Positions 1-64,000 of a DNA stretch of 64,000 nt are shown one piece after another. How positions within the stretch are numbered: the stretch's first letter is position 1; each line of letters opens with the position of its first letter. The notes under the pieces are model-generated. The model saw nothing but the letters and a program-made list of their open reading frames with translations, searched no databases and was not told the origin of the DNA. The position numbers and the translations under genes are program-made. Source of the stretch: Mycobacteriaceae bacterium. GTDB taxonomy: Bacteria; Actinomycetota; Actinomycetes; Mycobacteriales; Mycobacteriaceae. The stretch lies in contig JBAXIA010000003.1 in assembly GCA_037138615.1 (NCBI GenBank), positions 7,006-71,005 on the forward strand. Direction: 5' to 3'.

Positions 1-256
1 GCACGTTGTACTCGGTGACCGCACCCGGGTCGCCCACCCACGAGGTGATGAATCCGCCGCCGAGACCCATGGTGAGCATGCCGTGGGCGATCGCGGTGTC
101 CAAGCCCACCTGCTTGGCGATCTCGTCGTCCCAGTGGATCGGGTTGAGGTCACCGGAGACGCCGGCGTAGTTCACCAGGTCGCCACGGGTCAGCTTGATG
201 ACCTTTTCCGGCAACTCATCGCCGACCTTGACCGAACTGAACTCACGCAGTGCCAT
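1..256 (-). CDS. hadB: (3R)-hydroxyacyl-ACP dehydratase subunit HadB, N-terminal part (gene runs off the left edge)
   Basis: Reverse complement from 256 reads MALREFSSVKVGDELPEK...SGDLNPIHWDDEIAK...AHGMLTMG. This is the hot-dog hydratase motif and N-terminus I recognise from mycobacterial HadB. The start lies just downstream of the hadA stop region. Confidence 0.9.
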   Translation of the reverse strand, partial: MALREFSSVKVGDELPEKVIKLTRGDLVNYAGVSGDLNPIHWDDEIAKQVGLDTAIAHGMLTMGLGGGFITSWVGDPGAVTEYNV

Positions 257-722
257 CGCTGAAGCCACTCTCTCCGTGTTCCTCACTTCGCCCGGCCAGC
301 GTCGTGTAGGTCTCCTGGACAATGTCACCGTCATCATTGGTGATCAAGACTTTGTTGATGACGATGTCGGTGCCGTGCGCCTGCCTGATCTCGTGCACAT
401 AGACGTCGCAGTAGAGCTTGTCCCCGCACTTGATCGGCCGCTGAAACTTCAGAATCTGATCGACGTGGACGATCTTGTGGTCGGCGAGCTTGATGCCGTG
501 GTGGGTGAAGGATGCCACCTGCGCCACGTAGCCGAACACCGAGATGAACGTCAGCGGCGCTGGCAATCCGCTATAGCCGAGCTCCGCGGCGGCCTCGTCG
601 CTGAAGAACACCTCGTCGGTGTTCTTGACCGCGTTGGCGTACTCGCGCGTCTTCTCTCGTTCAACCATGTAGTAGTCGGGGTAGCGATAGTGCGCCCCGA
701 GCAATCTTTTGGAGAGAGCCAC
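243..722 (-). CDS. hadA: (3R)-hydroxyacyl-ACP dehydratase subunit HadA
   Basis: ORF 243..770. The sequence VALSKRLLGAHYRYPDYYMVEREKTREYA... matches the HadA N-terminus if the GTG at 722 is used. It sits in the usual position between rpmG and hadB. Confidence 0.85.
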   Translation of the reverse strand: MALSKRLLGAHYRYPDYYMVEREKTREYANAVKNTDEVFFSDEAAAELGYSGLPAPLTFISVFGYVAQVASFTHHGIKLADHKIVHVDQILKFQRPIKCGDKLYCDVYVHEIRQAHGTDIVINKVLITNDDGDIVQETYTTLAGRSEEHGESGFSDGTA

Positions 723-733
723 CGCCGCAGCGC

Positions 734-901
734 TCAGCGAGACTCTTTGTGCGGCTGGTGGGATCCGCAATTCGGGCAGAACTTCTTCAGTTCCAACCGA
801 TCGGGGTCGTTGCGGCGGTTCTTCTTGGTGATGTAGTTACGGTGTTTGCACACCTCGCACGCCAAGGTGATCTTCGGCCGTACATCAGTACTCGAGGCCA
901 C
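734..901 (-). CDS. rpmG: 50S ribosomal protein L33
   Basis: Hand translation gives (V)[54 protein letters not shown]. It is 55 aa, so it falls below the ORF-track cutoff. It has the CxxC...CxxC zinc ribbon and a GTG start at 901. Confidence 0.93.
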
Positions 902-966
902 GTCAGACTCTCTTTCAGACTTCGTCGTTATTCAAAAACTGCATCGTTCACTGCGGGTGAAACCTG

Positions 967-1040
967 TAGCGGTGGGGGGACTCGATCCCCCGACCTCACG
1001 ATTATGAGTCGTGCGCTCTAACCAGCTGAGCTACACCGCC
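967..1040 (-). tRNA. metT: tRNA-Met (anticodon CAT, elongator type)
   Basis: Cloverleaf folded by hand: GGCGGTG/TA/GCTC-AGCTGGTTA-GAGC/G/CACGA-CTCATAA-TCGTG/AGGTC/GGGGG-ATCGAGT-CCCCC/CACCGCT+A. No CCA is encoded. Confidence 0.9.
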
Positions 1041-1075
1041 ATGCCGGCGCCGCCGCTGGGGAACGGCGTACACCG

Positions 1076-1148
1076 AGCCCCCTAACGGAATCGAACCGTT
1101 GACCTTTTCCTTACCATGGAAACGCTCTACCGACTGAGCTAAGGGGGC
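1076..1148 (-). tRNA. thrT: tRNA-Thr (anticodon GGT)
   Basis: Folded by hand: GCCCCCT/TA/GCTC-AGTCGGTA-GAGC/G/TTTCC-ATGGTAA-GGAAA/AGGTC/AACGG-TTCGATT-CCGTT/AGGGGGC+T. Confidence 0.9.
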
Positions 1149-1248
1149 CTACCCGTACCGTCAGCTGAACCGCGCCACGGACCGTAGAAGAGGGTACAGC
1201 CTGCGGCTACGCCCGGCCAAACCGCACGCCGGAGACGTTATCGACGGG

Positions 1249-1974
1249 TTAGCCGGACGCGACCTTGGCCGCACCGCGAGCGTGGCCGGCGACCCTGGCT
1301 GCCGCTGACCGGCCGCGCGGCGCAGCGTCTGCTTTAGCGGCTGCTGCTCCTGGCCCAGCGGCGGCCCTCGCCGGACGGCGAAGATCGCCTCGGCCGACGA
1401 CCGGAACTCCGGCAGCCACAGCGGCCGCAATACGCGGACCCGCTGCGGCACGAACGGCGGCCTGGGGTGTCGACGATCCACGAACCGCTGCCAACGGCGG
1501 CAGTGGGGGCAATGGCGCGAGCCCTAACCACTGCAACTCAGCCGACACCCAGTTGTAGCCGATGTCATACAGGGTGCTGCCGTAGGCAGACAGCGTCCCG
1601 ATGATGTTCAACGGGTTCTGCACCACGCCCGCCAGGGCGTTGACCGTCGCCTCAACGACCGGCTGGATGCCCTGGAAGTAGTTGATGTTGATCTGCGCCG
1701 CGATCACGCCACCGACGAGTGGAACGAAGTTGATCAGGTAGGAGCCCCCACCCACCACGTATTGAACAGTCGGGGTGATGGCGTAGTAGATGTCCTGGCC
1801 GATACCCGCGAGCCGGATGTCGTCGATGTGGACGGACGTCATCGCCGGACGGGCGGTCAACGGGTGGGCGGTCACCGTCGCGGGGGCGCTGACCATGACG
1901 GGGCCCAGGGCCACCGCTGCGGCAAGCGACAGGGCTGCCGCCGGAGCACGCCAGCCGCTCATCGAAACGGTCAC
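1249..1974 (-). CDS. Uncharacterised exported or membrane-anchored protein, tandem family copy 4 of 4 (last in transcription order)
   Basis: It has a hydrophobic N-terminus, then the shared core VHIDDIRLAGIGQDIYYAI...YFQGIQPVVEATVNALAGVVQNPLNIIGTLSAYG. A PLPPLPPL hinge and an Ala/Arg-rich tail follow. The GTG start lies 3 nt after the stop of copy 3. Confidence 0.75.
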   Translation of the reverse strand: MTVSMSGWRAPAAALSLAAAVALGPVMVSAPATVTAHPLTARPAMTSVHIDDIRLAGIGQDIYYAITPTVQYVVGGGSYLINFVPLVGGVIAAQININYFQGIQPVVEATVNALAGVVQNPLNIIGTLSAYGSTLYDIGYNWVSAELQWLGLAPLPPLPPLAAVRGSSTPQAAVRAAAGPRIAAAVAAGVPVVGRGDLRRPARAAAGPGAAAAKADAAPRGRSAAARVAGHARGAAKVASG

Positions 1975-1977
1975 GAT

Positions 1978-2787
1978 CTACCCGGCCGCGGCCGTCGCTG
2001 CGGTGCGAACGTTCTTGGCTGCCTTAACAACTGCGCCGCGGGTTGCCCGGGCCGTGTTTCGCACCTCGCTGTCGGTCTGCTGCGCCACCGAGTTCGCCTC
2101 ACTCGTCGCATCGTCGGCTACCTGGCGGGCACCGCTGATCGCGCTTCTTGTCGCGCGACCAACTCCACCACGGCTCTCCCTGGCTGGGGTGGGAACCGCG
2201 GCGGCCACGTCCGCAGTCACTTCGGCCGGTACAGACACCTCTGCCACAGCGACCGAACGCCGGCCGTTCGCGGTGCGCGCCGCGGCGGCGAGCGGAGCAG
2301 ACGAACCGCTTACCGAAGCCAGCGGCGGCAGCGGGGGTAACGGGGGTAGTGGGAATCCGAGCCACGCGGCTTCGGCTGCGACGAAGTTGTAGCCGATGAC
2401 GCCCAGGGAGGCGCCGTAGGCGGACAGTGTCGCGATGATGTTGAACGGGTTCTGGACGATTCCCGCCAACGCATTCACGGTCGCCTCCACGACCGGCTGG
2501 ATACCAGCGAAGTAGAGGATGCCGATCTGTGAGGAGACCGGAGGAATCCACGCCGTCGCCCACTGAGCCAATTCGACCCCGTAGGCCACCCATGGCTGGA
2601 TGGCGTAGTAGATGTCCTGTCCGATGCCGGCCAGCCGGATATCATCGATGTGTACGGTCGGCACCGCGATCGTTGGCTGAGCCAGCGTCACCGCAGGTGG
2701 GGCGACCAGCGACGGACCCAGAGCAACTGCACTCGCGGCCACCATGGCCACACCTGGAACCAGCAAAGAACGAGCCGAAACGCTCAC
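1978..2787 (-). CDS. Uncharacterised exported or membrane-anchored protein, tandem family copy 3 of 4
   Basis: Same architecture as copy 4: VHIDDIRLAGIGQDIYYAI...YFAGIQPVVEATVNALAGIVQNPFNIIATLSAYG, PLPPLPPLPPL and a basic Ala/Arg/Thr tail. A GAGGAG Shine-Dalgarno sequence precedes the GTG start. Confidence 0.8.
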   Translation of the reverse strand: MSVSARSLLVPGVAMVAASAVALGPSLVAPPAVTLAQPTIAVPTVHIDDIRLAGIGQDIYYAIQPWVAYGVELAQWATAWIPPVSSQIGILYFAGIQPVVEATVNALAGIVQNPFNIIATLSAYGASLGVIGYNFVAAEAAWLGFPLPPLPPLPPLASVSGSSAPLAAAARTANGRRSVAVAEVSVPAEVTADVAAAVPTPARESRGGVGRATRSAISGARQVADDATSEANSVAQQTDSEVRNTARATRGAVVKAAKNVRTAATAAAG

Positions 2788-2846
2788 GATTTCTCCTCAG
2801 TAGCTTGACCGTTACCTCCGAGAGTCTAACCGAACGTTTTCCGACG

Positions 2847-3590
2847 TTAACTCGCAGCGTTGGCAACAGCCCTGGCCGCGGCGCGAGGTGCTTTGGCACT
2901 CCGGCTTGCCCTGCCGGCGCTGTGCAGCTGACCGGCAGGACTCTCCGCCGTCGCACCGGCCTGCCCGGCGTCGCCGGCGGCGATCCTGGCCGCCCGCCGA
3001 AGCCCCCCATGGCCCAGTCTGGCCGGCGCTGGAACCTCTGACTCGGCGGCGGTCCGAGCGCCTGCCGTGGTGCGCGCCGCGGCAAGCGGGGTGGACGACC
3101 CACCCACCGAGGCGAACGGCAGCTGCGGCGGCAGGCCGGGAAGCCCCAACCAACTGACCTCGGCCGAAATGAAGGTGTAGACAGTGCTGGATAGCGCACT
3201 GACGTAGGCCGTGATGTCCCCGATGAGGTTCAGCGGGTTCTGCACCACGCTCGCCAGGGCGTCGACCGTCGACTCGACCAGCGGCTGGATACCCTTGAAG
3301 TAGATGACGCCGAGCTGGGAGTAGATCGGAGCGCCGACGATCGGGACCCACCACAACAGCCCCTGCACGGCCTGGACCCCGAACACCACCCAGCGGTTGA
3401 TGCCGGCGTAAATGTCCTGACCGATGCCGGCCAGCTGGATGTCTTCAATATGGACAACCGGCACCTTGACCTCCACCCGGGCCGATATCGCCAGGGGCGG
3501 CGCGATCAAGACCGGGCTGAGGACAAGTGCGCCGACGGTCGCAGCGGCAATGCCCGGCAGCAGCATCGAACGGTTCGAAACGCTCACCAT
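2847..3590 (-). CDS. Uncharacterised exported or membrane-anchored protein, tandem family copy 2 of 4
   Basis: The ORF extends to 3638, but MVSVSNRSMLLPG at 3590 aligns with the other copies and is preceded by GAGGAG. The core is VHIEDIQLAGIGQDIY...YFKGIQPLVESTVDALASVVQNPLNLIGDITAY. Confidence 0.8.
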   Translation of the reverse strand: MVSVSNRSMLLPGIAAATVGALVLSPVLIAPPLAISARVEVKVPVVHIEDIQLAGIGQDIYAGINRWVVFGVQAVQGLLWWVPIVGAPIYSQLGVIYFKGIQPLVESTVDALASVVQNPLNLIGDITAYVSALSSTVYTFISAEVSWLGLPGLPPQLPFASVGGSSTPLAAARTTAGARTAAESEVPAPARLGHGGLRRAARIAAGDAGQAGATAESPAGQLHSAGRASRSAKAPRAAARAVANAAS

Positions 3591-3641
3591 CGGCTCCTCA
3601 ACCTGTAGTCGGGCGGTGCTTTTCCACGCACCCGTCACGGG

Positions 3642-4394
3642 TTAACTCGCTGCGTCGGCGTTCGCCGTTACAGCGCCGGGGGCCTGGCTGGCGGTTCTGG
3701 CCGCAACACCACGGCCGGCCCTTGCGGTGCTCCGACCCTCGCGCGCGGTGCTGGCAACCGCCCGCTGGGCCGCGGCGGGCACCTCAGCGGCGGCGGTGCG
3801 AGCCGCGCGTCCGAGCTGGCCGCGGTTCGCCCGGGCGGGAGTCGGCTCCACGGCGGTGACCTCGGCGGTCACCTCAGTGGAAGCCGGCGGTTCGGCCACG
3901 ACTGTGGCGGCACGACGACTGGAAGCGGTACGCGGGGTGAGCAGCGCAGCAGACGATTCACCGACCGCGGCAGCCGACAGCGCCGGCACCCCGATACCGA
4001 AAGCGGGGAGCAGGGTGCTAATAATGCTGGTCAGCGCCGTGATGATATCCGTCGGGCCCTGGGACAACGTGTCAATGACCGTCACCACCGCGGTGATGAT
4101 CGGCTGCAGGGTGGTGTAGAGGGTCCCGATTCCGGCGGCGATCGACGGATTCCAGAAGAAAAAGTCCTGTGCCACCTGCACCAAGAACCCGGCCCACCCG
4201 TTGAGGGCGTTGTACAGGTCCAGGCCGACGCCGGCCAGTTGGATGTTCTCGATATGCACGGCCGGAATGTGGGCGGCCGGCTGCGCCAGAGTCACCGCGG
4301 GTGGAGCGACCAACGTCGGACCGAAGGCAACCGCGCCGACGGTCGCCAACGCCACACCCGGCACCAGCAGCGGACGAATTGAAACGCTGACCAT
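3642..4394 (-). CDS. Uncharacterised exported or membrane-anchored protein, tandem family copy 1 of 4 (most divergent)
   Basis: MVSVSIRPLLVPGVALATVGAVAFGP..., core VHIENIQLAGVGLDLY...LYTTLQPIITAVVTVIDTL. It lacks the PPL hinge but keeps the Ala/Arg tail. AGGAGG lies 5 nt upstream of the ATG. Confidence 0.8.
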   Translation of the reverse strand: MVSVSIRPLLVPGVALATVGAVAFGPTLVAPPAVTLAQPAAHIPAVHIENIQLAGVGLDLYNALNGWAGFLVQVAQDFFFWNPSIAAGIGTLYTTLQPIITAVVTVIDTLSQGPTDIITALTSIISTLLPAFGIGVPALSAAAVGESSAALLTPRTASSRRAATVVAEPPASTEVTAEVTAVEPTPARANRGQLGRAARTAAAEVPAAAQRAVASTAREGRSTARAGRGVAARTASQAPGAVTANADAAS

Positions 4395-4542
4395 TTTTCC
4401 TCCTGAAGACGTTCAGTGATGGAGCCATGATGGCATCAGATCCTTGCGTTTGCAAAGACTATAAAGGTTCGATCACGCCTTCGTTGCAGCTTGAGCGCGG
4501 CTCTTGCTTTTTGCGCCAGTGACAGGCCCTAGGGTCTAGGCC

Positions 4543-5259
4543 ATGGATTCGACTGACCGCCTCTACTTCCGGCAGCTGCTCTCCGGCCGCGACTTCGCCG
4601 CCGACGATCCCATCGCGGCGCAGATGCGCAATTTCGCCTACCTCATCGGTGACCGGGAGACCGGCGAGGCGGTGATGGTCGACCCGGCTTACGCTGCCGG
4701 CGACCTGCTCGACACCCTCGAGACCGACGATATGACGCTGTCCGGGGTCCTGGTGACTCACCATCACCCCGACCACGTCGGCGGCTCGATGATGGGCTTC
4801 GAGCTCAAAGGCCTGGCCGAACTCCTGGAGCGGGTGAGTGTGCCGGTTCACGTCAATACCCATGAGGCGCAATGGGTTTCACGGGTTACCGGTATCCCGA
4901 TGAGCGATCTGACCGCGCATGAACACGGCGACAGAGTCAGTATCGGCGCGATCGACGTCGAGTTGCTGCACACCCCGGGCCATACCCCGGGTAGCCAGTG
5001 TTTCCTCCTCGATGGCCGCCTGGTCGCCGGGGACACTCTGTTCCTCGACGGGTGCGGCCGCACCGACTTCCCCGGCGGCGATGTCGACGAGATGTTCCGC
5101 AGCCTGCAGAAGCTGGCCACGTTGTCAGGAGACCCGACGGTGTTCCCGGGCCACTGGTACTCCACCGAGCCCAGCGCCAGCCTCTCGGACGTCAGGAACA
5201 ACAATTACGTCTACAAGGTGTCCAACCTGGAGCAGTGGCGCTCGTTGATGAGCGGCTAA
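4543..5259 (+). CDS. MBL-fold metallo-hydrolase (glyoxalase II / hydroxyacylglutathione hydrolase-like, Rv0634c-like)
   Basis: It has the THHHPDH metal-binding motif, later His/Asp ligands (HTPGHTPGS) and a length of about 238 aa. Confidence 0.88.
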   Translation: MDSTDRLYFRQLLSGRDFAADDPIAAQMRNFAYLIGDRETGEAVMVDPAYAAGDLLDTLETDDMTLSGVLVTHHHPDHVGGSMMGFELKGLAELLERVSVPVHVNTHEAQWVSRVTGIPMSDLTAHEHGDRVSIGAIDVELLHTPGHTPGSQCFLLDGRLVAGDTLFLDGCGRTDFPGGDVDEMFRSLQKLATLSGDPTVFPGHWYSTEPSASLSDVRNNNYVYKVSNLEQWRSLMSG

Positions 5260-5303
5260 GGCTCGGTAACGTCATCGACCACCAGGAACCGTAAGGAGAA
5301 TTC

Positions 5304-5996
5304 ATGAGCGTCAGCTATCGGCGGGACGAGTCGATCGCGGTGATCACGATGGACGATGGCAAGGTCAATGCACTCGGACCGGACATGCTGGCTGAGATCA
5401 ATAAGGCACTCGACCAGGCTGAGGCTGATGATGCCGGCGCGGTGGTGATCGCCGGTAACAACCGAGTGTTCAGCGCCGGGTTCCAATTGAAGATATTCCA
5501 GTCCGGCGACCTGGAGGCTTCCATCGGCATGCTCAAGAGCGGCTTCGAACTGTCCCATCGGTTGCTGTCGTTCCGCAAACCGGTCGTGGCGGCCATTACC
5601 GGGCACGCGATTGCCATGGGATCGTTTCTGGCCTGCAGCACCGATCATCGAATTGCCGCTCCGGGCTACAACTTTCAGGCCAACGAAGTCGCGATCGGGA
5701 TGGTGCTGCCGTATGCCGCACTGGAGGTGATGAAGCTTCGGCTCACCCGCTCGGCCTACCAGCAGTCCGCAGGGCTGGCTCGTACGTATTTCGGGGAGAC
5801 AGCGCTGGCGGCCGGCTGGATCGACGAGATCGTGATGCCGGAGGTGGTACTTGAACGAGCCGAGCAGGCCGCCCGCGACTTCGCGACCACCCTCAACGCC
5901 GGCGCCCATCACGCCTGCAAGCTGCGGGCTCGCAAGGAGTCGTTGGACGCCATCCAGGCCGGCATCGACAACATGCGCGACGAGTTCAAACTCTGA
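5304..5996 (+). CDS. echA3: Enoyl-CoA hydratase/isomerase (crotonase) family protein, EchA3-like
   Basis: Crotonase-fold pattern (VITMDDGKVNAL..., FSAGFQL, ITGHAIAMG), about 230 aa, positioned next to the glyoxalase II-like gene as in M. tuberculosis. The symbol is tentative. Confidence 0.8.
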   Translation: MSVSYRRDESIAVITMDDGKVNALGPDMLAEINKALDQAEADDAGAVVIAGNNRVFSAGFQLKIFQSGDLEASIGMLKSGFELSHRLLSFRKPVVAAITGHAIAMGSFLACSTDHRIAAPGYNFQANEVAIGMVLPYAALEVMKLRLTRSAYQQSAGLARTYFGETALAAGWIDEIVMPEVVLERAEQAARDFATTLNAGAHHACKLRARKESLDAIQAGIDNMRDEFKL

Positions 5997-6043
5997 TCGC
6001 CGAACCGGCGCCGGCAGGGCGGTTCGCCGACCGGGTCGCGATC

Positions 6044-6784
6044 GTGACCGGTGCCGGGGCGTCCGACGGGATCGGCGCCGCAGTGGCCCGCCAACTCGTC
6101 GGCGAGGGCGCGCGCGTGGTGTTGGGCGCGACGACGGATCGGATCCATGACCGGGTGGCCGAACTCGGCGAGAACGCCATGGGCGTGGTCGGCGACCTGA
6201 CCGTCGAAGGTTCCGCCGAGGCGTTGGTTCATGCGGCCGTGGGACGCTGGGGCAGGTTGGACATTCTCGTCAACAATGCCGGAATGACGTCGGTGGCTTC
6301 CGGTTGGGATGTCGACGCCGACGTCGTATCGCTGTCGCTGGCGGACTGGGATTCGGCGATCGCCCGCAACATGACGACCGCGTTCCTGATGTGCCGGGCG
6401 GCGGTTCCGGTGATGACCGCAGCCGGGTACGGTCGCATCGTCTCGGTCGGATCCACCACGGGCACCGTGAACGCGATGCCCGGGCAGTCGACCTACACCG
6501 CCGCCAAAGCCGGTCTGGTGGGACTCAGCCGCGCGCTGGCACTGGAAGTGATCAGCAGTGGCATCACAGTCAATGTGGTCGCCCCGGGTTATGTGGCAAC
6601 CGGCTCACAACTTGAGTTCGAGGCGGCGGCGGCTGCTGCCGGGCCGATCGGCCGCAGTGGAACTCCGGCTGAGATCGCCTCGTGCGTAACGTTTTTGGCT
6701 CATGAATCTGCGTCGTTCGTCACCGGTGCGGTACTGGTGGCCGATGGCGGGCACGGTCTGCCGGAGACCTGGCCGCGGCCGTAG
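6044..6784 (+). CDS. Short-chain dehydrogenase/reductase (3-oxoacyl-ACP reductase-like)
   Basis: It has TGAGASDGIG (Rossmann), NNAG and YxxxK (YTAAKAGLVGLS). The first canonical start (GTG 6044) removes strand beta-1. The in-frame upstream sequence RFADRVAIV suggests the real start is near 5993 (see findings). Confidence 0.85.
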   Translation: MTGAGASDGIGAAVARQLVGEGARVVLGATTDRIHDRVAELGENAMGVVGDLTVEGSAEALVHAAVGRWGRLDILVNNAGMTSVASGWDVDADVVSLSLADWDSAIARNMTTAFLMCRAAVPVMTAAGYGRIVSVGSTTGTVNAMPGQSTYTAAKAGLVGLSRALALEVISSGITVNVVAPGYVATGSQLEFEAAAAAAGPIGRSGTPAEIASCVTFLAHESASFVTGAVLVADGGHGLPETWPRP

Positions 6785-6786
6785 GT

Positions 6787-7155
6787 TCAGGAGTCCGCGA
6801 GGATCCAGGTTCGGGCCTGCTCGGACTCACCGGCCGGGAAGTGCTTGACCTCCGCGGAGATGAAGTGCGACGTGATGTGCTGCGCGACGTCCCCGAGTGG
6901 AGAGTCGGTGACCATCGCGATCTTCTTCACGTGCCGGTGGTGATCGCGAATGAACCGCAGGTGGTTGACCAACGCCCCGAAGCTGTCCCAGCCCGGGAAG
7001 TGCGGTGCGGCGATGATGAGCCCCGCCAGGTCGCCATGCTGCTCAATCTGGGGGTCCAGCGCTTGGGCAACCTCGATGAAATCGTTTTTCTCCAAGGTGG
7101 ATTCCGGCCGCAGTGTGAGGATGGATGTCGCGGTGTCGAGGTGGTAATCAATCAT
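6787..7155 (-). CDS. STAS/SpoIIAA-like protein (DUF3478-type)
   Basis: 122-aa ORF whose sequence pattern I recognise as the SpoIIAA-like family. The family call is from memory, not a search. Confidence 0.6.
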   Translation of the reverse strand: MIDYHLDTATSILTLRPESTLEKNDFIEVAQALDPQIEQHGDLAGLIIAAPHFPGWDSFGALVNHLRFIRDHHRHVKKIAMVTDSPLGDVAQHITSHFISAEVKHFPAGESEQARTWILADS

Positions 7156-7228
7156 GGGTCCATCCTGGGTGCATCGCCACGGCGCGGCCAGAGGCCAAGG
7201 TCACTCAGCGGCCGCCAAAGCCCGGGAG

Positions 7229-8554
7229 CTAGGGACCCGGCGCGGGAATCGTTACGGCGGTGGTCGGCACCGGCGGGGGCGGTGTCGCGTCCTTGGGTGT
7301 CAACGCGCTGCCTTTGATCCAGTCACCCCATGGGATCGTCCAGTCACCGTTCTGATTGAGCGCAAGCGGCGGGCCGCCGGTGAATCGGATCTCGACGACA
7401 TCGCCGGGCTGGACGAAGTCGAAGAACCACTTGGCGTTCTCACCACTGAGGTTCAGGCAGCCATGCGAAAGGTTGGTATTTCCCTGGGCCCAGACGGTGT
7501 CATCAAGCTGATGCAGATAGATGCCGTCCAGGCTGATGCGGGTGGCGAAGCCAATCTTGCGCTTGTACCCGAACGCAGAGTTGTTTGGCAGTCCGTAGGT
7601 GGCGGAGTCCATGGTGACGACCTCGCCCTTGTCGATCACGGTGTACACGCCCGGCGGAGTCCACCACGAGAACGTCTTGCCCGCGACCACCGCGGTACCG
7701 CCGCGGCCCATCGAGGTGGGCATGGTGCGCACCAATCGGCCATTGTCGAACACACTCACCTGCTTGGTGATGTCGTTGGCAATCGCGACATGCGCATCGC
7801 CGATAGTGAAGGTGTTCTTGGCATCAGCCTGGCCGTAAAGCCCGTCGCCAAGCTTGAGCCCAAACATGTTGAGCGCCACAGATACCGTGGTTCCGGGCGT
7901 GTAGTAGTGCTCGGGACGCCAGTGCGCCACATAATCGTCCACCCAGAACCACGAACCCTTCACCGGCGGACTGGTGGTGACAATCATGTTCTTCTCGGCC
8001 AGCACCTTGTCGGTGATGGCCTCATCGAAGTGAGCGGCGATCACGGTGCCGATGCCGTACTTCTGCTCCTCGTGAATGGCGAAGCCACCCTGCACCTCGA
8101 GGTAGGGAATCGCATAGTTATACGGCGACAGGGTGGTGAAATTGATGGTGCGCGACAGCGGCACCCCGCTGTTGCCCTTGCTGTTGACCGTCATCGTGTA
8201 ACCGCGGGCGAAATTCAGCCGTTGCGTCGGCGCCCACGACGTGCGATCCGGGGAGATTTCACCCTCCACGACGTTGCCCCAGTCATCCGAGAGGACGACA
8301 TCGGTGATCTTGCCGTCGACGACGTTGGCGGCGGGCGTGGTCAGCGGGTTGACATCCTCGGCGCCGTCGAACGGGGCCAGGCCGAGTAGCGGTGGCTGCG
8401 GGGTGGCCGGCGGCAACTGTGCCTGGGCAGTCGCGGTGACGGTCTTGCATCCGCCCTGGCAACCCGGCAGCCCTGCGACGTCGCTGACCAACACCGCCGC
8501 CAGCAACGTCACGAAGACGAGGCTCGCAGCGCGGGCGCGGCGGGGGAAACTCAC
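7229..8554 (-). CDS. L,D-transpeptidase lipoprotein (LdtMt2/LdtMt5 (LprQ)-like)
   Basis: Signal peptide with a Cys (LPGCQGGC), Ig-like N-terminal region and a YkuD catalytic motif (HQLDD...NLSHGCLNLS). Length is 441 aa. Confidence 0.88.
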   Translation of the reverse strand: MSFPRRARAASLVFVTLLAAVLVSDVAGLPGCQGGCKTVTATAQAQLPPATPQPPLLGLAPFDGAEDVNPLTTPAANVVDGKITDVVLSDDWGNVVEGEISPDRTSWAPTQRLNFARGYTMTVNSKGNSGVPLSRTINFTTLSPYNYAIPYLEVQGGFAIHEEQKYGIGTVIAAHFDEAITDKVLAEKNMIVTTSPPVKGSWFWVDDYVAHWRPEHYYTPGTTVSVALNMFGLKLGDGLYGQADAKNTFTIGDAHVAIANDITKQVSVFDNGRLVRTMPTSMGRGGTAVVAGKTFSWWTPPGVYTVIDKGEVVTMDSATYGLPNNSAFGYKRKIGFATRISLDGIYLHQLDDTVWAQGNTNLSHGCLNLSGENAKWFFDFVQPGDVVEIRFTGGPPLALNQNGDWTIPWGDWIKGSALTPKDATPPPPVPTTAVTIPAPGP

Positions 8555-8689
8555 CGTTTTACTCCAAGGCAGGTGTCGAAGGGTCAGTTGTCACCGTTGA
8601 CGGAAAAATCATAGACGCAAACGACCCCCGAACCACACCTGGCCGGTTGCTCCACGGGGCGCCCGGGCAATAGTGCCAGACTGACGCCC

Positions 8690-9565
8690 ATGACCGAACC
8701 CGGTGCGGCCCGCGTGGCGGTGTATCTCGACTTCGACAACATCGTGTTATCGCGCTACGACCAGGTGCACGGGCGAAACTCGTTTCAGCGCGATAAGGCA
8801 AAAGGCCTGGAGGCCGCCAACCTGACCCGGGCGATCGTCGACGTGGGCGCGGTCCTGGATTTCGCGTCATCCTTCGGCACCCTGGTGCTCACCCGCGCAT
8901 ACGCCGACTGGTCGGCGGTGATCAACGCCGGGTACCGCGGGCAGCTGGTGGGCCGGGCGGTGGACTTGGTGCAGCTGTTTCCGGCGGCCGCCTACGGCAA
9001 GAATGCCGCTGATATCCGGCTGGCGGTGGATGCGGTGGAGGACATGTTCCGGCTCCCCGACCTGACGCACGTGGTGATCGTGGCCGGCGACTCTGACTAC
9101 ATCCCGCTGGCGCAGCGGTGCAAGCGACTCGGTCGCTACGTGGTGGGCATCGGAGTGGCAGGGTCTTCGAGTAAGTCACTTGCCGCGGCCTGCGACGAGT
9201 TCGTCATCTACGACGCGCTCCCGGGCGTTCCGGCCGTAGCGCCTGCTCCCGCCGAGGGCGAAGGATCCAAGGCCCGCACCCGCAAGGCCAAGCCGGCCGA
9301 ACCCGATGAGTCCGACGAGACTGAGACACCCGATCCCCAGGCCGCTGCCACCGCACTACTCAAGCGTGCCCTGCAGATCGGCCTGGAGAAGGATGATGCC
9401 GAGTGGTTGCACAACTCGGCGGTCAAGGCCCAGATGAAACGGATGGACCCGTCGTTCTCCGAGAAGTCTCTGGGGTTTAAGTCCTTCAGCGATTTTCTGC
9501 GCTCCCGTACCGACACGGTGGAGCTCGATGAGACCTCGACGACCAGGTTGGTGAAACTGCGCTAG
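8690..9565 (+). CDS. NYN-domain ribonuclease with C-terminal OST-HTH/LOTUS domain (MARF1/limkain-b1-like architecture)
   Basis: VAVYLDFDNI...VVIVAGDSDYIPLAQRCKRLGRYVVGIGV are the PIN-like NYN acidic motifs. A low-complexity linker follows, then a C-terminal segment of about 70 aa (LLKRALQ...VKAQMKRMDPSFSEKSLGFKSFSDFL) typical of OST-HTH. Confidence 0.8.
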   Translation: MTEPGAARVAVYLDFDNIVLSRYDQVHGRNSFQRDKAKGLEAANLTRAIVDVGAVLDFASSFGTLVLTRAYADWSAVINAGYRGQLVGRAVDLVQLFPAAAYGKNAADIRLAVDAVEDMFRLPDLTHVVIVAGDSDYIPLAQRCKRLGRYVVGIGVAGSSSKSLAAACDEFVIYDALPGVPAVAPAPAEGEGSKARTRKAKPAEPDESDETETPDPQAAATALLKRALQIGLEKDDAEWLHNSAVKAQMKRMDPSFSEKSLGFKSFSDFLRSRTDTVELDETSTTRLVKLR

Positions 9566-11220
9566 TCGCTGATCCCCAGCCGACGCACCAGATCCGGTCC
9601 GCCCACCTCGGCGATGAACGCCGGGGCCGCACACACCACAAGTTGGTCGCGCGCCCGGGACAGCCCGACATACAACCGTTCCCGTGAGCGTTGGAAGGCA
9701 GCCTTGTCGTTGACGACCAGAACCACGGCCCGTCGCTCAAGGCCCTTGAAGCCGAGAACGTGTCCGTAGAAAACCTGCTCGGCATCCCAGAAGCTGTCCC
9801 AGTAGGCCGTATTGCCCTGCCCTTGGCGGGCGATCTGTTCGGGGTGGCGGCTGCCGGTGGTCAGCAGTGCGACGTCCTCAGGCCGCCAGCCTTCGGCCAG
9901 GAGCGCCTCGATCTGATCATCGCCGACATCGAAAGCATCTTCGGGCGTGCAGGACACGAAGCGGACGTCGGGGCCGTTGGCGCCGAGGAAGCGCATCGGG
10001 TGGTCGACCAGTGGCTCGAAGGCCTTGGCGATCTGGCGGGTGTTGCGGATGTTCTGCTCGAGGATCAGCGGCACCAGTGGCACCGGCGGGGTGCCCTTGC
10101 GGTCGAAAACGCGCTGGCCCTCATCGCTGAACAGGTAGACCCCGCCGGTGTCCGGATCGCGTAGCGCGGCCAGGATCGGTTCCCACCAGCTGTCCGCGAA
10201 GTCCTGGGCCTCATCGATGACGATCGAATCGAACCGGTGACCGTCGGGCAGGTTGCTCGCCAGTTCCAGCATTTGCGTGGGCAGGTCACGTTCGAAGAAC
10301 TGTTCGGCGGCAGCGGTTCGCTCAGATTCATCTGGCCCCTCGGCGGCGCCCCAGGCGATACCAAGGTCGTGGAACTCCCCGACATACCCGGGCCGCTGGC
10401 GTCGGTTCCATCCCGAGGTGATGCGTTTAAGAAACGATGCCAGCCCGTGGGAGTAACAGATGAGCGCGACCCGCTGGCCGGAGTTGGCCAGTCGGCGGGC
10501 CTGCTCGAGCGCCATGAAGGTCTTGCCACTGCCTGCACCGCCCCGGACCTCGACGCGGGTGAGCAGTTTGATCGCATCGAGGATGATCGCCTGTTGGTCG
10601 GTCAGAATGTTGGCAGCGTCTTCGTTCTCCAACGCGCGGGCGACGACGTCGCGTTGTGGCAGACCGCGCCCATCCAAAGCCGTCTGAAGTTCCTCGATTC
10701 CCTTGACACTCAGTAGCGGCAGTTCAGTCTTCTGGTTGAGGGCGATATCGCGGATGCGCCCCACCACGGTCGGGAAGTCATCGCGGTCGATGACCATCCA
10801 GCGCGGACAGTCCGGCAGCGCGAAGTCTTCAGAGAACTGGCTATTCGGTAGGACGACCACGTGGTTCCACCGCATCCGGCCCTGGGTCCAGCGGGGATCC
10901 TTCTCGATGAAATCCCGCAACGCGTAGCGGGCTTGACGCACCTGACGAACCGGGTCGATGGTCTTGACCTGACCACTGCGCAGATGTTGCAGCCACTTCT
11001 GGCCGTTGTGGGTGACCTCGCCGCCCTTGACCTCAACGCAGACGATGCCCGCACCTTCGATGGCGACAAGGAAGTCGATCTCGTGATCCTTGAGGTGATC
11101 GGTGACCCGCTGGCCGGCAATCACGAGATCGCCGTCGCCGAGCTGCTCGGTCAGCACAGTCCAGACACGCCGCTCGGTGTCATTGGCCAAGCGAGGGTCA
11201 TCAGGCAGCGTGATGGCCAT
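9562..11220 (-). CDS. NERD-domain nuclease fused to an SF1 (UvrD/AAA_30-like) helicase
   Basis: N-terminal NERD/PD-(D/E)xK pattern (HEIDFLVAIEGAGIVCVEVKGG), Walker A GGAGSGKT, Walker B VIDEAQDF and a C-terminal YVGLSRARDQLVV motif. The ORF reaches 11241, but the ATG at 11220 has an AGGGGAGGGG Shine-Dalgarno sequence upstream. Confidence 0.85.
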   Translation of the reverse strand: MAITLPDDPRLANDTERRVWTVLTEQLGDGDLVIAGQRVTDHLKDHEIDFLVAIEGAGIVCVEVKGGEVTHNGQKWLQHLRSGQVKTIDPVRQVRQARYALRDFIEKDPRWTQGRMRWNHVVVLPNSQFSEDFALPDCPRWMVIDRDDFPTVVGRIRDIALNQKTELPLLSVKGIEELQTALDGRGLPQRDVVARALENEDAANILTDQQAIILDAIKLLTRVEVRGGAGSGKTFMALEQARRLANSGQRVALICYSHGLASFLKRITSGWNRRQRPGYVGEFHDLGIAWGAAEGPDESERTAAAEQFFERDLPTQMLELASNLPDGHRFDSIVIDEAQDFADSWWEPILAALRDPDTGGVYLFSDEGQRVFDRKGTPPVPLVPLILEQNIRNTRQIAKAFEPLVDHPMRFLGANGPDVRFVSCTPEDAFDVGDDQIEALLAEGWRPEDVALLTTGSRHPEQIARQGQGNTAYWDSFWDAEQVFYGHVLGFKGLERRAVVLVVNDKAAFQRSRERLYVGLSRARDQLVVCAAPAFIAEVGGPDLVRRLGISD

Positions 11221-11655
11221 TTCGACCCCTCCCCTGTGCATGGCTGCTCACTGCGGTGAATCGTAAGGCCGCTCCCACCCTGTACAGTGGGAAGTCAGGA
11301 GTCGTCTCGCCCTCGGTGGCGACATCGGGTTTCAATCCACCATCTGGATTCACTCGAACGATTTCCCTCCCCGGCAATACGTTTGCGGCCGGGCCTGAAG
11401 ATGAAGGAAACCCATGGAAAACAGTCTGTTCTCCCACCCCGTGGAAGCCGAGAACGCTGCACACACCAATGAGCACACCGCCGAACACTCCTCGGAGCCA
11501 GTCCAGAATCCGGTGTTCTCCGACAAGGACAAATAACTTTTGACGTTGCTGCACAACGATTTTCAATCGAGTGCTAATCACGCAGGTTTACCGTGCTACG
11601 CTGGGGTGGGGCGCCCGATTTAGGCGTTCTTTCGATTGAATGAGAGAAGTAAAGA

Positions 11656-11859
11656 ATGGCACAGGGAACTGTGAAATGGTTCAACAGCGAAAAGGGCTTC
11701 GGCTTCATCGCACCCGATGGTGGGGCTGAGGACGTTTTCGTCCACTTCTCCGAAATCTCCGGAAGCGGCTACCGGTCGCTGGAGGAGAACCAGCGGGTCA
11801 CCTTCGACATCGGCCAGGGTGCCAAGGGCCCCCAGGCTCTCGCGGTTCGCCCCGAGTAG
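11656..11859 (+). CDS. cspA: Cold-shock protein CspA
   Basis: [32 protein letters not shown] carries the RNP1/RNP2 cold-shock domain motifs. Length is 67 aa. Confidence 0.97.
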
Positions 11860-11876
11860 CAAAAGCCAGTAACTAG

Positions 11877-11915
11877 GTGGGTCGGCAGGGAAACCTGCCG
11901 GCCCACTTTTTATTT
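11877..11915 (+). terminator. Rho-independent terminator of cspA
   Basis: 13-bp stem GTGGGTCGGCAGG / CCTGCCGGCCCAC (one G-U pair), GAAA tetraloop, then TTTTTATTT. Confidence 0.85.
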
Positions 11916-12084
11916 GGCGGGGTTTAGCGGGGTAGCGAAAACGGTTGAGAGAATTCGCCTTTCGTGATCAACGCAGATGCGACTAGTCTGACTACATCGG
12001 GGGGCTTTCGCGCACGACCGTCGAGGTTTGTGTCACCCCCGAATGATTCCGGCGGGTTCATCCGGCCGTAGACGGGAGCGTCTG

Positions 12085-12549
12085 ATGACGCCTACACACT
12101 CTCGCGCAAGCGCCGGATGGCACCAACCCGCCCCCGCGCACACTCCACGACTACGCCTCAAGCCCAAGGGCTCCCACGCGAACGCCCCCACCGGTTTCGT
12201 CGACGGTGCCTGGTGGCCGGCCGGTGATGATCTACTCGCCGAACTTCCGGATCTGCTGGCCGTACTCTCGGTGCGACTGGGCCCCATCAGCCATGTGACC
12301 TATCAGATGGGCGAGTGGGCCAAAGCCCCGGTCAAGACCGTTATCGGCGGCCGGGTGGTCCGCCTTGCGGGCTACCGCCGCCAGCCCCGCAACACCGTCG
12401 AGGTTCTCGGTCTCGGCGGAACCAGCGTTGTGCTTCTGGTGGTGCCGGCCGACACCGAGGAGGATCAGGCGCACGACAGCATGATGGCCGCGGCGACACC
12501 CGAGGACTCATCGACCACGGATGGCCTGCTGGTGGCTGCTCACCGCTGA
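12085..12549 (+). CDS. DUF5994 family protein
   Basis: GFVDGAWWPAGDDLLAELPDLLAVLSVRLGPISHVTY...VVRLAGY...VLLVVPAD matches my memory of the actinobacterial DUF5994 pattern. The ATG at 12085 has GGGAG upstream. The ORF is open from 12028. Confidence 0.7.
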   Translation: MTPTHSRASAGWHQPAPAHTPRLRLKPKGSHANAPTGFVDGAWWPAGDDLLAELPDLLAVLSVRLGPISHVTYQMGEWAKAPVKTVIGGRVVRLAGYRRQPRNTVEVLGLGGTSVVLLVVPADTEEDQAHDSMMAAATPEDSSTTDGLLVAAHR

Positions 12550-12591
12550 GGTCAGGGGTCCTGCCGAAGCGCGGAGGGCTAATCTACCGTC

Positions 12592-13458
12592 GTGACTGAA
12601 CCGGCACACGATTCGGCAACGCGCCCTTCGGACGTGCCCGCTCTCATCGTGGCATTTCTGTTAATCATCGGGTTTACCTTCAGCGACGACGCCGTCGATT
12701 TCTTCCTCGACGTGACCGGACAACCGGATTTCGCAGCCAAAGGTTGGCTGGTGTTGGCCGTGGACTGCCTCCTGGTGGCCGGCACCGGCGCCCTGAAGTG
12801 GCGCATCACGGGCGGTGACAGCAATCTCACGACGTTCCTGCCGAGGCTGTTCAGCGGATGGTGGGCGGCGGGGGCGGTGCTTGTCGTCGCCGTCAATCTG
12901 ATCCTGATCGCGACCGAAGAGCAGCTAGCGGGTCTCGGGGATGTTGCATCGGTATGGATCAACCTGCTGGCTTCACTGGTCTTCACCGCCGCTATGACCC
13001 TGTTGCTGCTGTCGGCTCTCAGTGATGGATCGGAGTCACGTAGCTGGGTGGTGCCGCTTGTCATCGGAACCCTCGCCGTCGACATCGCTTCCGGGCTGTG
13101 GGCGCCGGTGATCGACATCAACGAGAACTGCGCGAGCGACGTTTCAGCCCAATACTTCTCCGACGTGGCAAACACTCTCGTGGTGATATTGCTGGCCCTC
13201 GGCGTCGAGATGAGCTACGTTCGCCGATCCGCCACCGCCCTTGATGCCGGCCGTCGGGTGGCACCAGTTTTCACCGTGCTCATGTTGGGCATCGGCTTGG
13301 CCTTGTCGTTGAGTATGCAGGTGTCGGCCGGTACACAGCGCTGCGGTCTCGGCGCAGTCTGGCTCCAGTACTTCTCATTCGTCGTCTCAGTGCAGGCGGT
13401 GGCGATCGGTTTGGCGACACTGATGTGGCTCATGGTGGCTGACGCGGTCGATGGCTAG
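12592..13458 (+). CDS. Polytopic integral membrane protein, unknown function
   Basis: 288-aa ORF with about 7-8 hydrophobic segments. I recognise no motif. Confidence 0.6.
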   Translation: MTEPAHDSATRPSDVPALIVAFLLIIGFTFSDDAVDFFLDVTGQPDFAAKGWLVLAVDCLLVAGTGALKWRITGGDSNLTTFLPRLFSGWWAAGAVLVVAVNLILIATEEQLAGLGDVASVWINLLASLVFTAAMTLLLLSALSDGSESRSWVVPLVIGTLAVDIASGLWAPVIDINENCASDVSAQYFSDVANTLVVILLALGVEMSYVRRSATALDAGRRVAPVFTVLMLGIGLALSLSMQVSAGTQRCGLGAVWLQYFSFVVSVQAVAIGLATLMWLMVADAVDG

Positions 13459-13461
13459 CTT

Positions 13462-14538
13462 TCATCTGCGCAGCGAAAACGACTTCTCGAACAGATAGTG
13501 GAAGACCATCCACTCGTTGCCGTCGCGATACCCGAAGACCTCCGAGCAGAACAGCAGGAACATCCGCCAGCGCTCCAGCGCCACCGAGGCCGATGTCGGG
13601 CCGCCCTCCAGTGCCCGCAGACACTCTTCCCTGTTGGCGTCCAGGCGTTCCAGCCACGCGTCCAGGGTGCGGGTGTACTGACGTCCGTTGACATCCCACA
13701 CGTGGGTTTGTTTCAAATCGGCCGGCAGGAAGTTCTCGAACAGATCCCGGCTGGGCATGGTGCCGCCGGCGAAGAAGTACTTACCCATCCAGTCCGTGGT
13801 TTTGAAGTCGTAGGCGAAACGCCGGTTACCCAGGATCTGCACCATCATTCGACCATCGGGTCGCAGCCATGAGCTCACCTTCGCCAGCACCATGTCGTAG
13901 TTCTTCATGTGCTCGAGCATCTCGCAGGACACGATCACGTCGAAGCGCTCGCGGAACTCCGGATCGTCGAAGGAGCTGGCGTCGGCTTTGACACAGTCGA
14001 ACCGACCGTCGTGCTTGGAGTTCTTCGACGCGATGTACTCCTGCTGGGTGGCGCTGTTGGACAGGAACGTGACGTGCACGCCGTCGTAGTTCTCCAGCAC
14101 GTAGCTACCGTGGGAACCCCAGCCGCAGCCGAGATCAAGAAGTCGGATGGCCTTCTTGTCTTTGATCAGCTCGCCGAGATTGAGTCGCTCTTCGAGGAAC
14201 GTGTGCAACATCGCGACTTCGGCATCGGCAAGGCCGGTGGAGTCTTGTGGGAACAAACAGCACGAGTACTTCAGATATGGCCCCAGGACAAGATGGAAAA
14301 ATCGGGTGGGCACCTCGTAGTGCTGAATATTCGCGTCATCCTGGTTCAGCGCCCCGGCACTGGCCCGCAACTTCTCGAAGTACTTCTTCTTGTAGAAGGC
14401 CTGCTTCTCAGTATCGCCGCCACACTCGAAGGTCCGGACCCACTGTGCACACATGATGCGCACCAGGGCGCGCATGACCGCGTCAGGCAGCAGGCCACGT
14501 TCTTTGAGGGCGAGGATGGTGTTGAAGAGACGGTCCAC
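13462..14538 (-). CDS. SAM-dependent methyltransferase, CFA-synthase superfamily, coclaurine-N-methyltransferase-like subgroup
   Basis: SAM motif I LLDLGCGWGS. The N-terminal segment HYEVPTRFFHLVLGPYLKYSCCLF resembles plant/algal CNMT-like enzymes more than the mycolic-acid methyltransferases. GC content is visibly lower than in the flanks. Confidence 0.85.
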   Translation of the reverse strand: MDRLFNTILALKERGLLPDAVMRALVRIMCAQWVRTFECGGDTEKQAFYKKKYFEKLRASAGALNQDDANIQHYEVPTRFFHLVLGPYLKYSCCLFPQDSTGLADAEVAMLHTFLEERLNLGELIKDKKAIRLLDLGCGWGSHGSYVLENYDGVHVTFLSNSATQQEYIASKNSKHDGRFDCVKADASSFDDPEFRERFDVIVSCEMLEHMKNYDMVLAKVSSWLRPDGRMMVQILGNRRFAYDFKTTDWMGKYFFAGGTMPSRDLFENFLPADLKQTHVWDVNGRQYTRTLDAWLERLDANREECLRALEGGPTSASVALERWRMFLLFCSEVFGYRDGNEWMVFHYLFEKSFSLRR

Positions 14539-14591
14539 AACGGCGATCGTTTCACATCCAGGGAGCCGTTTTCGCGACCTGAAAGCATTTG

Positions 14592-14674
14592 TGGCAGGTA
14601 CAGGATTCGAACCTGTGTAGGCGTTAGCCGACGGATTTACAGTCCGCTCCCATTGGCCGCTCGGGCAACCTGCC
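14592..14674 (-). tRNA. tyrT: tRNA-Tyr (anticodon GTA, long variable arm)
   Basis: Hand fold: acceptor GGCAGGT...ACCTGCC+A, anticodon arm GCGGA-CTGTAAA-TCCGT, extra arm, and T arm ACAGG-TTCGAAT-CCTGT. Confidence 0.9.
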
Positions 14675-14779
14675 TGGAAACACCTCGCCGAACAGACCCG
14701 GCATGATGCGTCTAGCAGGGTACAACGAGAATGTACTCAAGGCACAAACCGGCCGATAACCACTAGGAGGGCACCCACA

Positions 14780-15271
14780 GTGGCGGATTCGTCGTTCGAC
14801 ATCGTCAGCAAGGTTGATCGCCAGGAGGTCGACAACGCCCTGAACCAGGCAGCCAAGGAGTTGAGCACCAGGTTCGACTTCCGCGGCACCGACACCACCA
14901 TCGAGTGGAAGGGCGAGGAGGCCATCGAGATCGTTTCCTCCACCGAGGAGCGAGCCAAGGCCGCCGTCGACGTGTTCAAGGAGAAGTTGGTCCGCCGGGA
15001 CATCTCGATGAAGGCATTCGAGGCCGGCGACCCGCAGGCGTCGGGGAAGACCTACAGGGTCAGCGGCACCCTCAAGCAGGGAATCAGCAGCGAGAACGCC
15101 AAGAAGGTCACGAAGTTGATCCGCGATGAGGGCCCCAAGGGTGTCAAGGCCCAGATCCAGGGCGAGGAGATCCGGGTCAGCTCCAAGAAGCGTGACGACC
15201 TTCAAGAGGTCATCGCTCTGCTCAAGGGCGCCGACCTGGAGGTCGCTCTGCAATTCGTCAACTACCGCTGA
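14780..15271 (+). CDS. yajQ: YajQ family nucleotide (c-di-GMP)-binding protein (Rv0566c-like)
   Basis: [36 protein letters not shown] is the canonical UPF0234/YajQ N-terminus. An AGGAGG Shine-Dalgarno sequence lies upstream of the GTG. Confidence 0.92.
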
Positions 15272-15311
15272 CCGCTGGCCGACCGGCCCGGGCACTGCCT
15301 AAAGTGGTGCC

Positions 15312-16826
15312 ATGACCGTCACCCCGCACGAAGGCACCCGCCCCGCCGAGTCCGACGGCGACATCCTCGACGTCGTGATCATCGGCGCCGGCATCTCCGG
15401 AATCGGTGCCGCGTACCACCTCGGCCAGCGTGAACGCACCACCCGCTACGTCGTCCTTGAGCGCCGCGACCGAATCGGCGGTACCTGGGACCTGTTCCGC
15501 TATCCGGGGGTGCGCTCGGACTCATCCATCTTCACCCTGAGCTGGCCGTGGGAACCGTGGGCGGGCAAGGAGTACGTCGCCGACGGTGACGTCATCCGCG
15601 ACTACATGGAGGACGCCGCTCGCAAGCACGGCATCTATCCGCACATCCGCTTCGATACCGAGGTGCACTCGGCTGACTGGGATTCCGCCACCGATACCTG
15701 GACCTTGCACGTCAGCGACAACGGTCAGTCCAGGACCTACCGCAGCCGTTTCGTGTTCTTCGGCTCGGGCTACTACAACTACGACGATCCCTACACCCCG
15801 CAATTCCCCGGCATCGAGAACTTCACCGGTACCGTCATTCACCCGCAGCACTGGCCGGAGGATCTGAACTACACGGGCAAGAAGATCGTCGTCATCGGCA
15901 GTGGTGCCACCGCGGTTTCAATGGTTCCGGCTCTGGCTCGCAAGGCCGCACACGTGACCATGCTGCAGCGCTCGCCGGGGTATTTGTTCGCCATGCCGCG
16001 GGTCAATCGGTTCTACAACGTTTTACGCTCTGTGATGCCAAAGAAAGCCTCGTACAACATTATTCGCACAATCGCCCTTGTTTTCGAGAAGGTGCTCTGG
16101 GTACTCGCCCGCACATTCCCGAACGGGATACGCAAGTTCGTCCGCTGGCAGAACGTCAGTCGCCTACCGAAGGGCTATCCGGTTGACGTCGACTTCAAGC
16201 CGAGTTACAACCCATGGGATGAGCGGATGTGCCTGGTCGCCGATGGTGACGTCTTCGAGGAAATCAGCAAGGGCCGCCTTGAGGTGGTCACCGATCACAT
16301 CGACCACTTCGATACCGGCGGCATCGCATGTAAGTCCGGCCGGCACCTCGACGCAGATATCATCGTCACCGCCACTGGATTGCAACTCCAAGCTCTCGGT
16401 GGCGTTCGGGTCAGCGTGGACGGCACCGAAGTCAAGCCGCAGGAACGCTTCTCCTACAAAGCCCACATGCTCGACGACGTACCAAACCTATTCTGGTGCA
16501 TCGGCTATACCAACGCCTCATGGACGCTGCGCGCCGATATGACGGCACGCGCGACGGCGAAGCTGCTCGACTACCTGGACACCCACGGCTATACCCACGC
16601 CTACCCGCACCTGGGCGGTAGCCCGATCGCCGAGAAGCCCACCTGGGACCTGCAGGCCGGTTATGTCCAGCGAAGCCCGCACGCGCTACCCAAGTCCGGC
16701 GCCAAACGGCCATGGGTGGTGCGCCAGGACTTCCTCGCCGATGCCATCGACTTCCGCTTCCTGGACAAAATCGACGAGGACATGGTGTTCGGGACTGTCT
16801 CGGTGCCCAAGCAGCTTGTCGGGTAA
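15312..16826 (+). CDS. Flavin-containing / Baeyer-Villiger-type monooxygenase (Rv0565c-like)
   Basis: GAGISGIGAA FAD motif, FxGxxxHxxxWP fingerprint (FTGTVIHPQHWPED) and a second Rossmann motif VIGSGATAV. Confidence 0.9.
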   Translation: MTVTPHEGTRPAESDGDILDVVIIGAGISGIGAAYHLGQRERTTRYVVLERRDRIGGTWDLFRYPGVRSDSSIFTLSWPWEPWAGKEYVADGDVIRDYMEDAARKHGIYPHIRFDTEVHSADWDSATDTWTLHVSDNGQSRTYRSRFVFFGSGYYNYDDPYTPQFPGIENFTGTVIHPQHWPEDLNYTGKKIVVIGSGATAVSMVPALARKAAHVTMLQRSPGYLFAMPRVNRFYNVLRSVMPKKASYNIIRTIALVFEKVLWVLARTFPNGIRKFVRWQNVSRLPKGYPVDVDFKPSYNPWDERMCLVADGDVFEEISKGRLEVVTDHIDHFDTGGIACKSGRHLDADIIVTATGLQLQALGGVRVSVDGTEVKPQERFSYKAHMLDDVPNLFWCIGYTNASWTLRADMTARATAKLLDYLDTHGYTHAYPHLGGSPIAEKPTWDLQAGYVQRSPHALPKSGAKRPWVVRQDFLADAIDFRFLDKIDEDMVFGTVSVPKQLVG

Positions 16827-16872
16827 CCGCGGTTTCCAGAACACCCGGTAATCACACGCCTGCGGTATTACG

Positions 16873-17907
16873 TTGATCGCCATGACTTCTGATCGTCGTG
16901 AACCTCAGGTCGTCGTGCTGGGTGGTGGGTCCTGGGGCACCACCGTCGCCTCCATTTGCGCTCGGCGCGGGCCGACGGTGCAGTGGGTGCGCTCCGCGGA
17001 GACCGCCGAGGACATCAACAAAAACCATCGCAACTCCGCCTACCTCGGCGATGATGTCGAACTGCCGGAAACCCTGCGCGCCACCAACGATTTCGCCGAG
17101 GCCGCACACTGCGCTGACGTCATCGTCATGGGTGTTCCTTCGCACGGGTTCCGCGGCGTGCTGGGCGAGCTCAGCAAGGAACTGCGCCCGTGGGTGCCCG
17201 TCGTGAGCCTGGTCAAAGGTCTTGAGCAGGGCACCAATATGCGGATGAGCCAGATCGTCGAGGAGGTGCTGCCAGGACATCCGGCGGGAATCCTGGCCGG
17301 ACCGAATATCGCCAAGGAGGTCGCCGAGGGCTACGCGGCCGCCGCGGTGCTGGCAATGCCCGACCGCAACCTGGCGGCGAATCTCGCAAGTATGTTTCGC
17401 ACCAAGCGATTTCGGACCTACACCACCGACGACGTCGTTGGTGTCGAGATCGCCGGCGCACTGAAGAATGTTTATGCGATCGCCGTCGGAATGGGCTACT
17501 CGCTCGGAATCGGCGAGAACACCCGCGCCATGGTGATGACGCGCGCGGTGCGCGAGATGTCCAAACTCGGCGAGGCGATGGGTGGCCAGCGCGACACTTT
17601 CTCCGGCCTGGCCGGGATGGGTGATCTGATCGTCACCTGCACGTCCCAGCGCAGCCGCAACCGCAGCGTCGGCGAGGCACTGGGCTCAGGCAAACCCATC
17701 GCCGAGATCCTGGCGGGCATGACCCAGGTCGCCGAGGGCGTCAAGGCCGCCAGCGTGATCATGGAGTTCGCCGAGAAGTACGGCATCAACATGCCGATCG
17801 CCCGCGAAGTCGACGCGGTGATCAATCACGGCTCCTCCGTCGAGCAGGCCTACCAGGGTCTGATGGCCGAAAAACCCGGCCACGAGGTCGACGGGACGCG
17901 CTTCTAA
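16873..17907 (+). CDS. gpsA: NAD(P)H-dependent glycerol-3-phosphate dehydrogenase
   Basis: VVVLGGGSWGTT Rossmann motif, GLEQGTNMRMSQ, GALKNVYAIAVG and GDLIVTCTSQRSRNRSVG. The start could instead be the ATG at 16882. Confidence 0.92.
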   Translation: MIAMTSDRREPQVVVLGGGSWGTTVASICARRGPTVQWVRSAETAEDINKNHRNSAYLGDDVELPETLRATNDFAEAAHCADVIVMGVPSHGFRGVLGELSKELRPWVPVVSLVKGLEQGTNMRMSQIVEEVLPGHPAGILAGPNIAKEVAEGYAAAAVLAMPDRNLAANLASMFRTKRFRTYTTDDVVGVEIAGALKNVYAIAVGMGYSLGIGENTRAMVMTRAVREMSKLGEAMGGQRDTFSGLAGMGDLIVTCTSQRSRNRSVGEALGSGKPIAEILAGMTQVAEGVKAASVIMEFAEKYGINMPIAREVDAVINHGSSVEQAYQGLMAEKPGHEVDGTRF

Positions 17908-18482
17908 CCGGGCGGCATCCCAGGAAGGTAGGGATTACTGCCTTCCGGACGATCCAGCATCGGATTGACGTCATTGATATAGGTGCCGGCCGGGCTGACG
18001 ACGAAGCCCACCTGATCGTGGCTGTTGACGCAGGCCACCGCCCCGGTTCCATCCACCCCGCAGCTGATCTCCCGGAAGCTCAGCCGGGTGTTCGGCGGCA
18101 ACGCCTTGACCTCACCGACCGCGCTGAAAATGGGTTGGCCCGTGCTGGCGAAGGAGGGCGGCCCGACCGGGCCGGCGCTGACCAGGTTGGCGCCCTCCGG
18201 CGCACCGGGCAACGCGCCACTGCATCCATAGCCCCCGCTGGTCTTGTTGATTACGCAGGTGACGCCGGCGGGCCCGGCGAAGGCGTACCAGTTCCCGCCC
18301 ATCACCGAGTAGGCGACCGGGCTTATCGGCGCATAGGCATTGACAGTGGGAAGCGGCGGCGGCACGGGCGCCGGATCGGGATCGGCCCAGGCTAGGGCCG
18401 CACTGGCCACTACAGCCACTACCGTCCCAGTCACACCAAAAGCAATCCTCGGCAACATCACAACACCGTACCGAACCAACAT
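17904..18482 (-). CDS. Secreted Cys-containing protein, unknown function
   Basis: The track ORF runs to 18956 but would overlap the divergent gene. The ATG at 18482 (AGGGG upstream) gives a signal peptide ...ASAALAWA|DPDP and a mature domain with 4 Cys. Confidence 0.6.
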   Translation of the reverse strand: MLVRYGVVMLPRIAFGVTGTVVAVVASAALAWADPDPAPVPPPLPTVNAYAPISPVAYSVMGGNWYAFAGPAGVTCVINKTSGGYGCSGALPGAPEGANLVSAGPVGPPSFASTGQPIFSAVGEVKALPPNTRLSFREISCGVDGTGAVACVNSHDQVGFVVSPAGTYINDVNPMLDRPEGSNPYLPGMPPG

Positions 18483-18573
18483 CGGCAGGACCCCTGTGTT
18501 CAAAACTGCTGCGGATGCTCTAACATAAGAGTTACCTTCGTAGAACCTGAGAATCGGAAAGGCCGTTAGTCCC

Positions 18574-19557
18574 ATGGGTCGGCTCACCAACCACGCGTTG
18601 CGCGCAGGCGTATCTGCTGTGGGCGTTGCCGCCGGACTGATGGCCCTAGCCTCGACCTCGCAAACACCCGACGGGTTCACCCGGGCCAGCTTCGATGGGC
18701 CCCTCGACATCTTCGGCAACTCGGCTCCTGAACACCAGGGCGACGTACTGGCCATCGGTAACGGAGCCGGTGACGCGAGCGAGCTCGCCGCAATCCTGAA
18801 CGGCCCCCTGCCCGCAGGCAGCCCGAACTCCCCCTTCCAGGAAGCCTTCGCGGCAGGGGCCGGCCCGAATAGCCTTGAGGTCAGCGCTATTCCGCCCGCT
18901 GTTGCGGCGTTCGGCGCGACCACCTCCAAGCAGGCACTCTCCACAATGCCGTCCAAACCTGTCGTCGATGCTCAGGGCCGAGTGGACTGCACCGGCTCAG
19001 TGAGCTGTCTGACCGACCCCACCACCAATGTGACGACGGTGACGTATCCCGATGGCGTCGTGGCATTGGTTCAGCAGATCAACGATATGACGGTGGTCGC
19101 CTACAAGACGGTGACCGAGTCGCTTAAGAACGACATCCAGGCATTGCTGCCCAACCAGGCTTCTCATTCCCCGCTAACTGCGGCCACGATGCCCGCCACT
19201 GCAGCCCCGGTGCCCGCCGCCGCCCAGTCGCCGGAGATATCAGCCCAGGTCATCGACCCGGGACCGTCTGTTGCGCCGGTCGCACCGGACATCAGCGCGA
19301 GCACCATCCGGCCGAGGGTCGTCGTCACCCCGTCGCCCCAGGACCTCAACCCCGGGCAAAACGGCCAATCGCCCCGGCCCGGCAGTATCACCATTCCCGC
19401 CGTGAAGCCAACCAGTCCGATTGACGTGGTCAAGGATGCCTTGAGCTCCGTCGTGAATGCCGTGACCGGTCACCATTCGGCCTCCCAGACGGCGAACGAG
19501 ACTGACCCGACACCGGATCCGCCAGGCCATCGAAGCGCCCGAGGCGGCGGTCGGTAG
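18574..19557 (+). CDS. Secreted Ala/Pro-rich protein, unknown function
   Basis: Signal-like N-terminus (AGVSAVGVAAGLMALAS), a central domain with 2 Cys, and a Pro-rich C-terminal half. Confidence 0.6.
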   Translation: MGRLTNHALRAGVSAVGVAAGLMALASTSQTPDGFTRASFDGPLDIFGNSAPEHQGDVLAIGNGAGDASELAAILNGPLPAGSPNSPFQEAFAAGAGPNSLEVSAIPPAVAAFGATTSKQALSTMPSKPVVDAQGRVDCTGSVSCLTDPTTNVTTVTYPDGVVALVQQINDMTVVAYKTVTESLKNDIQALLPNQASHSPLTAATMPATAAPVPAAAQSPEISAQVIDPGPSVAPVAPDISASTIRPRVVVTPSPQDLNPGQNGQSPRPGSITIPAVKPTSPIDVVKDALSSVVNAVTGHHSASQTANETDPTPDPPGHRSARGGGR

Positions 19558-20424
19558 TTAACCGCCGGCCATCTTCTCCAGCCGTGCGATCCGGTCTTGG
19601 ATCGGTGGATGCGTCGAAAACATTTTGCTCATACGCTCCCCCGACCGGAACGGGCTGGCAATCATCAGATGCGCCTGGTCCGCCAGCTGCGGGCTCGGCG
19701 GCAACGGAGCCCGTTCCACGCCGCCGCTGATCTTGCGCAAGGCCGACGCCAGCGCCAACGGGTCGCCGGAAAGCTCAGCACCGGATTCATCGGCCTGGTA
19801 CTCCCTGGAACGTGACACCGCCATCTTGATTACCCCCGCAGCCATCGGCGCCAACAGCGAAACCAGCAGCAGTGCAAGCGGATTCGCCCCACCCTGCCTG
19901 CCCCCGCCCCGTGCGCCCGTGAACATCGCCATCTGCGCCATGCCGGTGACCACCGACGCCAACGCGCCGGCGACACACGAAATCAGAATGTCCCGGTTGT
20001 AGACATGGGAAAGCTCATGGCCAAGCACCGCACGCAGCTCACGCTCGTCGAGCAGTTGCAGGATGCCGGTCGTGCAGCACACCGCAGCATTGCGCGGATT
20101 GCGGCCGGTGGCAAACGCGTTCGGGCTGGCCGTGTCACTGATGAAAAGCTTCGGCATGGGCTGGTGCGCAGCGGTGGACAACTCACGCACCATCGCGTAA
20201 ATCTGCGGGGCCTGAACTTCGGTGATCGGCTGGGCTTTCATGGCCTTCAACGCCAGCTTGTCACTGTTGAAATAGACGTAGATGTTCATGCCGACAGCCA
20301 TCAGTACCGACAGTCCCAGCACGGACTTGTTGTTGAACAGCGAGCCGATGAAGACGATCAACGCGGACATTCCGACGAGCAGCACAAACGTTTTCATCCG
20401 GTTGGCGGTGGGATGCCAGGTCAT
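19558..20424 (-). CDS. htpX: Zinc metalloprotease HtpX
   Basis: [22 protein letters not shown]... has the same N-terminus as M. tuberculosis HtpX. The HELSH zinc motif is present. The ORF is open to 20454. Confidence 0.93.
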
Positions 20425-20508
20425 CTCAATTCCTCCTGCGAACGGGTCTTCCACGGAGAGTAATGCCTCGTTACAGCAAACAGGTCCCCGAGGGGTTAAC
20501 CATGCCTA

Positions 20509-21516
20509 TCAACCGTGTCTGTTGACCGTGTAGTCCACCAGCGAAGCCAATGCGCGCCGTCCCGGCACATCCGGAAGTCCGGCCAACTCAGCTCGGGCCT
20601 GCGCGGCGTACTGCTGCACGGTGTCCTTCGCCGCGGAGATCCCGCCCGAGGCCCGCAGTAGCGCCAGGGCCTCGGCAAGGGTCTCGTCATCGGTTACCGG
20701 CCCCTTGAGGATCTCCCGCAACCGGTCGGCAGCCGGGCCGGTCTCCTCCAGTGCGTAGAGCACCGGCAGGGTGTGCACGCCCTCACGTAGGTCCGTCCCG
20801 GGCAGCTTGCCCGACTCGTCGGGGTCGCTTTCGATGTCGATGATGTCGTCGGAGATCTGGAACACCGTGCCGACGATCCCGCCGATGCGGCCCAGCCGCT
20901 CGATCTGATCATCGTTGGCACCGGAGAATGTTGCGCCGAACTGGCCGGAGGCTGCGATGAGGCAGGCGGTCTTCTCGGCAATTACCTTGAGATAGTGCGA
21001 GACGGCATCGTCGGCTTCAGCTGCGCCTTTGGTCTCACGCATCTGGCCGGTCACCAGGAGTGCGAAGGTCTCGGCGATCAGGCGTACCGCGTCGGGGCCG
21101 AGTCGCGACACCAGCCGCGAGGCTGTCGCGAACAGATAGTCACCGGCCAGGATCGCGATGTTATTGCCCCAGCGGGCGTTGGCCGACGGCGCACCGCGTC
21201 GCATCTGCGCCTCGTCCATGACGTCATCGTGGTAGAGCGTGGCCAGGTGCACCAGTTCGATCACCGCGCCGGCGACGGTGACCTGCCACGCGTCCGGTTC
21301 AGGACCGATCTGAGCTGACAGCACGGTGAACAACGGACGAAACCGCTTGCCACCCGCCTCGAACAGGTGCAGCACGGCCTCGGTCATCAGCTCGTCGCCG
21401 CTGCGCAGTTCGGTGGAAATCATCTCCTCGATGCGGGCGACGCCATCCCGGACGGCTTGAGCGAAGGCCGGGTCGCCGAAATCCACGCCCGCCACCACAG
21501 TCGCCGGTGTCCTCAC
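20509..21516 (-). CDS. grcC1: Polyprenyl (heptaprenyl) diphosphate synthase
   Basis: (V)RTPATVVAGVDFGD... has a GrcC1-like N-terminus. The two Asp-rich motifs are present: LYHDDVMDE and FQISDDIID. Confidence 0.93.
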   Translation of the reverse strand: MRTPATVVAGVDFGDPAFAQAVRDGVARIEEMISTELRSGDELMTEAVLHLFEAGGKRFRPLFTVLSAQIGPEPDAWQVTVAGAVIELVHLATLYHDDVMDEAQMRRGAPSANARWGNNIAILAGDYLFATASRLVSRLGPDAVRLIAETFALLVTGQMRETKGAAEADDAVSHYLKVIAEKTACLIAASGQFGATFSGANDDQIERLGRIGGIVGTVFQISDDIIDIESDPDESGKLPGTDLREGVHTLPVLYALEETGPAADRLREILKGPVTDDETLAEALALLRASGGISAAKDTVQQYAAQARAELAGLPDVPGRRALASLVDYTVNRHG

Positions 21517-21537
21517 CCTGCCAACATACTGTGAAGT

Positions 21538-22773
21538 ATGCGCGCAGCATCATCTGAGGTCCGGGCCGAGGTCGTCGTGGTCGGTGCCGGACCGTCCGGT
21601 TCTGCCGCCGCGGCATGGGCGGCCCGCGGCGGCCGGCAGGTGCTGGTTATCGACTCTGCCGAGTTTCCGCGGGACAAGGCCTGCGGTGACGGGCTTACCC
21701 CGCGGGCGGTCGCCGAACTGCAACACCTGGGGCTGAGCGACTGGCTGGATGGCCGAATCCGCCATCATGGTCTGCGGCTGGCCGGCTTCGGCGCCGAGGT
21801 GGAGGTGCCCTGGCCGGGTCCGTCGTTCCCACCCACCAGCAGCGCGGTACCGCGTACCGAGCTCGACGACCGCATCCGCACCGTCGCAGCGGAATCCGGT
21901 GCATCAATGTTGTTGGGACACAAGTGCGTTGATGTCTCCCGGGATTCCGCAGGCCGGGTTGACGCGGTGGAACTGGCCGATGGGTCCCGGGTTGGCTGCC
22001 AGTGGCTGATCGTTGCAGACGGGGTTCGGTCGGCGCTGGGCAGGGCGCTGGGGCGGCAATGGCATCAGCAGACGGTGTACGGGGTGGCTGCGCGGGCCTA
22101 TCTCACCTCGCCGCGCGCGGACGAACCGTGGATCTCCTCGGATCTGGAATTGAGATCGCCCTCTGGCCAGGTGTTACCCGGGTACGGCTGGATCTTCCCC
22201 CTGGGCAACGGTGAAGTGAACCTCGGCGTGGGCGCACTGGCCACCGCCAAGCGGCCCGCCGACGTGGCGTTGCGGCCACTGCTGGCGCACTACGCCGACC
22301 TCAAACGTGCGGCGTGGGGTTTCTCCGGCCCGCCACGGGCACAAGCCTCAGCACTGTTGCCGATGGGCGGGGCGGTGTCCGGCGTTGCCGGGCCGAACTG
22401 GATGCTGGTGGGCGATGCGGCGGCCTGCGTGAACCCGCTCAACGGCGAGGGCATCGACTACGGGCTGGAGACCGGGCGGATGGCCGCGGAGATGCTGGGC
22501 GCGCGTGACATCTCAAGCGCCTGGCCCGCGCTGCTGCAGGCGCACTACGGGCGCGGGTTCTCGGTGGCCCGCCGACTTGGGTTGCTGTTGACACTGCCGC
22601 GGTTCCTGCCGATTACCGGTCCGGTGGGGATGCGCTCAGCCCGGCTCATGAATGTCGCAGTGCGAGTGATGGGCAATTTGGTCAGCGATGAGGACGTCGA
22701 CTGGGTCGCCCGGATATGGCGGACGGCCGGTGCCGGATCACGGCTTGTGGACCAGCGAAAGCCGTTCTGCTAG
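21538..22773 (+). CDS. menJ: Geranylgeranyl-reductase family flavoprotein, menaquinone reductase MenJ-like (Rv0561c-like)
   Basis: [16 protein letters not shown] motif, GDGLTPR, and placement between grcC1 and the ubiE-type methyltransferase. Confidence 0.85.
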
Positions 22774-23459
22774 TTCGGTTTACGCGCCTCGTGTAGGGCG
22801 ACGATTCCGCCGGTGAGGTTGCGCCAACTTACCTGCGACCAGCCGGCCTGCTCGATGCGGCGGGCCAGGGTCGACTGATCAGGCCAGGCCCGGATGGACT
22901 CGGCCAGGTAGACATAGGCCTCCGGATTGCTCGACACCGCGCGGGCCACCCGCGGCAGTGCCTTCATCAGATATTCCTTGTACGCGGTGGCGAACACCGG
23001 CACGGCAGGTGTGGAGAATTCGCACACCACCAGCCGCCCGCCAGGTTTGGTCACCCGTGCCATCTCGCGCAGGCCGGCACTTAAGTCGACGACGTTGCGC
23101 AGGCCGAAGCTGATCGTGACCGCATCGAACACGCCATCACCGAAGGGCAGGCGGGTGGCATCCGCGCCGACCTTGGGTACTGGGCGCTCTCGGCCGGCGC
23201 GCAACATTCCGACCGAGAAGTCCGCAGCAAGACACCACGCCCCGGACTTCGCGAGTTCGACCGTCGATACCGCGGTCCCGGCGGCCAGGTCGAGCACCAC
23301 ATCCTCCGGGCCGACCCGCAGTGCCGCGCGGGTGGCCCGACGCCAGTGGCGATCCCGTCCGGCTGAGAGCAGGGTGTTGGTGACGTCATAGCGGCGTGCG
23401 ACGGCGTCGAACATCGACGCCACATCACCCGGATCCTTATCCAGCGACGCGCGGCTCAT
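22770..23459 (-). CDS. menG: Demethylmenaquinone methyltransferase (UbiE/MenG; annotated menH, Rv0558, in M. tuberculosis)
   Basis: [28 protein letters not shown]... matches the Rv0558 N-terminus. SAM motif VLDLAAGTA is present. The ATG at 23459 overlaps the upstream stop (ATGA). Confidence 0.92.
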
Positions 23460-23959
23460 AGGGCTGACGCTACCGGCAGCCGCCGTTCCCATCGCACCAG
23501 CCCGGCCAGGATCGCCGCACAGATCAGCCACCCCGCCACCGCCGTCGATGCGGCCGGAATGATCGCCAGTGAGGCATTGCGGTTCTGGACCCGGACCAGA
23601 TTCGGATTGTCGCGAGAATACTCGACGTAAATCCGCATCCCGGTGGCCAGCTCCGAGGGATACAACACTCCGAGTTCAGGCCGATAGGTGACCCGGTCCG
23701 GCGTAACGAACTCAACCGTCGACCGCCGAGGGCCCGCGGAGAGCACCTCGGCCTCGGCAACTCCCATATGTCGTTCGATCTGGCGGTCGTTGCGCCATGC
23801 CCCGGCGACGAGTAGCACAGCCTGCAGAGCGATGATGCCGGCGAAAATCCACACGCCGGTCTTTGCCCACCGCAATGCTTTTCGCTCACCGGTGTCGAGT
23901 AGGTCGGGATTTCGCCGGGGAAGCGCGGACCGGAACACGTCACGAAGGCGTGAGATCAC
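23456..23959 (-). CDS. Small membrane protein (Rv0556-like, DUF3592-type)
   Basis: Two hydrophobic helices flank a soluble segment. The GTG start overlaps the menD stop (GTGA). Confidence 0.65.
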
Positions 23960-25578
23960 AAAGCCGCTCGGATATCGGCGTGCAACCGGCGCAGCGAGGA
24001 TCGGTCGGCCTTGACTTCCAGCACCCGCATGCCCTCATGCGACTCGTCGAGGGCACCGCGCAAATCATCGACCTCGATCTGGCGGGACTCGACGTGGTAG
24101 GCCCGGCACAACGCCAGGACGTCGACGTCATGCGGGGTTCCGAAGATGCGCGAGGACACGTCGGCGAACCGTGGGTCGCCCTGTTCGAGCAGTTCGAAGA
24201 TGCCGCCGCCGTTGTCGTTGGACACCACAATGGTGAGGTTGGCCGGCGTAGGTTCGGTGGGGCCGATCAGCAGCCCGGAGGCGTCGTGGACGAAGGTGAG
24301 ATCGCCCAAAAGCGCGATGGTTCGTGAGGGGTGCGCCAGAGCGGCGCCGATCGCCGTCGACACCGTCCCGTCGATACCCGCCACACCCCGGTTGGACCGC
24401 ACCACGATGCCCTCGGTGTTCAGTCCGACCAGGGCGGCGTCCCGGACCGGATTGGAGGCACCCAGCACCAGTTGATCGCCCGGGCGCACCGCGGCAGCCA
24501 CCGCGGCCGCGACATGCAGGCCAGTGGTCAACGGATGGACCGCCAGTTGTTCGGTCACGACATCGACCGCGTGCTGGTTGGCCCGCGCGCAGCGGTCCAG
24601 CCAAGCCGGATCGGCGGTGCCGATGGTATCGGCGCGGGTGCCGGTGGCCAGACAGTTACCCGACACATCGGGCCAGCGGGGACCGGTGGTCAACGCGTAC
24701 ACGCCGATGGTGGAGTCGGCCAGCAACGCCGACACCGAACGGTGCAGCGTCGGGCGTCCCAGCATGATCACCTGTTTGGGGCGCAGCTGTGTCAGCGCCA
24801 GCGGATGCAGCAGGTTGGCGGCCCGGGGTGCGGTGGGTTCGGCGACGGTCGGCAGATGCGCAAGGTTCGGATGCACCCCGGCGCCGTTACCGGCAATGAC
24901 GACGGTGTCGGGCGTCAGGTCGATGGTCAGCGGCTGATCGAAGCTCACCGGCGGTGTGTAGGTCCACGGCTGGCCATCGGATCGTCCGGGAGGAATGTCG
25001 CTGGGATCCGAATCCGGTTCTGGCACAAGGGGTTCGCGCAGTGGGATGTCGAACTGCACCGGTCCGGCATTAGCGGTACGAGCGCCGCTGGCGGCTGCCA
25101 GTACCCGGCAGGTAGCCGATCGCCACTGCGCGTTGAGCCCACTGAGATCGGCTCCGTCCTCAGCCAGTCCGAGGCTGATCGCCGCGCGGACCTGGGTGCC
25201 GAAATAGCCCAGTTGCTCCATGGTCTGGTTCGCGCCGGTGCCCAGCAGTTCATAGGGCCGGTTGGCGCTTAGCACGATGAGCGGCACCCGCGCATAGTTG
25301 GCCTCGATGACAGCCGGTCCCAGGTTGGCCACCGCCGTGCCGGATGTCATGGCGATCGGAACCGGACGGCCGCTCCCTGACGCCAAGCCGACAGCGAGAA
25401 AGCCGGCGGTGCGCTCGTCGATGCGGACGTGCAAGCGCACCCGGCCCGCTCGGTCGGCGTCGGCCAGAGCGAACGCCAACGGTGCGTTGCGCGACCCGGG
25501 GCACAGCACGACATCACGGACGCCGCCGCGAATAAGTTCGTCGACGACGACCCGGGCCTGAGCCGTCGAGGGATTCAC
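23956..25578 (-). CDS. menD: 2-succinyl-5-enolpyruvyl-6-hydroxy-3-cyclohexene-1-carboxylate (SEPHCHC) synthase
   Basis: (V)[37 protein letters not shown] is near-identical to the MenD N-terminus I recall. ThDP motif GDLTFVHD...NDNGGGIF is present. The GTG at 25578 is chosen over the longer ORF (25722). Confidence 0.95.
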
Positions 25579-25591
25579 GCCTAACAGCGTG

Positions 25592-26380
25592 TCACAAAAG
25601 CGTTCCCGCGAAAAACTGCAGCATCGCGTTGTTGACCGGGTCGGGTCGTTCCAGGAAGCCGAGGTGGCCGGCGTTGGCAATTTGGATGTAGCGGCCGTGT
25701 GGCAGCGCCTCGCCGACCTCACGGCCGAGCGCCGGCGGGGTGATGACGTCGTCGGCGAACCCGATCACCAGAACTTCGGTAGTGATCGCGCGGTATGCGG
25801 GCAGCCGGTTTTCCGTGGGGACGACGGTCATCTGGCCGCGCCAGCCGGCCGTGCGCTTGAGCGGGAAGGCGGTGAACATCTCGACCCATTCACCGATTGC
25901 CTTGGCGTCGTTGATGGTCTTGGGTGAAAAGTTCTCCAGGATGCGGACTTTGGCCGCGTAGGCCGCCGGTAACTCGATTCCGGAGGCGGCCAATTCCAGA
26001 TCCGCGGCCCGAAATGCTTTGCGTGTCTCATCCACCCGGCCGCGAGTTCCCATCAGCACGGCTTGGGTCACAAGATCCGGGCGGGCCAGAAGAAGTTCCT
26101 GGGCGATGAACGCGCCCATGGACATCGCAACCAGCCGGACCGGCCCGCCAACGACGGTGTCGATGAGTTCGATAGTGTCGGCGACCATCTGCGCGGTGGA
26201 GATCCCGTCGGCGTTCTCGGTCGCGCCGATGCCGCGATTGTCAAAGGTGATGCAGCGGTATCCGGCGGCCAGAAATGCCGGGACCTGGTGGATATGCCAC
26301 GTTCGGCCCGCTCCTGCGGTACCGGCGATGAACAGCACCGGTTCGCCGGCGCCGGTGTCGTCGTAGGCCAGACTGGTCAC
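25592..26380 (-). CDS. Alpha/beta hydrolase (BpoC/Rv0554-like)
   Basis: [25 protein letters not shown]...VAMSMGAF (GxSxG-type nucleophile elbow)...GHLGFLE. The GTG at 26380 overlaps the menC stop (GTGA). The 527-aa track ORF is an Arg-rich shadow extension. Confidence 0.88.
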
Positions 26381-27336
26381 TCGCGCGAGGCTAGCAGTGC
26401 GTGACAGGTGCGGACGCGAGCGATCCACCAGTCGCGACGCTCGGGCGGGGCCGCCATTGCGGTCAGTCGAGCCGGGTCGGGGACGACATCGCCCACCGGG
26501 AGGTAGCCGTCGACCGCGGTGATCTCGGCCACGTCCTCGACGAAGAGACTTCCGGTTCCCAGCCCGCAGGCGTGGTCCAACCGGGGCAGCGCGGCCGCAG
26601 CGGCCAACCCGGCCGTGATGCCCACCGCAGAGTCCAGGGCGCTCGAGATCACCACCGGGATGTCGATTGCCGCGGCGATATCGAGGAGCGCACCGACCCC
26701 ACCGAGTGGGGCAACCTTGAGCACGGCGATATCGGCGGCACCGGCACGCACCACGGCCAGTGGGTCGGCGGCCTTGCGGATGCTCTCGTCGGCGGCCACC
26801 GGTACATCGACCCGCCGCCGCACCTGTGCGAGTTCGGCGACGGTGGCGCAGGGCTGTTCGATGTATTCCAACGGGCCGTCGGCGGTCAGGGCGGCGGCTG
26901 CCGCAACAGCCTGCTCGACGCTCCAGCCGCCGTTGGCGTCGACGCGAACGGTCGGGATCAGTGCTCGCACGGCATTGACCCTGGCTATATCGTCGGCCAG
27001 CGTCTGTCCCAGCTCGGCAACCTTCACCTTGGCCGTTGTCGAGCCCGGAAACCGGGCCAACAGTTCGGGCACCGCGCCCGCCGGCACTGCCGGGACGGTC
27101 GCGTTGATCTCGATCCGGGTCCGCAGCGCCGGAGGCCTTGTCCCGTAGGCGGATTCGATTGCCGAGGCCAGCCACTGCGCGGCCTCCGGTGGCCCGTATT
27201 CGAGGAAAGCACCGAACTCGCCCCAGCCCGACGGACCCTCGATCAGAGCAATCTCACGCACGGTGATTCCGCGGAATCGGACCCGCATCGGCAGTGCAAC
27301 AACATGCAGACGGCCAAGAAGATCGTCTGCGTTCAT
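26377..27336 (-). CDS. menC: o-Succinylbenzoate synthase
   Basis: Enolase-superfamily pattern (KVKV...VRVDANGGWS...EYIEQP...ADESI) and position inside the men cluster. Confidence 0.9.
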   Translation of the reverse strand: MNADDLLGRLHVVALPMRVRFRGITVREIALIEGPSGWGEFGAFLEYGPPEAAQWLASAIESAYGTRPPALRTRIEINATVPAVPAGAVPELLARFPGSTTAKVKVAELGQTLADDIARVNAVRALIPTVRVDANGGWSVEQAVAAAAALTADGPLEYIEQPCATVAELAQVRRRVDVPVAADESIRKAADPLAVVRAGAADIAVLKVAPLGGVGALLDIAAAIDIPVVISSALDSAVGITAGLAAAAALPRLDHACGLGTGSLFVEDVAEITAVDGYLPVGDVVPDPARLTAMAAPPERRDWWIARVRTCHALLASRE

Positions 27337-28904
27337 CAGATCGCGCGGTCGCGATTCTCCCAGTAGGGCTTACGCAGATCTTTTTTCAGCAGCTTTCCCG
27401 TCGGGTTGCGCGGCAGCATCTCGAAGATGTCCACACTGCGTGGGCACTTGTATCCGGCGAGCTTGCCCTTACACCAGGCGATCAGCTCTTCCGGGGTGAC
27501 CTCGGCGCCGGCGGTCAGTTCCACCGCAGCCTTCACCGATTCGCCCCACTTGTCGTCGGGAATGCCGAACACCGCGGCGTCGAGGACGGCGGGATGGTCG
27601 GTCAACGTCCGTTCCACCTCGACGGAGTAGATGTTCTCGCCACCGGAGATGATCATGTCCTTGAGGCGGTCCTCGACGAAGATGAAGCCCTCGTCGTCGA
27701 CGCGGCCGATATCGCCGGTGCGGAACCAGCCGTCGGCGGTGATCGTCTCCGCGGTGGCCTCCGGCTTGTTGTGGTAGCCCTCCATTAACTGCGGTGTGCG
27801 GAACCACAATTCGCCGGGCTGTCCGGGCTCGACATCCGCCAGGGTGTCCGGGTTGACCACGCGGACCTCCACCTCACGGGCAGCCTGGCCGGCGCTGGTG
27901 AGTCGCTCCGGATGGGCTTCGTCGCGGTGCACCTCCGGCGAGAGTTGAGTGATCGCGCCGCACACCTCGGTCAGCCCGTACACCTGAATGAAATCGGTGT
28001 CCGGCCAAGCCTGCAGGGCTGACTTCAGTAGCGCCGGCGGCATGGGTGAGGCGCCGTAGACGAAGGTGCGCAGCGCGCTGAAGAGTTTGACTGCGTCGGG
28101 CCCCATCTCGAGCACCTTGCCGAGCACGGCCGGCACCAGGAAGGTGCGGGTGGCACCGGCAAGTAGTGCCCCCGCCAATGCTGCGCCGTCGACGTCGCGG
28201 GTCATGAGGCTGGGGATACCGGCGTGGATTCCGAACTGCGCATACGACGTACCGCCGACATGGAACAGCGGCATCGACACCATATTCTTATCGTCGGGTT
28301 CGAAATCGAAGGTACCGGCGTTGAGGGTGTGGGCGACCAGATTCGCCTGAGTCAGCCTGATGCCCTTGGGATTTCCGGTCGTTCCCGAGGAGTACATGAT
28401 CACACAGACATCGGTCGGGACGACGTCGGGACTGCGGCCGTGCGGTGTCGCGGCGGCCAGCATCGCCTCGTACTGGTCGCCGTCGGTTCCCTCAGGTGTG
28501 ACCTCGATGACGTGGGCGACATTCGGTAGCCGGTCGAGGATCGCCTCGACCGCTCCCTTGAGTTCGGTGCCGACGATCAGCAGCTTGGCGCCGGAGTCGT
28601 TGAGGACGTAGTCCATCTCGTCGCCGGCCAGCCGGAAGTTGATGATGGCCGTCGCCGCGCCCAGCGATGCCGCAGCGATGGTGGTCTCGACACACGCCGG
28701 ATGGTTCTTGTCCAGGAAGGCCACCACGTCACCGCGGCCGATACCGCGCTCGGCCAGTGCTCCGGCACAACGGCGGATCCGGTCGTCGAACTCGGCCCAG
28801 TTCCAGGTCCGTCCCAGATAATTGATGGCGACCTCGTCAGGCTTGGCCGTGGCCCAGTACGCGGGCCGGTCGTCGAGGAAGCGGGGATCATCAGGCTGCT
28901 GCAT
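27336..28904 (-). CDS. Acyl-CoA synthetase / AMP-dependent ligase
   Basis: YSSGTTGNPKG (A3), YGLTE (A5), TGDIG (A8) and a C-terminal PRNPTGKLLKK. The stop overlaps the menC start by 1 nt (TGATG). Confidence 0.9.
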   Translation of the reverse strand: MQQPDDPRFLDDRPAYWATAKPDEVAINYLGRTWNWAEFDDRIRRCAGALAERGIGRGDVVAFLDKNHPACVETTIAAASLGAATAIINFRLAGDEMDYVLNDSGAKLLIVGTELKGAVEAILDRLPNVAHVIEVTPEGTDGDQYEAMLAAATPHGRSPDVVPTDVCVIMYSSGTTGNPKGIRLTQANLVAHTLNAGTFDFEPDDKNMVSMPLFHVGGTSYAQFGIHAGIPSLMTRDVDGAALAGALLAGATRTFLVPAVLGKVLEMGPDAVKLFSALRTFVYGASPMPPALLKSALQAWPDTDFIQVYGLTEVCGAITQLSPEVHRDEAHPERLTSAGQAAREVEVRVVNPDTLADVEPGQPGELWFRTPQLMEGYHNKPEATAETITADGWFRTGDIGRVDDEGFIFVEDRLKDMIISGGENIYSVEVERTLTDHPAVLDAAVFGIPDDKWGESVKAAVELTAGAEVTPEELIAWCKGKLAGYKCPRSVDIFEMLPRNPTGKLLKKDLRKPYWENRDRAI

Positions 28905-29055
28905 ACCCGTCAGAGTGCCACGTTGGGGCGGGGCCGGAGGCAGGTTCGGGCACGCGGGTCAAAGGTCTGGCCAGACGCTCTATACAGACCCAAATGCCGT
29001 GGCTACGCTTGCCTCGACGTGAGAAAAGCCGACCGAGGGTTAGGGAGCTTCGACG

Positions 29056-29355
29056 ATGAGCCTGGGGAAGATCACCGCAGCCGTATTCGGTATCGTTGCC
29101 GCGACCGCTTCGGCCTCGCTCGGCGTGGCCAACGCGGATACGGGGTCTGCCGCTGACATCGTCAACATGCTTCAGGCGGAGGGCTACAACGTGCAGTTCA
29201 ACATGCCGTCGGAGATGGCGCTGTACCGGTGCACGGTCAGCGGAGTACACGGCATCCCGGTGATGATGATGTCCAGCGGTTCGCTGATGGTGATGATGGG
29301 AAATCCCAATACCACCGTCTATGTCGACCTGGACTGCCCCGACAGCAATAACTAG
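29056..29355 (+). CDS. Small secreted Met-rich protein, unknown function
   Basis: Signal peptide ...ASASLGVANA|DTG, a mature part of about 70 aa with 2 Cys, and the run IPVMMMSSGSLMVMMG. Confidence 0.6.
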   Translation: MSLGKITAAVFGIVAATASASLGVANADTGSAADIVNMLQAEGYNVQFNMPSEMALYRCTVSGVHGIPVMMMSSGSLMVMMGNPNTTVYVDLDCPDSNN

Positions 29356-29408
29356 TCGGTAGCCGGACGGATCGTCGGCCGCAGCACTACTCAGGGTCCG
29401 GCTACCGA
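29356..29408 (+). terminator. Long-stem hairpin immediately after the small secreted-protein gene (possible U-tail-less terminator)
   Basis: 13-bp perfect stem (29356-29368 / 29396-29408, core GGTAGCCGGAC/GTCCGGCTACC) with a 27-nt loop. There is no T-tract. Confidence 0.3.
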
Positions 29409-29443
29409 GGTGCCGCTAGCCCCGTAGGCGAGGCTGTGAGACG

Positions 29444-31057
29444 GTGTTGGCCATGAGCCAAATCGACCTGCTCCGCCACCCCCTGCACGCCGGCCACCTG
29501 ACCGTCGGTGCCCTCAAACGCAACAAGAACCGGCCGGTGCTGTTCCTCGGCGATACCACCCTCACCGGTGGCGAGCTCGCCGAGCGCATCAGCCAGTACA
29601 TCCAGGCCTTCGAGGCCCTGGGCGCGGGCACCGGTGCGACCGTCGGTCTGCTCGCGTTGAACCGCCCGGAGGTGCTGATGATCATCGGCGCGGGTCAAAC
29701 CCAGGGCTATCGGCGCACGGCGCTGCACCCACTGGGTTCGCTGGACGATCACGCCTATGTGCTGTCCGACGGCGGTGCGACGTCTTTGGTGATCGATCCG
29801 GTCCCGATGTTTGTCGAGCGCGCGGTCGGACTGCTGGCGAAGGTGCCGTCGCTGAAGCAGGTCCTGACCCTCGGGCCGGTGCCACCGGAGTTGGCCGATA
29901 TCGGTGTGGATCTGATAGCCGAGGCGGCCAAGTACGCACCGCAGCCGTTGGTGGCAGCCGACTTACCGCCGGACCATATCGGGGGCATGACCTATACCGG
30001 CGGCACCACCGGGAAGCCAAAGGGCGTGATGGGCACGGTCGGGTCGATTTGGACGATGACGACGTCGCAACTCGCCGAATGGGAGTGGCCGGAGCATCCG
30101 CGCTTCCTGATGTGCACCCCGCTGTCACATGCCGGGGCGGCATTCTTCGTACCGACTATCGTCAAGGGCGGCGAACTGATCGTGCTCACCAAGTTCGATC
30201 CGGCTGAGGTGCTGCGCGTGATCGAGGAACAGAAGATTACCGCGACCATGCTGGTGCCGTCGATGATCTACGCCCTGATGGATCATCCGGACTCCCATAC
30301 CCGAGATCTGTCGTCACTGGAGACGGTGTACTACGGCGCTTCGGCAATGAACCCGGTGCGCCTGGCCGAGGCGATCGCCAGGTTCGGCCCGATTTTCGCC
30401 CAGTACTACGGCCAGTCCGAGGCGCCGATGGTGATCACCTACCTGGCCAAGGGTGACCACGATTCCAAGCGCCTGACATCGTGCGGGCGACCCACCCTAT
30501 TCGCCCGCACCGCACTGCTGGACACGGACGGAAATCCGGTGCCGCAGGGAGAAATCGGCGAGATCTGTGTGTCCGGGCCGCTGCTCAGTGGCGGGTACTG
30601 GAATCTGCCGGAGGCCACCGCGGAAGCATTCCGGGATGGTTGGCTGCATACCGGCGATATGGCGCGCGAGGACGAAGACGGCTTCTGGTACATCGTCGAC
30701 CGGGTCAAGGACATGATCGTCACCGGCGGGTTCAACGTATTTCCTCGCGAGGTGGAGGATGTCGTCGCCGAACACCCGGCGGTGGCACAGGTCTGCGTGA
30801 TCGGAACACCGGATGACAAATGGGGTGAGGCGGTGACGGCGGTGATCGTGCTGCGGCCCGATCATCCGAGTGATGAGGCGGCGGTCGCCAAGCTGACCTC
30901 CGAGATCCAGGATGCAGTCAAGGAGCGTAAGGGTTCGGTGCAGTCGCCCAAGCAGGTGATCGTGGTGGATTCCGTTCCGGTGACCGCGTTGGGTAAGCCG
31001 GACAAGAAGTCGGTGCGGGCGAAGTTCTGGGAGGGCGCGGGCCGGGCCATTGGCTAG
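29444..31057 (+). CDS. Acyl-CoA synthetase (FadD8-position homologue)
   Basis: YTGGTTGKPKG, YGQSE, TGDMA and a C-terminal KPDKK. Its orientation and place relative to menB/menC match fadD8 of M. tuberculosis, from memory. Confidence 0.88.
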   Translation: MLAMSQIDLLRHPLHAGHLTVGALKRNKNRPVLFLGDTTLTGGELAERISQYIQAFEALGAGTGATVGLLALNRPEVLMIIGAGQTQGYRRTALHPLGSLDDHAYVLSDGGATSLVIDPVPMFVERAVGLLAKVPSLKQVLTLGPVPPELADIGVDLIAEAAKYAPQPLVAADLPPDHIGGMTYTGGTTGKPKGVMGTVGSIWTMTTSQLAEWEWPEHPRFLMCTPLSHAGAAFFVPTIVKGGELIVLTKFDPAEVLRVIEEQKITATMLVPSMIYALMDHPDSHTRDLSSLETVYYGASAMNPVRLAEAIARFGPIFAQYYGQSEAPMVITYLAKGDHDSKRLTSCGRPTLFARTALLDTDGNPVPQGEIGEICVSGPLLSGGYWNLPEATAEAFRDGWLHTGDMAREDEDGFWYIVDRVKDMIVTGGFNVFPREVEDVVAEHPAVAQVCVIGTPDDKWGEAVTAVIVLRPDHPSDEAAVAKLTSEIQDAVKERKGSVQSPKQVIVVDSVPVTALGKPDKKSVRAKFWEGAGRAIG

Positions 31058-31691
31058 CGTGCGCGCGGTTCTCTTCGATTTCTCCGGCACGCTGGCCAGT
31101 TGCGAGGCCCGGGACGCCTGGTTCACCGGTATGGGATTGAACGGCGCGCAACGGACCGAGGTGATGGACCGGTTGACGCACCCCACCGCCAGCGTGACGC
31201 ACCACGCCTGGGAGCGTCGCGACCTGGATCCGGCACTGCACCGGGAGGCCTACCTGCATGTGCTGAAGGCCTCGGGGTTGGGTGACGAACATGCCGAACA
31301 GCTCTACAGTCGCGTCACCGATCCGGCCGAATGGGCGGTGTACCCCGACAGTGTGTTTGCGTTGAAATCCCTGCGGCAGAACGGGATCGCCACCGCCGTC
31401 GTCTCCAATATCGCCTGGGATATCCGTGCCGTACTGGCAACGGCCGAGGTCGACGAGTACGTGCTGTCCTTCGAAGTAGGCGCCGCCAAGCCGGACCCGC
31501 GGATATTCATCGAGGCACTGACCCGGCTCGGGGTACGGGCCGACGAAGCGTTGATGATCGGCGACAGCGAGGAGAACGACGGCGCCGCCCGAGAGTTGGG
31601 CTGTGATTTCGCGCTGGTGGATCCACTGCCCATCGCCGAGCGGCGCACCGGACTGATCGACGCGCTGCGTGAGCGGGGCGTAAGTCTCTAG
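31050..31691 (+). CDS. HAD-superfamily hydrolase
   Basis: Motif I LFDFSGTL, motif II VVSN, and motif IV GDSEENDGAAR. The start may be the GTG at 31059. Confidence 0.8.
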   Translation: MASVRAVLFDFSGTLASCEARDAWFTGMGLNGAQRTEVMDRLTHPTASVTHHAWERRDLDPALHREAYLHVLKASGLGDEHAEQLYSRVTDPAEWAVYPDSVFALKSLRQNGIATAVVSNIAWDIRAVLATAEVDEYVLSFEVGAAKPDPRIFIEALTRLGVRADEALMIGDSEENDGAARELGCDFALVDPLPIAERRTGLIDALRERGVSL

Positions 31692-31700
31692 CGTAACTTC

Positions 31701-32621
31701 TTGGCTGTGAGCGATAACCCGTTCAACCCGGAGCTGTGGCAGCCCGTGCAGGGCTTCGCCGACCTCACCGATATCACCTACCACCATCATGTGCTCGACG
31801 GCGTGCGTCGACCGACCGTGCGGGTCGCCTTCAACCGCCCGCAGGTGCGCAACGCCTTTCGCCCGCACACCGTCGACGAGCTTTACCGCGCACTCGACCA
31901 CGCACGGATGTCGCCCGATGTCGGTGTGGTGTTGCTGACCGGTAACGGCCCCTCGGCCTCAGACGGCGGCTGGGCGTTCTGTTCCGGTGGTGACCAACGG
32001 ATCCGCGGCCGCTCCGGCTACCAGTACGCCAACGGCGAGACCGCCGACACCGTTGATGCCGCACGGGCCGGCCGGTTGCACATCCTGGAGGTGCAGCGGC
32101 TGATCCGATTCATGCCCAAGGTGGTCATCTGTCTAGTCAACGGCTGGGCGGCCGGCGGCGGGCACAGCCTGCACGTGACCTGCGACCTGACCCTGGCCAG
32201 CCGCGAGCACGCCCGCTTTAAACAGACTGACGCTGATGTCGGCAGCTTTGACGGCGGCTACGGCAGCGCATATCTGGCCAAACAGGTCGGCCAGAAGTTC
32301 GCCCGGGAGATCTTCTTCCTCGGCGAAACCTATAGCGCCGAGCAGATGCATCAGATGGGTGCGGTGAATCGCGTCGTCGAGCATGCCCAGTTAGAAAATG
32401 TCGCACTCGACTGGGCAGCCACGATCAACGGCAAATCGCCTCAGGCGCAACGGATGTTGAAGTTCGCGTTCAATCTCCTCGATGACGGCCTGGTGGGCCA
32501 GCAGATCTTCGCCGGCGAGGCCACCCGGCTGGCCTATATGACCGATGAAGCGGTCGAGGGCCGGGACGCATTCCTGGAGAAGCGCGATCCTGACTACAGC
32601 CCATTCCCCCGCTACTTCTGA
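31701..32621 (+). CDS. menB: 1,4-dihydroxy-2-naphthoyl-CoA synthase
   Basis: Long stretches are identical to the MenB I recall (FCSGGDQRIRGRSGYQY..., RLHILEVQRLIRFMPKVVICLVNGWAAGGGHSLHV..., C-terminal PFPRYF). It has a TTG start. Confidence 0.96.
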   Translation: MAVSDNPFNPELWQPVQGFADLTDITYHHHVLDGVRRPTVRVAFNRPQVRNAFRPHTVDELYRALDHARMSPDVGVVLLTGNGPSASDGGWAFCSGGDQRIRGRSGYQYANGETADTVDAARAGRLHILEVQRLIRFMPKVVICLVNGWAAGGGHSLHVTCDLTLASREHARFKQTDADVGSFDGGYGSAYLAKQVGQKFAREIFFLGETYSAEQMHQMGAVNRVVEHAQLENVALDWAATINGKSPQAQRMLKFAFNLLDDGLVGQQIFAGEATRLAYMTDEAVEGRDAFLEKRDPDYSPFPRYF

Positions 32622-32641
32622 GTGTCCATAGACTCAGGGAC

Positions 32642-33496
32642 GTGACACTGCGCCGGAAACTGACCGAGGCGATCGCACTGACCGGCATGCGGCCACCGCT
32701 GACGGTGTCTGGCCGCACCCGAATTACCCTGCGCGGCAAGCGGGTACTGATCACCGGGGCATCCTCGGGTATCGGAGAAGCCGGGGCCGAGAGATTCGCC
32801 GCCGCGGGCGCCGAAGTCATCGTCGTTGCACGCCGCGCGGACCTGCTGGAGGCGCTCGCGATGCGGATCGCCGAGACCGGCGGCGTAGCCACCGCCCTGC
32901 CCTGCGATCTGTCCGATCTCGACGCCGTGGATGAACTGGCGGCAGGCGTCGAGAAGCGTTTCGGCGGGGTGGACATCCTGGTCAACAATGCCGGGCGCTC
33001 GATCCGCAGACCGCTGGCCGAGTCACTGGACCGCTGGCATGACGTCGAACGCACCATGACGCTGAACTATTACTCACCACTGCGGCTCATCCGCGGCCTG
33101 GCACCGGGGATGATCGAGCGCCGCGACGGCCACATCATCAACGTGGCGACCTGGGGAGTGCTCACCGAGGCGCCGCCATTGTTCGGGGTCTACAACGCCT
33201 CCAAGGCCGCGCTGAGCGCTGTCAGCCGGGTCATCGAGACCGAGTGGTCACGCCAGGGTGTGCATTCGACGACGCTGTACTACCCGTTGGTGGCCACCCC
33301 GATGATCTCCCCGACCAAGGCCTACGACGGTGTGCCCGCACTCAGCCCGCAGGAGGCGGCGCAATGGATGATTGATGCGGCCGTGCACCGCCCGGTGCGC
33401 ATCGCCCCGCGCTTCGGGGTGGGAGCCCGGGCCCTCGATGTCGTCGCGCCAGGCGCACTTAACCGCCTGCTCAGACAACAGCGAGTTCAGCCATAA
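32642..33496 (+). CDS. Short-chain dehydrogenase/reductase (Rv0547c-like)
   Basis: VLITGASSGIG, NNAG and YNASKAAL motifs. Confidence 0.88.
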   Translation: MTLRRKLTEAIALTGMRPPLTVSGRTRITLRGKRVLITGASSGIGEAGAERFAAAGAEVIVVARRADLLEALAMRIAETGGVATALPCDLSDLDAVDELAAGVEKRFGGVDILVNNAGRSIRRPLAESLDRWHDVERTMTLNYYSPLRLIRGLAPGMIERRDGHIINVATWGVLTEAPPLFGVYNASKAALSAVSRVIETEWSRQGVHSTTLYYPLVATPMISPTKAYDGVPALSPQEAAQWMIDAAVHRPVRIAPRFGVGARALDVVAPGALNRLLRQQRVQP

Positions 33497-33506
33497 GCTG
33501 GGTGCC

Positions 33507-33881
33507 ATGGAGATCCTTGCGAGCCGAGTACTGCTACGCCCGGCCGACTACGACCGTTCGCTGAATTTCTATCGTGACGTGCTGGGACTGGCGATCGCCC
33601 GCGAATACCACGGCGGGACGGTGTTTTTCGCAGGGCAGTCGCTGATAGAGCTCGCCGGCCACGGTGAACCGAAGACATTCTCCGGTGCCCTGTGGCTACA
33701 GGTGCGGGACGTCTACGCCACCCAGGAAGAACTTGCCGCGTGGGGTGTCGACGTACGCCGCGAGGCCAGACAAGAGCCGTGGGGTCTGCATGAGATGCAT
33801 ATCAACGACCCCGATGGTGTCACGCTGATCTTCGTACAGATCCCTGCCGAGCACCCGTTGCGCCGCGACAGCAGAAGCTGA
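33507..33881 (+). CDS. VOC/glyoxalase-fold protein (Rv0546c-like)
   Basis: MEILASRVLLRPADYDRSLNFYRDVLGL... has a typical VOC beta-alpha-beta-beta-beta start. The ATG at 33507 is chosen over the overlapping longer ORF. Confidence 0.8.
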   Translation: MEILASRVLLRPADYDRSLNFYRDVLGLAIAREYHGGTVFFAGQSLIELAGHGEPKTFSGALWLQVRDVYATQEELAAWGVDVRREARQEPWGLHEMHINDPDGVTLIFVQIPAEHPLRRDSRS

Positions 33882-33887
33882 ACCGGT

Positions 33888-34202
33888 CTAGCGCCGACCT
33901 TCCAGTGGCCAGCCCACCGAGGCGAGCCGACCGGCGACCTGGTTGATCTCTTCTGGGTTGGGATCCTTCTCAATCACCTGGCGGACCGCGTCGCGGATCT
34001 GGTCCTCAGTCACCGGGGCGTCGCCATCGCTCTGCTTCAGCACCGTCTGAGCCGCTTTGACGACCTCTTCCTCGCTCAATGACCTCAGTAGCAAAGCCAG
34101 CAGCGGGAAGTAATCCTTCGGCGGCACGCCCTGGGGGTAGCCCTCATGCAACCAGTCCAGAACGTGTTCGCCGAAACCGGGGGCGCCATCGACAGCAGTC
34201 AT
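33888..34202 (-). CDS. DUF3349 protein (paralogue a, attached to the pitA module)
   Basis: WLHEGYPQGVPPKDYFPLLALLLRSLSEEEV...LASVGWPL shares its pattern with 36022..36333 and with Rv0543c. Confidence 0.8.
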   Translation of the reverse strand: MTAVDGAPGFGEHVLDWLHEGYPQGVPPKDYFPLLALLLRSLSEEEVVKAAQTVLKQSDGDAPVTEDQIRDAVRQVIEKDPNPEEINQVAGRLASVGWPLEGRR

Positions 34203-34209
34203 CGCGATC

Positions 34210-34494
34210 TCACTTCTTGGGGAACATCGGGAACAGGTCGATACCGAAGTGGTGAATGATCGTCGCCCGGGTGATCCAGGCGACCGCGGTCACGATCACC
34301 AACGCGACGAACAGGAACAGCAGAATACCGAGGTACTTCAGCGGTGGATTGGCCTTGTGCATCAGGTGATCGGCCTCTTCGCCGCCGGCCCCGTGCGAGT
34401 AGGCCAGCATCCCGACGCCAAACAGCGCCGGCAGACCCGCACCGAGTACCAGTCCCACAACAAGGACCTTGAAAATGCTTTCCAGGTAGTTCAT
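34210..34494 (-). CDS. Small two-helix membrane protein (Rv0544c-like)
   Basis: 94 aa with two hydrophobic helices, directly downstream of pitA. Confidence 0.65.
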   Translation of the reverse strand: MNYLESIFKVLVVGLVLGAGLPALFGVGMLAYSHGAGGEEADHLMHKANPPLKYLGILLFLFVALVIVTAVAWITRATIIHHFGIDLFPMFPKK

Positions 34495-34526
34495 CAGCGT
34501 GTCCTTAGGGTCGTGGCAGGCAGGGG

Positions 34527-35792
34527 TCAGACGGAGGTCGTGGTCTTGATTTTGGTGTTGGTCTTGGCAGCCTCGGCAGCCTCGCGGACCTCCGCGGGCA
34601 CCACCGAGTTGGTGGAGCTGTCCCAGTCGGCGTTGACGTTGCTGCTATCGACCTTCTGCTTCGAGGCCCGCCACCACATGTAGAACGACAGCCCGACCAG
34701 GATCAGGAAGATCAGCCCGTCACCGGCAAGCTGCGAACCGGAGAGAGTCTTGACCGCGTCCGACAGCCAGTACGACAGTGCGCCGACCAGGGCCGCGGCC
34801 GGGAGGGTGACCAGCCAGGCCACCGCCATCCGGCCCGCGACCGCCCAGCGCACCTCGGCGCCCGGCTTACCCACACCGCTGCCCAGGATCGAGCCGGTCG
34901 CGACGTGGGTGGTGGACAGCGCCATACCGGCCGCACTCGAGCTGAGGATGATCGCGGCTGAGGAGGCTTCAGCGGCGAGGCCCTGCGGGGACTCGATCTC
35001 CACCAGGCCCTTGCCCAGTGTCCGAATGACCCGCCAGCCGCCGAGGTAGGTGCCGAGACCGATGGCGACCGCGCAGCTGAAGATGATCCAGAACGGCAGA
35101 CCGTCCTTCTTGACGTCGCCGGTCAGATGCCCGGTGGTGATCAGCGCCAGCGCGATCACGCCCATGGTCTTCTGTGCGTCATTGGTGCCGTGGGCGAGCG
35201 CGACCAATGATGCCGTTGCGATCTGGCCCCAGCGGAATCCCTCCTCGCGCCGACGCTGAAGCACCTTGCGGGTGATGCGGTAGACCAGCCAGGTTCCGCA
35301 GGCGGCGACCAGGCCGGCGATCAGCGGGGCGGCCACAGCCGGAATCAGCACCTTCTGGGTGACGCCACTCCAGTTGACGCCGGCGGTACCGAGCGCTGCC
35401 AGCCCGGCGCCGATCAGACCACCGAAGAGGGCGTGAGACGAGCTCGAGGGGATGCCGAACAGCCAGGTGAGCAGGTTCCACAGGATGCCGCCGATGAGAC
35501 CGGCGAAGATGATCGTCAACCCGGTCGAAGCATCGATGCCCGGCAGCAGGTGCCCGGTCTTGGCGTCCTGAACCTTCAGCACCGAGGTGGTCACCGTCAC
35601 GGCGACCTCCACGGACAGGAAGGCCCCGACCAGGTTGAGGATCCCGGCCAGCAGGACCGCGGTCTTGGGCTTGAGCGCGCCGGTCGCGATGGAGGTGGCC
35701 ATGGCGTTTCCGGTGTCGTGGAAACCATTCGTGAAATCGAAGGCCAACGCGGTCGCTATCAAGATCACCAGAATGATCATCTCTGTTCCCAT
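34527..35792 (-). CDS. pitA: Inorganic phosphate transporter, PiT family
   Basis: FDFTNGFHDTGNAMATSI and a repeated GTNDAQKTMG-type motif. It is about 420 aa and polytopic. Confidence 0.93.
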   Translation of the reverse strand: MGTEMIILVILIATALAFDFTNGFHDTGNAMATSIATGALKPKTAVLLAGILNLVGAFLSVEVAVTVTTSVLKVQDAKTGHLLPGIDASTGLTIIFAGLIGGILWNLLTWLFGIPSSSSHALFGGLIGAGLAALGTAGVNWSGVTQKVLIPAVAAPLIAGLVAACGTWLVYRITRKVLQRRREEGFRWGQIATASLVALAHGTNDAQKTMGVIALALITTGHLTGDVKKDGLPFWIIFSCAVAIGLGTYLGGWRVIRTLGKGLVEIESPQGLAAEASSAAIILSSSAAGMALSTTHVATGSILGSGVGKPGAEVRWAVAGRMAVAWLVTLPAAALVGALSYWLSDAVKTLSGSQLAGDGLIFLILVGLSFYMWWRASKQKVDSSNVNADWDSSTNSVVPAEVREAAEAAKTNTKIKTTTSV

Positions 35793-36021
35793 GGATAGAC
35801 ATTCTGCGGCTACTCCGCGCTTTTTGACTAATTATCTCCAGCAGGGTGACAAAAGTCCTACCAGGGAGTTTTCTTGAACTGTTCAGGAATTCATCCGGAG
35901 TTCACCAGCTGTATGCCACTACGTTGATTTCCATGGCGGCCCGTCGCGTGAACTCGCAATCGCACCGGGGGCCAACCTCTAAGCTCAAGTCCGGGGACCT
36001 GCACATGCCCCCTGTCCGGAG

Positions 36022-36333
36022 GTGATGTGGGTGAACCGATTCCTCAACTCCGTCGTCTCGTGGCTTCGCGCCGGGTACCCCACGGGCGTTCCGGACACCG
36101 ACTACCTGCCGATTCTTGCCTTGCTGTCGCGGCGGCTCACCAAAGACGAAGTAATCCTCATCGCCAGCGAGCTCATGCATCTCGCGGATCCGGACTTCGC
36201 CGATATCGGTGCGGAGATTATGCGGATCACCGACGAGTTGCCCGCACCCACCGATGTCGAACGGGTGCGGGAGAAGTTGGCAGCGCACGGCTGGCCACTC
36301 GATAACCCGCGCGACACCGAGGATGCCGAATAG
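36022..36333 (+). CDS. DUF3349 protein (paralogue b, Rv0543c position upstream of menE)
   Basis: WLRAGYPTGVPDTDYLPILALLSRRLTKDEV...LAAHGWPL. GGAGG lies upstream of the GTG/ATG at 36022/36025. Confidence 0.8.
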   Translation: MMWVNRFLNSVVSWLRAGYPTGVPDTDYLPILALLSRRLTKDEVILIASELMHLADPDFADIGAEIMRITDELPAPTDVERVREKLAAHGWPLDNPRDTEDAE

Positions 36334-36401
36334 CAATCCTGCGCGCGCTCGCGATCCCAGCGGGCCCGTCGGCGCTGTCACTGCTCGCCGCCCTAGAGGG
36401 T

Positions 36402-37526
36402 GTGCTGGACGGTCAGGACAGTCCCATGGTTCCCATCCCGGCAGGCAATCTGCGCGAAAGTGAGCTACTGACAACCTCTTTGCGGGTCGGCGAGGAAATC
36501 GATGACGAGATCGGATTAGTCATCGCCACTTCCGGCACCACCGGCACACCCAAGGGCGCGATGCTGACTCCGGCAGCTCTGATCGCCAGCGCCTCGGCCA
36601 CCCATGACCGACTTGGCGGAGCGGGAAACTGGCTGCTGGCCCTGCCGGCCCACCATATCGCCGGCATGCAGGTGCTGGTGCGTTGTGTGCTGGCCGGTAC
36701 GGTTCCGGCGGAGCTCGACCTCTCAGAGGGTTTTGATATCGCCGAATTACCAAGGGCGGTAGCGCAACTGGGCTCAGGACGGCGCTACACGTCGCTGGTG
36801 GCCAACCAGCTCGCCAAGGCCCTGACCGACACCGCGGCCCGGGCGGCGCTGGCCGAATTAGACGCAGTGCTGCTCGGCGGCGGACCTGCTCCGGCACCGG
36901 TGCTTGACGGCGCGGCCGAGGCAGGAATCACGGTGGTGCGCAGCTATGGCTCGAGCGAGACCGCGGGCGGCTGCGTCTACGACGGACTGCCACTGGACGG
37001 TGTAGAGGTACGGATCGACCAGCCAAACGAGGGCGGACCGGGTCGCATCACGATCGGCGGCGCCACCCTGGCCAAGGGATACCGAAATCCGACGGACCCC
37101 AACCCCTTTGACGAGCCGGGCTGGTTCCACACCAATGATGTTGGTCTCGTTGATGGTTCAGGTCGACTATCGATACTGGGCCGCACCGATGATGCCATCA
37201 GTACCGGCGGGCTGACGATCATGCCCGGGTTGGTGGAAGTGGTGCTGGCCCGCCATCCCGCGGTGGCAGAGTGCGCGGTCTTCGGCGTGCCGGACGATCG
37301 GCTGGGCCAGCGGGTGGCGGCCGCGGTCGTCGCCGCTCCGGGGGTGCCGTGGCCGACACTCGACGAACTGACAGAGTTTCTGGCGATGTCGCTGGATCGC
37401 ACTGCAGCGCCGCGCGAGGTGCACGTCATCGCTGAACTGCCGCGGTACGGAATCGGCAAGATCGACCGCTTGGCGCTGCGCGAGCGCTATTCCGCCCACG
37501 ACGCACCGGGAGCCTACGGCTGGTGA
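36402..37526 (+). CDS. menE: o-Succinylbenzoate-CoA ligase
   Basis: ATSGTTGTPKGA, YGSSE and TNDVG motifs, with the short length typical of MenE. The frame is open and protein-like back to 36306 without any ATG/GTG/TTG (see findings). Confidence 0.88.
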   Translation: MLDGQDSPMVPIPAGNLRESELLTTSLRVGEEIDDEIGLVIATSGTTGTPKGAMLTPAALIASASATHDRLGGAGNWLLALPAHHIAGMQVLVRCVLAGTVPAELDLSEGFDIAELPRAVAQLGSGRRYTSLVANQLAKALTDTAARAALAELDAVLLGGGPAPAPVLDGAAEAGITVVRSYGSSETAGGCVYDGLPLDGVEVRIDQPNEGGPGRITIGGATLAKGYRNPTDPNPFDEPGWFHTNDVGLVDGSGRLSILGRTDDAISTGGLTIMPGLVEVVLARHPAVAECAVFGVPDDRLGQRVAAAVVAAPGVPWPTLDELTEFLAMSLDRTAAPREVHVIAELPRYGIGKIDRLALRERYSAHDAPGAYGW

Positions 37527-38884
37527 GAGGCGACATCGGGCGACGCGATGCCATCGCGGTCTTGGGTGCCGCGCTGCTGGTGGCCGCCGCGTTCGTCGTG
37601 CCGCACCTGCACCTCGGCATCGTGACGCCGCTGATCCACGCAACGGCCGCGCAGATCCATGACTACGCCGAGACCGCACCGATTTTCGGCTGGTGGAATG
37701 CCCATATCGGGTGGGGCACGCTACCGGCCATCACGATCGGGGCCGCCGCCGTGTGGTGGGGACCGCGGATCGCCCAGCGGCTCCGGTGGCGGCAGCTGAC
37801 GTGGGCGACGTGGGCGACGTCATGCGCCTGGGCATTCGCGCTGGCGATGATCGACGGCTGGCAGCGCGGCTTCGCCGGCCGACTGACCGCCAGGCACGAA
37901 TATCTGCGTCAGGTGCCGACCATCACGGATGCAGGCGAGGCGGTGCGCACCTTCTCCAGCCGCATCCTGGACTTCCAGCCGAACTCGTGGATCACACACG
38001 TGTCCGGCCACCCACCCGGTGCGCTGCTGACATTCGTCTGGCTGGACCGCATCGGTCTACGCGGCGGGGCGTGGGCCGGGTTGCTCTGTCTCCTGGCCGG
38101 ATCCAGTGCTGCGGTGGCGATCATCGTCGCCATTCGTGCACTGTGCGATGAGCAGACCGCGCGACTGGCAGCGCCGTTCGTGGCGGTGGCGCCGACTGCG
38201 ATCTGGGTAGTGGTGTCGGCCGACGGCTACTTTGCGGGCGTGGCTGCCTGGGGAATCGCACTGCTGGCATTGGCCGTGCGGAGCAAGGTGCGTAGCCCGG
38301 CGGTGGCGGCGGTGGGGTCTGGGCTCCTGCTCGGCTGGGGAATCTTCCTCAATTACGGCCTGGCACTGATGGCGCTACCGGCAGTCGCGGTGCTGGTGTG
38401 CGCACCCGACCGTCGCACCGCGCTGCGAACGCTGATTGCGGCGGTGGGGGCGGCAGTGGCGGTAGTAGCCGTGTTCGCCGTCGCGGGCTTCTGGTGGTTT
38501 GACGGCTATACCCTTGTCCAGCAACGCTATTGGCAGGGAATCGCGAACGTCCGACCCTTCCAGTACTGGGGATGGGCAAATTTCGCATCGGTGGTGTGTG
38601 CGATCGGCCTGGGCAGCGTCGCGGGTGTGGCCCGAGCCTTCGATAGTGCCGCGGTCAAGAGCCGCCACGGAGTGAATCTACTGGTGTTGGCCGCACTCGC
38701 GGCGATCGTGCTCGCCGACCTGTCGATGCTGTCCAAGGCCGAGACTGAGCGGATCTGGCTGTCATTCGAGGTATGGCTGACCGCCGCACCCGCGCTGCTG
38801 CCGGTGCGGTCACACCGATGGTGGCTGGGCCTTAACGTGGCCGGCGCGCTACTGCTGAACCACGTGATTCTGACGAACTGGTAG
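37523..38884 (+). CDS. Polytopic integral membrane protein (Rv0541c-like; possibly a GT-C-type glycosyltransferase)
   Basis: 453 aa with more than 10 hydrophobic segments. The GTG overlaps the menE stop (GTGA). The functional class is a guess. Confidence 0.7.
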   Translation: MRGDIGRRDAIAVLGAALLVAAAFVVPHLHLGIVTPLIHATAAQIHDYAETAPIFGWWNAHIGWGTLPAITIGAAAVWWGPRIAQRLRWRQLTWATWATSCAWAFALAMIDGWQRGFAGRLTARHEYLRQVPTITDAGEAVRTFSSRILDFQPNSWITHVSGHPPGALLTFVWLDRIGLRGGAWAGLLCLLAGSSAAVAIIVAIRALCDEQTARLAAPFVAVAPTAIWVVVSADGYFAGVAAWGIALLALAVRSKVRSPAVAAVGSGLLLGWGIFLNYGLALMALPAVAVLVCAPDRRTALRTLIAAVGAAVAVVAVFAVAGFWWFDGYTLVQQRYWQGIANVRPFQYWGWANFASVVCAIGLGSVAGVARAFDSAAVKSRHGVNLLVLAALAAIVLADLSMLSKAETERIWLSFEVWLTAAPALLPVRSHRWWLGLNVAGALLLNHVILTNW

Positions 38885-39277
38885 CAGCCTGCTCCCGATC
38901 AGATAGAGCAGCGCCGCCCCCCACACCACTGCCAGCGAAACCCAGAAGCCCCAGTGATAGTCGCGGTCGAGTACCGACGGGTTGTCGAGTTGCAGACCGG
39001 GCTTGTTGTAGACCGGGATCGCGAGTAGGACCAGCACGATGGTGCAGAGGGTGGCCACCAGGAGCGGCGACCACCAGGAGCGGGGCAGGATCCGCCGGGC
39101 CGCGAACCCCAGAGCCAAACAGGCCGGGGCGAATACCGCGTCATGGAGAAGCAACCCGATCGCTGCCCACACCCCGATCCGAATGATCACCTGAGTCGGG
39201 TTATCGAACACCAGGACCGCGCCATAGGCGCCGACCGCGAGGCCGAGGGCGATCAGCAGCCCGCGCACGGCCGTCAT
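38849..39277 (-). CDS. 4-TM membrane protein, unknown function
   Basis: The ATG at 39277 overlaps the stop of the upstream oxidoreductase (ATGA). It has four hydrophobic helices. Confidence 0.6.
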   Translation of the reverse strand: MTAVRGLLIALGLAVGAYGAVLVFDNPTQVIIRIGVWAAIGLLLHDAVFAPACLALGFAARRILPRSWWSPLLVATLCTIVLVLLAIPVYNKPGLQLDNPSVLDRDYHWGFWVSLAVVWGAALLYLIGSRLLPVRQNHVVQQ

Positions 39278-40401
39278 ACCACCACCTCGATCCGTGTCAG
39301 CCATTTGGTCTGCAGCACACCCGGCCTGGACGGGGCGATCAGCCGGGCCGGATAGCCGTGATCGGGATGCAACTGCTCACCATTGAGCTTCAACGCGATC
39401 AGGGTCTGCGAATCGCGCGCGTGCCGGGCCGGCAGCACGGTGCGGGAATACGGTCCCGGTGGCTCGAGCGAGATCATTCGAACATCCGATTCGGCCGAAC
39501 CACCAACAGCCTCAACCAGTTTCGACAGCGGCACGCCGGTCCAGGTCGCGCTGGCACTCCAGCCTTCGACGCAGGCGATCGGTAGCTGGTGGGTGACCTG
39601 AGGCATGGCGGCCAGTTCGGCGAGCGTGAACGCCCGGACTGCGGTGCCGTTGGTGACCGTGAGCCGGTAATCCGGTGAGCCGGCGGCGCGCAGCACCCCG
39701 GCGGCCCATGCCGTCCGGTTCACCGGCAGTCCTTGGGGACCCTGACCTGAACGCGGCGCCAGCAGCGACACCCTGCGCAACCACGACACGGTCTGTCCTG
39801 CAGTCAGCACGGTGGCGACACCGACAGCCAGCCAGGTGCCACGCAGCACGGTCCGCCTGGTCGGCCCGGCTGGAAGCTGGCCGGTCGGAATCTCTTCAAG
39901 CGGCTCGCCGAGCGCACGGCGGATGATCGGCAACTTGACGCCGATATGAACCAGTACCGCACCGGCGACGACATACGCCATCGCGTAGTGGTTGGTGGTG
40001 AAGAAGAACTTGAACCCGTACCACTTGGCGGTGTTCATGATGCCGGTGGACAGTTGAAACAACATGGACGCCACCAGGACCAGAATGGAGGCTCGCTCAA
40101 GCTGGCGGGTCAGCCCGCCGATGATGGGACGCTCGAAGAGTTTCGGGTAGACCGACCACAGCTTGACCACCAGCAGCGGGATCGCGGCGATCCCGGAGAT
40201 GATGTGTAGTCCCTGGGTGAGTTGGTAGAGCCAGACCGGCCGGGTTGGCCAGTAGAACCAGGGCTGCGGGTGCTGGATGAAGTGGCTGATGAACCCGGTG
40301 ATGAAACAAATGGTGATGGCAACGCCCAGTGCCATCCCAACCCGGGCGGTGATCGCAGTGCCGCGCAATGAGGCGTCGGCTGCTGCTTTGGCGCCTGTCA
40401 T
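39274..40401 (-). CDS. Membrane-anchored molybdopterin-dependent oxidoreductase (SUOX/YedY-fold C-terminal domain)
   Basis: The N-terminal region of about 170 aa has 5 helices with conserved His. The C-terminal domain has IACVEGWSASATWTGVPL and ...HGYPARLIAPSRPGVLQTKWL, typical of the Oxidored_molyb fold. A GGGAGG Shine-Dalgarno sequence lies upstream. Confidence 0.8.
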   Translation of the reverse strand: MTGAKAAADASLRGTAITARVGMALGVAITICFITGFISHFIQHPQPWFYWPTRPVWLYQLTQGLHIISGIAAIPLLVVKLWSVYPKLFERPIIGGLTRQLERASILVLVASMLFQLSTGIMNTAKWYGFKFFFTTNHYAMAYVVAGAVLVHIGVKLPIIRRALGEPLEEIPTGQLPAGPTRRTVLRGTWLAVGVATVLTAGQTVSWLRRVSLLAPRSGQGPQGLPVNRTAWAAGVLRAAGSPDYRLTVTNGTAVRAFTLAELAAMPQVTHQLPIACVEGWSASATWTGVPLSKLVEAVGGSAESDVRMISLEPPGPYSRTVLPARHARDSQTLIALKLNGEQLHPDHGYPARLIAPSRPGVLQTKWLTRIEVVV

Positions 40402-40403
40402 CC

Positions 40404-41705
40404 TCAGGCCTCCCAGCCGGCAGCGCCGACAGTGGCAGGCGGGGCATCGTCGCGGTAGACATCGGTTCGCGCGTCAATCTCCCGCGCCAGGTACGGCGGC
40501 ACACTGAGCTTGCCCCTCAAGAGTTGAGGCGTGATCCAACGGTGCTCCCCGGACAGCCCGTCGCCCAAGCCTTCAATGGTCGCGACGTCGAGGCGGCTGA
40601 GGAGATCCTGCTTCGAGGCGATAACGAAGCCGAGGTCCCGGCCGTAGCACGGCGCATCGACCGCGTAGGGGATGACGGACGGGAACACCGCGCGCAGCGT
40701 TCGGATCACCTTCGCGTGCAGCGCCATCTCGATTGGTGACGCCGGGCCGGCCTGCACGGCGAGCACGCCGTGCGGACGCAGCACCCGCGCGATCTCGGTG
40801 AAGTACTCGACGGTGAAACAGAACGTCGACGGCCCGTCCTCCACCGGGTCGGTCATATCGGAGACGACGACATCGAGGCTCCCATCCGGTACCGAAGCCA
40901 AGAATGCGACCGCATCCCGGTACACCAGCGTCACACGTGGGTCATCGAAGGCACCCCGGTGGTGCAACGGCAGGTGCTCGCGGCACGCCGCGACAACTTC
41001 GGCGTCGATATCGACCATCGTCACGTGCTCCATCGCACGCCAGCGCAGCACCTCGCGCAGGCACGCCCCCTCGCCGCCACCGAGGACCAGGGCATCACGA
41101 ACCGGAGCGCTGGCGGCCGCCGCGTAGCACGCCGGGTGGACGATGCCCTCGTGGTAGATGAACTCATCGGCATCGGTGCTCTGTACGACTCCGTCGAGGA
41201 CGAGCATGCGGCCCCAGGTCTCGGACCGACCGATGAGGAAATCCTGGAACTCGCTCGACCCACTGGTGTAGACCTCGGCGAGGTCGTGCTCGTAGCGGTC
41301 GGCGGGGGTGATGAACTCCGCGAATCGGAAGGCGGGCTCGTCTGGTCCGCCGGGAACCACGCGCGGCACCGTCGCTCGCCGGACGTTGGTGGGCGCGAGG
41401 CCCTCGATAATGAGATCGATGAGGTGCTCAGGATCCGCGGCACCACAGGTGTATGCGTCGAGTGTCGCGCCACCCCATTCCGGCCAGGTGTGAATCGAGA
41501 CATGCGACTCTGCGAGTACCACGACCGCAGTCACGCCGTGCGGCTGGAATGCGTGGTGGTGGCGGGAGAGCACCCGGGCGCCCACCGCTTCGCAGGCGTC
41601 GGCGAGCAGTTTTTCGAGTCCGGCGCCGTCATCCAGCAGTGGCGACACGGAGCCGCTGATATCTGCAAGAACGTGGCTGCCGACGGTTCGCGAGGACACG
41701 AGCAC
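40404..41705 (-). CDS. Fused S-adenosylmethionine decarboxylase (pyruvoyl, SpeD/SpeH type) - spermidine synthase-like aminopropyltransferase
   Basis: The N-terminus has GSHVLADISG...VVVLAESHVSIHTWPE...DAYTCG (self-cleavage E|S motif). The C-terminus has LDGVVQS..DEFIYHE, LVLGGGEG, VDIDAEVV and SDMTDP. The ORF is open to 41783; I prefer the GTG near 41705. Confidence 0.8.
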   Translation of the reverse strand: MLVSSRTVGSHVLADISGSVSPLLDDGAGLEKLLADACEAVGARVLSRHHHAFQPHGVTAVVVLAESHVSIHTWPEWGGATLDAYTCGAADPEHLIDLIIEGLAPTNVRRATVPRVVPGGPDEPAFRFAEFITPADRYEHDLAEVYTSGSSEFQDFLIGRSETWGRMLVLDGVVQSTDADEFIYHEGIVHPACYAAAASAPVRDALVLGGGEGACLREVLRWRAMEHVTMVDIDAEVVAACREHLPLHHRGAFDDPRVTLVYRDAVAFLASVPDGSLDVVVSDMTDPVEDGPSTFCFTVEYFTEIARVLRPHGVLAVQAGPASPIEMALHAKVIRTLRAVFPSVIPYAVDAPCYGRDLGFVIASKQDLLSRLDVATIEGLGDGLSGEHRWITPQLLRGKLSVPPYLAREIDARTDVYRDDAPPATVGAAGWEA

Positions 41706-41737
41706 TGAACCTAACACTGGGTACTTAAAACCCGGTG

Positions 41738-42397
41738 TCACAACCCTCGGGTGACTCGGGCGAATCGACCCGATGAGCGGCATGTCGCACGGACAACGGC
41801 AATATCGGCGACGGTGTCGACATCCGGGATCTCCTCCAGCAGTTCGACCGGAGCGCCCGTTCGGCGGAGCGCCTCAGCGGTGATCACACCGGTGTCGGGG
41901 TGCGACATCGGAACCCCGCGAAGGCATTGCGCGGTCGCGGCGTCGGCCACCCCCAGCAGCCACCATCCGCCGTCACAGGCCGGCCCGAGTACTGCATGTG
42001 CGTCAAGCAGGGCGCGGGCGCTGCGGGTGAGCAACTCGACGGTGACCTGTGGAGTGTCCATCCCGATCTGCAGCACGGGCATGGGCCCGACGGCGTCGGC
42101 AGCGTCGGCATGGGCGTTGGCCAACCGCTCGGCAAAGTCGGTGCCGCGTTGCTCGATCACGATGAACCCGGACAGCCGTTCACGGATGGCGTCAGCCCGA
42201 CAGGCCATCGCGAGGTCGCCCGTTATCGCGACAACCTTTGCGGCAAAGGGTGTTTCGGCAACTGTATCGAGAGTGTCGAGCAGTGCCGCCGCGGCGATGT
42301 CTGCGGCCATCGTGTCCCCCAGCACCGCGGCCAGCCGGGTCTTGGCCAGGCCGGGAACCGGAGCCTTGGCCACGACCAAGGCGATCACCGGTATCAC
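41738..42397 (-). CDS. DUF2064 / TIGR04282-type nucleotidyl- or glycosyl-transferase-like protein (Rv0540-like)
   Basis: (V)IPVIALVVAKAPVPGLAKTRL... is a typical DUF2064 start. The GTG at 42397 overlaps the upstream stop (GTGA). Confidence 0.75.
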   Translation of the reverse strand: MIPVIALVVAKAPVPGLAKTRLAAVLGDTMAADIAAAALLDTLDTVAETPFAAKVVAITGDLAMACRADAIRERLSGFIVIEQRGTDFAERLANAHADAADAVGPMPVLQIGMDTPQVTVELLTRSARALLDAHAVLGPACDGGWWLLGVADAATAQCLRGVPMSHPDTGVITAEALRRTGAPVELLEEIPDVDTVADIAVVRATCRSSGRFARVTRGL

Positions 42398-43050
42398 GAG
42401 ATCGTCTTCCAGAAGTCGAGGGCGGCAATCACACTGCCGCGGACCGAACCGCTGACTTTCGATTTTCCGCCCAGCCGCGGACCGTAGTCGACATCGACCT
42501 CGATGACCTTCCATCCGGCCGCGGCCGCCCGAACCAACAACTCGAGCGGATACCCCGACCGGCGATCGGTCACACCGAGTGCGAGCAGCGCGTCACGGCG
42601 CACCACCCGCATCGGAGCGATGTCGTGGACGCCCAGCCTGTGCTTAGTCCGCAGCCGCCAGCACACGGCAGCGGTGCCCAGACGGGCATGCCACGGCCAG
42701 CGCAGCCCGGGAAGGGGGCGGCGCCGGCCGATCACCATGTCGGCACCGCGCTCCAGTTCCTTGACGAGCCCGGGCAGATCGGCAGGGTCCAGGGATCCGT
42801 CGCCGTCGAGCACCGCGACGACAGATGTCTGCGCTGCCAGCACGCCGGCGTGCACGGCCGAGCCGTATCCGGGCCGGGTCTCGGTGACCACCTGCGCTCC
42901 GTGGAGGCGAGCGACTTCCGCGGTGGCATCGGTGCTGTTGTTGTCGACCACCAGGGGGCGATAGCCGGGTGGAATGGCGGCCAGTACGGCGGGTAGCGAC
43001 TCGGCCTCGTTGAGACACGGCAGCACCACCGTGATCGCAGAGCCGGACAT
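42394..43050 (-). CDS. Family-2 glycosyltransferase (Rv0539-like, dolichyl-phosphate sugar synthase-like)
   Basis: ITVVLPCLNEAESL...VVDNNSTD...VAVLDGDGS (DxD) motifs. Confidence 0.85.
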   Translation of the reverse strand: MSGSAITVVLPCLNEAESLPAVLAAIPPGYRPLVVDNNSTDATAEVARLHGAQVVTETRPGYGSAVHAGVLAAQTSVVAVLDGDGSLDPADLPGLVKELERGADMVIGRRRPLPGLRWPWHARLGTAAVCWRLRTKHRLGVHDIAPMRVVRRDALLALGVTDRRSGYPLELLVRAAAAGWKVIEVDVDYGPRLGGKSKVSGSVRGSVIAALDFWKTIS

Positions 43051-43150
43051 AGCCGCAAACACTAGGCGAGGAGGGCCCCGCACATCGTCCGCAATGACGA
43101 AACGGTGACGTCACAGCAGGTAGCGACGTACCAGCACTAGGCTCGACGGT

Positions 43151-43855
43151 ATGCAGTCCCGTGTTCTGATCGCCGACGACGACGTCGTGGTGCGCGATAT
43201 CGTGCGCCGCTATCTCGAACGCGACGGCCACGAGGTCCGAGTCGCCAGTGACGGTAATGAGGCATTGCGGATGCTTGGCACTGAGCGGATCGACGTGGCG
43301 GTGCTTGACGTGATGATGCCGGGCCCCAACGGGCTGTCACTGTGCCGAACGTTGCGCCAGGGCGGCGACTACACGGTCCCGGTGATCCTGCTGACCGCAC
43401 TCAGCGAGGAGGATGACCGGATCGCCGGACTCGAAGCCGGCGCCGACGACTACCTCACCAAGCCGTTCAGCCCGCGGGAGCTGGCCCTGCGGGTGCGCTC
43501 GTTGCTGCGCCGCGCTCCGGCCCCGTCGCCGACGGTGCCGTTGGAGATCACCATGGGTGACCTGAGAGTGTCCACAGCGGCACGGGCGGTAACCGTGGGC
43601 GGGCAACCGGTTGGCCTGACCAACCGCGAGTTCGATCTGCTGTTGTTCTTCATCACCCACACCGACGTCGTCTTCTCCCGGGAGGAACTGCTGAAGGAGG
43701 TGTGGAACTGGGACTTCGGTGACCTCTCGACGGTGACGGTGCATGTGAAGCGGTTGCGGTCCAAGCTCACCGAGCACCATCGCGTGCAGACGGTGTGGGG
43801 TCGTGGATACCTCTGGCGGGGTGAAGCCGACGGCGGTGACCGTGCCCACGCATGA
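43151..43855 (+). CDS. OmpR-family response regulator
   Basis: Receiver motifs (LIADDD..., VLDVMMPG, LTA, KPF) and a winged-helix C-terminus (VHVKRLRSKL...VWGRGY). Confidence 0.93.
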   Translation: MQSRVLIADDDVVVRDIVRRYLERDGHEVRVASDGNEALRMLGTERIDVAVLDVMMPGPNGLSLCRTLRQGGDYTVPVILLTALSEEDDRIAGLEAGADDYLTKPFSPRELALRVRSLLRRAPAPSPTVPLEITMGDLRVSTAARAVTVGGQPVGLTNREFDLLLFFITHTDVVFSREELLKEVWNWDFGDLSTVTVHVKRLRSKLTEHHRVQTVWGRGYLWRGEADGGDRAHA

Positions 43856-44867
43856 CCTGACCCAGATCGCCTTACTGGCGCTGGGCGTCTCGCTACCGGT
43901 GGTGCTCATCGGCGGATTGATCATCCGACTTGCGCGGTCGTGGTCCCTGACCGTCAGCATGGTGGCGTTGGTGCTGATCCCCACCCTGGCCACCTTCGCC
44001 GGGGTTTTTGCCGCCAGCCGGTTTATGACGAGCAGCACCTTCCAGACGATCGCCGTGGTGCTGGTGATCGTGGCGGTGGTGACTCTGCCGGCCGCGGTGA
44101 TGCTCGCCCGGTACCAGGCTCGGCGGACAGTGTGGGAGAGAGAGATTCAGGATGCCGAACGGGTAGCTGAGCAGTCTCGGCGCCAGCTTGTGGCATTCGT
44201 AAGTCACGATCTGCGCACACCCCTGGCTGGGATCCGAGCGTTGTCGGAGGCGATCGCCGACGGTGTGTTCAACGACGACGAGGTTCGGACGCAGGCGAAA
44301 ACCATTGAGCAGGAAACTATTCGGCTCTCCGCGATGGTTGATGACCTGTTCGAGATGGCGAAGATCAACGCGGGCGCGGTCAATGCACCCTACGATCGGG
44401 TAGCTCTTGACGAGGTCGTCGATGATGTGTTGATTTCTCACCGGATGGCCGCCGAGCGATCTGGGGTGGTGCTCAAGGTCGATCTGCCGACCAAACCGGT
44501 TCGGGTGATCGGCAGTGATCGCGCGCTGGTGCGGGTGCTGTCCAATCTGGTGGCCAATGCGATCGCCCACACTCCGGCCGGTGGTTCGGTCACGCTCGCA
44601 GTGGGTGCTGATGAGAACGGAGCTTGGGCCCGGGTGGACGATACCGGCGTCGGAATCGACGCCGATGACCTGCCGCGGGTGTTCGATGTCGCGTACCGGG
44701 GTTCGAATCACCGTGTGCCCCGGTCCGATTCGTCATTGCCCAGCGGATCCGGACTTGGTTTGGCGATCGCAGCCGGCCTGGTGCGGGCGCATCGCGGCAC
44801 GCTGTCGGCACACAATCTGGATCACGGTGCGCGGTTCGAGGTGCGGCTGCCGCTGGCGGCCGAGTAG
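43803..44867 (+). CDS. Sensor histidine kinase
   Basis: Two N-terminal TM helices, an H-box FVSHDLRTPL, an N-box LSNLVANAI and a G-box GSGLGLAIA. The start is uncertain because several in-frame GTGs lie in the overlap with the response regulator. Confidence 0.88.
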   Translation: MDTSGGVKPTAVTVPTHDLTQIALLALGVSLPVVLIGGLIIRLARSWSLTVSMVALVLIPTLATFAGVFAASRFMTSSTFQTIAVVLVIVAVVTLPAAVMLARYQARRTVWEREIQDAERVAEQSRRQLVAFVSHDLRTPLAGIRALSEAIADGVFNDDEVRTQAKTIEQETIRLSAMVDDLFEMAKINAGAVNAPYDRVALDEVVDDVLISHRMAAERSGVVLKVDLPTKPVRVIGSDRALVRVLSNLVANAIAHTPAGGSVTLAVGADENGAWARVDDTGVGIDADDLPRVFDVAYRGSNHRVPRSDSSLPSGSGLGLAIAAGLVRAHRGTLSAHNLDHGARFEVRLPLAAE

Positions 44868-44886
44868 CGGCTTCGGTGCCCGTCCG

Positions 44887-46017
44887 TCAGTCCTCGATCG
44901 ACCGACCCAACCTGTCCGCAGCATTCAGGTAGTCCTCGATGAACTCCAGCACCACCTCGCGGGCGGGTTTGATCTTGTTCATCAGGCCCACACCCTGGCC
45001 GACCCAGTAGGTGGACAGCGCCTGGGCACCCGGATGCCCGTTCTGCGCGAGTTTGTCGATGCGGCGCAGGGCCGGCTCGGCGATCATCGCCTGCAGCGGC
45101 AGGGGCAGCGGCGCACGGCCACCCTTATTCGGTGCCCACGCATTCGTCCAGTCCGAAACCAGCTGCCGGGAGGGCTTTCCGGTGCGACCCGCCGAGCGGA
45201 TGGTGTCTCGCGAACTGGCCGCCAGCATCTTCTGCTTGGTGTGCGGCGCGGTCTCGGCCTCCTCCGTCGTCAACCACACCGAACCGGTCCACGCGCCGGC
45301 CGCACCGAGGGCGACGGCGGCCGCCATCTGCCGGCCGGTCACGATCCCACCCGCCGCGAGTACCGGGATGTCGCGACCACCGGGGACATCGGCGATGGCT
45401 TCAAGAACCTCCGGGATGAGCACCAGCGTTGATACCTCGCCGCAATGCCCACCGGCCTCGGTGCCCTGAGCAACGATGAGATCGACACCGGCGTGCACCT
45501 GCTTGATCGCATGCTCTTTGGCACCGACGAGCGCGGCGACCGGAATACCGCGTTCCTTGCCGGCTTCGATCATGTAATCCGGGGGGACGCCGAGAGCGTT
45601 GGCCATCAGCTTGATCGGGTGATTCAGGGATACCTCGAGCAGGTTCTGACCGGTGTCACCGGAGAGTGCGGAGGAGGCGATGCGCACCTCTTCGATCGGG
45701 ATGTCGTGCTCGGCGAGCAGTTCGCTGATGAATGCCCGGTAGTCCTCCGGAATGCGATCGGCGAGCTGGCCGGCCGTCAGGTTCTCGCCCTTGCCTTCGA
45801 ATTTGGCCGGCACGATGATGTCCACGCCGTAGGGCTTGCCGTTGACATGCTCGTCGATCCAGCACAACTCCTGCTCGAGCTGCTCGGGCGTGAACGCCAC
45901 ACCGCCGAGAACGCCGAACCCGCCCGCACCTGACACCGCGGCGACCACGTCGCGGCAGTGGCTGAAGGCGAACAGCGGGAAGTCGATGCCGTACTGGTCA
46001 CAGATCTCTGATTTCAC
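44887..46017 (-). CDS. Nitronate monooxygenase / NPD-family FMN oxidoreductase
   Basis: TIM-barrel NPD pattern: ...GGFGVLGG..., VAQGTEAGGH and AAGGIVTGRQ. Confidence 0.85.
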   Translation of the reverse strand: MKSEICDQYGIDFPLFAFSHCRDVVAAVSGAGGFGVLGGVAFTPEQLEQELCWIDEHVNGKPYGVDIIVPAKFEGKGENLTAGQLADRIPEDYRAFISELLAEHDIPIEEVRIASSALSGDTGQNLLEVSLNHPIKLMANALGVPPDYMIEAGKERGIPVAALVGAKEHAIKQVHAGVDLIVAQGTEAGGHCGEVSTLVLIPEVLEAIADVPGGRDIPVLAAGGIVTGRQMAAAVALGAAGAWTGSVWLTTEEAETAPHTKQKMLAASSRDTIRSAGRTGKPSRQLVSDWTNAWAPNKGGRAPLPLPLQAMIAEPALRRIDKLAQNGHPGAQALSTYWVGQGVGLMNKIKPAREVVLEFIEDYLNAADRLGRSIED

Positions 46018-46041
46018 CCGACCAGTATGCGCCGCGGGCCC

Positions 46042-47073
46042 TCAGCCACGAAGCGGGGCGAACGCGAACTCCCGCAACCCCTGTTCGGGCCGGATCTGAG
46101 CTCGGAATCCGAGCAGTTCGGCGGCCCGGGCCGGATCGGCGACTATATGGCGAACGTCGCCGCTGCGGTACTGGCCGGTGACGACCGGAGCGGGTCCGCC
46201 GCGGGCCTCGCACAGTGCCCTCGCAACCTCGATGATCGAGACCGGCTGCCCCGAACACACGTTGGCGGCCAGGAAAGCCCCAGAATCGGCACGCACAGCG
46301 GCGACATTGGCGGCCGCAACATCGTCGACGTGGACGAAGTCACGCATCTGCCCGCCATCCTCAAAAACCTTAGGCGCCTCGCCATTTTCAAGGGATGAAC
46401 GGAAGATCGCCGCCACTCCGGAATACGGGGTGTCTCGGGGCATGCCCGGTCCGTAAACGTTGTGGTAGCGCAGCGCCACCACGGAGCCGCCTGCTGATTC
46501 CGCCCACGCCAGCGCGTAGTTCTCCTGGGCGGTCTTACTCGCGGCATACAGACTGCGCGGCCGCAGCGGCGCGTCCTCGCCGACCAACCGCCAGGAGAGA
46601 TCCTCGCCACCGACCGGGCACCGATGTTCGAAATGACCGGCGTCCAGGTCAGCCGGCGTTCGCGGCAATGGATCGACCGCGCCATGCACCGGGCACTCGT
46701 AAAGGCCCTGGCCGTAGACCACCATCGACGATGCCAGCACCAGCCGACGAACTCCGGCCGCGAACATCGCGGCCAGCAGGACCGCGGTGCCGTAGTCATT
46801 GTGCGACGCATACGACGGTGCGTCGGCGGCGTTGACGCCTGCCCCGACCACGGCGGCCTGATGACAGACGGCATCGACGCCCTTGAGTGCGTGTGCGACG
46901 GCGTCAGCATCGCGGATGTCGAGCCGACGGCATCCCTGGGGTATCACCGCCCCAGGCCCGTGGGCGGCGTCGAGCAGGGTGTCGACCGCGACAACGTCAT
47001 GTCCATCGGCGCGTAGCGCGGTGTGCACCCGGCCACCGATGAAACCGGCCGCACCGGTGAGCAGCACCCTCAT
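46042..47073 (-). CDS. galE3: NAD-dependent epimerase/dehydratase (GalE3/Rv0536-like)
   Basis: MRVLLTGAAGFIGGRV Rossmann start and YAASK catalytic motif. The ATG overlaps the MTAP stop (ATGA). The symbol is tentative. Confidence 0.85.
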   Translation of the reverse strand: MRVLLTGAAGFIGGRVHTALRADGHDVVAVDTLLDAAHGPGAVIPQGCRRLDIRDADAVAHALKGVDAVCHQAAVVGAGVNAADAPSYASHNDYGTAVLLAAMFAAGVRRLVLASSMVVYGQGLYECPVHGAVDPLPRTPADLDAGHFEHRCPVGGEDLSWRLVGEDAPLRPRSLYAASKTAQENYALAWAESAGGSVVALRYHNVYGPGMPRDTPYSGVAAIFRSSLENGEAPKVFEDGGQMRDFVHVDDVAAANVAAVRADSGAFLAANVCSGQPVSIIEVARALCEARGGPAPVVTGQYRSGDVRHIVADPARAAELLGFRAQIRPEQGLREFAFAPLRG

Positions 47074-47855
47074 GGCAGATCGAAGGGAAGCTCGACGCCC
47101 TCGTGGGCCAGACAGTGCGTACACACCCGATCTGAGGCCACCCGATCGATGGCATCGTGAATAAGCGCCTTGAACGGGCCGATATTGCGCTCAAATTCGG
47201 CGAAGACATCCACTGCCCGCACACCGGCACCGACATGAACGCCGGCGTCGACATCGGTAACGAGTGCGATTGCTGCGTAACACATCTCGAGTTCTCGGGC
47301 GAGCACTGCCTCCGGGTATCCGGTCATGTTCACCAGGGTGAATCCTTGGCGGGCGAACCATTCGCTTTCTGCCCGGGTGGAAAAGCGGGGGCCCTGAATC
47401 ACGACCACGGTTCCGCCATCGATCACCCCGGGCGCATCAGTCACGGCGGCCCGCAGTGTCGGACAGTACGGATCGGCGAACCCGACGTGAATCCCGCCGG
47501 AGTCGAAGTAGGTATCCGTGCGACCGCGGGTGCGGTCGACGAGTTGGTCGGGAACCACCACCGCGCCGGGTCCAAGTTCAGCGGTGAGACTGCCCACCGC
47601 GCAGGGCCCAAACACGCGGCGCACGCCCAGCGCCCGCAATGCCCACATATTGGCCAGGTACGGCACGGTGTGCGGTGAGTACTCGTGGCTGCGACCATGG
47701 CGCGGCAGGAAGGCCACCTGATGCGTACCGACCTGGCCTACGGTGATCGGCGCACTCGGTTCACCGTAGGGCGTGTCGATGTTGACGCTGCGCGCATCGT
47801 CGCCGAAGAAGGTATAGAAGCCGCTGCCACCGATGACGCCGATCACGCAGACCAT
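47070..47855 (-). CDS. mtnP: S-methyl-5'-thioadenosine phosphorylase
   Basis: VIGVIGGSGFY...FLPRHG..H..PH.V.Y.AN pattern of PNP/MTAP family 2, in the Rv0535 position. Confidence 0.9.
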   Translation of the reverse strand: MVCVIGVIGGSGFYTFFGDDARSVNIDTPYGEPSAPITVGQVGTHQVAFLPRHGRSHEYSPHTVPYLANMWALRALGVRRVFGPCAVGSLTAELGPGAVVVPDQLVDRTRGRTDTYFDSGGIHVGFADPYCPTLRAAVTDAPGVIDGGTVVVIQGPRFSTRAESEWFARQGFTLVNMTGYPEAVLARELEMCYAAIALVTDVDAGVHVGAGVRAVDVFAEFERNIGPFKALIHDAIDRVASDRVCTHCLAHEGVELPFDLP

Positions 47856-47878
47856 TGTGGGCCATTAGGCTTCGTGGA

Positions 47879-48502
47879 ATGTTGCGGGTGACTATCTCGA
47901 TGGCACTGGGGGTGCTTGCGGCCATATTGACCGGTGCCCTACGGGATGAGTGGCACTACTCGCCTGCGGTGGGCTGGATCGTGGCGGCATCGGTGTATCT
48001 GGCCACGACGTGGTGGGTGGTCGCACCCTTGGACGGGGCGGCCACCGAAGCGCACGTCAAACAGCGCCACGAAGACGGTGCTCCGACGGTCTCGCACATC
48101 ATCATCCTCGTCGCTAGCGTCGCAAGCCTGGCCGGCGTCGGCTATCTACTGGTCGGGGCGGGCCCGGAGCGCCATCTCGGTGAGGCTGCGGTCGGCATCC
48201 TGAGCGTGATTGCGGCCTGGTTCGCCATCCACACCACATTCATGGTGCGCTACGCCCAGCTCTACTACCTGGGTGCCGAGCCGGATGCCGTCGGCTTCCA
48301 CCAAACCGATTACAAGCCTCGCTTCCTCGATTTCGCCTATCTGGCATTCACCGTGGGTATGACGTATCAGGTATCGGACACCGACCTGGCCAGCCGGCCC
48401 ATGCGCGGATCGGTTCTGGCACAGGCGCTGGTGTCGTTCATGCTCGGCGCGATCGTGCTGGCGAGCACCATCAACCTTGTCCTGCAGTTGGCCGGCCACT
48501 GA
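47879..48502 (+). CDS. DUF1345 membrane protein
   Basis: It has 4-5 helices and the motif [12 protein letters not shown]. The track start at 47855 would overlap the divergent MTAP start, so the ATG at 47879 is preferred. Confidence 0.7.
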
Positions 48503-49380
48503 TGGCCAGCGTCGCGCAGTGGATTGAGGGTGCGCGTCCGCGCACCCTGCCCAACGCAATCGCGCCGGTGGTCGCCGGCACCGGTGCGGCAGCCTGGCTG
48601 CACAGCGCCGTCTGGTGGAAGGCCCTGCTGGCGCTGGCGGTCTCGATGGCACTGATCGTCGGGGTGAACTACGCCAACGATTATTCCGACGGGATTCGCG
48701 GCACCGACGATGAGCGGGCCGGACCGCTTCGGCTGGTCGGATCGAAGGTCGCCGCCCCACGCGCGGTGCTGGGTGCAGCGGTCATCAGCCTTGCGGTGGC
48801 CGCCCTTGCCGGCGTGACCCTGGCGATTCTGACCGCACCCTGGCTGATCGCAGTCGGCGCGGCGTGCATTGCCGGCGCCTGGTTGTATACCGGAGGCTCG
48901 CGGCCGTACGGGTACGCCGGATTCGGCGAAGTCGCGGTGTTCGTCTTCTTCGGGTTGGTCGCGGTGTTGGGCACGCAGTACACCCAGGCACACCGGGTCG
49001 ACCTCGTGGGCGCGACGCTGGCGGTGGCGACCGGCGCGTTGTCGTCAGCGGTATTGGTGGCCAACAACCTGCGCGATATCCCGACCGACGCGGTCGCCGG
49101 CAAGATGACTTTGGCAGTGCGACTCGGCGATGCACGGACCCGAGTGCTCTATCAGTCACTCCTGGTACTGGCCGGGGCTCTCACAGTGACATTGATGCGG
49201 GCGACGCCGTGGTGCGCGCTCGGCCTGCTCGCCGCGCCGCTGGCGCGCAGGGCCGCCGGACCGGTGCGGCGGGGTCGGGGCGGACGCGAACTGATCCCGG
49301 TGTTGCGTGACACCGGCCTGACAATGCTGGTGTGGTCGCTGGCGGTGGCGGCTGCACTGGCGTTCGGCCCTCGGGGCTGA
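48502..49380 (+). CDS. menA: 1,4-dihydroxy-2-naphthoate polyprenyltransferase
   Basis: UbiA-family motifs ([14 protein letters not shown], second Asp-rich NNLRDIPTD), polytopic, in the Rv0534c position. Confidence 0.93.
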
Positions 49381-49698
49381 CTACTCCGGTGGATTCTTTT
49401 CCCCGCGTAGCCTGGCCTGCAAGTCCTCGCGATCATGGCGACGGCGCTCATCGACTTCGGCAATACCCGCGGTGGCGCGCCGGCGCAGCGGAGCCAGCAG
49501 CCAGATGCCCAGTGGCAGCGAGATCACGATCGCGAACAGCATGGCGATGACGAGTGGGAACTCCTTGATGCCGATCAGTCGCGCCGCGTAGAAGATGGCC
49601 GCCGTGAGCACCGCTACCAGCACAAGTCGGGCCAGCGTGTAGATGACCACGTCACCGACCATGCGACCGGTGCTGCCGACTGTCTCGTCATCCGTCAC
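49381..49698 (-). CDS. DUF4229-type two-helix membrane protein (Rv0531-like)
   Basis: 105 aa with two adjacent hydrophobic helices and a charged C-terminal tail. Confidence 0.65.
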   Translation of the reverse strand: MTDDETVGSTGRMVGDVVIYTLARLVLVAVLTAAIFYAARLIGIKEFPLVIAMLFAIVISLPLGIWLLAPLRRRATAGIAEVDERRRHDREDLQARLRGEKNPPE

Positions 49699-49745
49699 GG
49701 AGCTGAGCCTACCGACGCGCGTATATTCGGACCAAGGAGGTTTTT

Positions 49746-49901
49746 GTGCTTTATCTGCTGCTCATCCTTGCCATTGCGACGCTGGTCTACGTCGGCCTGC
49801 GGTCGGCTCGCGCGCACGCTCACCGGTCGACGCCGCGCGTTATCGGCCCGGACGACGACCCTGATTTCCTCTGGAAACTCGGCGGCGGCGACAAGCGCTA
49901 G
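49746..49901 (+). CDS. Small single-helix membrane protein (51 aa; below the ORF-track cutoff)
   Basis: AAGGAGG lies 6 nt upstream of the GTG at 49746. The product (V)LYLLLILAIATLVYVGLRSARAH...DDDPDFLWKLGGGDKR has one TM helix. My hand count gives G/C at 40 of 50 third codon positions. Confidence 0.55.
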   Translation: MLYLLLILAIATLVYVGLRSARAHAHRSTPRVIGPDDDPDFLWKLGGGDKR

Positions 49902-50905
49902 CTCACTCCGGCGTAGGAGTGCAGGCCGACGGTCACCAGATTGATGAAAAACAGGTTGAACACCATGGCTACGAAACCGGCCACGTTGATCCACGCCGCC
50001 CTTCTATCCCGCCAGCCCGCCGTTGACCGCGCGTGCAGATAGGCCGCGTAGATCACCCATGCGATGAACGACAGCGTTTCCTTCGGATCCCAGCCCCAGT
50101 AGCGTCCCCACGCCTCCTCAGCCCAGATGGCGCCGAAGATGACCCCGAAACCGAATACCGGGAACGCAAAGATCGTTGTGCGGTAGGCGATCCGGTCCAG
50201 CGACTGGGCGTCGGGCAGTCGGGAGACGATCCGCGCTAATGTCGCTTGCGGAGCCGCCGGGCCGGCGCCATCGGGCCGCGCGTCAGGGTCCCCGAACCGC
50301 GACATCTTCAGCAGGAAGAGAATGCTGGCTACCCCGGCCACCAGGAACACCCCGGAGCCGAGGCTGACCACCGAGACGTGGATCGGTAGCCAGTAGGACT
50401 GCAGCGCGGGCATCACCGGCGCCGCGTTGGTGTAGAGCCACTTTCCCGACACCGTAAGCAGGATCAGCACCGGCACCAGAACGAACACCCACAGTGCCCG
50501 GAACTGCGGCTTGCGCAGCACCACCGAGGCCGCAACCAGACCGCAGAAACTGGTCAGGTTGATGAACTCGTACATGTTGCCCCAGGGCACCCGGGTGGTG
50601 GCCAGTCCGCGCAACACGATGCAACCCAATAACAGCGCAATGCCGAGGTAGACCAGTGCCAGGCCCGCCTTGCCGAAGCGGTCCGCGAGCGCGGGTGCCG
50701 GCGTCTCGACCACCACACCCGGCCGATCGGCGTCGGCGGCTACTCCCCCGGCAGTCACAAGTTCGCGCTGTTCGACCCGACGCCCGCGACTGGACGCGAG
50801 TTCAACAGCGAGCAGCATCAGCGCGAGGACAAGAACGACAACCGATGCGGTGAACGCCCAATCCGAGTAGCGGGCCAGGCCGATGTCGATGTGCTCGGTG
50901 TTCAC
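49898..50905 (-). CDS. ccsA: Cytochrome c biogenesis protein CcsA (system II haem lyase subunit)
   Basis: Trp-rich WWD-type motif (WAEEAWGRYWGWDPKE), polytopic, in the Rv0529 position. Confidence 0.92.
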   Translation of the reverse strand: MNTEHIDIGLARYSDWAFTASVVVLVLALMLLAVELASSRGRRVEQRELVTAGGVAADADRPGVVVETPAPALADRFGKAGLALVYLGIALLLGCIVLRGLATTRVPWGNMYEFINLTSFCGLVAASVVLRKPQFRALWVFVLVPVLILLTVSGKWLYTNAAPVMPALQSYWLPIHVSVVSLGSGVFLVAGVASILFLLKMSRFGDPDARPDGAGPAAPQATLARIVSRLPDAQSLDRIAYRTTIFAFPVFGFGVIFGAIWAEEAWGRYWGWDPKETLSFIAWVIYAAYLHARSTAGWRDRRAAWINVAGFVAMVFNLFFINLVTVGLHSYAGVS

Positions 50906-52455
50906 GAACCCTCCGCTACTCGCTGGGCAAGCTTGTCGAACTCGCCGCCCCAGCCGGAATTATCGGTACGGGCCAATCCGCCCAATTCGACTTTCACCGT
51001 ACCTGGGCCGTCGGGGATGATCCGAGCCCACACCCGGCGGCGGCGCACGATCAGGGAGACCAGAAGGCCCGCCATCATCGCCATCGCCGACGCCAGGACC
51101 CATGCCTGGCCGGGGTCGTGTGAGACCTGGAGATTGACGAACGGGGTCGCCCCGTCGAAACGCACCACGGTGCCGTCGTCCAGACGTACCTGTTGGCCGA
51201 GGGTGAGATTGGTGCGCTTGACCTTGGTCAAGCGCTTCTGCTCGAGGAGTCGGTGATCCAGGGTGAACAACGATTGCGGCCTCCCGCTGTCCAGTCCGGC
51301 GTCACCGCGGTAGATGTCGATCGCGACCGCGGGGTCTTTGAGTGTCGGGAAGCTCGACGACAGCAACGTGCCGTCCATCTGCTGAGTCGGCGCGAACAAC
51401 CCCATGATGGCGAGCTGGTGCTTGCGCCGCTGGTCCGGCGGGTACAGCCCGGCTGGCGGGTCGATGCGCATCACGCCCGACGACAACAGGGTGCGCGGGT
51501 CATCCGGTCGCCACTGGATGGTCTGGGTGCGCTTCTGCCCGTCCGGAAATGTGACGGTGAAGGTTGGCGCGTAACCGTGGCCCTGCAGGTAGATCCGGTC
51601 GCCGCCGATTCGTAGCGGATGGTTGACCTCCAGCCGGTAGGGCCGCCAGGTATTCGAGGCGAGATCGGGTCCGGCCTGGTAATCGATATTCGACGCGAAT
51701 GCGGTGGCCTGGCCGTTGGGCAGATAGCGAGCCTGAAAGTCGTTTACTCGAATGCACATCGGGTAGAGCGAGGTTCCGTCGACACTGTTGCCCGCGCGGA
51801 AAGAATCGAACACTGCCGGGGATGCGGAGCAGAAGCCGGGTCCGCCGTTGGCAATGACAATGACGTTGCCCTCATAGCCGAACAGCTTGCCCAGCGCGAC
51901 GGCGACCAGCAAGCCCAGTAGCGAGAAGTGGAAGACGATATTGCCGAACTCGCGCAGATAACCCTTCTCAGCCGAGATCTCCGTGACACCGTCAACCTGG
52001 CGGGTGACCCGCCGCCAGCCGCGTAGGTCGGAATTGATTTGGGCAACAACCGATTCGGGTGTGCCTGCGACGGTCACGTCCGCGTTTTTAGGCAGCCGAC
52101 CCAGGTTCCGCGGAGCCGCTACCGGCACGGCACGCAGGCTGCGCATGTGCTCGAAGGTTCGCGGGGTCAAACAACCCACTAGCGAGATGAACAACAGCGC
52201 ATAGATGGCCGTGAACCAAAAACTGGAGAACACATCAAACAATTGGAGGCGGTCCAGCCACGGACCGATGGTGGGGTGCTCGGAGATGTACTGCTGCACC
52301 TTCGACTCATTGAGGCTGCGTTGCGGCAGCAAAGCACCGGGTACCGCGCCCAGAGCGAGCAAAAAGAGCAGCGCCAGCGCGGTGCCCATGGAGGTCAGCG
52401 CTCGCCAAGTGTTACGCGCATAGGCGAGAAGGGTTTTCACAACACCGGTGCTCAA
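50902..52455 (-). CDS. resB: Cytochrome c biogenesis protein ResB/CcsB
   Basis: About 517 aa, with N-terminal TM helices, a large extracytoplasmic domain and a C-terminal TM helix. It has 4-nt overlaps with both neighbours. Confidence 0.9.
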   Translation of the reverse strand: MSTGVVKTLLAYARNTWRALTSMGTALALLFLLALGAVPGALLPQRSLNESKVQQYISEHPTIGPWLDRLQLFDVFSSFWFTAIYALLFISLVGCLTPRTFEHMRSLRAVPVAAPRNLGRLPKNADVTVAGTPESVVAQINSDLRGWRRVTRQVDGVTEISAEKGYLREFGNIVFHFSLLGLLVAVALGKLFGYEGNVIVIANGGPGFCSASPAVFDSFRAGNSVDGTSLYPMCIRVNDFQARYLPNGQATAFASNIDYQAGPDLASNTWRPYRLEVNHPLRIGGDRIYLQGHGYAPTFTVTFPDGQKRTQTIQWRPDDPRTLLSSGVMRIDPPAGLYPPDQRRKHQLAIMGLFAPTQQMDGTLLSSSFPTLKDPAVAIDIYRGDAGLDSGRPQSLFTLDHRLLEQKRLTKVKRTNLTLGQQVRLDDGTVVRFDGATPFVNLQVSHDPGQAWVLASAMAMMAGLLVSLIVRRRRVWARIIPDGPGTVKVELGGLARTDNSGWGGEFDKLAQRVAEGS

Positions 52456-53219
52456 ATCGGCAGCCTCACGTCACTGACGAACGCGTCGCGCACCCACGAG
52501 ATGAAGTCATTCCACACGCCGGTCACCAGGGCCAGTCCGACAACAATGAGCAGGATGCCCCCGAACATCTGAATGGCGCGGGTGTGGTTGCGCAGCCAAC
52601 CGAATGCCCCAACCGCCCATCCGGAACCCACTGCCAGCGCGATGAACGGAATGCCCAGACCCAGGCAGTAGGCGATCACCAGGGCCACGCCGCGCGCGAC
52701 ACTGGCGCCGTCGGTGGCCGATGCGACCGCGATGACACCGGTCAGTGTCGGCCCCAGACACGGTGTCCAGCCGAGCGCGAACACCGCACCGAGCAGTGGC
52801 GCGCCGGCCACACCGGCCAGTTGGCGCGGGGCGAATCGGGCCTGCCGCTGCAGGGCCGGAATAAATCCGATGAAGACCAGACCCATGATGATGGTCACGA
52901 TGCCACCGATACGTTGCAGCACAACCTGATTGGTGATCAGCGTGGTCGTCATACCGAGTACAGCGACGGTTCCCAGGACGAATACCGCGGTGAATCCGGC
53001 GACGAATAGCGCTGCGGATCCCACGACCCGCCAGCGTCGCGGCACGTCAGCCCCGTCCACACCGTCGTCAACCCCGACCACAGCCGCCAGGTAGGACAGA
53101 TACCCGGGAACCAGTGGCACCACGCACGGTGAGGCGAATGACACCAGGCCGGCCAGCACACAGAGTCCCAGCGCTACCAGCAGCGGGCCTGCCGACGCCG
53201 TCTCAGCGAGACCGGTCAC
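52452..53219 (-). CDS. ccdA: Cytochrome c-type biogenesis thiol:disulfide electron transporter CcdA
   Basis: DsbD-beta family with two conserved Cys in TM helices (SPCVVPL..., TPCLGP). Confidence 0.9.
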   Translation of the reverse strand: MTGLAETASAGPLLVALGLCVLAGLVSFASPCVVPLVPGYLSYLAAVVGVDDGVDGADVPRRWRVVGSAALFVAGFTAVFVLGTVAVLGMTTTLITNQVVLQRIGGIVTIIMGLVFIGFIPALQRQARFAPRQLAGVAGAPLLGAVFALGWTPCLGPTLTGVIAVASATDGASVARGVALVIAYCLGLGIPFIALAVGSGWAVGAFGWLRNHTRAIQMFGGILLIVVGLALVTGVWNDFISWVRDAFVSDVRLPI

Positions 53220-53809
53220 CGCTCGGCTGCCAGCCGCTGTACCACCGGCAGCAGATCCTCGGCGAGTAGTTCGCGAAGGAACACTGCGGCGACCCGATGT
53301 TCGCGGTCCAAAACCACCGTCGAGGGAATCACGGTGGTGGGGTACTTCCCGCCGAAGGCGATCATGGTGCGCATGGCCGGGTCGTAGATGGAAGGAAAGG
53401 TGATCTTGCGATCGGTGATAAAATCTCGGGGAGCTTCAATGTCGTTGTCGCGGACGTCGATTCCCAGGAACGCCACACCCTGATCGCGAGTGGCGTCGTA
53501 AACCTTTTGCAGCTGGGTGATCTCGGCGCGGCACGGCCCGCACCACTGTCCCCAGATGTTGATCACCACCACCTTGCCGGGGAAGTCGTTCAGCGAGATG
53601 GTGCGTGTCGTGTCCATCAGATCGGGCCCCGACACGGGTCCCGGTTCGCCGCGGCTCTGCGGCGGGTCGTAGACGATGTCGGTCTTGCCGCCCGGTGCGA
53701 CGAACTCGAAGGTGCCGCCCTGGGCGACGGCGTCATCGCCGGTTGAGCAGCCGGCGACCAATGCCGCCGCGGCCGCCGCAGCGAGGGTGTTCGCGAGGAA
53801 CCGCTTCAC
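53216..53809 (-). CDS. TlpA/ResA-like thioredoxin-fold lipoprotein (Rv0526-like)
   Basis: Lipobox LVAGCS and the WCGPC active site. Confidence 0.9.
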   Translation of the reverse strand: MKRFLANTLAAAAAAALVAGCSTGDDAVAQGGTFEFVAPGGKTDIVYDPPQSRGEPGPVSGPDLMDTTRTISLNDFPGKVVVINIWGQWCGPCRAEITQLQKVYDATRDQGVAFLGIDVRDNDIEAPRDFITDRKITFPSIYDPAMRTMIAFGGKYPTTVIPSTVVLDREHRVAAVFLRELLAEDLLPVVQRLAAER

Positions 53810-54414
53810 TCTCCCGCCGGCTCCCAGTACTTCCAGTCCACGAGTTCGTCGCCATCAAAGACGAAGGTGTTCAGTGAGGCCAGGTCGCACATTCTTTTGC
53901 GCGGATCGTGCGGCAGTCGGTGACCGAGCATCGAGCGGCGCAGAATCTCCACCGGCAGTTGGTGACTGACGCAGACCACCTCGTGTCCGATACCCAACAT
54001 CCGGGCCTCGACGACTGCTCGGCGCATCCGCGCGGCAACCTGCTTGTAGGGCTCACCCCAGGACGGCCGCAGCGGGTTGGCCAAGTACTTCCAGTTGCGC
54101 GGGTCACGCAGTGCGCCGTCGCCGGGTGAAACACGCTGCCCTTCGAAGACGTTCTCGGACTCGATGAGGTCCCCATCGGTGCCGATCGTCAGTCCGTGGT
54201 GTCCGGCGATGGGTGCCGCCGTCTGCTGGGCGCGCTCCAGTGGCGAGGCGATCACCGCGACGATGTCGCGGCCGGCCAGTGCGTCGCCGACCGCCTGAGC
54301 CTGGGCCTTGCCACGCTCAGACAGATAGAAGCCCGGCTTGCGCCCGTAGAGGATCTTGTCCGGGTTATGTACCTCGCCGTGGCGCATGACATGCACGGTG
54401 GTGCGGTCGCTCAT
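53806..54414 (-). CDS. Histidine phosphatase (phosphoglycerate-mutase family, Rv0525-like)
   Basis: VMRHGEVHN (RHG motif) and SPLERA; a later His is present. Confidence 0.88.
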
Positions 54415-55724
54415 GGTTGTCTGGCTTCCGCTGCGGCCTGTGCTGCCGCCGGCAGTGCGTCCGCAATGCGCTCGAAAGCATCGTCGTCGAGAGCGGCGGA
54501 GACGAACCAGGTTTCGAAGGCACTCGGCGGGGCATAGACACCGGCATCCAGAAGCGAGTGGAAAAACGCCGGAAAACGCCAGGTGTCACTGTCCCGGGCG
54601 GCAGCGAAGTCGGTGACCGGATCCTCGGCGAAGAACACCGATAGGAAGTTGCCCGCCCGCGGAACCTGATGCGCAACACCGGCTTCGGTCAGCGCACCGG
54701 ACAGTAGGCCGGCCAACCGATCGGCTGCTGTATCCAGTGCGGCGTACACCGCATCGTCAGCGTTGCGAAGAGTGGCCAGGCCGGCCGCCACCGCGACCGG
54801 GTTTCCGGAGAGCGTTCCCGCCTGGTACACGGGTCCGAGTGGGGCGAGGCGTTCCATCACGTCGGTGCGCCCGCCGAAGGCCGCCGCAGGCAGTCCTCCG
54901 CTCATGACCTTGCCGAAGGTGAACAGATCGGCATCGACGGGATCAATTCCGTACCAACCGGATCGGCTCATCCGGAATCCGGTCATCACCTCGTCGACGA
55001 TCAGTAGTGCTCCGTGCTGCGCGGTGATCCGGCGCAGCGCGGCGTTGTAGCCGGGCAGGGGCGCGACCGCACCCATGTTTCCCGGGCAGGCCTCGGTGAT
55101 GATCGCGGCGATGGTGTCGCCGAAGGCGGCGAAGGTCTCCTCCACGGCGGCGACATCGTTATAGGGCAGGACGATGGTGTCGGCGGCGGTGGCACCGGTG
55201 ACACCGGGCGAGGAGGGCAGTCCTAGGGTGGCCACGCCGGAGCCGGCGTCGGCCAGTAGCGCATCAACGTGGCCGTGATAGCAGCCGGAGAACTTGACGA
55301 TCTTGGCCCGCCCGGTGAAACCGCGGGCCAGGCGCACCGCGCTCATGGTGGCCTCGGTGCCGGAGTTCACCAGCCGGACCCGCTCTACCGGGGCGACCCG
55401 GGCGATGATCTCGGCGGCCAGTTCGGTTTCTCCGGCCGTCGGGGCGCCAAATGACAGCCCGTCGGCAGCCGTCCGCTGCACGGCCTCCACCACAGCCGGG
55501 TGGGCGTGACCGAGAATCATCGGACCCCAGGAGCAGATCAGGTCGACATACCGGTTGCCGTCGGCGTCGGTGAGCCAGCAGCCTTTCGCCGAGGCGATAT
55601 AGCGGGGCGTGCCGCCAACGGAGTTGAAGGCCCGCACCGGGGAGTTGACCCCGCCCGGGATCACCCCGCAGGCCTCGGCGAACAGTTTCGCCGAGGCGGT
55701 CGTGGGTGCCGCCTGCCCGCTCAT
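54411..55724 (-). CDS. hemL: Glutamate-1-semialdehyde 2,1-aminomutase
   Basis: ...[20 protein letters not shown]..., and a PLP Lys region [10 protein letters not shown]. The ATG at 55724 is preferred over the 45-codon upstream extension. Confidence 0.94.
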
Positions 55725-55791
55725 AAGCACCAGTGTTCCAGTCCGGACACCGCGGTCAACTACAGGGTGTAGTTCCTGTATCGGGCGAGGT

Positions 55792-57894
<2,103 letters not shown>

Positions 57895-57930
57895 GGCCGT
57901 CAATATACCCCTAGGGGGTATATTGATCAA
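57895..57930 (-). promoter_or_regulatory. Candidate leaderless promoter (-35 TTGATC, 17-nt spacer, -10 TATATT) overlapped by a CsoR/RicR-type inverted repeat (57901-57925)
   Basis: The minus strand reads ccaccTTGATCaatataccccctaggggTATATTgacggccATG. Arms CAATATACCCC / GGGGTATATTG (11 bp each) are separated by 3 nt. The -10 hexamer ends 7 nt before the ATG. Confidence 0.5.
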
Positions 57931-58180
57931 GGTGGGATTGCAGCGCCGCCCGTCGCAAACCTGCCACACCGAAGACACCCAGGACACCGGCCACCGTTGC
58001 CAACGCCAACGTCAGGACCATCATCGGCGGGTCGTAGACCACCGACACGGTGGCGGGCTGTCCGTCGGTGACCGGAGCCACATCGACCAGGCTCTTGACC
58101 TGCGACCAGCACAGCGCCGCACCGGCCACCGCCGCGACGGCCGCAATTAGCTGCGCGACATGTCGCACCCGAGCTTTCAT
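57911..58180 (-). CDS. Small two-helix membrane protein (Rv0514-like)
   Basis: MKARVRHVAQLIAAVAAVAGAAL... The ATG at 58180 overlaps the upstream stop (ATGA). The longer track ORF has an Arg/Gly-rich, non-protein-like N-terminus. Confidence 0.6.
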   Translation of the reverse strand: MKARVRHVAQLIAAVAAVAGAALCWSQVKSLVDVAPVTDGQPATVSVVYDPPMMVLTLALATVAGVLGVFGVAGLRRAALQSHLDQYTP

Positions 58181-58668
58181 CCGGCATCCACCAGGGTGGT
58201 CAATGCCGACCGCAACGCCTCGTGGTCGCGCGCCCAGGCCTGCGCGGTGCGATCGTTGATCAGCTTCAGTCCGATCCCGGTGCGCCTCTTGGGGACACCG
58301 TTGAGTTCCCCGAGCGCACGGGCCTCCTGCCATTTCTCCAGTGGCTCACCGGATTTCACAGTGTTCTCAGCCTCGGGGTAAACCGCGATGATCTCGCTGA
58401 TCGGCAGCGTCTCGGTACCCTGCCGCAACGTGTCGGCAGTCAGTTCGACACTGGTGTGGATACGCGCCGCCCGGACCTGCACCGCTAGGAATCCGCACAT
58501 CATCACCAGGAAGAACAGTGGCACGGTCGGCTGGAACCCCAGTCCCGCGCTGAACTGGATGAAGACCATCACCAGCGCACCCACCACACCCAGCCATAGC
58601 CAATGCCAGCTCGCGCCGTTCTCGAAGAACAGTCGTTCGCCGGTACCGGAGGCCGGGTTGTCAGACAT
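58177..58668 (-). CDS. Membrane protein (DUF3093-like, Rv0513-like)
   Basis: Two N-terminal helices followed by a soluble C-terminal domain. Length is 163 aa. Confidence 0.65.
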   Translation of the reverse strand: MSDNPASGTGERLFFENGASWHWLWLGVVGALVMVFIQFSAGLGFQPTVPLFFLVMMCGFLAVQVRAARIHTSVELTADTLRQGTETLPISEIIAVYPEAENTVKSGEPLEKWQEARALGELNGVPKRRTGIGLKLINDRTAQAWARDHEALRSALTTLVDAG

Positions 58669-59083
58669 CGGGCGCCACCGCGCGCCGGTTCATGATCAAC
58701 GTGCCGGCGATAATAGGCAGCAGGCTGAGCAGAGCCAGAATGTGAATGCGCAACTCGAAGCCAACGGCCAGTGAAACCAACACCACAATCGCCAATCCCA
58801 GGGCCGTCGCCGCCCGGCGGTACCGGGTATCACCGGCTCGGGCACGCCTGGCGAACCCCGCCAGTGCCACAGCCGCCAGTGCAAACAGCACTCCGACACC
58901 CCGATACAGCCGCAGATAGTTCCGAACAGACTGATCGGACACCGTCGGCGGGGCGGCCCGGCGCAGGGCGTCGAACCCCACCGTGGCGGCCATCAATCCA
59001 CCGAGCATCAACAAAACGGCACCTACGACAAGCAGCCAGAACGCAGTGGCGCTGCCGCCGGATCGTGGTTCACTCGCTGTCAT
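58661..59083 (-). CDS. Membrane protein, unknown function
   Basis: The ATG at 59083 (MTASEPRSGGSATAFWLLVVGAVLL...) avoids overlap with the upstream gene. It has four hydrophobic helices. Confidence 0.55.
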   Translation of the reverse strand: MTASEPRSGGSATAFWLLVVGAVLLMLGGLMAATVGFDALRRAAPPTVSDQSVRNYLRLYRGVGVLFALAAVALAGFARRARAGDTRYRRAATALGLAIVVLVSLAVGFELRIHILALLSLLPIIAGTLIMNRRAVAPDV

Positions 59084-59105
59084 ATCAGGCAACCCTAGCC
59101 GCAGA

Positions 59106-59540
59106 TCAGCGGGTGAAGAACTTGTGCGAGTCGGGGCGATGAAGTAGGTAGATGCCGCCGCCGATGAGCACCGAGCCGACAATGCCGGTGACCGCGAACA
59201 CCACCGCCGACACTGTTGGCCGCACGACGGTGATCAGGCTCGCCAGACTGTAGAAGATCGTGCCAAGCCCGCCACCGGTCAGCACGGTGCGGGTCCAGCG
59301 ATACCCCGACCGCATCAGAAGTAGAAAGGTGAGGGTCACCGCGCCGACGGCGAGTGTGAATGCGGTGCTGAGAACTGCAACGGCCATCGTGGCGCCGGTG
59401 GTGGTCGCGGTGAAATAGATGTCGACGATCTGTCCGATGATCAGTAGCGGCAGCGCGGCCAGCCACAGCCAGAAGCCAGTGTCGACGTCGGCGGGCCGCG
59501 ACGGTGTCGCGCTCGTCGGCTGCGCGCTCACGTCAGCCAA
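59106..59540 (-). CDS. Membrane protein, unknown function
   Basis: 144 aa with four hydrophobic helices, immediately downstream of hemB (13-nt overlap). Confidence 0.55.
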   Translation of the reverse strand: MADVSAQPTSATPSRPADVDTGFWLWLAALPLLIIGQIVDIYFTATTTGATMAVAVLSTAFTLAVGAVTLTFLLLMRSGYRWTRTVLTGGGLGTIFYSLASLITVVRPTVSAVVFAVTGIVGSVLIGGGIYLLHRPDSHKFFTR

Positions 59541-60508
59541 CCCGCCGCATCGGCCGCCCAGTAGGACAGCACGATATCCGCGCCGGCCCGGCGGATGCTG
59601 AGCAACGACTCCAGTGCCGAAGCACGGCAGTCCACCCAGCCATTGGCGGCCGCAGCGGCGATCATGGAGTACTCACCGGACACCTGATAGGCCGCCACCG
59701 GAACGGGGGAAATCTCCGCGGCGGCCCGAACGATATCGAGGTAGGCCATCGCCGGCTTGACCATCACGATGTCGGCACCCTCCTCGATATCGAGTGTGAT
59801 CTCGCGCAACGCCTCGCGGGAGTTACCGGTGTCCTGCTGGTAGGTGCGCCGATCCCCGTCAAGCCCGGAGCCAACGGCTTCCCGGAACGGTCCGTAGAAC
59901 GCCGAGGCGAATTTGGCTGCATAGGCCAGGATCGCCACATCGGAGAAACCGGCGGCATCGAGGCCATCCCGGATCGCCGCCACCTGACCGTCCATCATTC
60001 CGCTGGGACTGACAACGTGCACACCCGACTTCGCTTGGGCAACAGCGAGTTTGACGTACTGAGTGTTTGTGGCATCGTTGTCGACGCGGCCCGCATCGTC
60101 CACAATTCCGCAGTGGCCGTGGTCGGTGAACTCGTCGAGGCAGGTGTCGGCCATCAGCACCGTGGCATCGCCGAGATCGTTGGTCAGATCACGCAACGCG
60201 GCATTGAGGATGCCATCCGGACGCAGGCCGACCGAGCCGGTGGCGTCCCGGTCCTCGATACGTGGCACACCGAAGATCATCAGTCCGCCAACGCCGGCCG
60301 CGACGGCGTTGGCGGCCGCGCTGCGCAGCGAGTCCCGGGTGTGCTGTACGACGCCGGGCATCGACGCAATCGGTCGCGGGTCGTCGATGCCGTCGGCGAC
60401 GAACATCGGAAGTACCAGATGCCTTGGCTCAAGGGAAGTCTGAGCCACCAACCGGCGCATGGCGGCACTGGACCGCAGTCGACGCGGGCGATGCCTGGGG
60501 TACGACAT
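59528..60508 (-). CDS. hemB: Porphobilinogen synthase (delta-aminolevulinate dehydratase)
   Basis: RPRRLR..., active-site Lys regions (VMVKPA, YQVSGEY). Length is 326 aa. Confidence 0.95.
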   Translation of the reverse strand: MSYPRHRPRRLRSSAAMRRLVAQTSLEPRHLVLPMFVADGIDDPRPIASMPGVVQHTRDSLRSAAANAVAAGVGGLMIFGVPRIEDRDATGSVGLRPDGILNAALRDLTNDLGDATVLMADTCLDEFTDHGHCGIVDDAGRVDNDATNTQYVKLAVAQAKSGVHVVSPSGMMDGQVAAIRDGLDAAGFSDVAILAYAAKFASAFYGPFREAVGSGLDGDRRTYQQDTGNSREALREITLDIEEGADIVMVKPAMAYLDIVRAAAEISPVPVAAYQVSGEYSMIAAAAANGWVDCRASALESLLSIRRAGADIVLSYWAADAAGWLT

Positions 60509-60525
60509 GGCAGAAGCCGTTCGCC

Positions 60526-62199
60526 TTACCGGCGGCGGCTCTTCTTGCGCGGCGGCGGCAGTGCGCCCTCGGCACGCAGTCGGGCGGCATGCTGCGCCAG
60601 CGCATCGACCAATGGGCCGACGGCGGCGGTTTCCGGCTGCACATCGACGCGGAGGCCGAATTCCGCTGCAGTCTCAGCAGTCTTGGGGCCGATGCAGGCG
60701 ACAATGGTCCGGGAGTGCGGCTTGCCCGCGATACCGACAAGGTTGCGCACCGTCGAGGAGGAGGTGAAGCAGACCGCGTCGAATCCGCCGGACTTGATCA
60801 TCTCCCTGGTCTCAGCCGGTGGCGGTGCCGCCCGCACCGTGCGGTACGCGGTTACATCCTCGATTTCCCAACCGCGGTCCCGCAGGCCCTCGGACAGCGT
60901 CTCGGTGGCGATATCTGCGCGGGGCAGCAGCACCCGGTTGACCGGGTCGAAAATGCTGTCGTAATCGGGGAACTCGTCGAGCAGACCGAGTGAGGACTGT
61001 TCGCCGGCGGGCACCAACTCGGGGCTGATCCCGAACGCGCGAACCCGATCAGCGGTTGCCTCACCGACACAGGCGATCTTCACACCGGAGAATGCCCGAG
61101 CGTCGAGACCGAACTCGGCGAACTTCTCCCACACCGCTCGCACGGCATTCGTTGAGGTGAAGACGACCCACTGGAAACGGCCATCGACCAAACCCTTCAC
61201 GGCCCGCTCCATCTGGGCAGGGCTGCGCGGTGGCTCGACGGCGATGGTCGGCACTTCGATCGGCAGCGCGCCATGCGAGGTCAGCCGCTCGCTCATCTCG
61301 CCGGCCTGATCCTTGGTGCGCGGCACCAGCACCGTCCAGCCGTACAGTGCCCGACTCTCCCACCAGTTCAGCTTGTTGCGGTGGGTCACAGTCCGGCCCA
61401 CGGTGACAACCAAAGGTCCGGCCAGCGGACCGGCCGGATCGCCGGCGCCCGGCGCGGTGCGTTCGGTCAGCCCCCGCAGAGTCGACTCCACCGAACGCTG
61501 TGCGCAGCTGGTGCCCTCAGCGGTTACGACACACGGCGTCGTCTCGGACAGTCCAAACTCGATCAGTGTGCGGGCGGCCTCGGCCAGGTGTGACACCGTC
61601 GCGGTGAGGATCAGTGGGCCGGGCGCCGCGGCCAACGCCGCCCAGTCGACCTGGCCGCGCACATCAGCGACGGTGTGGGTGGAGCCCAGGGGTAATCCGG
61701 CATAGGTGGGAACTGCGACGGTGGCCGGCAAGCCCGGTACGACGTCGAAGACCACCTGGGTGCGTGAGACGGCGTTGACCTCGGTGATGACCGAGTCCAC
61801 CGAGAATGGGTCACCGGCAACCAGGCGGACGACGTCGGCGCCTGCCTTTGCCTCAGCGACAAGGGTCTTGGCCACCTCGGCGGGCTCACCAAGTGCCGGC
61901 CGGATATCCGGACCCACCGCTACCACCGGCGGGGCGGTCTGATCTGCACCCTCGGCCGATACGTTCGGCGCGGGGACCGGGCCCACCGCGGGAGGAAGCG
62001 CGGTACCGACAACGGCCAACACCGCAGGCGGAACGTCGGGATCGGTGAAAACCAGGGCGGCGTTGGCCAGCACACTGCGCGCACGAGTCGTCAGCAGGCC
62101 GGGGTCGCCCGGACCTGATCCGACGAACGTGATGCGTCCCGGCTTCGGCTTGCGCCCGCGGCCGCTCCCGCTACCAGTCATCTTCACTCCCGTTCCCAC
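60526..62199 (-). CDS. hemD: Bifunctional uroporphyrinogen-III C-methyltransferase / uroporphyrinogen-III synthase (Rv0511-like)
   Basis: N-terminal TP-methylase start (ITFVGSGPGDPGLLT) and a C-terminal HemD-fold half. Length is about 557 aa, as in the M. tuberculosis fusion. Confidence 0.9.
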   Translation of the reverse strand: MGTGVKMTGSGSGRGRKPKPGRITFVGSGPGDPGLLTTRARSVLANAALVFTDPDVPPAVLAVVGTALPPAVGPVPAPNVSAEGADQTAPPVVAVGPDIRPALGEPAEVAKTLVAEAKAGADVVRLVAGDPFSVDSVITEVNAVSRTQVVFDVVPGLPATVAVPTYAGLPLGSTHTVADVRGQVDWAALAAAPGPLILTATVSHLAEAARTLIEFGLSETTPCVVTAEGTSCAQRSVESTLRGLTERTAPGAGDPAGPLAGPLVVTVGRTVTHRNKLNWWESRALYGWTVLVPRTKDQAGEMSERLTSHGALPIEVPTIAVEPPRSPAQMERAVKGLVDGRFQWVVFTSTNAVRAVWEKFAEFGLDARAFSGVKIACVGEATADRVRAFGISPELVPAGEQSSLGLLDEFPDYDSIFDPVNRVLLPRADIATETLSEGLRDRGWEIEDVTAYRTVRAAPPPAETREMIKSGGFDAVCFTSSSTVRNLVGIAGKPHSRTIVACIGPKTAETAAEFGLRVDVQPETAAVGPLVDALAQHAARLRAEGALPPPRKKSRRR

Positions 62200-62205
62200 T
62201 GCCTA

Positions 62206-63156
62206 TCACGCCAGTCCGATCGACATGACTTCGCGCGCACCGAGTTCGAACAGCTCCGCGGCGACCGAGAGCCCAAGCTCTGCGGGCCGGCCGGGGTTGC
62301 CGATACCGGACGCACGGATCACATCGGATCCGTCCACCGCCGCCACGCATGCGCGCAGTGACAGTTCCTCGAAGACGCGGCCGTCGTCATCGATGGACTC
62401 GACCACCTCCGCGATCGCGCCCACCGGTGCGGAACAACCCGCCTCCAAGTCGGCCAAAAGGGTTCGCTCCGCAACGACCGCGGTGCGACTGTCGGGGTCG
62501 TCAAACCCCGCCAACAGCGCCGCGAGACCGGTATCACCCGCGCGACATTCCAGCGCGAGCGCACCTTGAGCCGGTGCTGGGACCATCTGCACCGCCTCCA
62601 GTGTCTCCGTGACGTCTCCGAGTCGTCCGAGGCGAGCCAGACCCGCCCGGGCTACCACGATGGCGTCAAGATCACCGCTGCCTACCCTGTTCAACCTGGT
62701 GTCCAGATTGCCTCTTAGGGGGCGGATTTCCAAACCCAGACCCAGTGCTCTAAGCTGCGCCGCCCTCCGGACGGATGACGTGCCGACAACTGAACCCACC
62801 GGCAACTCACCGAGCACCAGTCCGTCACGGGCCACCAGGGCGTCACGCGGATCCCCGCGGCGTGGCACGGCGGCAATCACGAACCGCTCATCGAAAGCCG
62901 TCGGCAAATCCTTGTAGGAGTGCACGGCCATATCGACCTGGCCAGTGGCGATCGCCTCGCGCAGAGCCGCGGTGAAGACTCCTACACCGATTTCGGCGAC
63001 CGGCTTGGACGATCGGTCCCCCTCGGTCGCGATGATGACCAACTCGGCCCGATGGCCGCGTTCGATAAGCTGATCGCGGATTGTCCCGGCCTGTGTCCTG
63101 GCCAGCAGACTTCCCCGGGTACCGATCCGGATCACTGAATCGTCGCTGGCGGCCAA
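62206..63156 (-). CDS. hemC: Hydroxymethylbilane synthase (porphobilinogen deaminase)
   Basis: [15 protein letters not shown]..., RGNLDTRL, and the dipyrromethane Cys region [11 protein letters not shown]. Confidence 0.95.
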
Positions 63157-63161
63157 GCGTT

Positions 63162-64000
63162 CTACTCGGCGCCGTCAGGTCGACCGGTATCGGATTCCAT
63201 TGCAGGCGAGATGATTTCACCTGATGCAACGGCGTCGACGGACTGCGGATCGAGTTCGAATAATTCCCGTAACGCCTCGGCATAGGTGTTGCCACCCGGT
63301 GCGGCTGCCAGTTGCTTGATCCGCACCGTAGGGGCATGCAACAACTTGTCGACGACTCTGCGCACGGTCCGGCCCACTTCGTCGCGCTGGGCGTCATCCA
63401 GGCCCGGCAACCGGTGCTCCAACCGCAGCAACTCGGTCTCCACCACGTCGGCCGCCCGCTGCCGCAGCGCCGTCACGGTGGGGGTCACCTCCGCCATCCG
63501 CTGGCTGGCCAGGTACGCAGCAACCTCAGCCGCGACGATCTGGCGGGCGGCGTCGGCGTCGGCAGTGGCCGCCCGCGCTGACGGCTCGCGCTGGATGCGG
63601 TCCATGTCGATCACCGAGACGCCGGGCAACCCGGCGACGGCGGGATCAATATCGCGCGGCATCCCGAGGTCACACAGCACCAACGGCTCGCCAAATTCGC
63701 CGCGCTGCCCGGCGGCCAGCGCGTGGTGGACGTCGGCCAGTGTCACGACCGGGCGTACCGCCCCGGTGCAGCTGACCACCAGATCGACGGCTGCCATGGC
63801 CGCCGGTAACTGGTCAAGGGTCATCGCCTGAGCGCTCGCCCCCTGCTCGTTGAGGCTCTGCGCCAATCGTTGGGCCCGGGGCAACGAACGATTGACGACG
63901 TTGACGTGCGCCACCCCCAGCCGGACGAGGTGCGCGGCCGTCAGGGCGCCTATCGAGCCGGCGCCGATCACGGTTGCGGTTCGTCCGGTCAGTGCGGTGT
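63162..64000 (-). CDS. hemA: Glutamyl-tRNA reductase, C-terminal part (gene continues past the right edge)
   Basis: NADPH-binding GAGSIG and a dimerisation helix region. The frame stays open to the window end beyond the track's internal Met at 63971. Confidence 0.9.

Follow-up and report, generated by a model that had tools for sequence, protein, structure and literature searches.

The window analyzed here is the whole stretch of 64,000 nucleotides from a Mycobacteriaceae bacterium (GCA_037138615.1, JBAXIA010000003.1:7006-71005). It carries four tandem genes, c4 to c1 in transcription order, in a slot between a metallo-beta-lactamase (MBL)-fold gene and tRNA-Thr. The genes and their neighbors are:

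966-1040: tRNA-Met (tRNA search)
1075-1148, minus strand: tRNA-Thr (GGT), found by ARAGORN and Rfam; downstream boundary of the slot, context and not a family member
1249-1974, minus strand: c1, ORF of 241 aa from GTG 1974; family HMM E 3.7e-99
1978-2787, minus strand: c2, ORF of 269 aa; GAGGAG at 2798-2793; family HMM E 1.2e-103
2847-3590, minus strand: c3, ORF of 247 aa from ATG 3590; GAGGAG at 3599-3594; family HMM E 2.6e-91
3642-4394, minus strand: c4, ORF of 250 aa; AGGAGG Shine-Dalgarno site at 4404-4399; family HMM E 1.1e-60
4543-5259, plus strand: MBL-fold gene (glyoxalase II-like), Pfam PF00753 E 5.5e-21; upstream boundary of the slot, context only

Gene features

The first copy in transcription order, c4, adjoins the MBL-fold gene, which is transcribed divergently from the array, and c1 is the copy closest to tRNA-Thr. 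Four paralogous ORFs on one strand, spaced by 3, 59 and 51 nt, had been described in the original prediction, and both the ORF calls and the family HMM bear this out: the four ORFs scored far above chance (E 1e-60 to 1e-103), and no further member was found elsewhere in the window. The three Shine-Dalgarno sites noted at the time were located ahead of c4, c3 and c2. The mechanical ORF of c3 reaches 3638; the start at ATG 3590 is favored by its Shine-Dalgarno site, which sits 3 nt ahead of the ATG. No such site precedes c1, which starts 3 nt past the c2 stop, and its translation is therefore probably coupled to that of c2. Alternatively, c1 may start at ATG 1962, four codons inward (237 aa); a separate gene call on another contig returned the same four genes, with c1 as 237 aa and c3 as 247 aa.

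Identity to c1 was 55% for c2, 47% for c3 and 37% for c4, the most divergent paralogue. The c2 product is 100% identical to the NCBI MAG protein WCJ53_01030, and c3 has a near-identical 247-aa orthologue (P0045) in other metagenomes. The GC3 of the array (0.74-0.82, versus 0.79-0.85 in neighboring genes) agrees with the native composition assumed earlier. A promoter scan of the array yielded no sigma-70-like promoter, and the two terminator-like matches did not exceed the 1.8 expected by chance. Long antisense ORFs overlap the array.

Architecture of the encoded proteins

All four proteins have a hydrophobic N-terminus, a core nearly without Lys and Arg, and a basic, Ala/Arg-rich tail (11-14 K+R). 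The modules, with residue numbers, are:

c1: leader 1-47; core 48-162 (nt 1489-1833; C-terminal end PLPPLPPLA); basic tail 163-241
c2: leader 1-44 (nt 2656-2787); core of three helices 45-157 (nt 2317-2655; C-terminal end LPPLPPLPPLA); basic tail 158-269
c3: leader 1-45 (nt 3456-3590); core 46-159 (nt 3114-3455; degenerate C-terminal end LPGLPPQLPF); tail 160-247
c4: leader 1-45; core about 46-151 (nt 3942-4259); basic tail 152-250; without PPLPP motif

The core motifs VHI[ED][DN]I[QR]LAG[IV]G.D[IL]Y and IQP..E.TV.AL....QNP.N, reported at the outset, are present. Of the PPLPPL hinge ascribed to three copies, those of c1 and c2 are clear, that of c3 is only degenerate, and c4 has none. The tails are basic and Ala/Arg-rich as described, but they do not all end in A-A-[SG], since c1 ends in A-S-G. 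The basic tail of c2 contains a SEVRNTARATRG motif.

The leader is only mildly hydrophobic and follows the consensus M-s-V-S-x-R-S-L-L-x-P-G-V-A...A-L-x-P...PP-A. When family leaders were aligned on the S-x-R motif, the Arg was invariant (n=175) and was followed by about 20 Ala/Val/Gly/Leu residues and a Pro-rich stretch. Candidate signal peptidase sites with small residues are TLA/QP, VTA/HP and ISA/RV (cleavage at the slash); their conservation across the family is not uniform. The leader sequence is more conserved than is usual for generic signal peptides and may serve as an anchor that was retained or as an element for specific recognition. A Tat signal was rejected, as a twin arginine (RRx followed by two hydrophobic residues) occurs in 0 of 175 leaders and the single Arg lies within S-x-R-S-L-L. 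A lipoprotein was likewise rejected, with no Cys in c1, c2 and c3, none visible in c4 and 0.0% Cys in the family cores.

The cores are hydrophobic (GRAVY +0.55 to +0.62) and rich in aromatic and amide residues, and helices 1 and 2 each bear Y-x-x-I-[QE]-P-x-V. Summed Hessa insertion energies were +2.8 to +5 for the leaders of c1-c4; for the core helices they ranged from about +2 to +6, with most core windows at +4 to +6 kcal/mol. A signal peptide and amphipathic helices agree with these calculated values better than stable transmembrane segments do, and transmembrane core helices were not supported by them. On the Kyte-Doolittle scale a core segment passed the threshold in c4 only (windows starting at 116-124, reaching residue 142).

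Conservation of the locus

The slot between the MBL-fold gene and tRNA-Thr is kept in 17 species-level Mycobacteriaceae metagenome-assembled genomes with 1-5 family copies, so that the comparison of copy number proposed earlier shows it to be variable, as expected. In 16 of the 17 related loci the array is bordered by an MBL-fold orthologue (84-97% identical), and the order tRNA-Thr/tRNA-Met/rpmG/hadA recurs in the seven related loci long enough to show it. Three loci (L014, L016 and L017) have a single family copy; the slot of L003 holds extra glycan-synthesis genes besides its family copies (L005 being left out here), and the copies of L015, from a long-read assembly, are fragmented. The 83-aa protein Rv0634A of M. 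tuberculosis, for which the peptide EIEVDDDLIQK has been published (PMC5703486), was considered as a relative and rejected as an unrelated protein, the peptide having no counterpart in the window.

Paralogue clades are common to several genomes, and each keeps its position: a c1-type copy was assigned in 15 of the 17 related loci, and the c4-type clade is MBL-proximal in the window and in eight loci, nine sources in all. Relative to L001, core dN/dS was 0.11-0.24 for c1, c2 and c4 (c1 0.11; c4 0.24); the value for c3 is uninformative, because the third copies of L001 and L002 fall in another paralogue clade. The core is under purifying selection, and the array consists of real, conserved paralogous genes. 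The shared clades in fixed positions and the selection on the core uphold the view of an old, maintained expansion. The tandem array as such is an elaboration specific to its lineage; old tandem duplications would have produced it in uncultured aquatic mycobacteria with probably small genomes.

A chance origin of the ORFs in GC-rich DNA, or their descent from a decaying mobile island beside tRNA genes, is effectively refuted. The tRNA genes next to the array, the overlapping antisense frames, the negative promoter scan and the fragmented copies of L015 could be read in this sense; they are countered by purifying selection on the core, native GC3, Shine-Dalgarno sites, homologues in hundreds and synteny that holds in 17 species, where neither an integrase nor repeats were found. 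On this last point and on the native GC, insertion of a mobile island beside the tRNA was rejected.

Database searches and predicted fold

Searches of Pfam and NCBIfam with c1-c4 and distant relatives returned only noise (DotA, ATP synthase b, Tox-HDC). In line with the original prediction that the family is not Mce, DUF732 or a lipoprotein, c1-c4 gave no Pfam or NCBIfam match above noise to Mce, DUF732 or other curated mycobacterial envelope families; nor did PF00934 (the PE family) match them even at E<=1, their N-termini being hydrophobic leaders. A sequence profile search of the PDB returned only Fap1 (E 0.52), and a literature search for the LPPLPPLPP motif in mycobacteria found no papers. 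About 365 cluster representatives (50% identity) match the family profile, and profile searches tie the core of about 110 aa to a wider set of "hypothetical" Mycobacteriaceae proteins with the same leader, from cultured and uncultured organisms. No Pfam or NCBIfam model covers the core in the approximately 20 members scanned or in the matches with precomputed domains; the family is in need of a curated profile.

The AlphaFold2 model of the c2 core has three helices (pLDDT 89.8, pTM 0.74), and the core is confidently predicted to be an antiparallel three-helix bundle. The helices are 29-31 residues long and amphipathic, with conserved a/d-type positions and narrow, regularly spaced D/E/N/Q stripes. 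In Foldseek searches with full-length and core-only models against the PDB, and also against BFVD, no match had an E-value under about 1.6; those ranked highest, none of them significant, were generic helical hairpins, the best being transmembrane hairpins of the ATP-synthase c subunit.

Relationship to PE12-type proteins

A profile built from core-bearing fragments (A4) matched 429 proteins, and among the best 120 of these about 100 were 275-329 aa long and carried PF00934. Aligned with hhalign, the window family and the PE set gave a probability of 98.9% (E 2.7e-17, 101 columns), and the window-family HMM matched PE proteins with E-values down to 1.4e-8 (scaled to 1.84e9 sequences). In the reverse search the PE C-terminal profile recovered c2 (E 1.6e-14), c1 (3e-12) and c3 (3.7e-9); the match to c4, which also has no polyproline motif, was weak (E 1.7). 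By these profile comparisons the core of the window family and the C-terminal domain of PE12-type PE proteins, which are about 300 aa long, are homologous. The earlier view that the core belongs to no known family and is not PE/PPE thus holds as far as curated models and the PE domain are concerned, but not for the PE12-type C-terminal domain. A confident match to a characterized family had been named beforehand as speaking against novelty; the match is confident, but the domain matched is barely characterized. Judged by sequence, the window proteins are leader-bearing relatives of a poorly characterized domain and not an isolated orphan family.

PE12 is a T-cell antigen of M. tuberculosis, and to our knowledge no fold or function has been assigned to its C-terminal half. 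PE12 is Rv1172c, an ESX-5 substrate (PMC12459340), and is surface-exposed according to a protease-shaving study, as reviewed in PMC12209268. The PE gene of M. haemophilum lies between fbiC and an Rv1171-like gene with mshB, and fbiC-mshB is the slot of PE12/Rv1172c; the assignment to PE12 is one by synteny and by profile statistics for PE12 orthologues, not by the M. tuberculosis PE12 sequence. Leader-type relatives occupy the same fbiC-mshB slot in Mycolicibacterium sp. P9-22, in Mycobacterium sp. OTB74 and in two metagenome-assembled genomes, and the PE clade is placed within the leader-type radiation. The shared slot and the nested position of the PE clade together argue for one envelope domain with two carriers, either a hydrophobic leader or a PE (ESX) export module. 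The window array is not at fbiC-mshB, where PE-type genes or other members of the leader type are found.

The comparison would mark off the C-terminal half of PE12 as a separate domain of three helices that closes with LPPLPPLPP. The domain appears to be older than the PE fusion; non-pathogenic and uncultured mycobacteria have it in the same fbiC-mshB slot, with an ordinary leader ahead of it. It would offer a concrete case of an envelope protein changing its export module. Non-pathogens such as Mycolicibacterium sp. P9-22 could serve as models for the domain.

Proposed role and alternatives

The four proteins are probably exported to the envelope. The reading preferred here, with a probability of roughly 0.6, is that of Sec-exported cell-envelope proteins in which a leader precedes the helical core and a polyproline stop separates this core from a basic tail. 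The leader would act as a Sec-type signal peptide or weak signal-anchor, placing the remainder outside the cytoplasmic membrane. The core would be the domain that makes up the C-terminal half of PE12 (Rv1172c) and that slow-growing mycobacteria export via ESX-5; after it come the polyproline stop LPPLPPLPP and a presumably disordered Ala/Arg tail. The acidic, hydrophobic bundle may associate with envelope lipids or partner paralogues, the co-transcribed copies may form hetero-oligomers, and the basic tail may tether the protein to anionic polymers of the wall or membrane; export by Sec and residence in the envelope are steps that we infer. A counter-point to export is the strongly basic C-terminal tail, which by the positive-inside rule suits the cytoplasm better.

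The tail is accommodated if the proteins are integral to the plasma membrane, for instance as a small channel or scaffold, with the leader and three core helices as four spans and with both ends, the N-terminal Arg and the Arg-rich tail included, on the cytoplasmic side. This topology also agrees with the hydrophobic core nearly devoid of K/R, with the non-significant Foldseek matches to c-subunit hairpins and with the c4 segment above the Kyte-Doolittle threshold. It is nevertheless considered unlikely: that threshold is crossed in the core of only one of the four copies, the Hessa sums of most core windows are clearly positive, the helices are amphipathic with regular D/E/N/Q stripes, and the homologous PE12-type domain has no leader, ends at PPLPP and belongs to an ESX-5 substrate reported to be surface-exposed. 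Also quite improbable is that the bundle, once exported, forms an alpha-helical oligomer inserted in the mycolic-acid outer membrane or lining it and serves permeability or transport, with the paralogues as subunits of a hetero-oligomer. The genomes with a single copy do not favor such subunits, no known pore was matched structurally, and the idea is drawn from composition alone, namely from long, hydrophobic, aromatic-rich and K/R-free helices with one narrow polar stripe each; distinct paralogue types kept together in fixed order in many genomes, the reported surface exposure of PE12 and the roles proposed for some PE/PPE proteins would be in keeping with it. At longer odds still, the K/R-free three-helix domain could be an unrecognized alpha-helical outer-membrane component, delivered by Sec in leader-type and by ESX-5 in PE12-type proteins, with hetero-oligomers of paralogues setting permeability or adhesion in small-genome aquatic mycobacteria.

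Comparison with known systems

The closest counterparts of the window proteins are the PE12-type proteins, likewise specific to mycobacteria, PE12 itself being an envelope/surface protein. These share the three-helix core of about 100 aa, the repeated Y..[IL][EQ]P.V (in the PE12-type domain as Y..IEPWV.YG in helix 1 and Y...EP.VQ in helix 2, with helix 3 ending in E.NW) and the terminal LPPLPPLPP. PE12-type proteins start with a PE domain (PF00934), have a Gly/Ala linker and stop 0-4 residues past the polyproline motif, whereas the window proteins have a hydrophobic leader, an added basic tail of about 80-110 residues, the thrT slot and tandem amplification.

A precedent for varied carriage is the LipY/PE-PPE (PF08237) hydrolase domain, which in different mycobacteria is carried by a PE/PPE domain, a classical signal peptide or nothing; it is an alpha/beta hydrolase with known activity and is not known to be related in sequence or fold to the helical core. 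In mycobacterial surface proteins of the HBHA and laminin-binding type, a helical domain is joined to a C-terminal tail of low complexity, basic and rich in Ala, through which anionic polymers are bound, but their tails are Lys/Pro-rich, unlike the Arg-rich window tails, and Pfam and PDB searches detected no homology to the window proteins.

The leader-type proteins at fbiC-mshB, WP_149446882.1 (Mycolicibacterium sp. P9-22) and WP_280826850.1 (Mycobacterium sp. OTB74), share with the window family the leader M-x-V-S-x-R-S-[YL]-L-x-A-G-V-A, the core, the polyproline stop and a low-complexity tail with a G-E-V-R-G-like motif. They differ in a spacer of 50-100 aa rich in Ala/Pro/Thr ahead of the core and in tails that are Thr/Lys/Asp/Pro-rich rather than Ala/Arg-rich, and they are single-copy, at another locus and in a clade separate from the window type.

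Gene array and locus conservation

The original prediction of four consecutive same-strand ORFs was confirmed on the minus strand (c1 to c4, each encoding a leader, a core and a basic tail), with spacers of 51, 59 and 3 nt for c4-c3, c3-c2 and c2-c1, respectively. The array and its neighbors are as follows:

4543-5259, divergent from the array: metallo-beta-lactamase-fold (MBL-fold) gene, on the c4 side
3642-4394, minus strand: ORF c4
2847-3590, minus strand: ORF c3 (the mechanical ORF reaches 3638)
1978-2787, minus strand: ORF c2
1249-1974, minus strand: ORF c1
1075-1148: tRNA-Thr, beyond c1
966-1040: tRNA-Met, after tRNA-Thr and followed by rpmG, then a hadA-like dehydratase gene

The Shine-Dalgarno sites claimed for three of the four copies were found as AGGAGG/GAGGAG 3-5 nt ahead of the start codons of c4, c3 and c2. 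The start of c1 lies only 3 nt past the c2 stop, pointing to translational coupling of c1 to c2; an alternative c1 start may lie four codons further in. Identity to c1 is 55% (c2), 47% (c3) and 37% (c4). The family HMM scored c1-c4 at E-values of 1e-60 to 1e-103 and yielded no further member in the 64-kb window. GC3 of the four genes is 0.74-0.82, similar to that of the adjoining genes, in agreement with the native GC noted earlier.

When one genome was scanned for each GTDB species, 17 related loci were found, all from MAGs (labeled Mycobacterium, Mycolicibacterium or Mycobacteriaceae, one just Actinomycetes), one of them on a complete 3.26-Mb chromosome. All loci of judgeable length show the constant order MBL-fold gene, 1-5 copies, tRNA-Thr, tRNA-Met, rpmG and hadABC, and an independent gene caller predicted the same four genes on another contig. 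In a neighbor-joining tree of all copies, paralogue clades were common to different genomes and kept their positions: the c1-type clade, placed in 15 of the 17 related loci, adjoins tRNA-Thr, and the divergent c4-type clade, which lacks the polyproline motif, adjoins the MBL-fold gene. These shared, position-keeping clades show that the expansion is old and maintained, as had been proposed. Regarding the comparison with the close relative L001, dN/dS of the core was 0.11 (c1), 0.18 (c2) and 0.24 (c4), with weaker constraint in the leaders and tails than in the core.

The slot between MBL-fold gene and tRNA-Thr (thrT slot) is variable, as supposed, both in copy number and through extra genes in locus L003 (7672-11680, between the family copies and tRNA-Thr). 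These encode a GT4 glycosyltransferase, a GDP-mannose 4,6-dehydratase, an NAD-dependent epimerase and a low-molecular-weight phosphotyrosine phosphatase, and look like a surface deoxyhexose-glycan module; locus L005 has the same two-copy layout as L003. In the long-read MAG assembly of locus L015, one family copy (3632-4565) is split into three overlapping frames; the copy is a pseudogene, or the breaks are sequencing errors in homopolymers.

Protein architecture

The leader consensus is M-s-V-S-v-R-S-L-L-v-P-G-V-A-l-A-a-A-G-A-V-A-L-s-P...PP-A. Among 175 leaders aligned on the S-x-R motif the arginine was invariant, and neither a twin arginine nor a cysteine was found. Summed Hessa insertion energies for the leaders of c1-c4 (+2.8 to +5) are more in line with the h-region of a signal peptide than with a stable anchor.

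The core motifs quoted in the original prediction are common to c1-c4. Structure prediction, which had been recommended for the core, gave an AlphaFold2 model (pLDDT 89.8, pTM 0.74) from a 75-sequence alignment across leader-type, PE-type and window-type members, with three helices of 31, 31 and 29 residues. Each helix is amphipathic and has conserved a/d-type positions. The motif Y-x-x-I-[QE]-P-x-V occurs in both helix 1 and helix 2, pointing to an internal repeat. The core is hydrophobic (GRAVY +0.55 to +0.62), with 12-18% aromatics, 10-11% Asn+Gln, 5-6% Asp+Glu and approximately 1% Lys+Arg. Foldseek searches against PDB and BFVD returned no significant structural relative. The PPLPPL hinge ascribed to three of the four copies is clearly present in c1 and c2, whereas c3 has a degenerate form and c4 lacks it.

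The tail is Ala/Arg-rich (11-14 K+R) and predicted with low confidence. Within its low complexity, window-type members carry the motif [GS]-E-V-R-x-x-A-R-A-x-R-G (about 2026-2061 in c2). The A-A-[SG] ending proposed for all four copies does not hold for c1, which ends in A-S-G.

Relationship to the PE12 C-terminal domain

Searches of Pfam, NCBIfam and PDB sequences with c1-c4 gave no match, consistent with the earlier statement that no curated family covers them. A first homology search yielded 295 proteins annotated as "hypothetical", of which the few named by organism came from Mycobacterium or Mycobacteriaceae metagenome bins. When 1.84 billion cluster representatives were searched exhaustively with HMMER, 365 matched. 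They include a more distant layer of 300-570 aa proteins with an N-terminal leader as in the window type, an Ala/Pro/Thr spacer of greater length, the same core with an LPPLPPLPP end, and long low-complexity tails in which A-Q-G-E-V-R-G is the counterpart of the tail motif (e.g., proteins P0226, P0218 and P0251). Some family members, such as P0038 (350 aa), P0209 (515 aa) and P0247 (504 aa), have two matched stretches or an extra helical region of about 200 aa past the polyproline motif, which shows that other modules can be joined to the core. Members from cultured strains are WP_149446882.1 (Mycolicibacterium sp. P9-22) and WP_280826850.1 (Mycobacterium sp. OTB74), both "hypothetical", whose genes lie between a divergent fbiC and an Rv1171-like gene plus mshB.

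A core-only profile matched a fragment named "PE family protein" by NCBI, and a profile built from such fragments yielded 429 proteins. Among the best 120, about 100 are 275-329 aa long with a precomputed PE domain (PF00934), and several, from M. haemophilum, M. alsense and M. saskatchewanense, bear the name "PE family protein". Their architecture is PE domain, Gly/Ala linker and core, ending 0-4 residues past LPPLPPLPP without a tail. The family had originally been set apart from PE/PPE proteins; this view has to be abandoned, as hhalign aligned the window family with the PE set at 98.9% probability (E = 2.7e-17, 101 columns). The window-family HMM reached E-values down to 1.4e-8 on PE proteins (scaled to 1.84e9 sequences), and the PE C-terminal profile gave 1.6e-14 for c2, 3e-12 for c1, 3.7e-9 for c3 and just 1.7 for c4.

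The M. haemophilum PE gene lies between fbiC and Rv1171-like/mshB; in the established M. tuberculosis numbering, mshB is Rv1170 and fbiC is Rv1173. Since Rv1172c is PE12 (PMC1660551; PMC12459340), the core-bearing PE proteins are PE12 orthologues as judged by synteny, and the profile statistics above refer to these orthologues. PE12 has been reported as an ESX-5 substrate (PMC12459340) and, in a protease-shaving study, as surface-exposed (reviewed in PMC12209268).

In another neighbor-joining tree, the PE proteins form one branch nested among the leader-type members, and the window type falls into a clade of its own; the two leader-type proteins nearest the PE clade are likewise encoded in the fbiC-mshB slot. 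The simplest history starts from an ancestral envelope gene with a leader, located at fbiC-mshB. Its leader was swapped for a PE domain in the slow-grower lineage, and a sister lineage of the gene settled at the thrT slot and was amplified there. The array is a new leader-bearing, tailed, tandemly amplified variant within the poorly characterized PE12 C-terminal domain family. It is of moderate significance, bearing on PE/PPE evolution and PE12 annotation, and is not a novel type of system.

Proposed role

The two N-terminal modules found with the core, the PE domain and the leader (a putative signal peptide), both point to export, and PE12 is reported as an ESX-5 substrate and as surface-exposed. 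Most simply, the core would work outside the plasma membrane. Regarding the steps from export onward, all of which we infer, the window proteins would be delivered by Sec, the exported core would associate with envelope lipids or partner paralogues, and the basic tail would tether the protein. A plasma-membrane protein with four spans and its tail in the cytoplasm would satisfy the positive-inside rule and suit the hydrophobic composition, but is improbable given the polar stripes on the helices, the Hessa energies and the PE12 homology. Composition alone suggests an oligomer embedded in the mycomembrane, which we consider slightly less probable still. That the ORFs are non-genes or a mobile island is effectively excluded.

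Other genes in the window

Two convergent genes, 8690-9565 (plus strand) and 9562-11241 (minus strand), overlap by 4 nt at their ends; one encodes an NYN ribonuclease domain and an OST-HTH/LOTUS domain, the other a NERD nuclease-related domain and a UvrD-like helicase C-terminus, domains of a kind frequent in genes for defence or RNA surveillance. A SpoIIAA-like (STAS) single-domain protein (6787-7155, minus strand) is encoded downstream of the MBL-fold gene, adjoining SDR and enoyl-CoA hydratase genes. The gene for a mycolic-acid cyclopropane synthase-like (CMAS) methyltransferase (13462-14538, minus strand) directly adjoins tRNA-Tyr (14591-14674, minus strand).

What the first reader, a model, noticed from the sequence alone, without database searches (positions are those of the whole stretch)
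38849..43050. Five-gene coupled operon: GT2 + DUF2064 transferases extended by a fused AdoMetDC-aminopropyltransferase, a membrane Moco oxidoreductase and a 4-TM protein
All five genes lie on the minus strand with almost no intergenic space.
- GT2 (43050->42394) overlaps DUF2064 (42397->41738) by GTGA.
- About 30 nt (or an overlap, depending on the start) separates DUF2064 from the fusion gene (41705->40404).
- 2 nt plus an internal GGGAGG Shine-Dalgarno sequence separate the fusion from the oxidoreductase (40401->39274).
- The oxidoreductase overlaps the 4-TM protein (39277->38849) by ATGA.
The fusion joins a pyruvoyl AdoMet decarboxylase (AESHVSIHTWPE self-cleavage motif) to a spermidine-synthase fold (DEFIYHE, GGGEG, SDMTDP). 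One polypeptide therefore makes decarboxy-SAM and transfers the aminopropyl group.
From memory, in M. tuberculosis Rv0539 and Rv0540 are followed directly by the convergent Rv0541c. The last three genes therefore look like an insertion into a conserved envelope-glycosylation-type locus.
AdoMetDC/SpdSyn fusions have been reported in a few bacteria. I do not know of a described system that links one to a GT2/DUF2064 pair and a haem-b-like/Moco oxidoreductase.
My speculation is aminopropylation (or polyamine attachment) of a lipid-linked sugar or envelope glycan, or a dedicated polyamine pathway. MTAP, which salvages the MTA by-product, lies 5 kb away.
Basis: partly seen in the sequence, partly recalled or inferred. 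Interest (0 to 1): 0.7.

Follow-up and report, generated by a model that had tools for sequence, protein, structure and literature searches.

The report
Methylthioxylose glycan-cap operon with built-in precursor supply
The five genes form a real operon, a variant of the known mycobacterial gene cluster that caps a cell-wall glycan with the sulfur sugar methylthioxylose; it also carries a polyamine enzyme whose by-product is that sugar's precursor and a periplasmic molybdenum enzyme that may act on the sugar's sulfur.

Summary
Five minus-strand genes lie at 38849-43050 with overlaps or gaps of 4, 32, 2 and 4 nt, and every domain call is confirmed.

The interpretation needs revision.
- **What the locus is.** It is the counterpart of M. 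tuberculosis Rv0535-Rv0543c, the published five-gene cluster for the 5-methylthio-xylofuranose (MTX) cap of lipoarabinomannan. MTAP and the epimerase lie 3-4 kb upstream. The GT2 corresponds to MtxS (Rv0539), DUF2064 to Rv0540, and the convergent GT-C gene to MtxT (Rv0541c).
- **What is ancestral.** The molybdenum (MoCo) oxidoreductase and the 4-TM gene are not a local insertion. M. aichiense, M. rhodesiae and M. anyangense carry GT2-DUF2064-methyltransferase-MoCo-4TM. Only gene 3 differs here.
- **The fusion.** It is an unmodified member of the validated class 1b AdoMetDC-aminopropyltransferase fusion family. In relatives it occupies four different positions inside this cluster. In one derived clade it sits alone next to prfC.

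My best explanation is that the link runs through the by-product. Aminopropyl transfer releases methylthioadenosine, the precursor of MTX. The MoCo protein is a Sco3746-type Sec/Tat-inserted periplasmic enzyme and may reduce the MTX sulfoxide. Both functional links are inferred, not shown.

This is a new variant of a known kind, of moderate interest.

The parts
47070..47855 (-). S-methyl-5'-thioadenosine phosphorylase (MTAP), Rv0535-like. It is the proposed first enzyme of the MTX pathway (MTA -> 5-methylthioribose-1-phosphate).
   Evidence: NF005876 scores 471.7 bits (cut-off 306) and TIGR01694 scores 292.9 bits (cut-off 274.85). PDB MTAPs match at E = 1e-57.
46042..47073 (-). NAD-dependent sugar epimerase (Rv0536/GalE3-like). 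It overlaps the MTAP stop by 4 nt if the 343-aa start used in relatives is taken.
   Evidence: Pfam Epimerase, E = 1.2e-44. The 343-aa orthologue directly follows MTAP in relatives.
43151..44867 (+). OmpR/PhoB-type response regulator (43151-43855) and histidine kinase (43803-44867). They are transcribed divergently from the operon's 100-nt promoter region and are a candidate regulator.
   Evidence: Pfam and NCBIfam hits. The same divergent pair occurs in M. aichiense, M. rhodesiae, M. anyangense and the contig whose fusion is 91% identical.
42394..43050 (-). Gene 1: GT2 polyprenyl-phosphate sugar synthase, MtxS (Rv0539)-like.
   Evidence: PF00535, 71 bits. The best NCBIfam similarities are dolichyl-/polyprenyl-phosphate sugar synthases (AglJ, PpgS, ArnC). 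Its position matches Rv0539 by synteny.
41738..42397 (-). Gene 2: DUF2064 / TIGR04282 CofC-like nucleotidyltransferase-fold protein, Rv0540-like. It is the inferred maker of the methylthio-pentose nucleotide sugar.
   Evidence: PF09837, 103.6 bits. TIGR04282, 119.9 bits, below its cut-off of 134. It overlaps gene 1 by GTGA.
40404..41705 (-). Gene 3: class 1b pyruvoyl AdoMetDC (about residues 1-120) fused to a Thermus-type polyamine aminopropyltransferase (about residues 130-433). It converts SAM to dcSAM, then to an aminopropylated amine plus MTA.
   Evidence: TIGR03330 scores 104.5 bits (cut-off 75.65). PF01564 scores 127.8 bits. PDB 2III matches at E = 3e-24 and 1UIR/3ANX at E = 1e-52. More than 100 full-length homologues of 431-437 aa were found.
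39274..40401 (-). Gene 4: five-TM membrane protein with four conserved His, a twin-arginine motif (R182-R183) before a weakly hydrophobic TMD5, and a C-terminal sulfite-oxidase-family MoCo domain (Cys277). It has the Sco3746-type dual Sec/Tat architecture, with the MoCo domain predicted to be periplasmic.
   Evidence: PF00174, 95.4 bits. Hydropathy profile. Conserved residues across 34-57% identical homologues. Predicted helices. Family description in PMC5449189.
38849..39277 (-). Gene 5: 142-aa protein with four TM segments and no known family. It is always translationally coupled to the MoCo gene and appears restricted to Mycobacteriaceae.
   Evidence: No Pfam or NCBIfam hit. Four hydrophobic segments. 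Only 264 homologues were found, and every named one is from Mycolicibacterium or Mycobacterium. It follows the MoCo gene in every locus examined.
37523..38884 (+). Convergent polytopic GT-C-like membrane glycosyltransferase, MtxT (Rv0541c)-like. Its 3' end overlaps gene 5 by 36 nt.
   Evidence: Weak PMT_2 hit, E = 1.5e-4. Many TM segments. It lies between menE and the operon, as Rv0541c does. The neighbouring DUF3349 gene matches Rv0543c (PDB 2KVC) at E = 3.8e-36.

Best explanation
**What the locus is.** It is a Mycolicibacterium-type version of the mycobacterial MTX (5-deoxy-5-methylthio-xylofuranose) glycan-capping cluster.

**Core pathway.** This is the published model, quoted from memory of Angala et al. 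2017. MTAP converts methylthioadenosine (MTA) to methylthioribose-1-phosphate. The DUF2064 protein makes a nucleotide sugar. The epimerase converts ribo to xylo. The GT2 (MtxS) loads MTX onto decaprenyl phosphate. The convergent GT-C enzyme (MtxT) transfers it to lipoarabinomannan outside the membrane.

**Two add-ons are fused into the mtxS operon here.**
1. *The AdoMetDC-aminopropyltransferase fusion.* It is a cytoplasmic enzyme that turns SAM plus an amine acceptor into a polyamine plus MTA. I infer that it is kept in the cluster because its by-product MTA is the committed precursor of MTX. That gives the operon its own precursor supply.
2. *The MoCo protein and its 4-TM partner.* The MoCo protein has five TM segments and four conserved histidines suited to binding two haems b, and is predicted to be Tat-exported. 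I infer that the pair forms a quinol-linked periplasmic oxidoreductase. Its most likely substrate is the sulfur of the exposed MTX residue, reducing the sulfoxide (MSX) back to MTX in the manner of MsrPQ.

**Shown versus inferred.** The gene identities, architecture, synteny and recurrent linkage are shown. The MTA-supply logic and the MSX-reductase role are inferred.
For: **Synteny with M. tuberculosis Rv0528-Rv0548c**
- The window order is ResB, CcsA, DUF4229, MenA, DUF1345, MTAP, epimerase, NMO, HK/RR, GT2, DUF2064, the three genes in question, GT-C, MenE, DUF3349, PitA, SDR, MenB.
- The DUF3349 protein matches Rv0543c (PDB 2KVC) at E = 3.8e-36.
- MenB matches 1Q51, which I recall as M. tuberculosis MenB, at E = 2e-181.

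**Literature**
- Rv0539 is MtxS and Rv0541c is MtxT, and a five-gene cluster is described.
- The sulfoxide form MSX is found on LAM.

**The fusion is a standard enzyme**
- The AdoMetDC part scores above the curated cut-off.
- The aminopropyltransferase part aligns over almost its whole length with T. thermophilus SpeE.
- All catalytic motifs are conserved in 33 orthologues.
- Members of the family have been shown to be active (PMC11107197 and PMC12803844).

**Recurrent linkage of the fusion to the cluster, in four arrangements**
- A: DUF2064-fusion-MoCo (the window).
- B: divergent from MtxT (L003, L010).
- C: DUF2064-fusion-MtxT (L085, L086).
- D: MTAP-fusion-epimerase, with a 4-nt overlap between the fusion and the epimerase (L087, L088).
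- These arrangements are basal in a neighbour-joining tree.

**The MoCo protein**
- It has a twin-arginine motif, four conserved His and a conserved Cys in a CVEGWS motif. These match the Sco3746 family description.
- The Cys aligns with residue 102 of E. coli YedY/MsrP (1XDQ).
- MoCo plus 4-TM lies inside the cluster in every one of the roughly 15 distinct loci examined.
Against: - Linkage of the fusion is not obligatory. A monophyletic clade of orthologues at 85-88% identity sits beside prfC. Contigs L081 and L135 come from one metagenome sample at similar coverage, so probably one genome. Its MTX cluster lacks the fusion.
- Orthologues at 74-77% identity in other actinobacteria have unrelated neighbours.
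- The four arrangements may descend from a single insertion followed by neutral local rearrangements, so they are not four independent events.
- M. tuberculosis makes MTX without any of the three extra genes.
- The cultivated relatives carry a methyltransferase, not an MTA producer, as gene 3. That methyltransferase is unexplained.
- The MoCo domain cannot be assigned to MsrP-like rather than sulfite-dehydrogenase-like enzymes. By sequence, SoxC scores 59 bits and MsrP 33.7 bits. By fold, SorA, SoxC, YedY and PruR match about equally.
- The primary MTX paper could not be read, so the pathway steps are from memory.
- I did not compare the GT2, DUF2064 or GT-C sequences directly with Rv0539, Rv0540 or Rv0541c.
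Confidence: 0.5

Rival explanations
1. No functional link. The fusion is an ordinary self-contained polyamine synthase, acquired horizontally, that landed in a permissive spot of the mtxS operon. The operon is a composite of unrelated functions, and the MoCo/4-TM pair is a general periplasmic sulfite or sulfoxide oxidoreductase.
For: - The same enzyme at 74-88% identity is monocistronic or sits in unrelated contexts in a sister mycobacterial clade and in other actinobacteria.
- Its sequence does not differ between linked and unlinked copies.
- The same intergenic slot holds a different gene (a methyltransferase) or nothing in relatives, which suggests a permissive insertion site.
Against: - The fusion occupies four different positions within one cluster of about 8 kb in basal lineages. 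These include a position right after MTAP, with a translational overlap into the epimerase.
- It is tightly coupled to the downstream gene in the window (a 2-nt gap with a Shine-Dalgarno sequence inside the fusion's 3' end).
- The MoCo/4-TM pair is invariably inside the cluster in all loci seen.
Confidence: 0.3
2. Gene 3 of the operon is an alkyltransferase acting on a pathway intermediate or on the glycan. It transfers methyl in M. aichiense-type clusters and aminopropyl in this lineage, giving an aminopropylated sugar or envelope glycan.
For: - Gene 3 is a class-I methyltransferase-fold, SAM-dependent enzyme in three cultivated species and a dcSAM-dependent enzyme of the same fold class here.
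- Fusion-bearing genomes lack that methyltransferase in the cluster.
Against: - The two proteins show no sequence similarity.
- In most fusion-bearing genomes the slot is simply empty and the fusion sits elsewhere in or outside the cluster. The 'swap' is therefore at most one evolutionary event.
- The aminopropyltransferase domain is a full-length match to a soluble polyamine aminopropyltransferase. Its acceptor-side motifs are identical in orthologues that have no glycosyltransferase neighbours.
- The protein is cytoplasmic, with no signal peptide or TM segment.
Confidence: 0.08
3. The fusion is coupled to the MoCo oxidoreductase rather than to the sugar pathway, for example in polyamine oxidation or export across the membrane. 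The 4-TM protein would act as a transporter.
For: In the window and its close relatives the fusion is translationally coupled to the MoCo gene (2-nt gap), and the MoCo gene to the 4-TM gene.
Against: - Adjacency of the fusion and the MoCo gene is limited to arrangement A. In arrangements B, C and D, and in the prfC clade, they are separated or on opposite strands.
- MoCo/4-TM occurs without any fusion in cultivated species.
- Sulfite-oxidase-family enzymes are not known amine oxidases (my own knowledge).
Confidence: 0.04

Closest known systems
MTX (methylthioxylose) capping gene cluster of M. tuberculosis lipoarabinomannan: Rv0535 (MTAP), Rv0536 (epimerase), Rv0539 (MtxS), Rv0540 and Rv0541c (MtxT). 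Source: Angala et al. 2017, ACS Chem Biol 12:682.
   Same: - It has the same five gene families in the same chromosomal neighbourhood, between menA and menE/Rv0543c/pitA/menB.
- MtxS and the DUF2064 gene overlap.
- MtxT is convergent.
   Different: - Three extra genes (the fusion, MoCo and 4-TM) lie between the Rv0540-like and Rv0541c-like genes.
- NMO and a two-component system lie between the epimerase and mtxS.
- The organism is an uncultured Mycolicibacterium-like species, and its LAM has never been analysed.
Bacterial class 1b AdoMetDC-aminopropyltransferase fusion proteins (Green et al. 2011, Mol Microbiol 81:1109; Li et al. 2024, PMC11107197; PMC12803844).
   Same: - The N-terminal domain is a pyruvoyl AdoMetDC with the ES cleavage site.
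- The C-terminal domain is an aminopropyltransferase.
- Both lie in a single polypeptide.
- Family members were shown to make spermidine, spermine or other polyamines from scratch.
   Different: - No fusion of this kind has been reported, in what I could read, inside a glycan-modification cluster.
- The product specificity of this actinobacterial clade is unknown. It has GGGEG and is closest to the T. thermophilus agmatine/triamine aminopropyltransferase.
- It carries an invariant C-terminal PPATxGAAGW tail.
Sco3746-type polytopic MoCo proteins inserted jointly by the Sec and Tat pathways (Tooke et al. 2017, eLife, PMC5449189).
   Same: - Five TMDs.
- Conserved histidines suited to two b haems.
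- A conserved twin-arginine motif directly before a weakly hydrophobic TMD5.
- A C-terminal extracytoplasmic MoCo domain.
   Different: - No substrate or genomic context has been assigned to that family.
- Here the protein is embedded in the MTX cluster and coupled to a 4-TM partner found only in mycobacteria.
- I made no direct sequence comparison with Sco3746.
MsrPQ (YedYZ), the periplasmic methionine-sulfoxide reductase system.
   Same: - The periplasmic MoCo domain is of the short sulfite-oxidase-family type, without a dimerisation domain.
- The Cys ligand lies in a C-V-E-x-W-S motif that aligns with YedY Cys102.
- A haem-b membrane module supplies electrons.
- Both would act on a methyl-thioether or methyl-sulfoxide substrate.
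   Different: - It is one polypeptide instead of two.
- The membrane domain resembles cytochrome b561 or DUF4405 rather than MsrQ.
- The MsrP equivalog model scores 33.7 bits against a cut-off of 207.
- The substrate is untested.
The TIGR04282/TIGR04283 pair ('arsenosugar biosynthesis glycosyltransferases').
   Same: A DUF2064 protein is paired with a small GT2. In both systems the pair would process a 5-substituted 5-deoxyribose that derives from the adenosyl part of SAM.
   Different: - Both proteins score below the curated cut-offs (119.9 against 134, and 41.6 against 182).
- No radical-SAM ArsS or ArsM gene is present.
- The GT2 looks like a polyprenyl-phosphate sugar synthase.

Membership tests
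MTX capping cluster (Rv0535-Rv0541c type) | An MTAP gene in the cluster | tested here: met
   Window 47070-47855 (-). NF005876 scores 471.7 bits against a cut-off of 306.
MTX capping cluster (Rv0535-Rv0541c type) | An NAD-dependent sugar epimerase next to MTAP | tested here: met
   Window 46042-47073 (-). Pfam Epimerase, E = 1.2e-44. It is contiguous with MTAP.
MTX capping cluster (Rv0535-Rv0541c type) | A GT2 polyprenyl-phosphate sugar synthase (MtxS) overlapping a DUF2064 gene (Rv0540) | tested here: met
   PF00535 and PF09837 hits, a GTGA overlap, and similarity to Dpm1/AglJ/PpgS/ArnC-type synthases. I made no direct alignment with the Rv0539 or Rv0540 sequences.
MTX capping cluster (Rv0535-Rv0541c type) | A convergent GT-C membrane glycosyltransferase (MtxT), followed by menE and Rv0543c | tested here: met
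   The polytopic 453-aa protein has a weak PMT_2 hit. An AMP-ligase is adjacent. The DUF3349 protein matches Rv0543c (2KVC) at E = 3.8e-36.
MTX capping cluster (Rv0535-Rv0541c type) | An MTX residue actually present on lipoarabinomannan | not testable with these tools
   This needs NMR or MS of LAM from this lineage or from M. aichiense.
Class 1b AdoMetDC-aminopropyltransferase fusion | A pyruvoyl AdoMetDC domain with the Glu-Ser self-cleavage site | tested here: met
   TIGR03330 scores 104.5 bits against a cut-off of 75.65. The ESH(V/I)SIHTWPE motif is invariant apart from one V/I position. PDB 2III matches at E = 3e-24.
Class 1b AdoMetDC-aminopropyltransferase fusion | An aminopropyltransferase domain with the dcSAM and catalytic motifs, in the same ORF | tested here: met
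   PF01564 scores 127.8 bits. GGGEG, D-x-T-D-P and DEFIYHE are invariant. More than 100 homologues of 431-437 aa were found.
Class 1b AdoMetDC-aminopropyltransferase fusion | Both enzyme activities demonstrated | not testable with these tools
   Activity has been shown only for other family members (PMC11107197, PMC12803844).
Spermidine synthase SpeE (equivalog) | A score above the curated equivalog cut-off | tested here: not met
   TIGR00417 scores 177.9 against 249.55, and NF002010 scores 213.9 against 260. The closest structure is T. thermophilus polyamine aminopropyltransferase 1UIR, so the acceptor may not be putrescine.
Sco3746-type dual Sec/Tat MoCo membrane protein | Five TMDs with a twin-arginine motif directly before a weakly hydrophobic TMD5 | tested here: met
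   Four segments have Kyte-Doolittle hydropathy of at least 1.8. A fifth helix at 182-201 falls below the threshold. R182 is invariant and R183 at least 90% conserved in 34-57% identical homologues.
Sco3746-type dual Sec/Tat MoCo membrane protein | Conserved TMD histidines for two b haems, and a C-terminal MoCo domain with a Cys ligand | tested here: met
   H66 is invariant. H40, H138 and H152 are at least 90% conserved. C277 is invariant. PF00174 scores 95.4 bits. The histidines fall in TMD1, TMD2 and TMD4 by my numbering, against TMD2-4 in the paper.
Sco3746-type dual Sec/Tat MoCo membrane protein | Sequence homology to Sco3746 itself | not tested
MsrPQ methionine sulfoxide reductase | An MsrP equivalog score and a separate MsrQ subunit | tested here: not met
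   NF003767 scores 33.7 bits against a cut-off of 207. The protein is a single fused polypeptide. Foldseek does not separate YedY from the sulfite dehydrogenases.

The most novel reading that the evidence does not exclude
Gene 3 of this conserved operon is an exchangeable alkyl-donor enzyme. Where relatives use a methyltransferase, this lineage would use a self-sufficient aminopropyl-transfer enzyme on the same pathway intermediate. The result would be a cationic, aminopropyl-decorated methylthio-pentose or envelope glycan, a modification not known in any bacterium.
Probability: 0.07. Interest if true: 0.85.

Novelty: new variant of a known kind. Interest (0 to 1): 0.5.

Why it matters
MTX is a rare thioether sugar on mycobacterial lipoarabinomannan. 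It is used as a diagnostic epitope and a chemical handle, and its physiological role is unsettled. An antioxidant role has been proposed.

If the present reading is right, environmental mycobacteria show two things that M. tuberculosis does not.
- **A dedicated precursor supply.** The cell makes a polyamine partly in order to obtain MTA.
- **A periplasmic, quinol-driven MoCo enzyme wired to the cluster.** This would give the MTX/MSX couple an enzymatic redox cycle at the cell surface.

It would also supply the first substrate hypothesis for the Sco3746 family of Sec/Tat dual-inserted MoCo proteins. All of this can be tested directly in cultivable relatives such as M. aichiense, M. rhodesiae and M. 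anyangense. They carry the MoCo/4-TM genes, with a methyltransferase as gene 3.

Tried and rejected
**Papers not held**
- The primary papers were not available: Angala 2017 (PMC5357196), Angala 2018 (PMC5831173) and Green 2011 (PMC3196669). Pathway details and the Nocardia fusion data therefore rest on memory.

**Look-ups that found nothing**
- Exact-sequence look-up of the window's MoCo protein, and of P0184, found nothing.

**Uninformative analyses**
- The promoter and terminator scan of the operon found no promoter-like sites. It found only weak terminator-like sites inside coding sequence.
- The AlphaFold model of the MoCo protein was mediocre (mean pLDDT 63, with the membrane domain poor). 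The Foldseek search against the PDB could not distinguish MsrP/YedY from SorA, SoxC or PruR.

**Ideas tested and dropped**
- I tested whether the M. aichiense gene-3 methyltransferase is a remnant or relative of the fusion. It shows no similarity. The methyltransferase next to MTAP in L135 is unrelated as well.
- I tested whether cluster-linked fusions carry distinctive substitutions. Only one column differs, at position 163.
- Base composition shows no sign of recent foreign origin for the three genes.
- I considered a fusion-MoCo functional pair. I rejected it because their adjacency is confined to one arrangement.

Full report
**1. Observation**

The ORF list and the sequence confirm five co-directional minus-strand genes.
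- GT2, 43050->42394 (218 aa).
- DUF2064, 42397->41738 (219 aa), which overlaps GT2 by GTGA.
- The fusion, 41705->40404 (433 aa), after a 32-nt gap.
- The MoCo protein, 40401->39274 (375 aa). It starts 2 nt after the fusion's stop, with GGGAGG inside the fusion's 3' end.
- A 4-TM protein, 39277->38849 (142 aa), which overlaps the MoCo gene by ATGA.

Pfam and NCBIfam confirm every domain.
- The AdoMetDC part passes the curated equivalog cut-off (TIGR03330, 104.5 against 75.65 bits).
- The aminopropyltransferase part is a clear Spermine_synth domain (127.8 bits). It stays below the SpeE equivalog cut-offs.
- The MoCo domain is PF00174 (95 bits).
- The 4-TM protein has no family.

The fusion is not an assembly artefact. 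More than 100 homologues of 431-437 aa carry both domains. The same five-gene order occurs in independent contigs at 91-100% identity. G+C content is uniform across the region.

**2. What the locus is**

The wider window runs in this order: ResB, CcsA, DUF4229, MenA (UbiA), DUF1345, MTAP (47070-47855), epimerase (46042-47073), nitronate monooxygenase, histidine kinase and response regulator, the five genes, a convergent polytopic GT-C-like protein (37523-38884), MenE, DUF3349, PitA, an SDR and MenB.
- The DUF3349 protein matches PDB 2KVC at E = 3.8e-36. 2KVC is M. tuberculosis Rv0543c (PMC6151718).
- MenB matches 1Q51, which I recall as M. tuberculosis MenB, at E = 2e-181.

The window is therefore collinear with M. 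tuberculosis Rv0528-Rv0548c. The GT2, DUF2064 and GT-C genes occupy the positions of Rv0539, Rv0540 and Rv0541c.

These are not anonymous genes.
- Rv0541c is MtxT, which transfers methylthio-D-xylose to the mannoside caps of lipoarabinomannan (PMC8780516).
[quoted passage not shown] 2017).

I could not open the primary paper. From memory, its model has five steps:
1. MTAP converts MTA to methylthioribose-1-phosphate.
2. A nucleotide sugar is formed.
3. The sugar is epimerised at C-3.
4. It is transferred to decaprenyl phosphate.
5. It is transferred to LAM.

That paper calls MTA 'a ubiquitous by-product of spermidine biosynthesis'.

**3. Which genes are really extra**

I looked up homologues of the MoCo and 4-TM proteins in cultivated species. 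M. aichiense, M. rhodesiae JS60 and M. anyangense share one layout: a divergent response regulator and kinase, then GT2, DUF2064, a 208-209-aa class-I methyltransferase, MoCo and 4-TM, then the convergent GT-C gene.
- A tightly packed five-gene operon is therefore the normal state in this group.
- MoCo and 4-TM are constant members.
It occupies the gene-3 position that a methyltransferase holds elsewhere.
- The two gene-3 proteins are unrelated in sequence.

**4. Distribution of the fusion**

A scan of one genome per species found close relatives (83-88% identity) only in six uncultured Mycobacteriaceae MAGs. It found relatives at 75-77% in other actinobacterial MAGs, and at about 50% or less in Acidimicrobiia, Chloroflexota, Planctomycetota and others. 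I mapped the window's proteins onto all fetched loci. Five arrangements emerged.

| Arrangement | Gene order | Where found |
|---|---|---|
| A | DUF2064-fusion-MoCo | window, the P0002 contig, L093-L096, L106, L109 |
| B | MTAP-epimerase-GT2-DUF2064-MoCo-4TM, convergent MtxT, then the fusion divergent from MtxT | L003, L010 |
| C | MTAP-epimerase-GT2-DUF2064-fusion-MtxT, with MoCo-4TM convergent | L085, L086 |
| D | MTAP-fusion-epimerase-GT2-DUF2064-MoCo-4TM, the fusion overlapping the epimerase by 4 nt | L087, L088 |
| E | the fusion alone; next to prfC in all but L011, where no prfC match was found | L001, L002, L004, L011, L081, L082, L089, L090, L097, L098 |

- In a neighbour-joining tree, arrangement E forms one derived clade. 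Arrangements A-D form the basal grade. The tree has no bootstrap support values.
- For arrangement E, contigs L081 and L135 come from the same metagenome sample at similar coverage, so they probably belong to one genome. That genome still has epimerase-GT2-DUF2064-MoCo-4TM, the convergent MtxT, and MTAP. Its cluster contains neither the fusion nor the methyltransferase.
- The orthologues at 74-77% identity in other actinobacteria lie in unrelated contexts.

Linkage of the fusion to the MTX cluster is therefore recurrent and survives rearrangement. It is not obligatory.

**5. Is the fusion specialised?**

It does not appear to be.
- The aminopropyltransferase part aligns over almost its whole length with T. 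thermophilus polyamine aminopropyltransferase (1UIR/3ANX, E = 1e-52).
- The N-terminal part aligns with Aquifex and Thermotoga class 1b AdoMetDC.
- In 33 orthologues above 70% identity, all catalytic motifs are identical. A single column (position 163, T against A/V) separates cluster-linked from unlinked copies.
- Fusions of this family have been shown to carry both activities (PMC11107197 and PMC12803844).
- The protein has no signal peptide or membrane segment.

This argues against a new glycan or lipid-sugar acceptor. It argues for ordinary products, namely an aminopropylated amine plus MTA.

**6. The MoCo protein**

- Hydropathy gives four strong TM segments.
- A fifth helix at 182-201 is weaker and follows 'PTRRTVLRG'.
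- Across homologues only 34-57% identical, H66, R182, C277, G280 and W281 are invariant. H40, H138, H152 and R183 are at least 90% conserved.

This matches the architecture described for Sco3746-type proteins: five TMDs, two b haems, a twin-arginine motif before a weakly hydrophobic TMD5, and a MoCo domain exported by Tat (PMC5449189). The MoCo domain is thus predicted to lie outside the membrane, where MtxT deposits MTX.

- The domain is short (about 160 aa, with no dimerisation domain).
- Its Cys aligns with residue 102 of E. coli YedY/MsrP (1XDQ).
- Neither sequence scores nor the fold search (on a model with pLDDT 63) separate it from the sulfite dehydrogenases.
- The sulfoxide form of MTX (MSX) is abundant on LAM (PMC8531672).

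An MsrPQ-like enzyme that reduces MSX to MTX is an attractive proposal, but it is untested.

The 4-TM partner has only 264 detectable homologues. Every named one is mycobacterial.

**7. Best explanation and its limits**

I conclude that the finding is a Mycolicibacterium-type MTX operon with two add-ons.
- The first is the constant MoCo/4-TM redox module.
- The second is found only in this lineage of uncultured mycobacteria. It is a self-sufficient enzyme that converts SAM through dcSAM to MTA.

The most economical reason for keeping that enzyme in the cluster is that its by-product MTA is the substrate of the cluster's first enzyme, MTAP. In arrangement D the two genes are direct neighbours.

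| Statement | My probability |
|---|---|
| The locus is the MTX-cluster counterpart | about 0.85 |
| The fusion is a standard, active AdoMetDC-aminopropyltransferase | about 0.85 |
| MTA supply explains the linkage | about 0.45 |
| The MoCo enzyme acts on MTX/MSX | about 0.3 |

The main rival is chance hitch-hiking in a permissive operon (0.3). It is kept alive by the unexplained fact that relatives have a methyltransferase at the same position.

**8. Novelty**

Each component belongs to a described family or system. Their combination has not, as far as I could read, been described.
- The new elements are the MoCo/4-TM genes as regular members of the MTX cluster in fast-growing mycobacteria, and an AdoMetDC-aminopropyltransferase inside that cluster.
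- It is a new variant of a known kind.
- Its value lies in concrete hypotheses that can be tested in cultivable relatives.

Noticed in passing
L083 7363-7992; L134 6372-7001; L137 5245-5871: In M. aichiense, M. rhodesiae JS60 and M. anyangense, gene 3 of the GT2-DUF2064-X-MoCo-4TM operon is a 208-209-aa class-I methyltransferase-fold protein. It has only weak generic family hits, the best being the DVU_1556 family at 36 bits. Fusion-bearing genomes lack it. Its role in an MTX-type pathway is unknown.
   Followed up: partly
window 43151-44867 (+): An OmpR/PhoB-type response regulator and a histidine kinase are transcribed divergently from the operon across a 100-nt intergenic region. The same pair occupies this position in M. 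aichiense, M. rhodesiae, M. anyangense and the contig whose fusion is 91% identical. It is a candidate dedicated regulator of the operon.
   Followed up: partly
window 38849-38884: The 4-TM gene and the convergent MtxT-like gene overlap at their 3' ends by 36 nt, which leaves no room for terminators. Overlaps of about 30 nt recur in L010, L083 and L135.
   Followed up: partly
window 40404-40445 (last 14 codons of the fusion): The C-terminal tail PPATxGAAGW(E) is conserved even in fusion homologues that are only about 50% identical. It extends beyond the region that aligns with T. thermophilus SpeE. It is not specific to cluster-linked copies.
   Followed up: no
L005-L009, L091, L092, L100-L102: Fusion orthologues at 74-77% identity occur in MAGs labelled Nanopelagicales, Actinomycetes or Actinomycetota, next to unrelated genes such as Vut_1 and TGT. 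This suggests horizontal exchange of the gene among environmental actinobacteria.
   Followed up: partly
L127 (Ga0194052_1006106), L109, L094: JGI metagenome contigs carry MoCo, 4-TM, MtxT and MenE at 99-100% identity to the window. The window's organism, or a very close strain, is therefore present in those samples. No exact protein match was on record in the assembly index.
   Followed up: no
L085/L086 5110-7203: In arrangement C the inverted MoCo/4-TM pair is preceded by toxin-antitoxin-like genes (PIN, and Fic with VbhA). This is consistent with a rearrangement-prone region.
   Followed up: no
L083 1194-2317; L134 235-1367: M. aichiense and M. rhodesiae have AhpC- and AhpD-like peroxiredoxin genes between the epimerase and the nitronate monooxygenase. 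In the window these two genes are directly adjacent. Antioxidant genes thus sit next to a cluster that makes an oxidisable thioether sugar.
   Followed up: no
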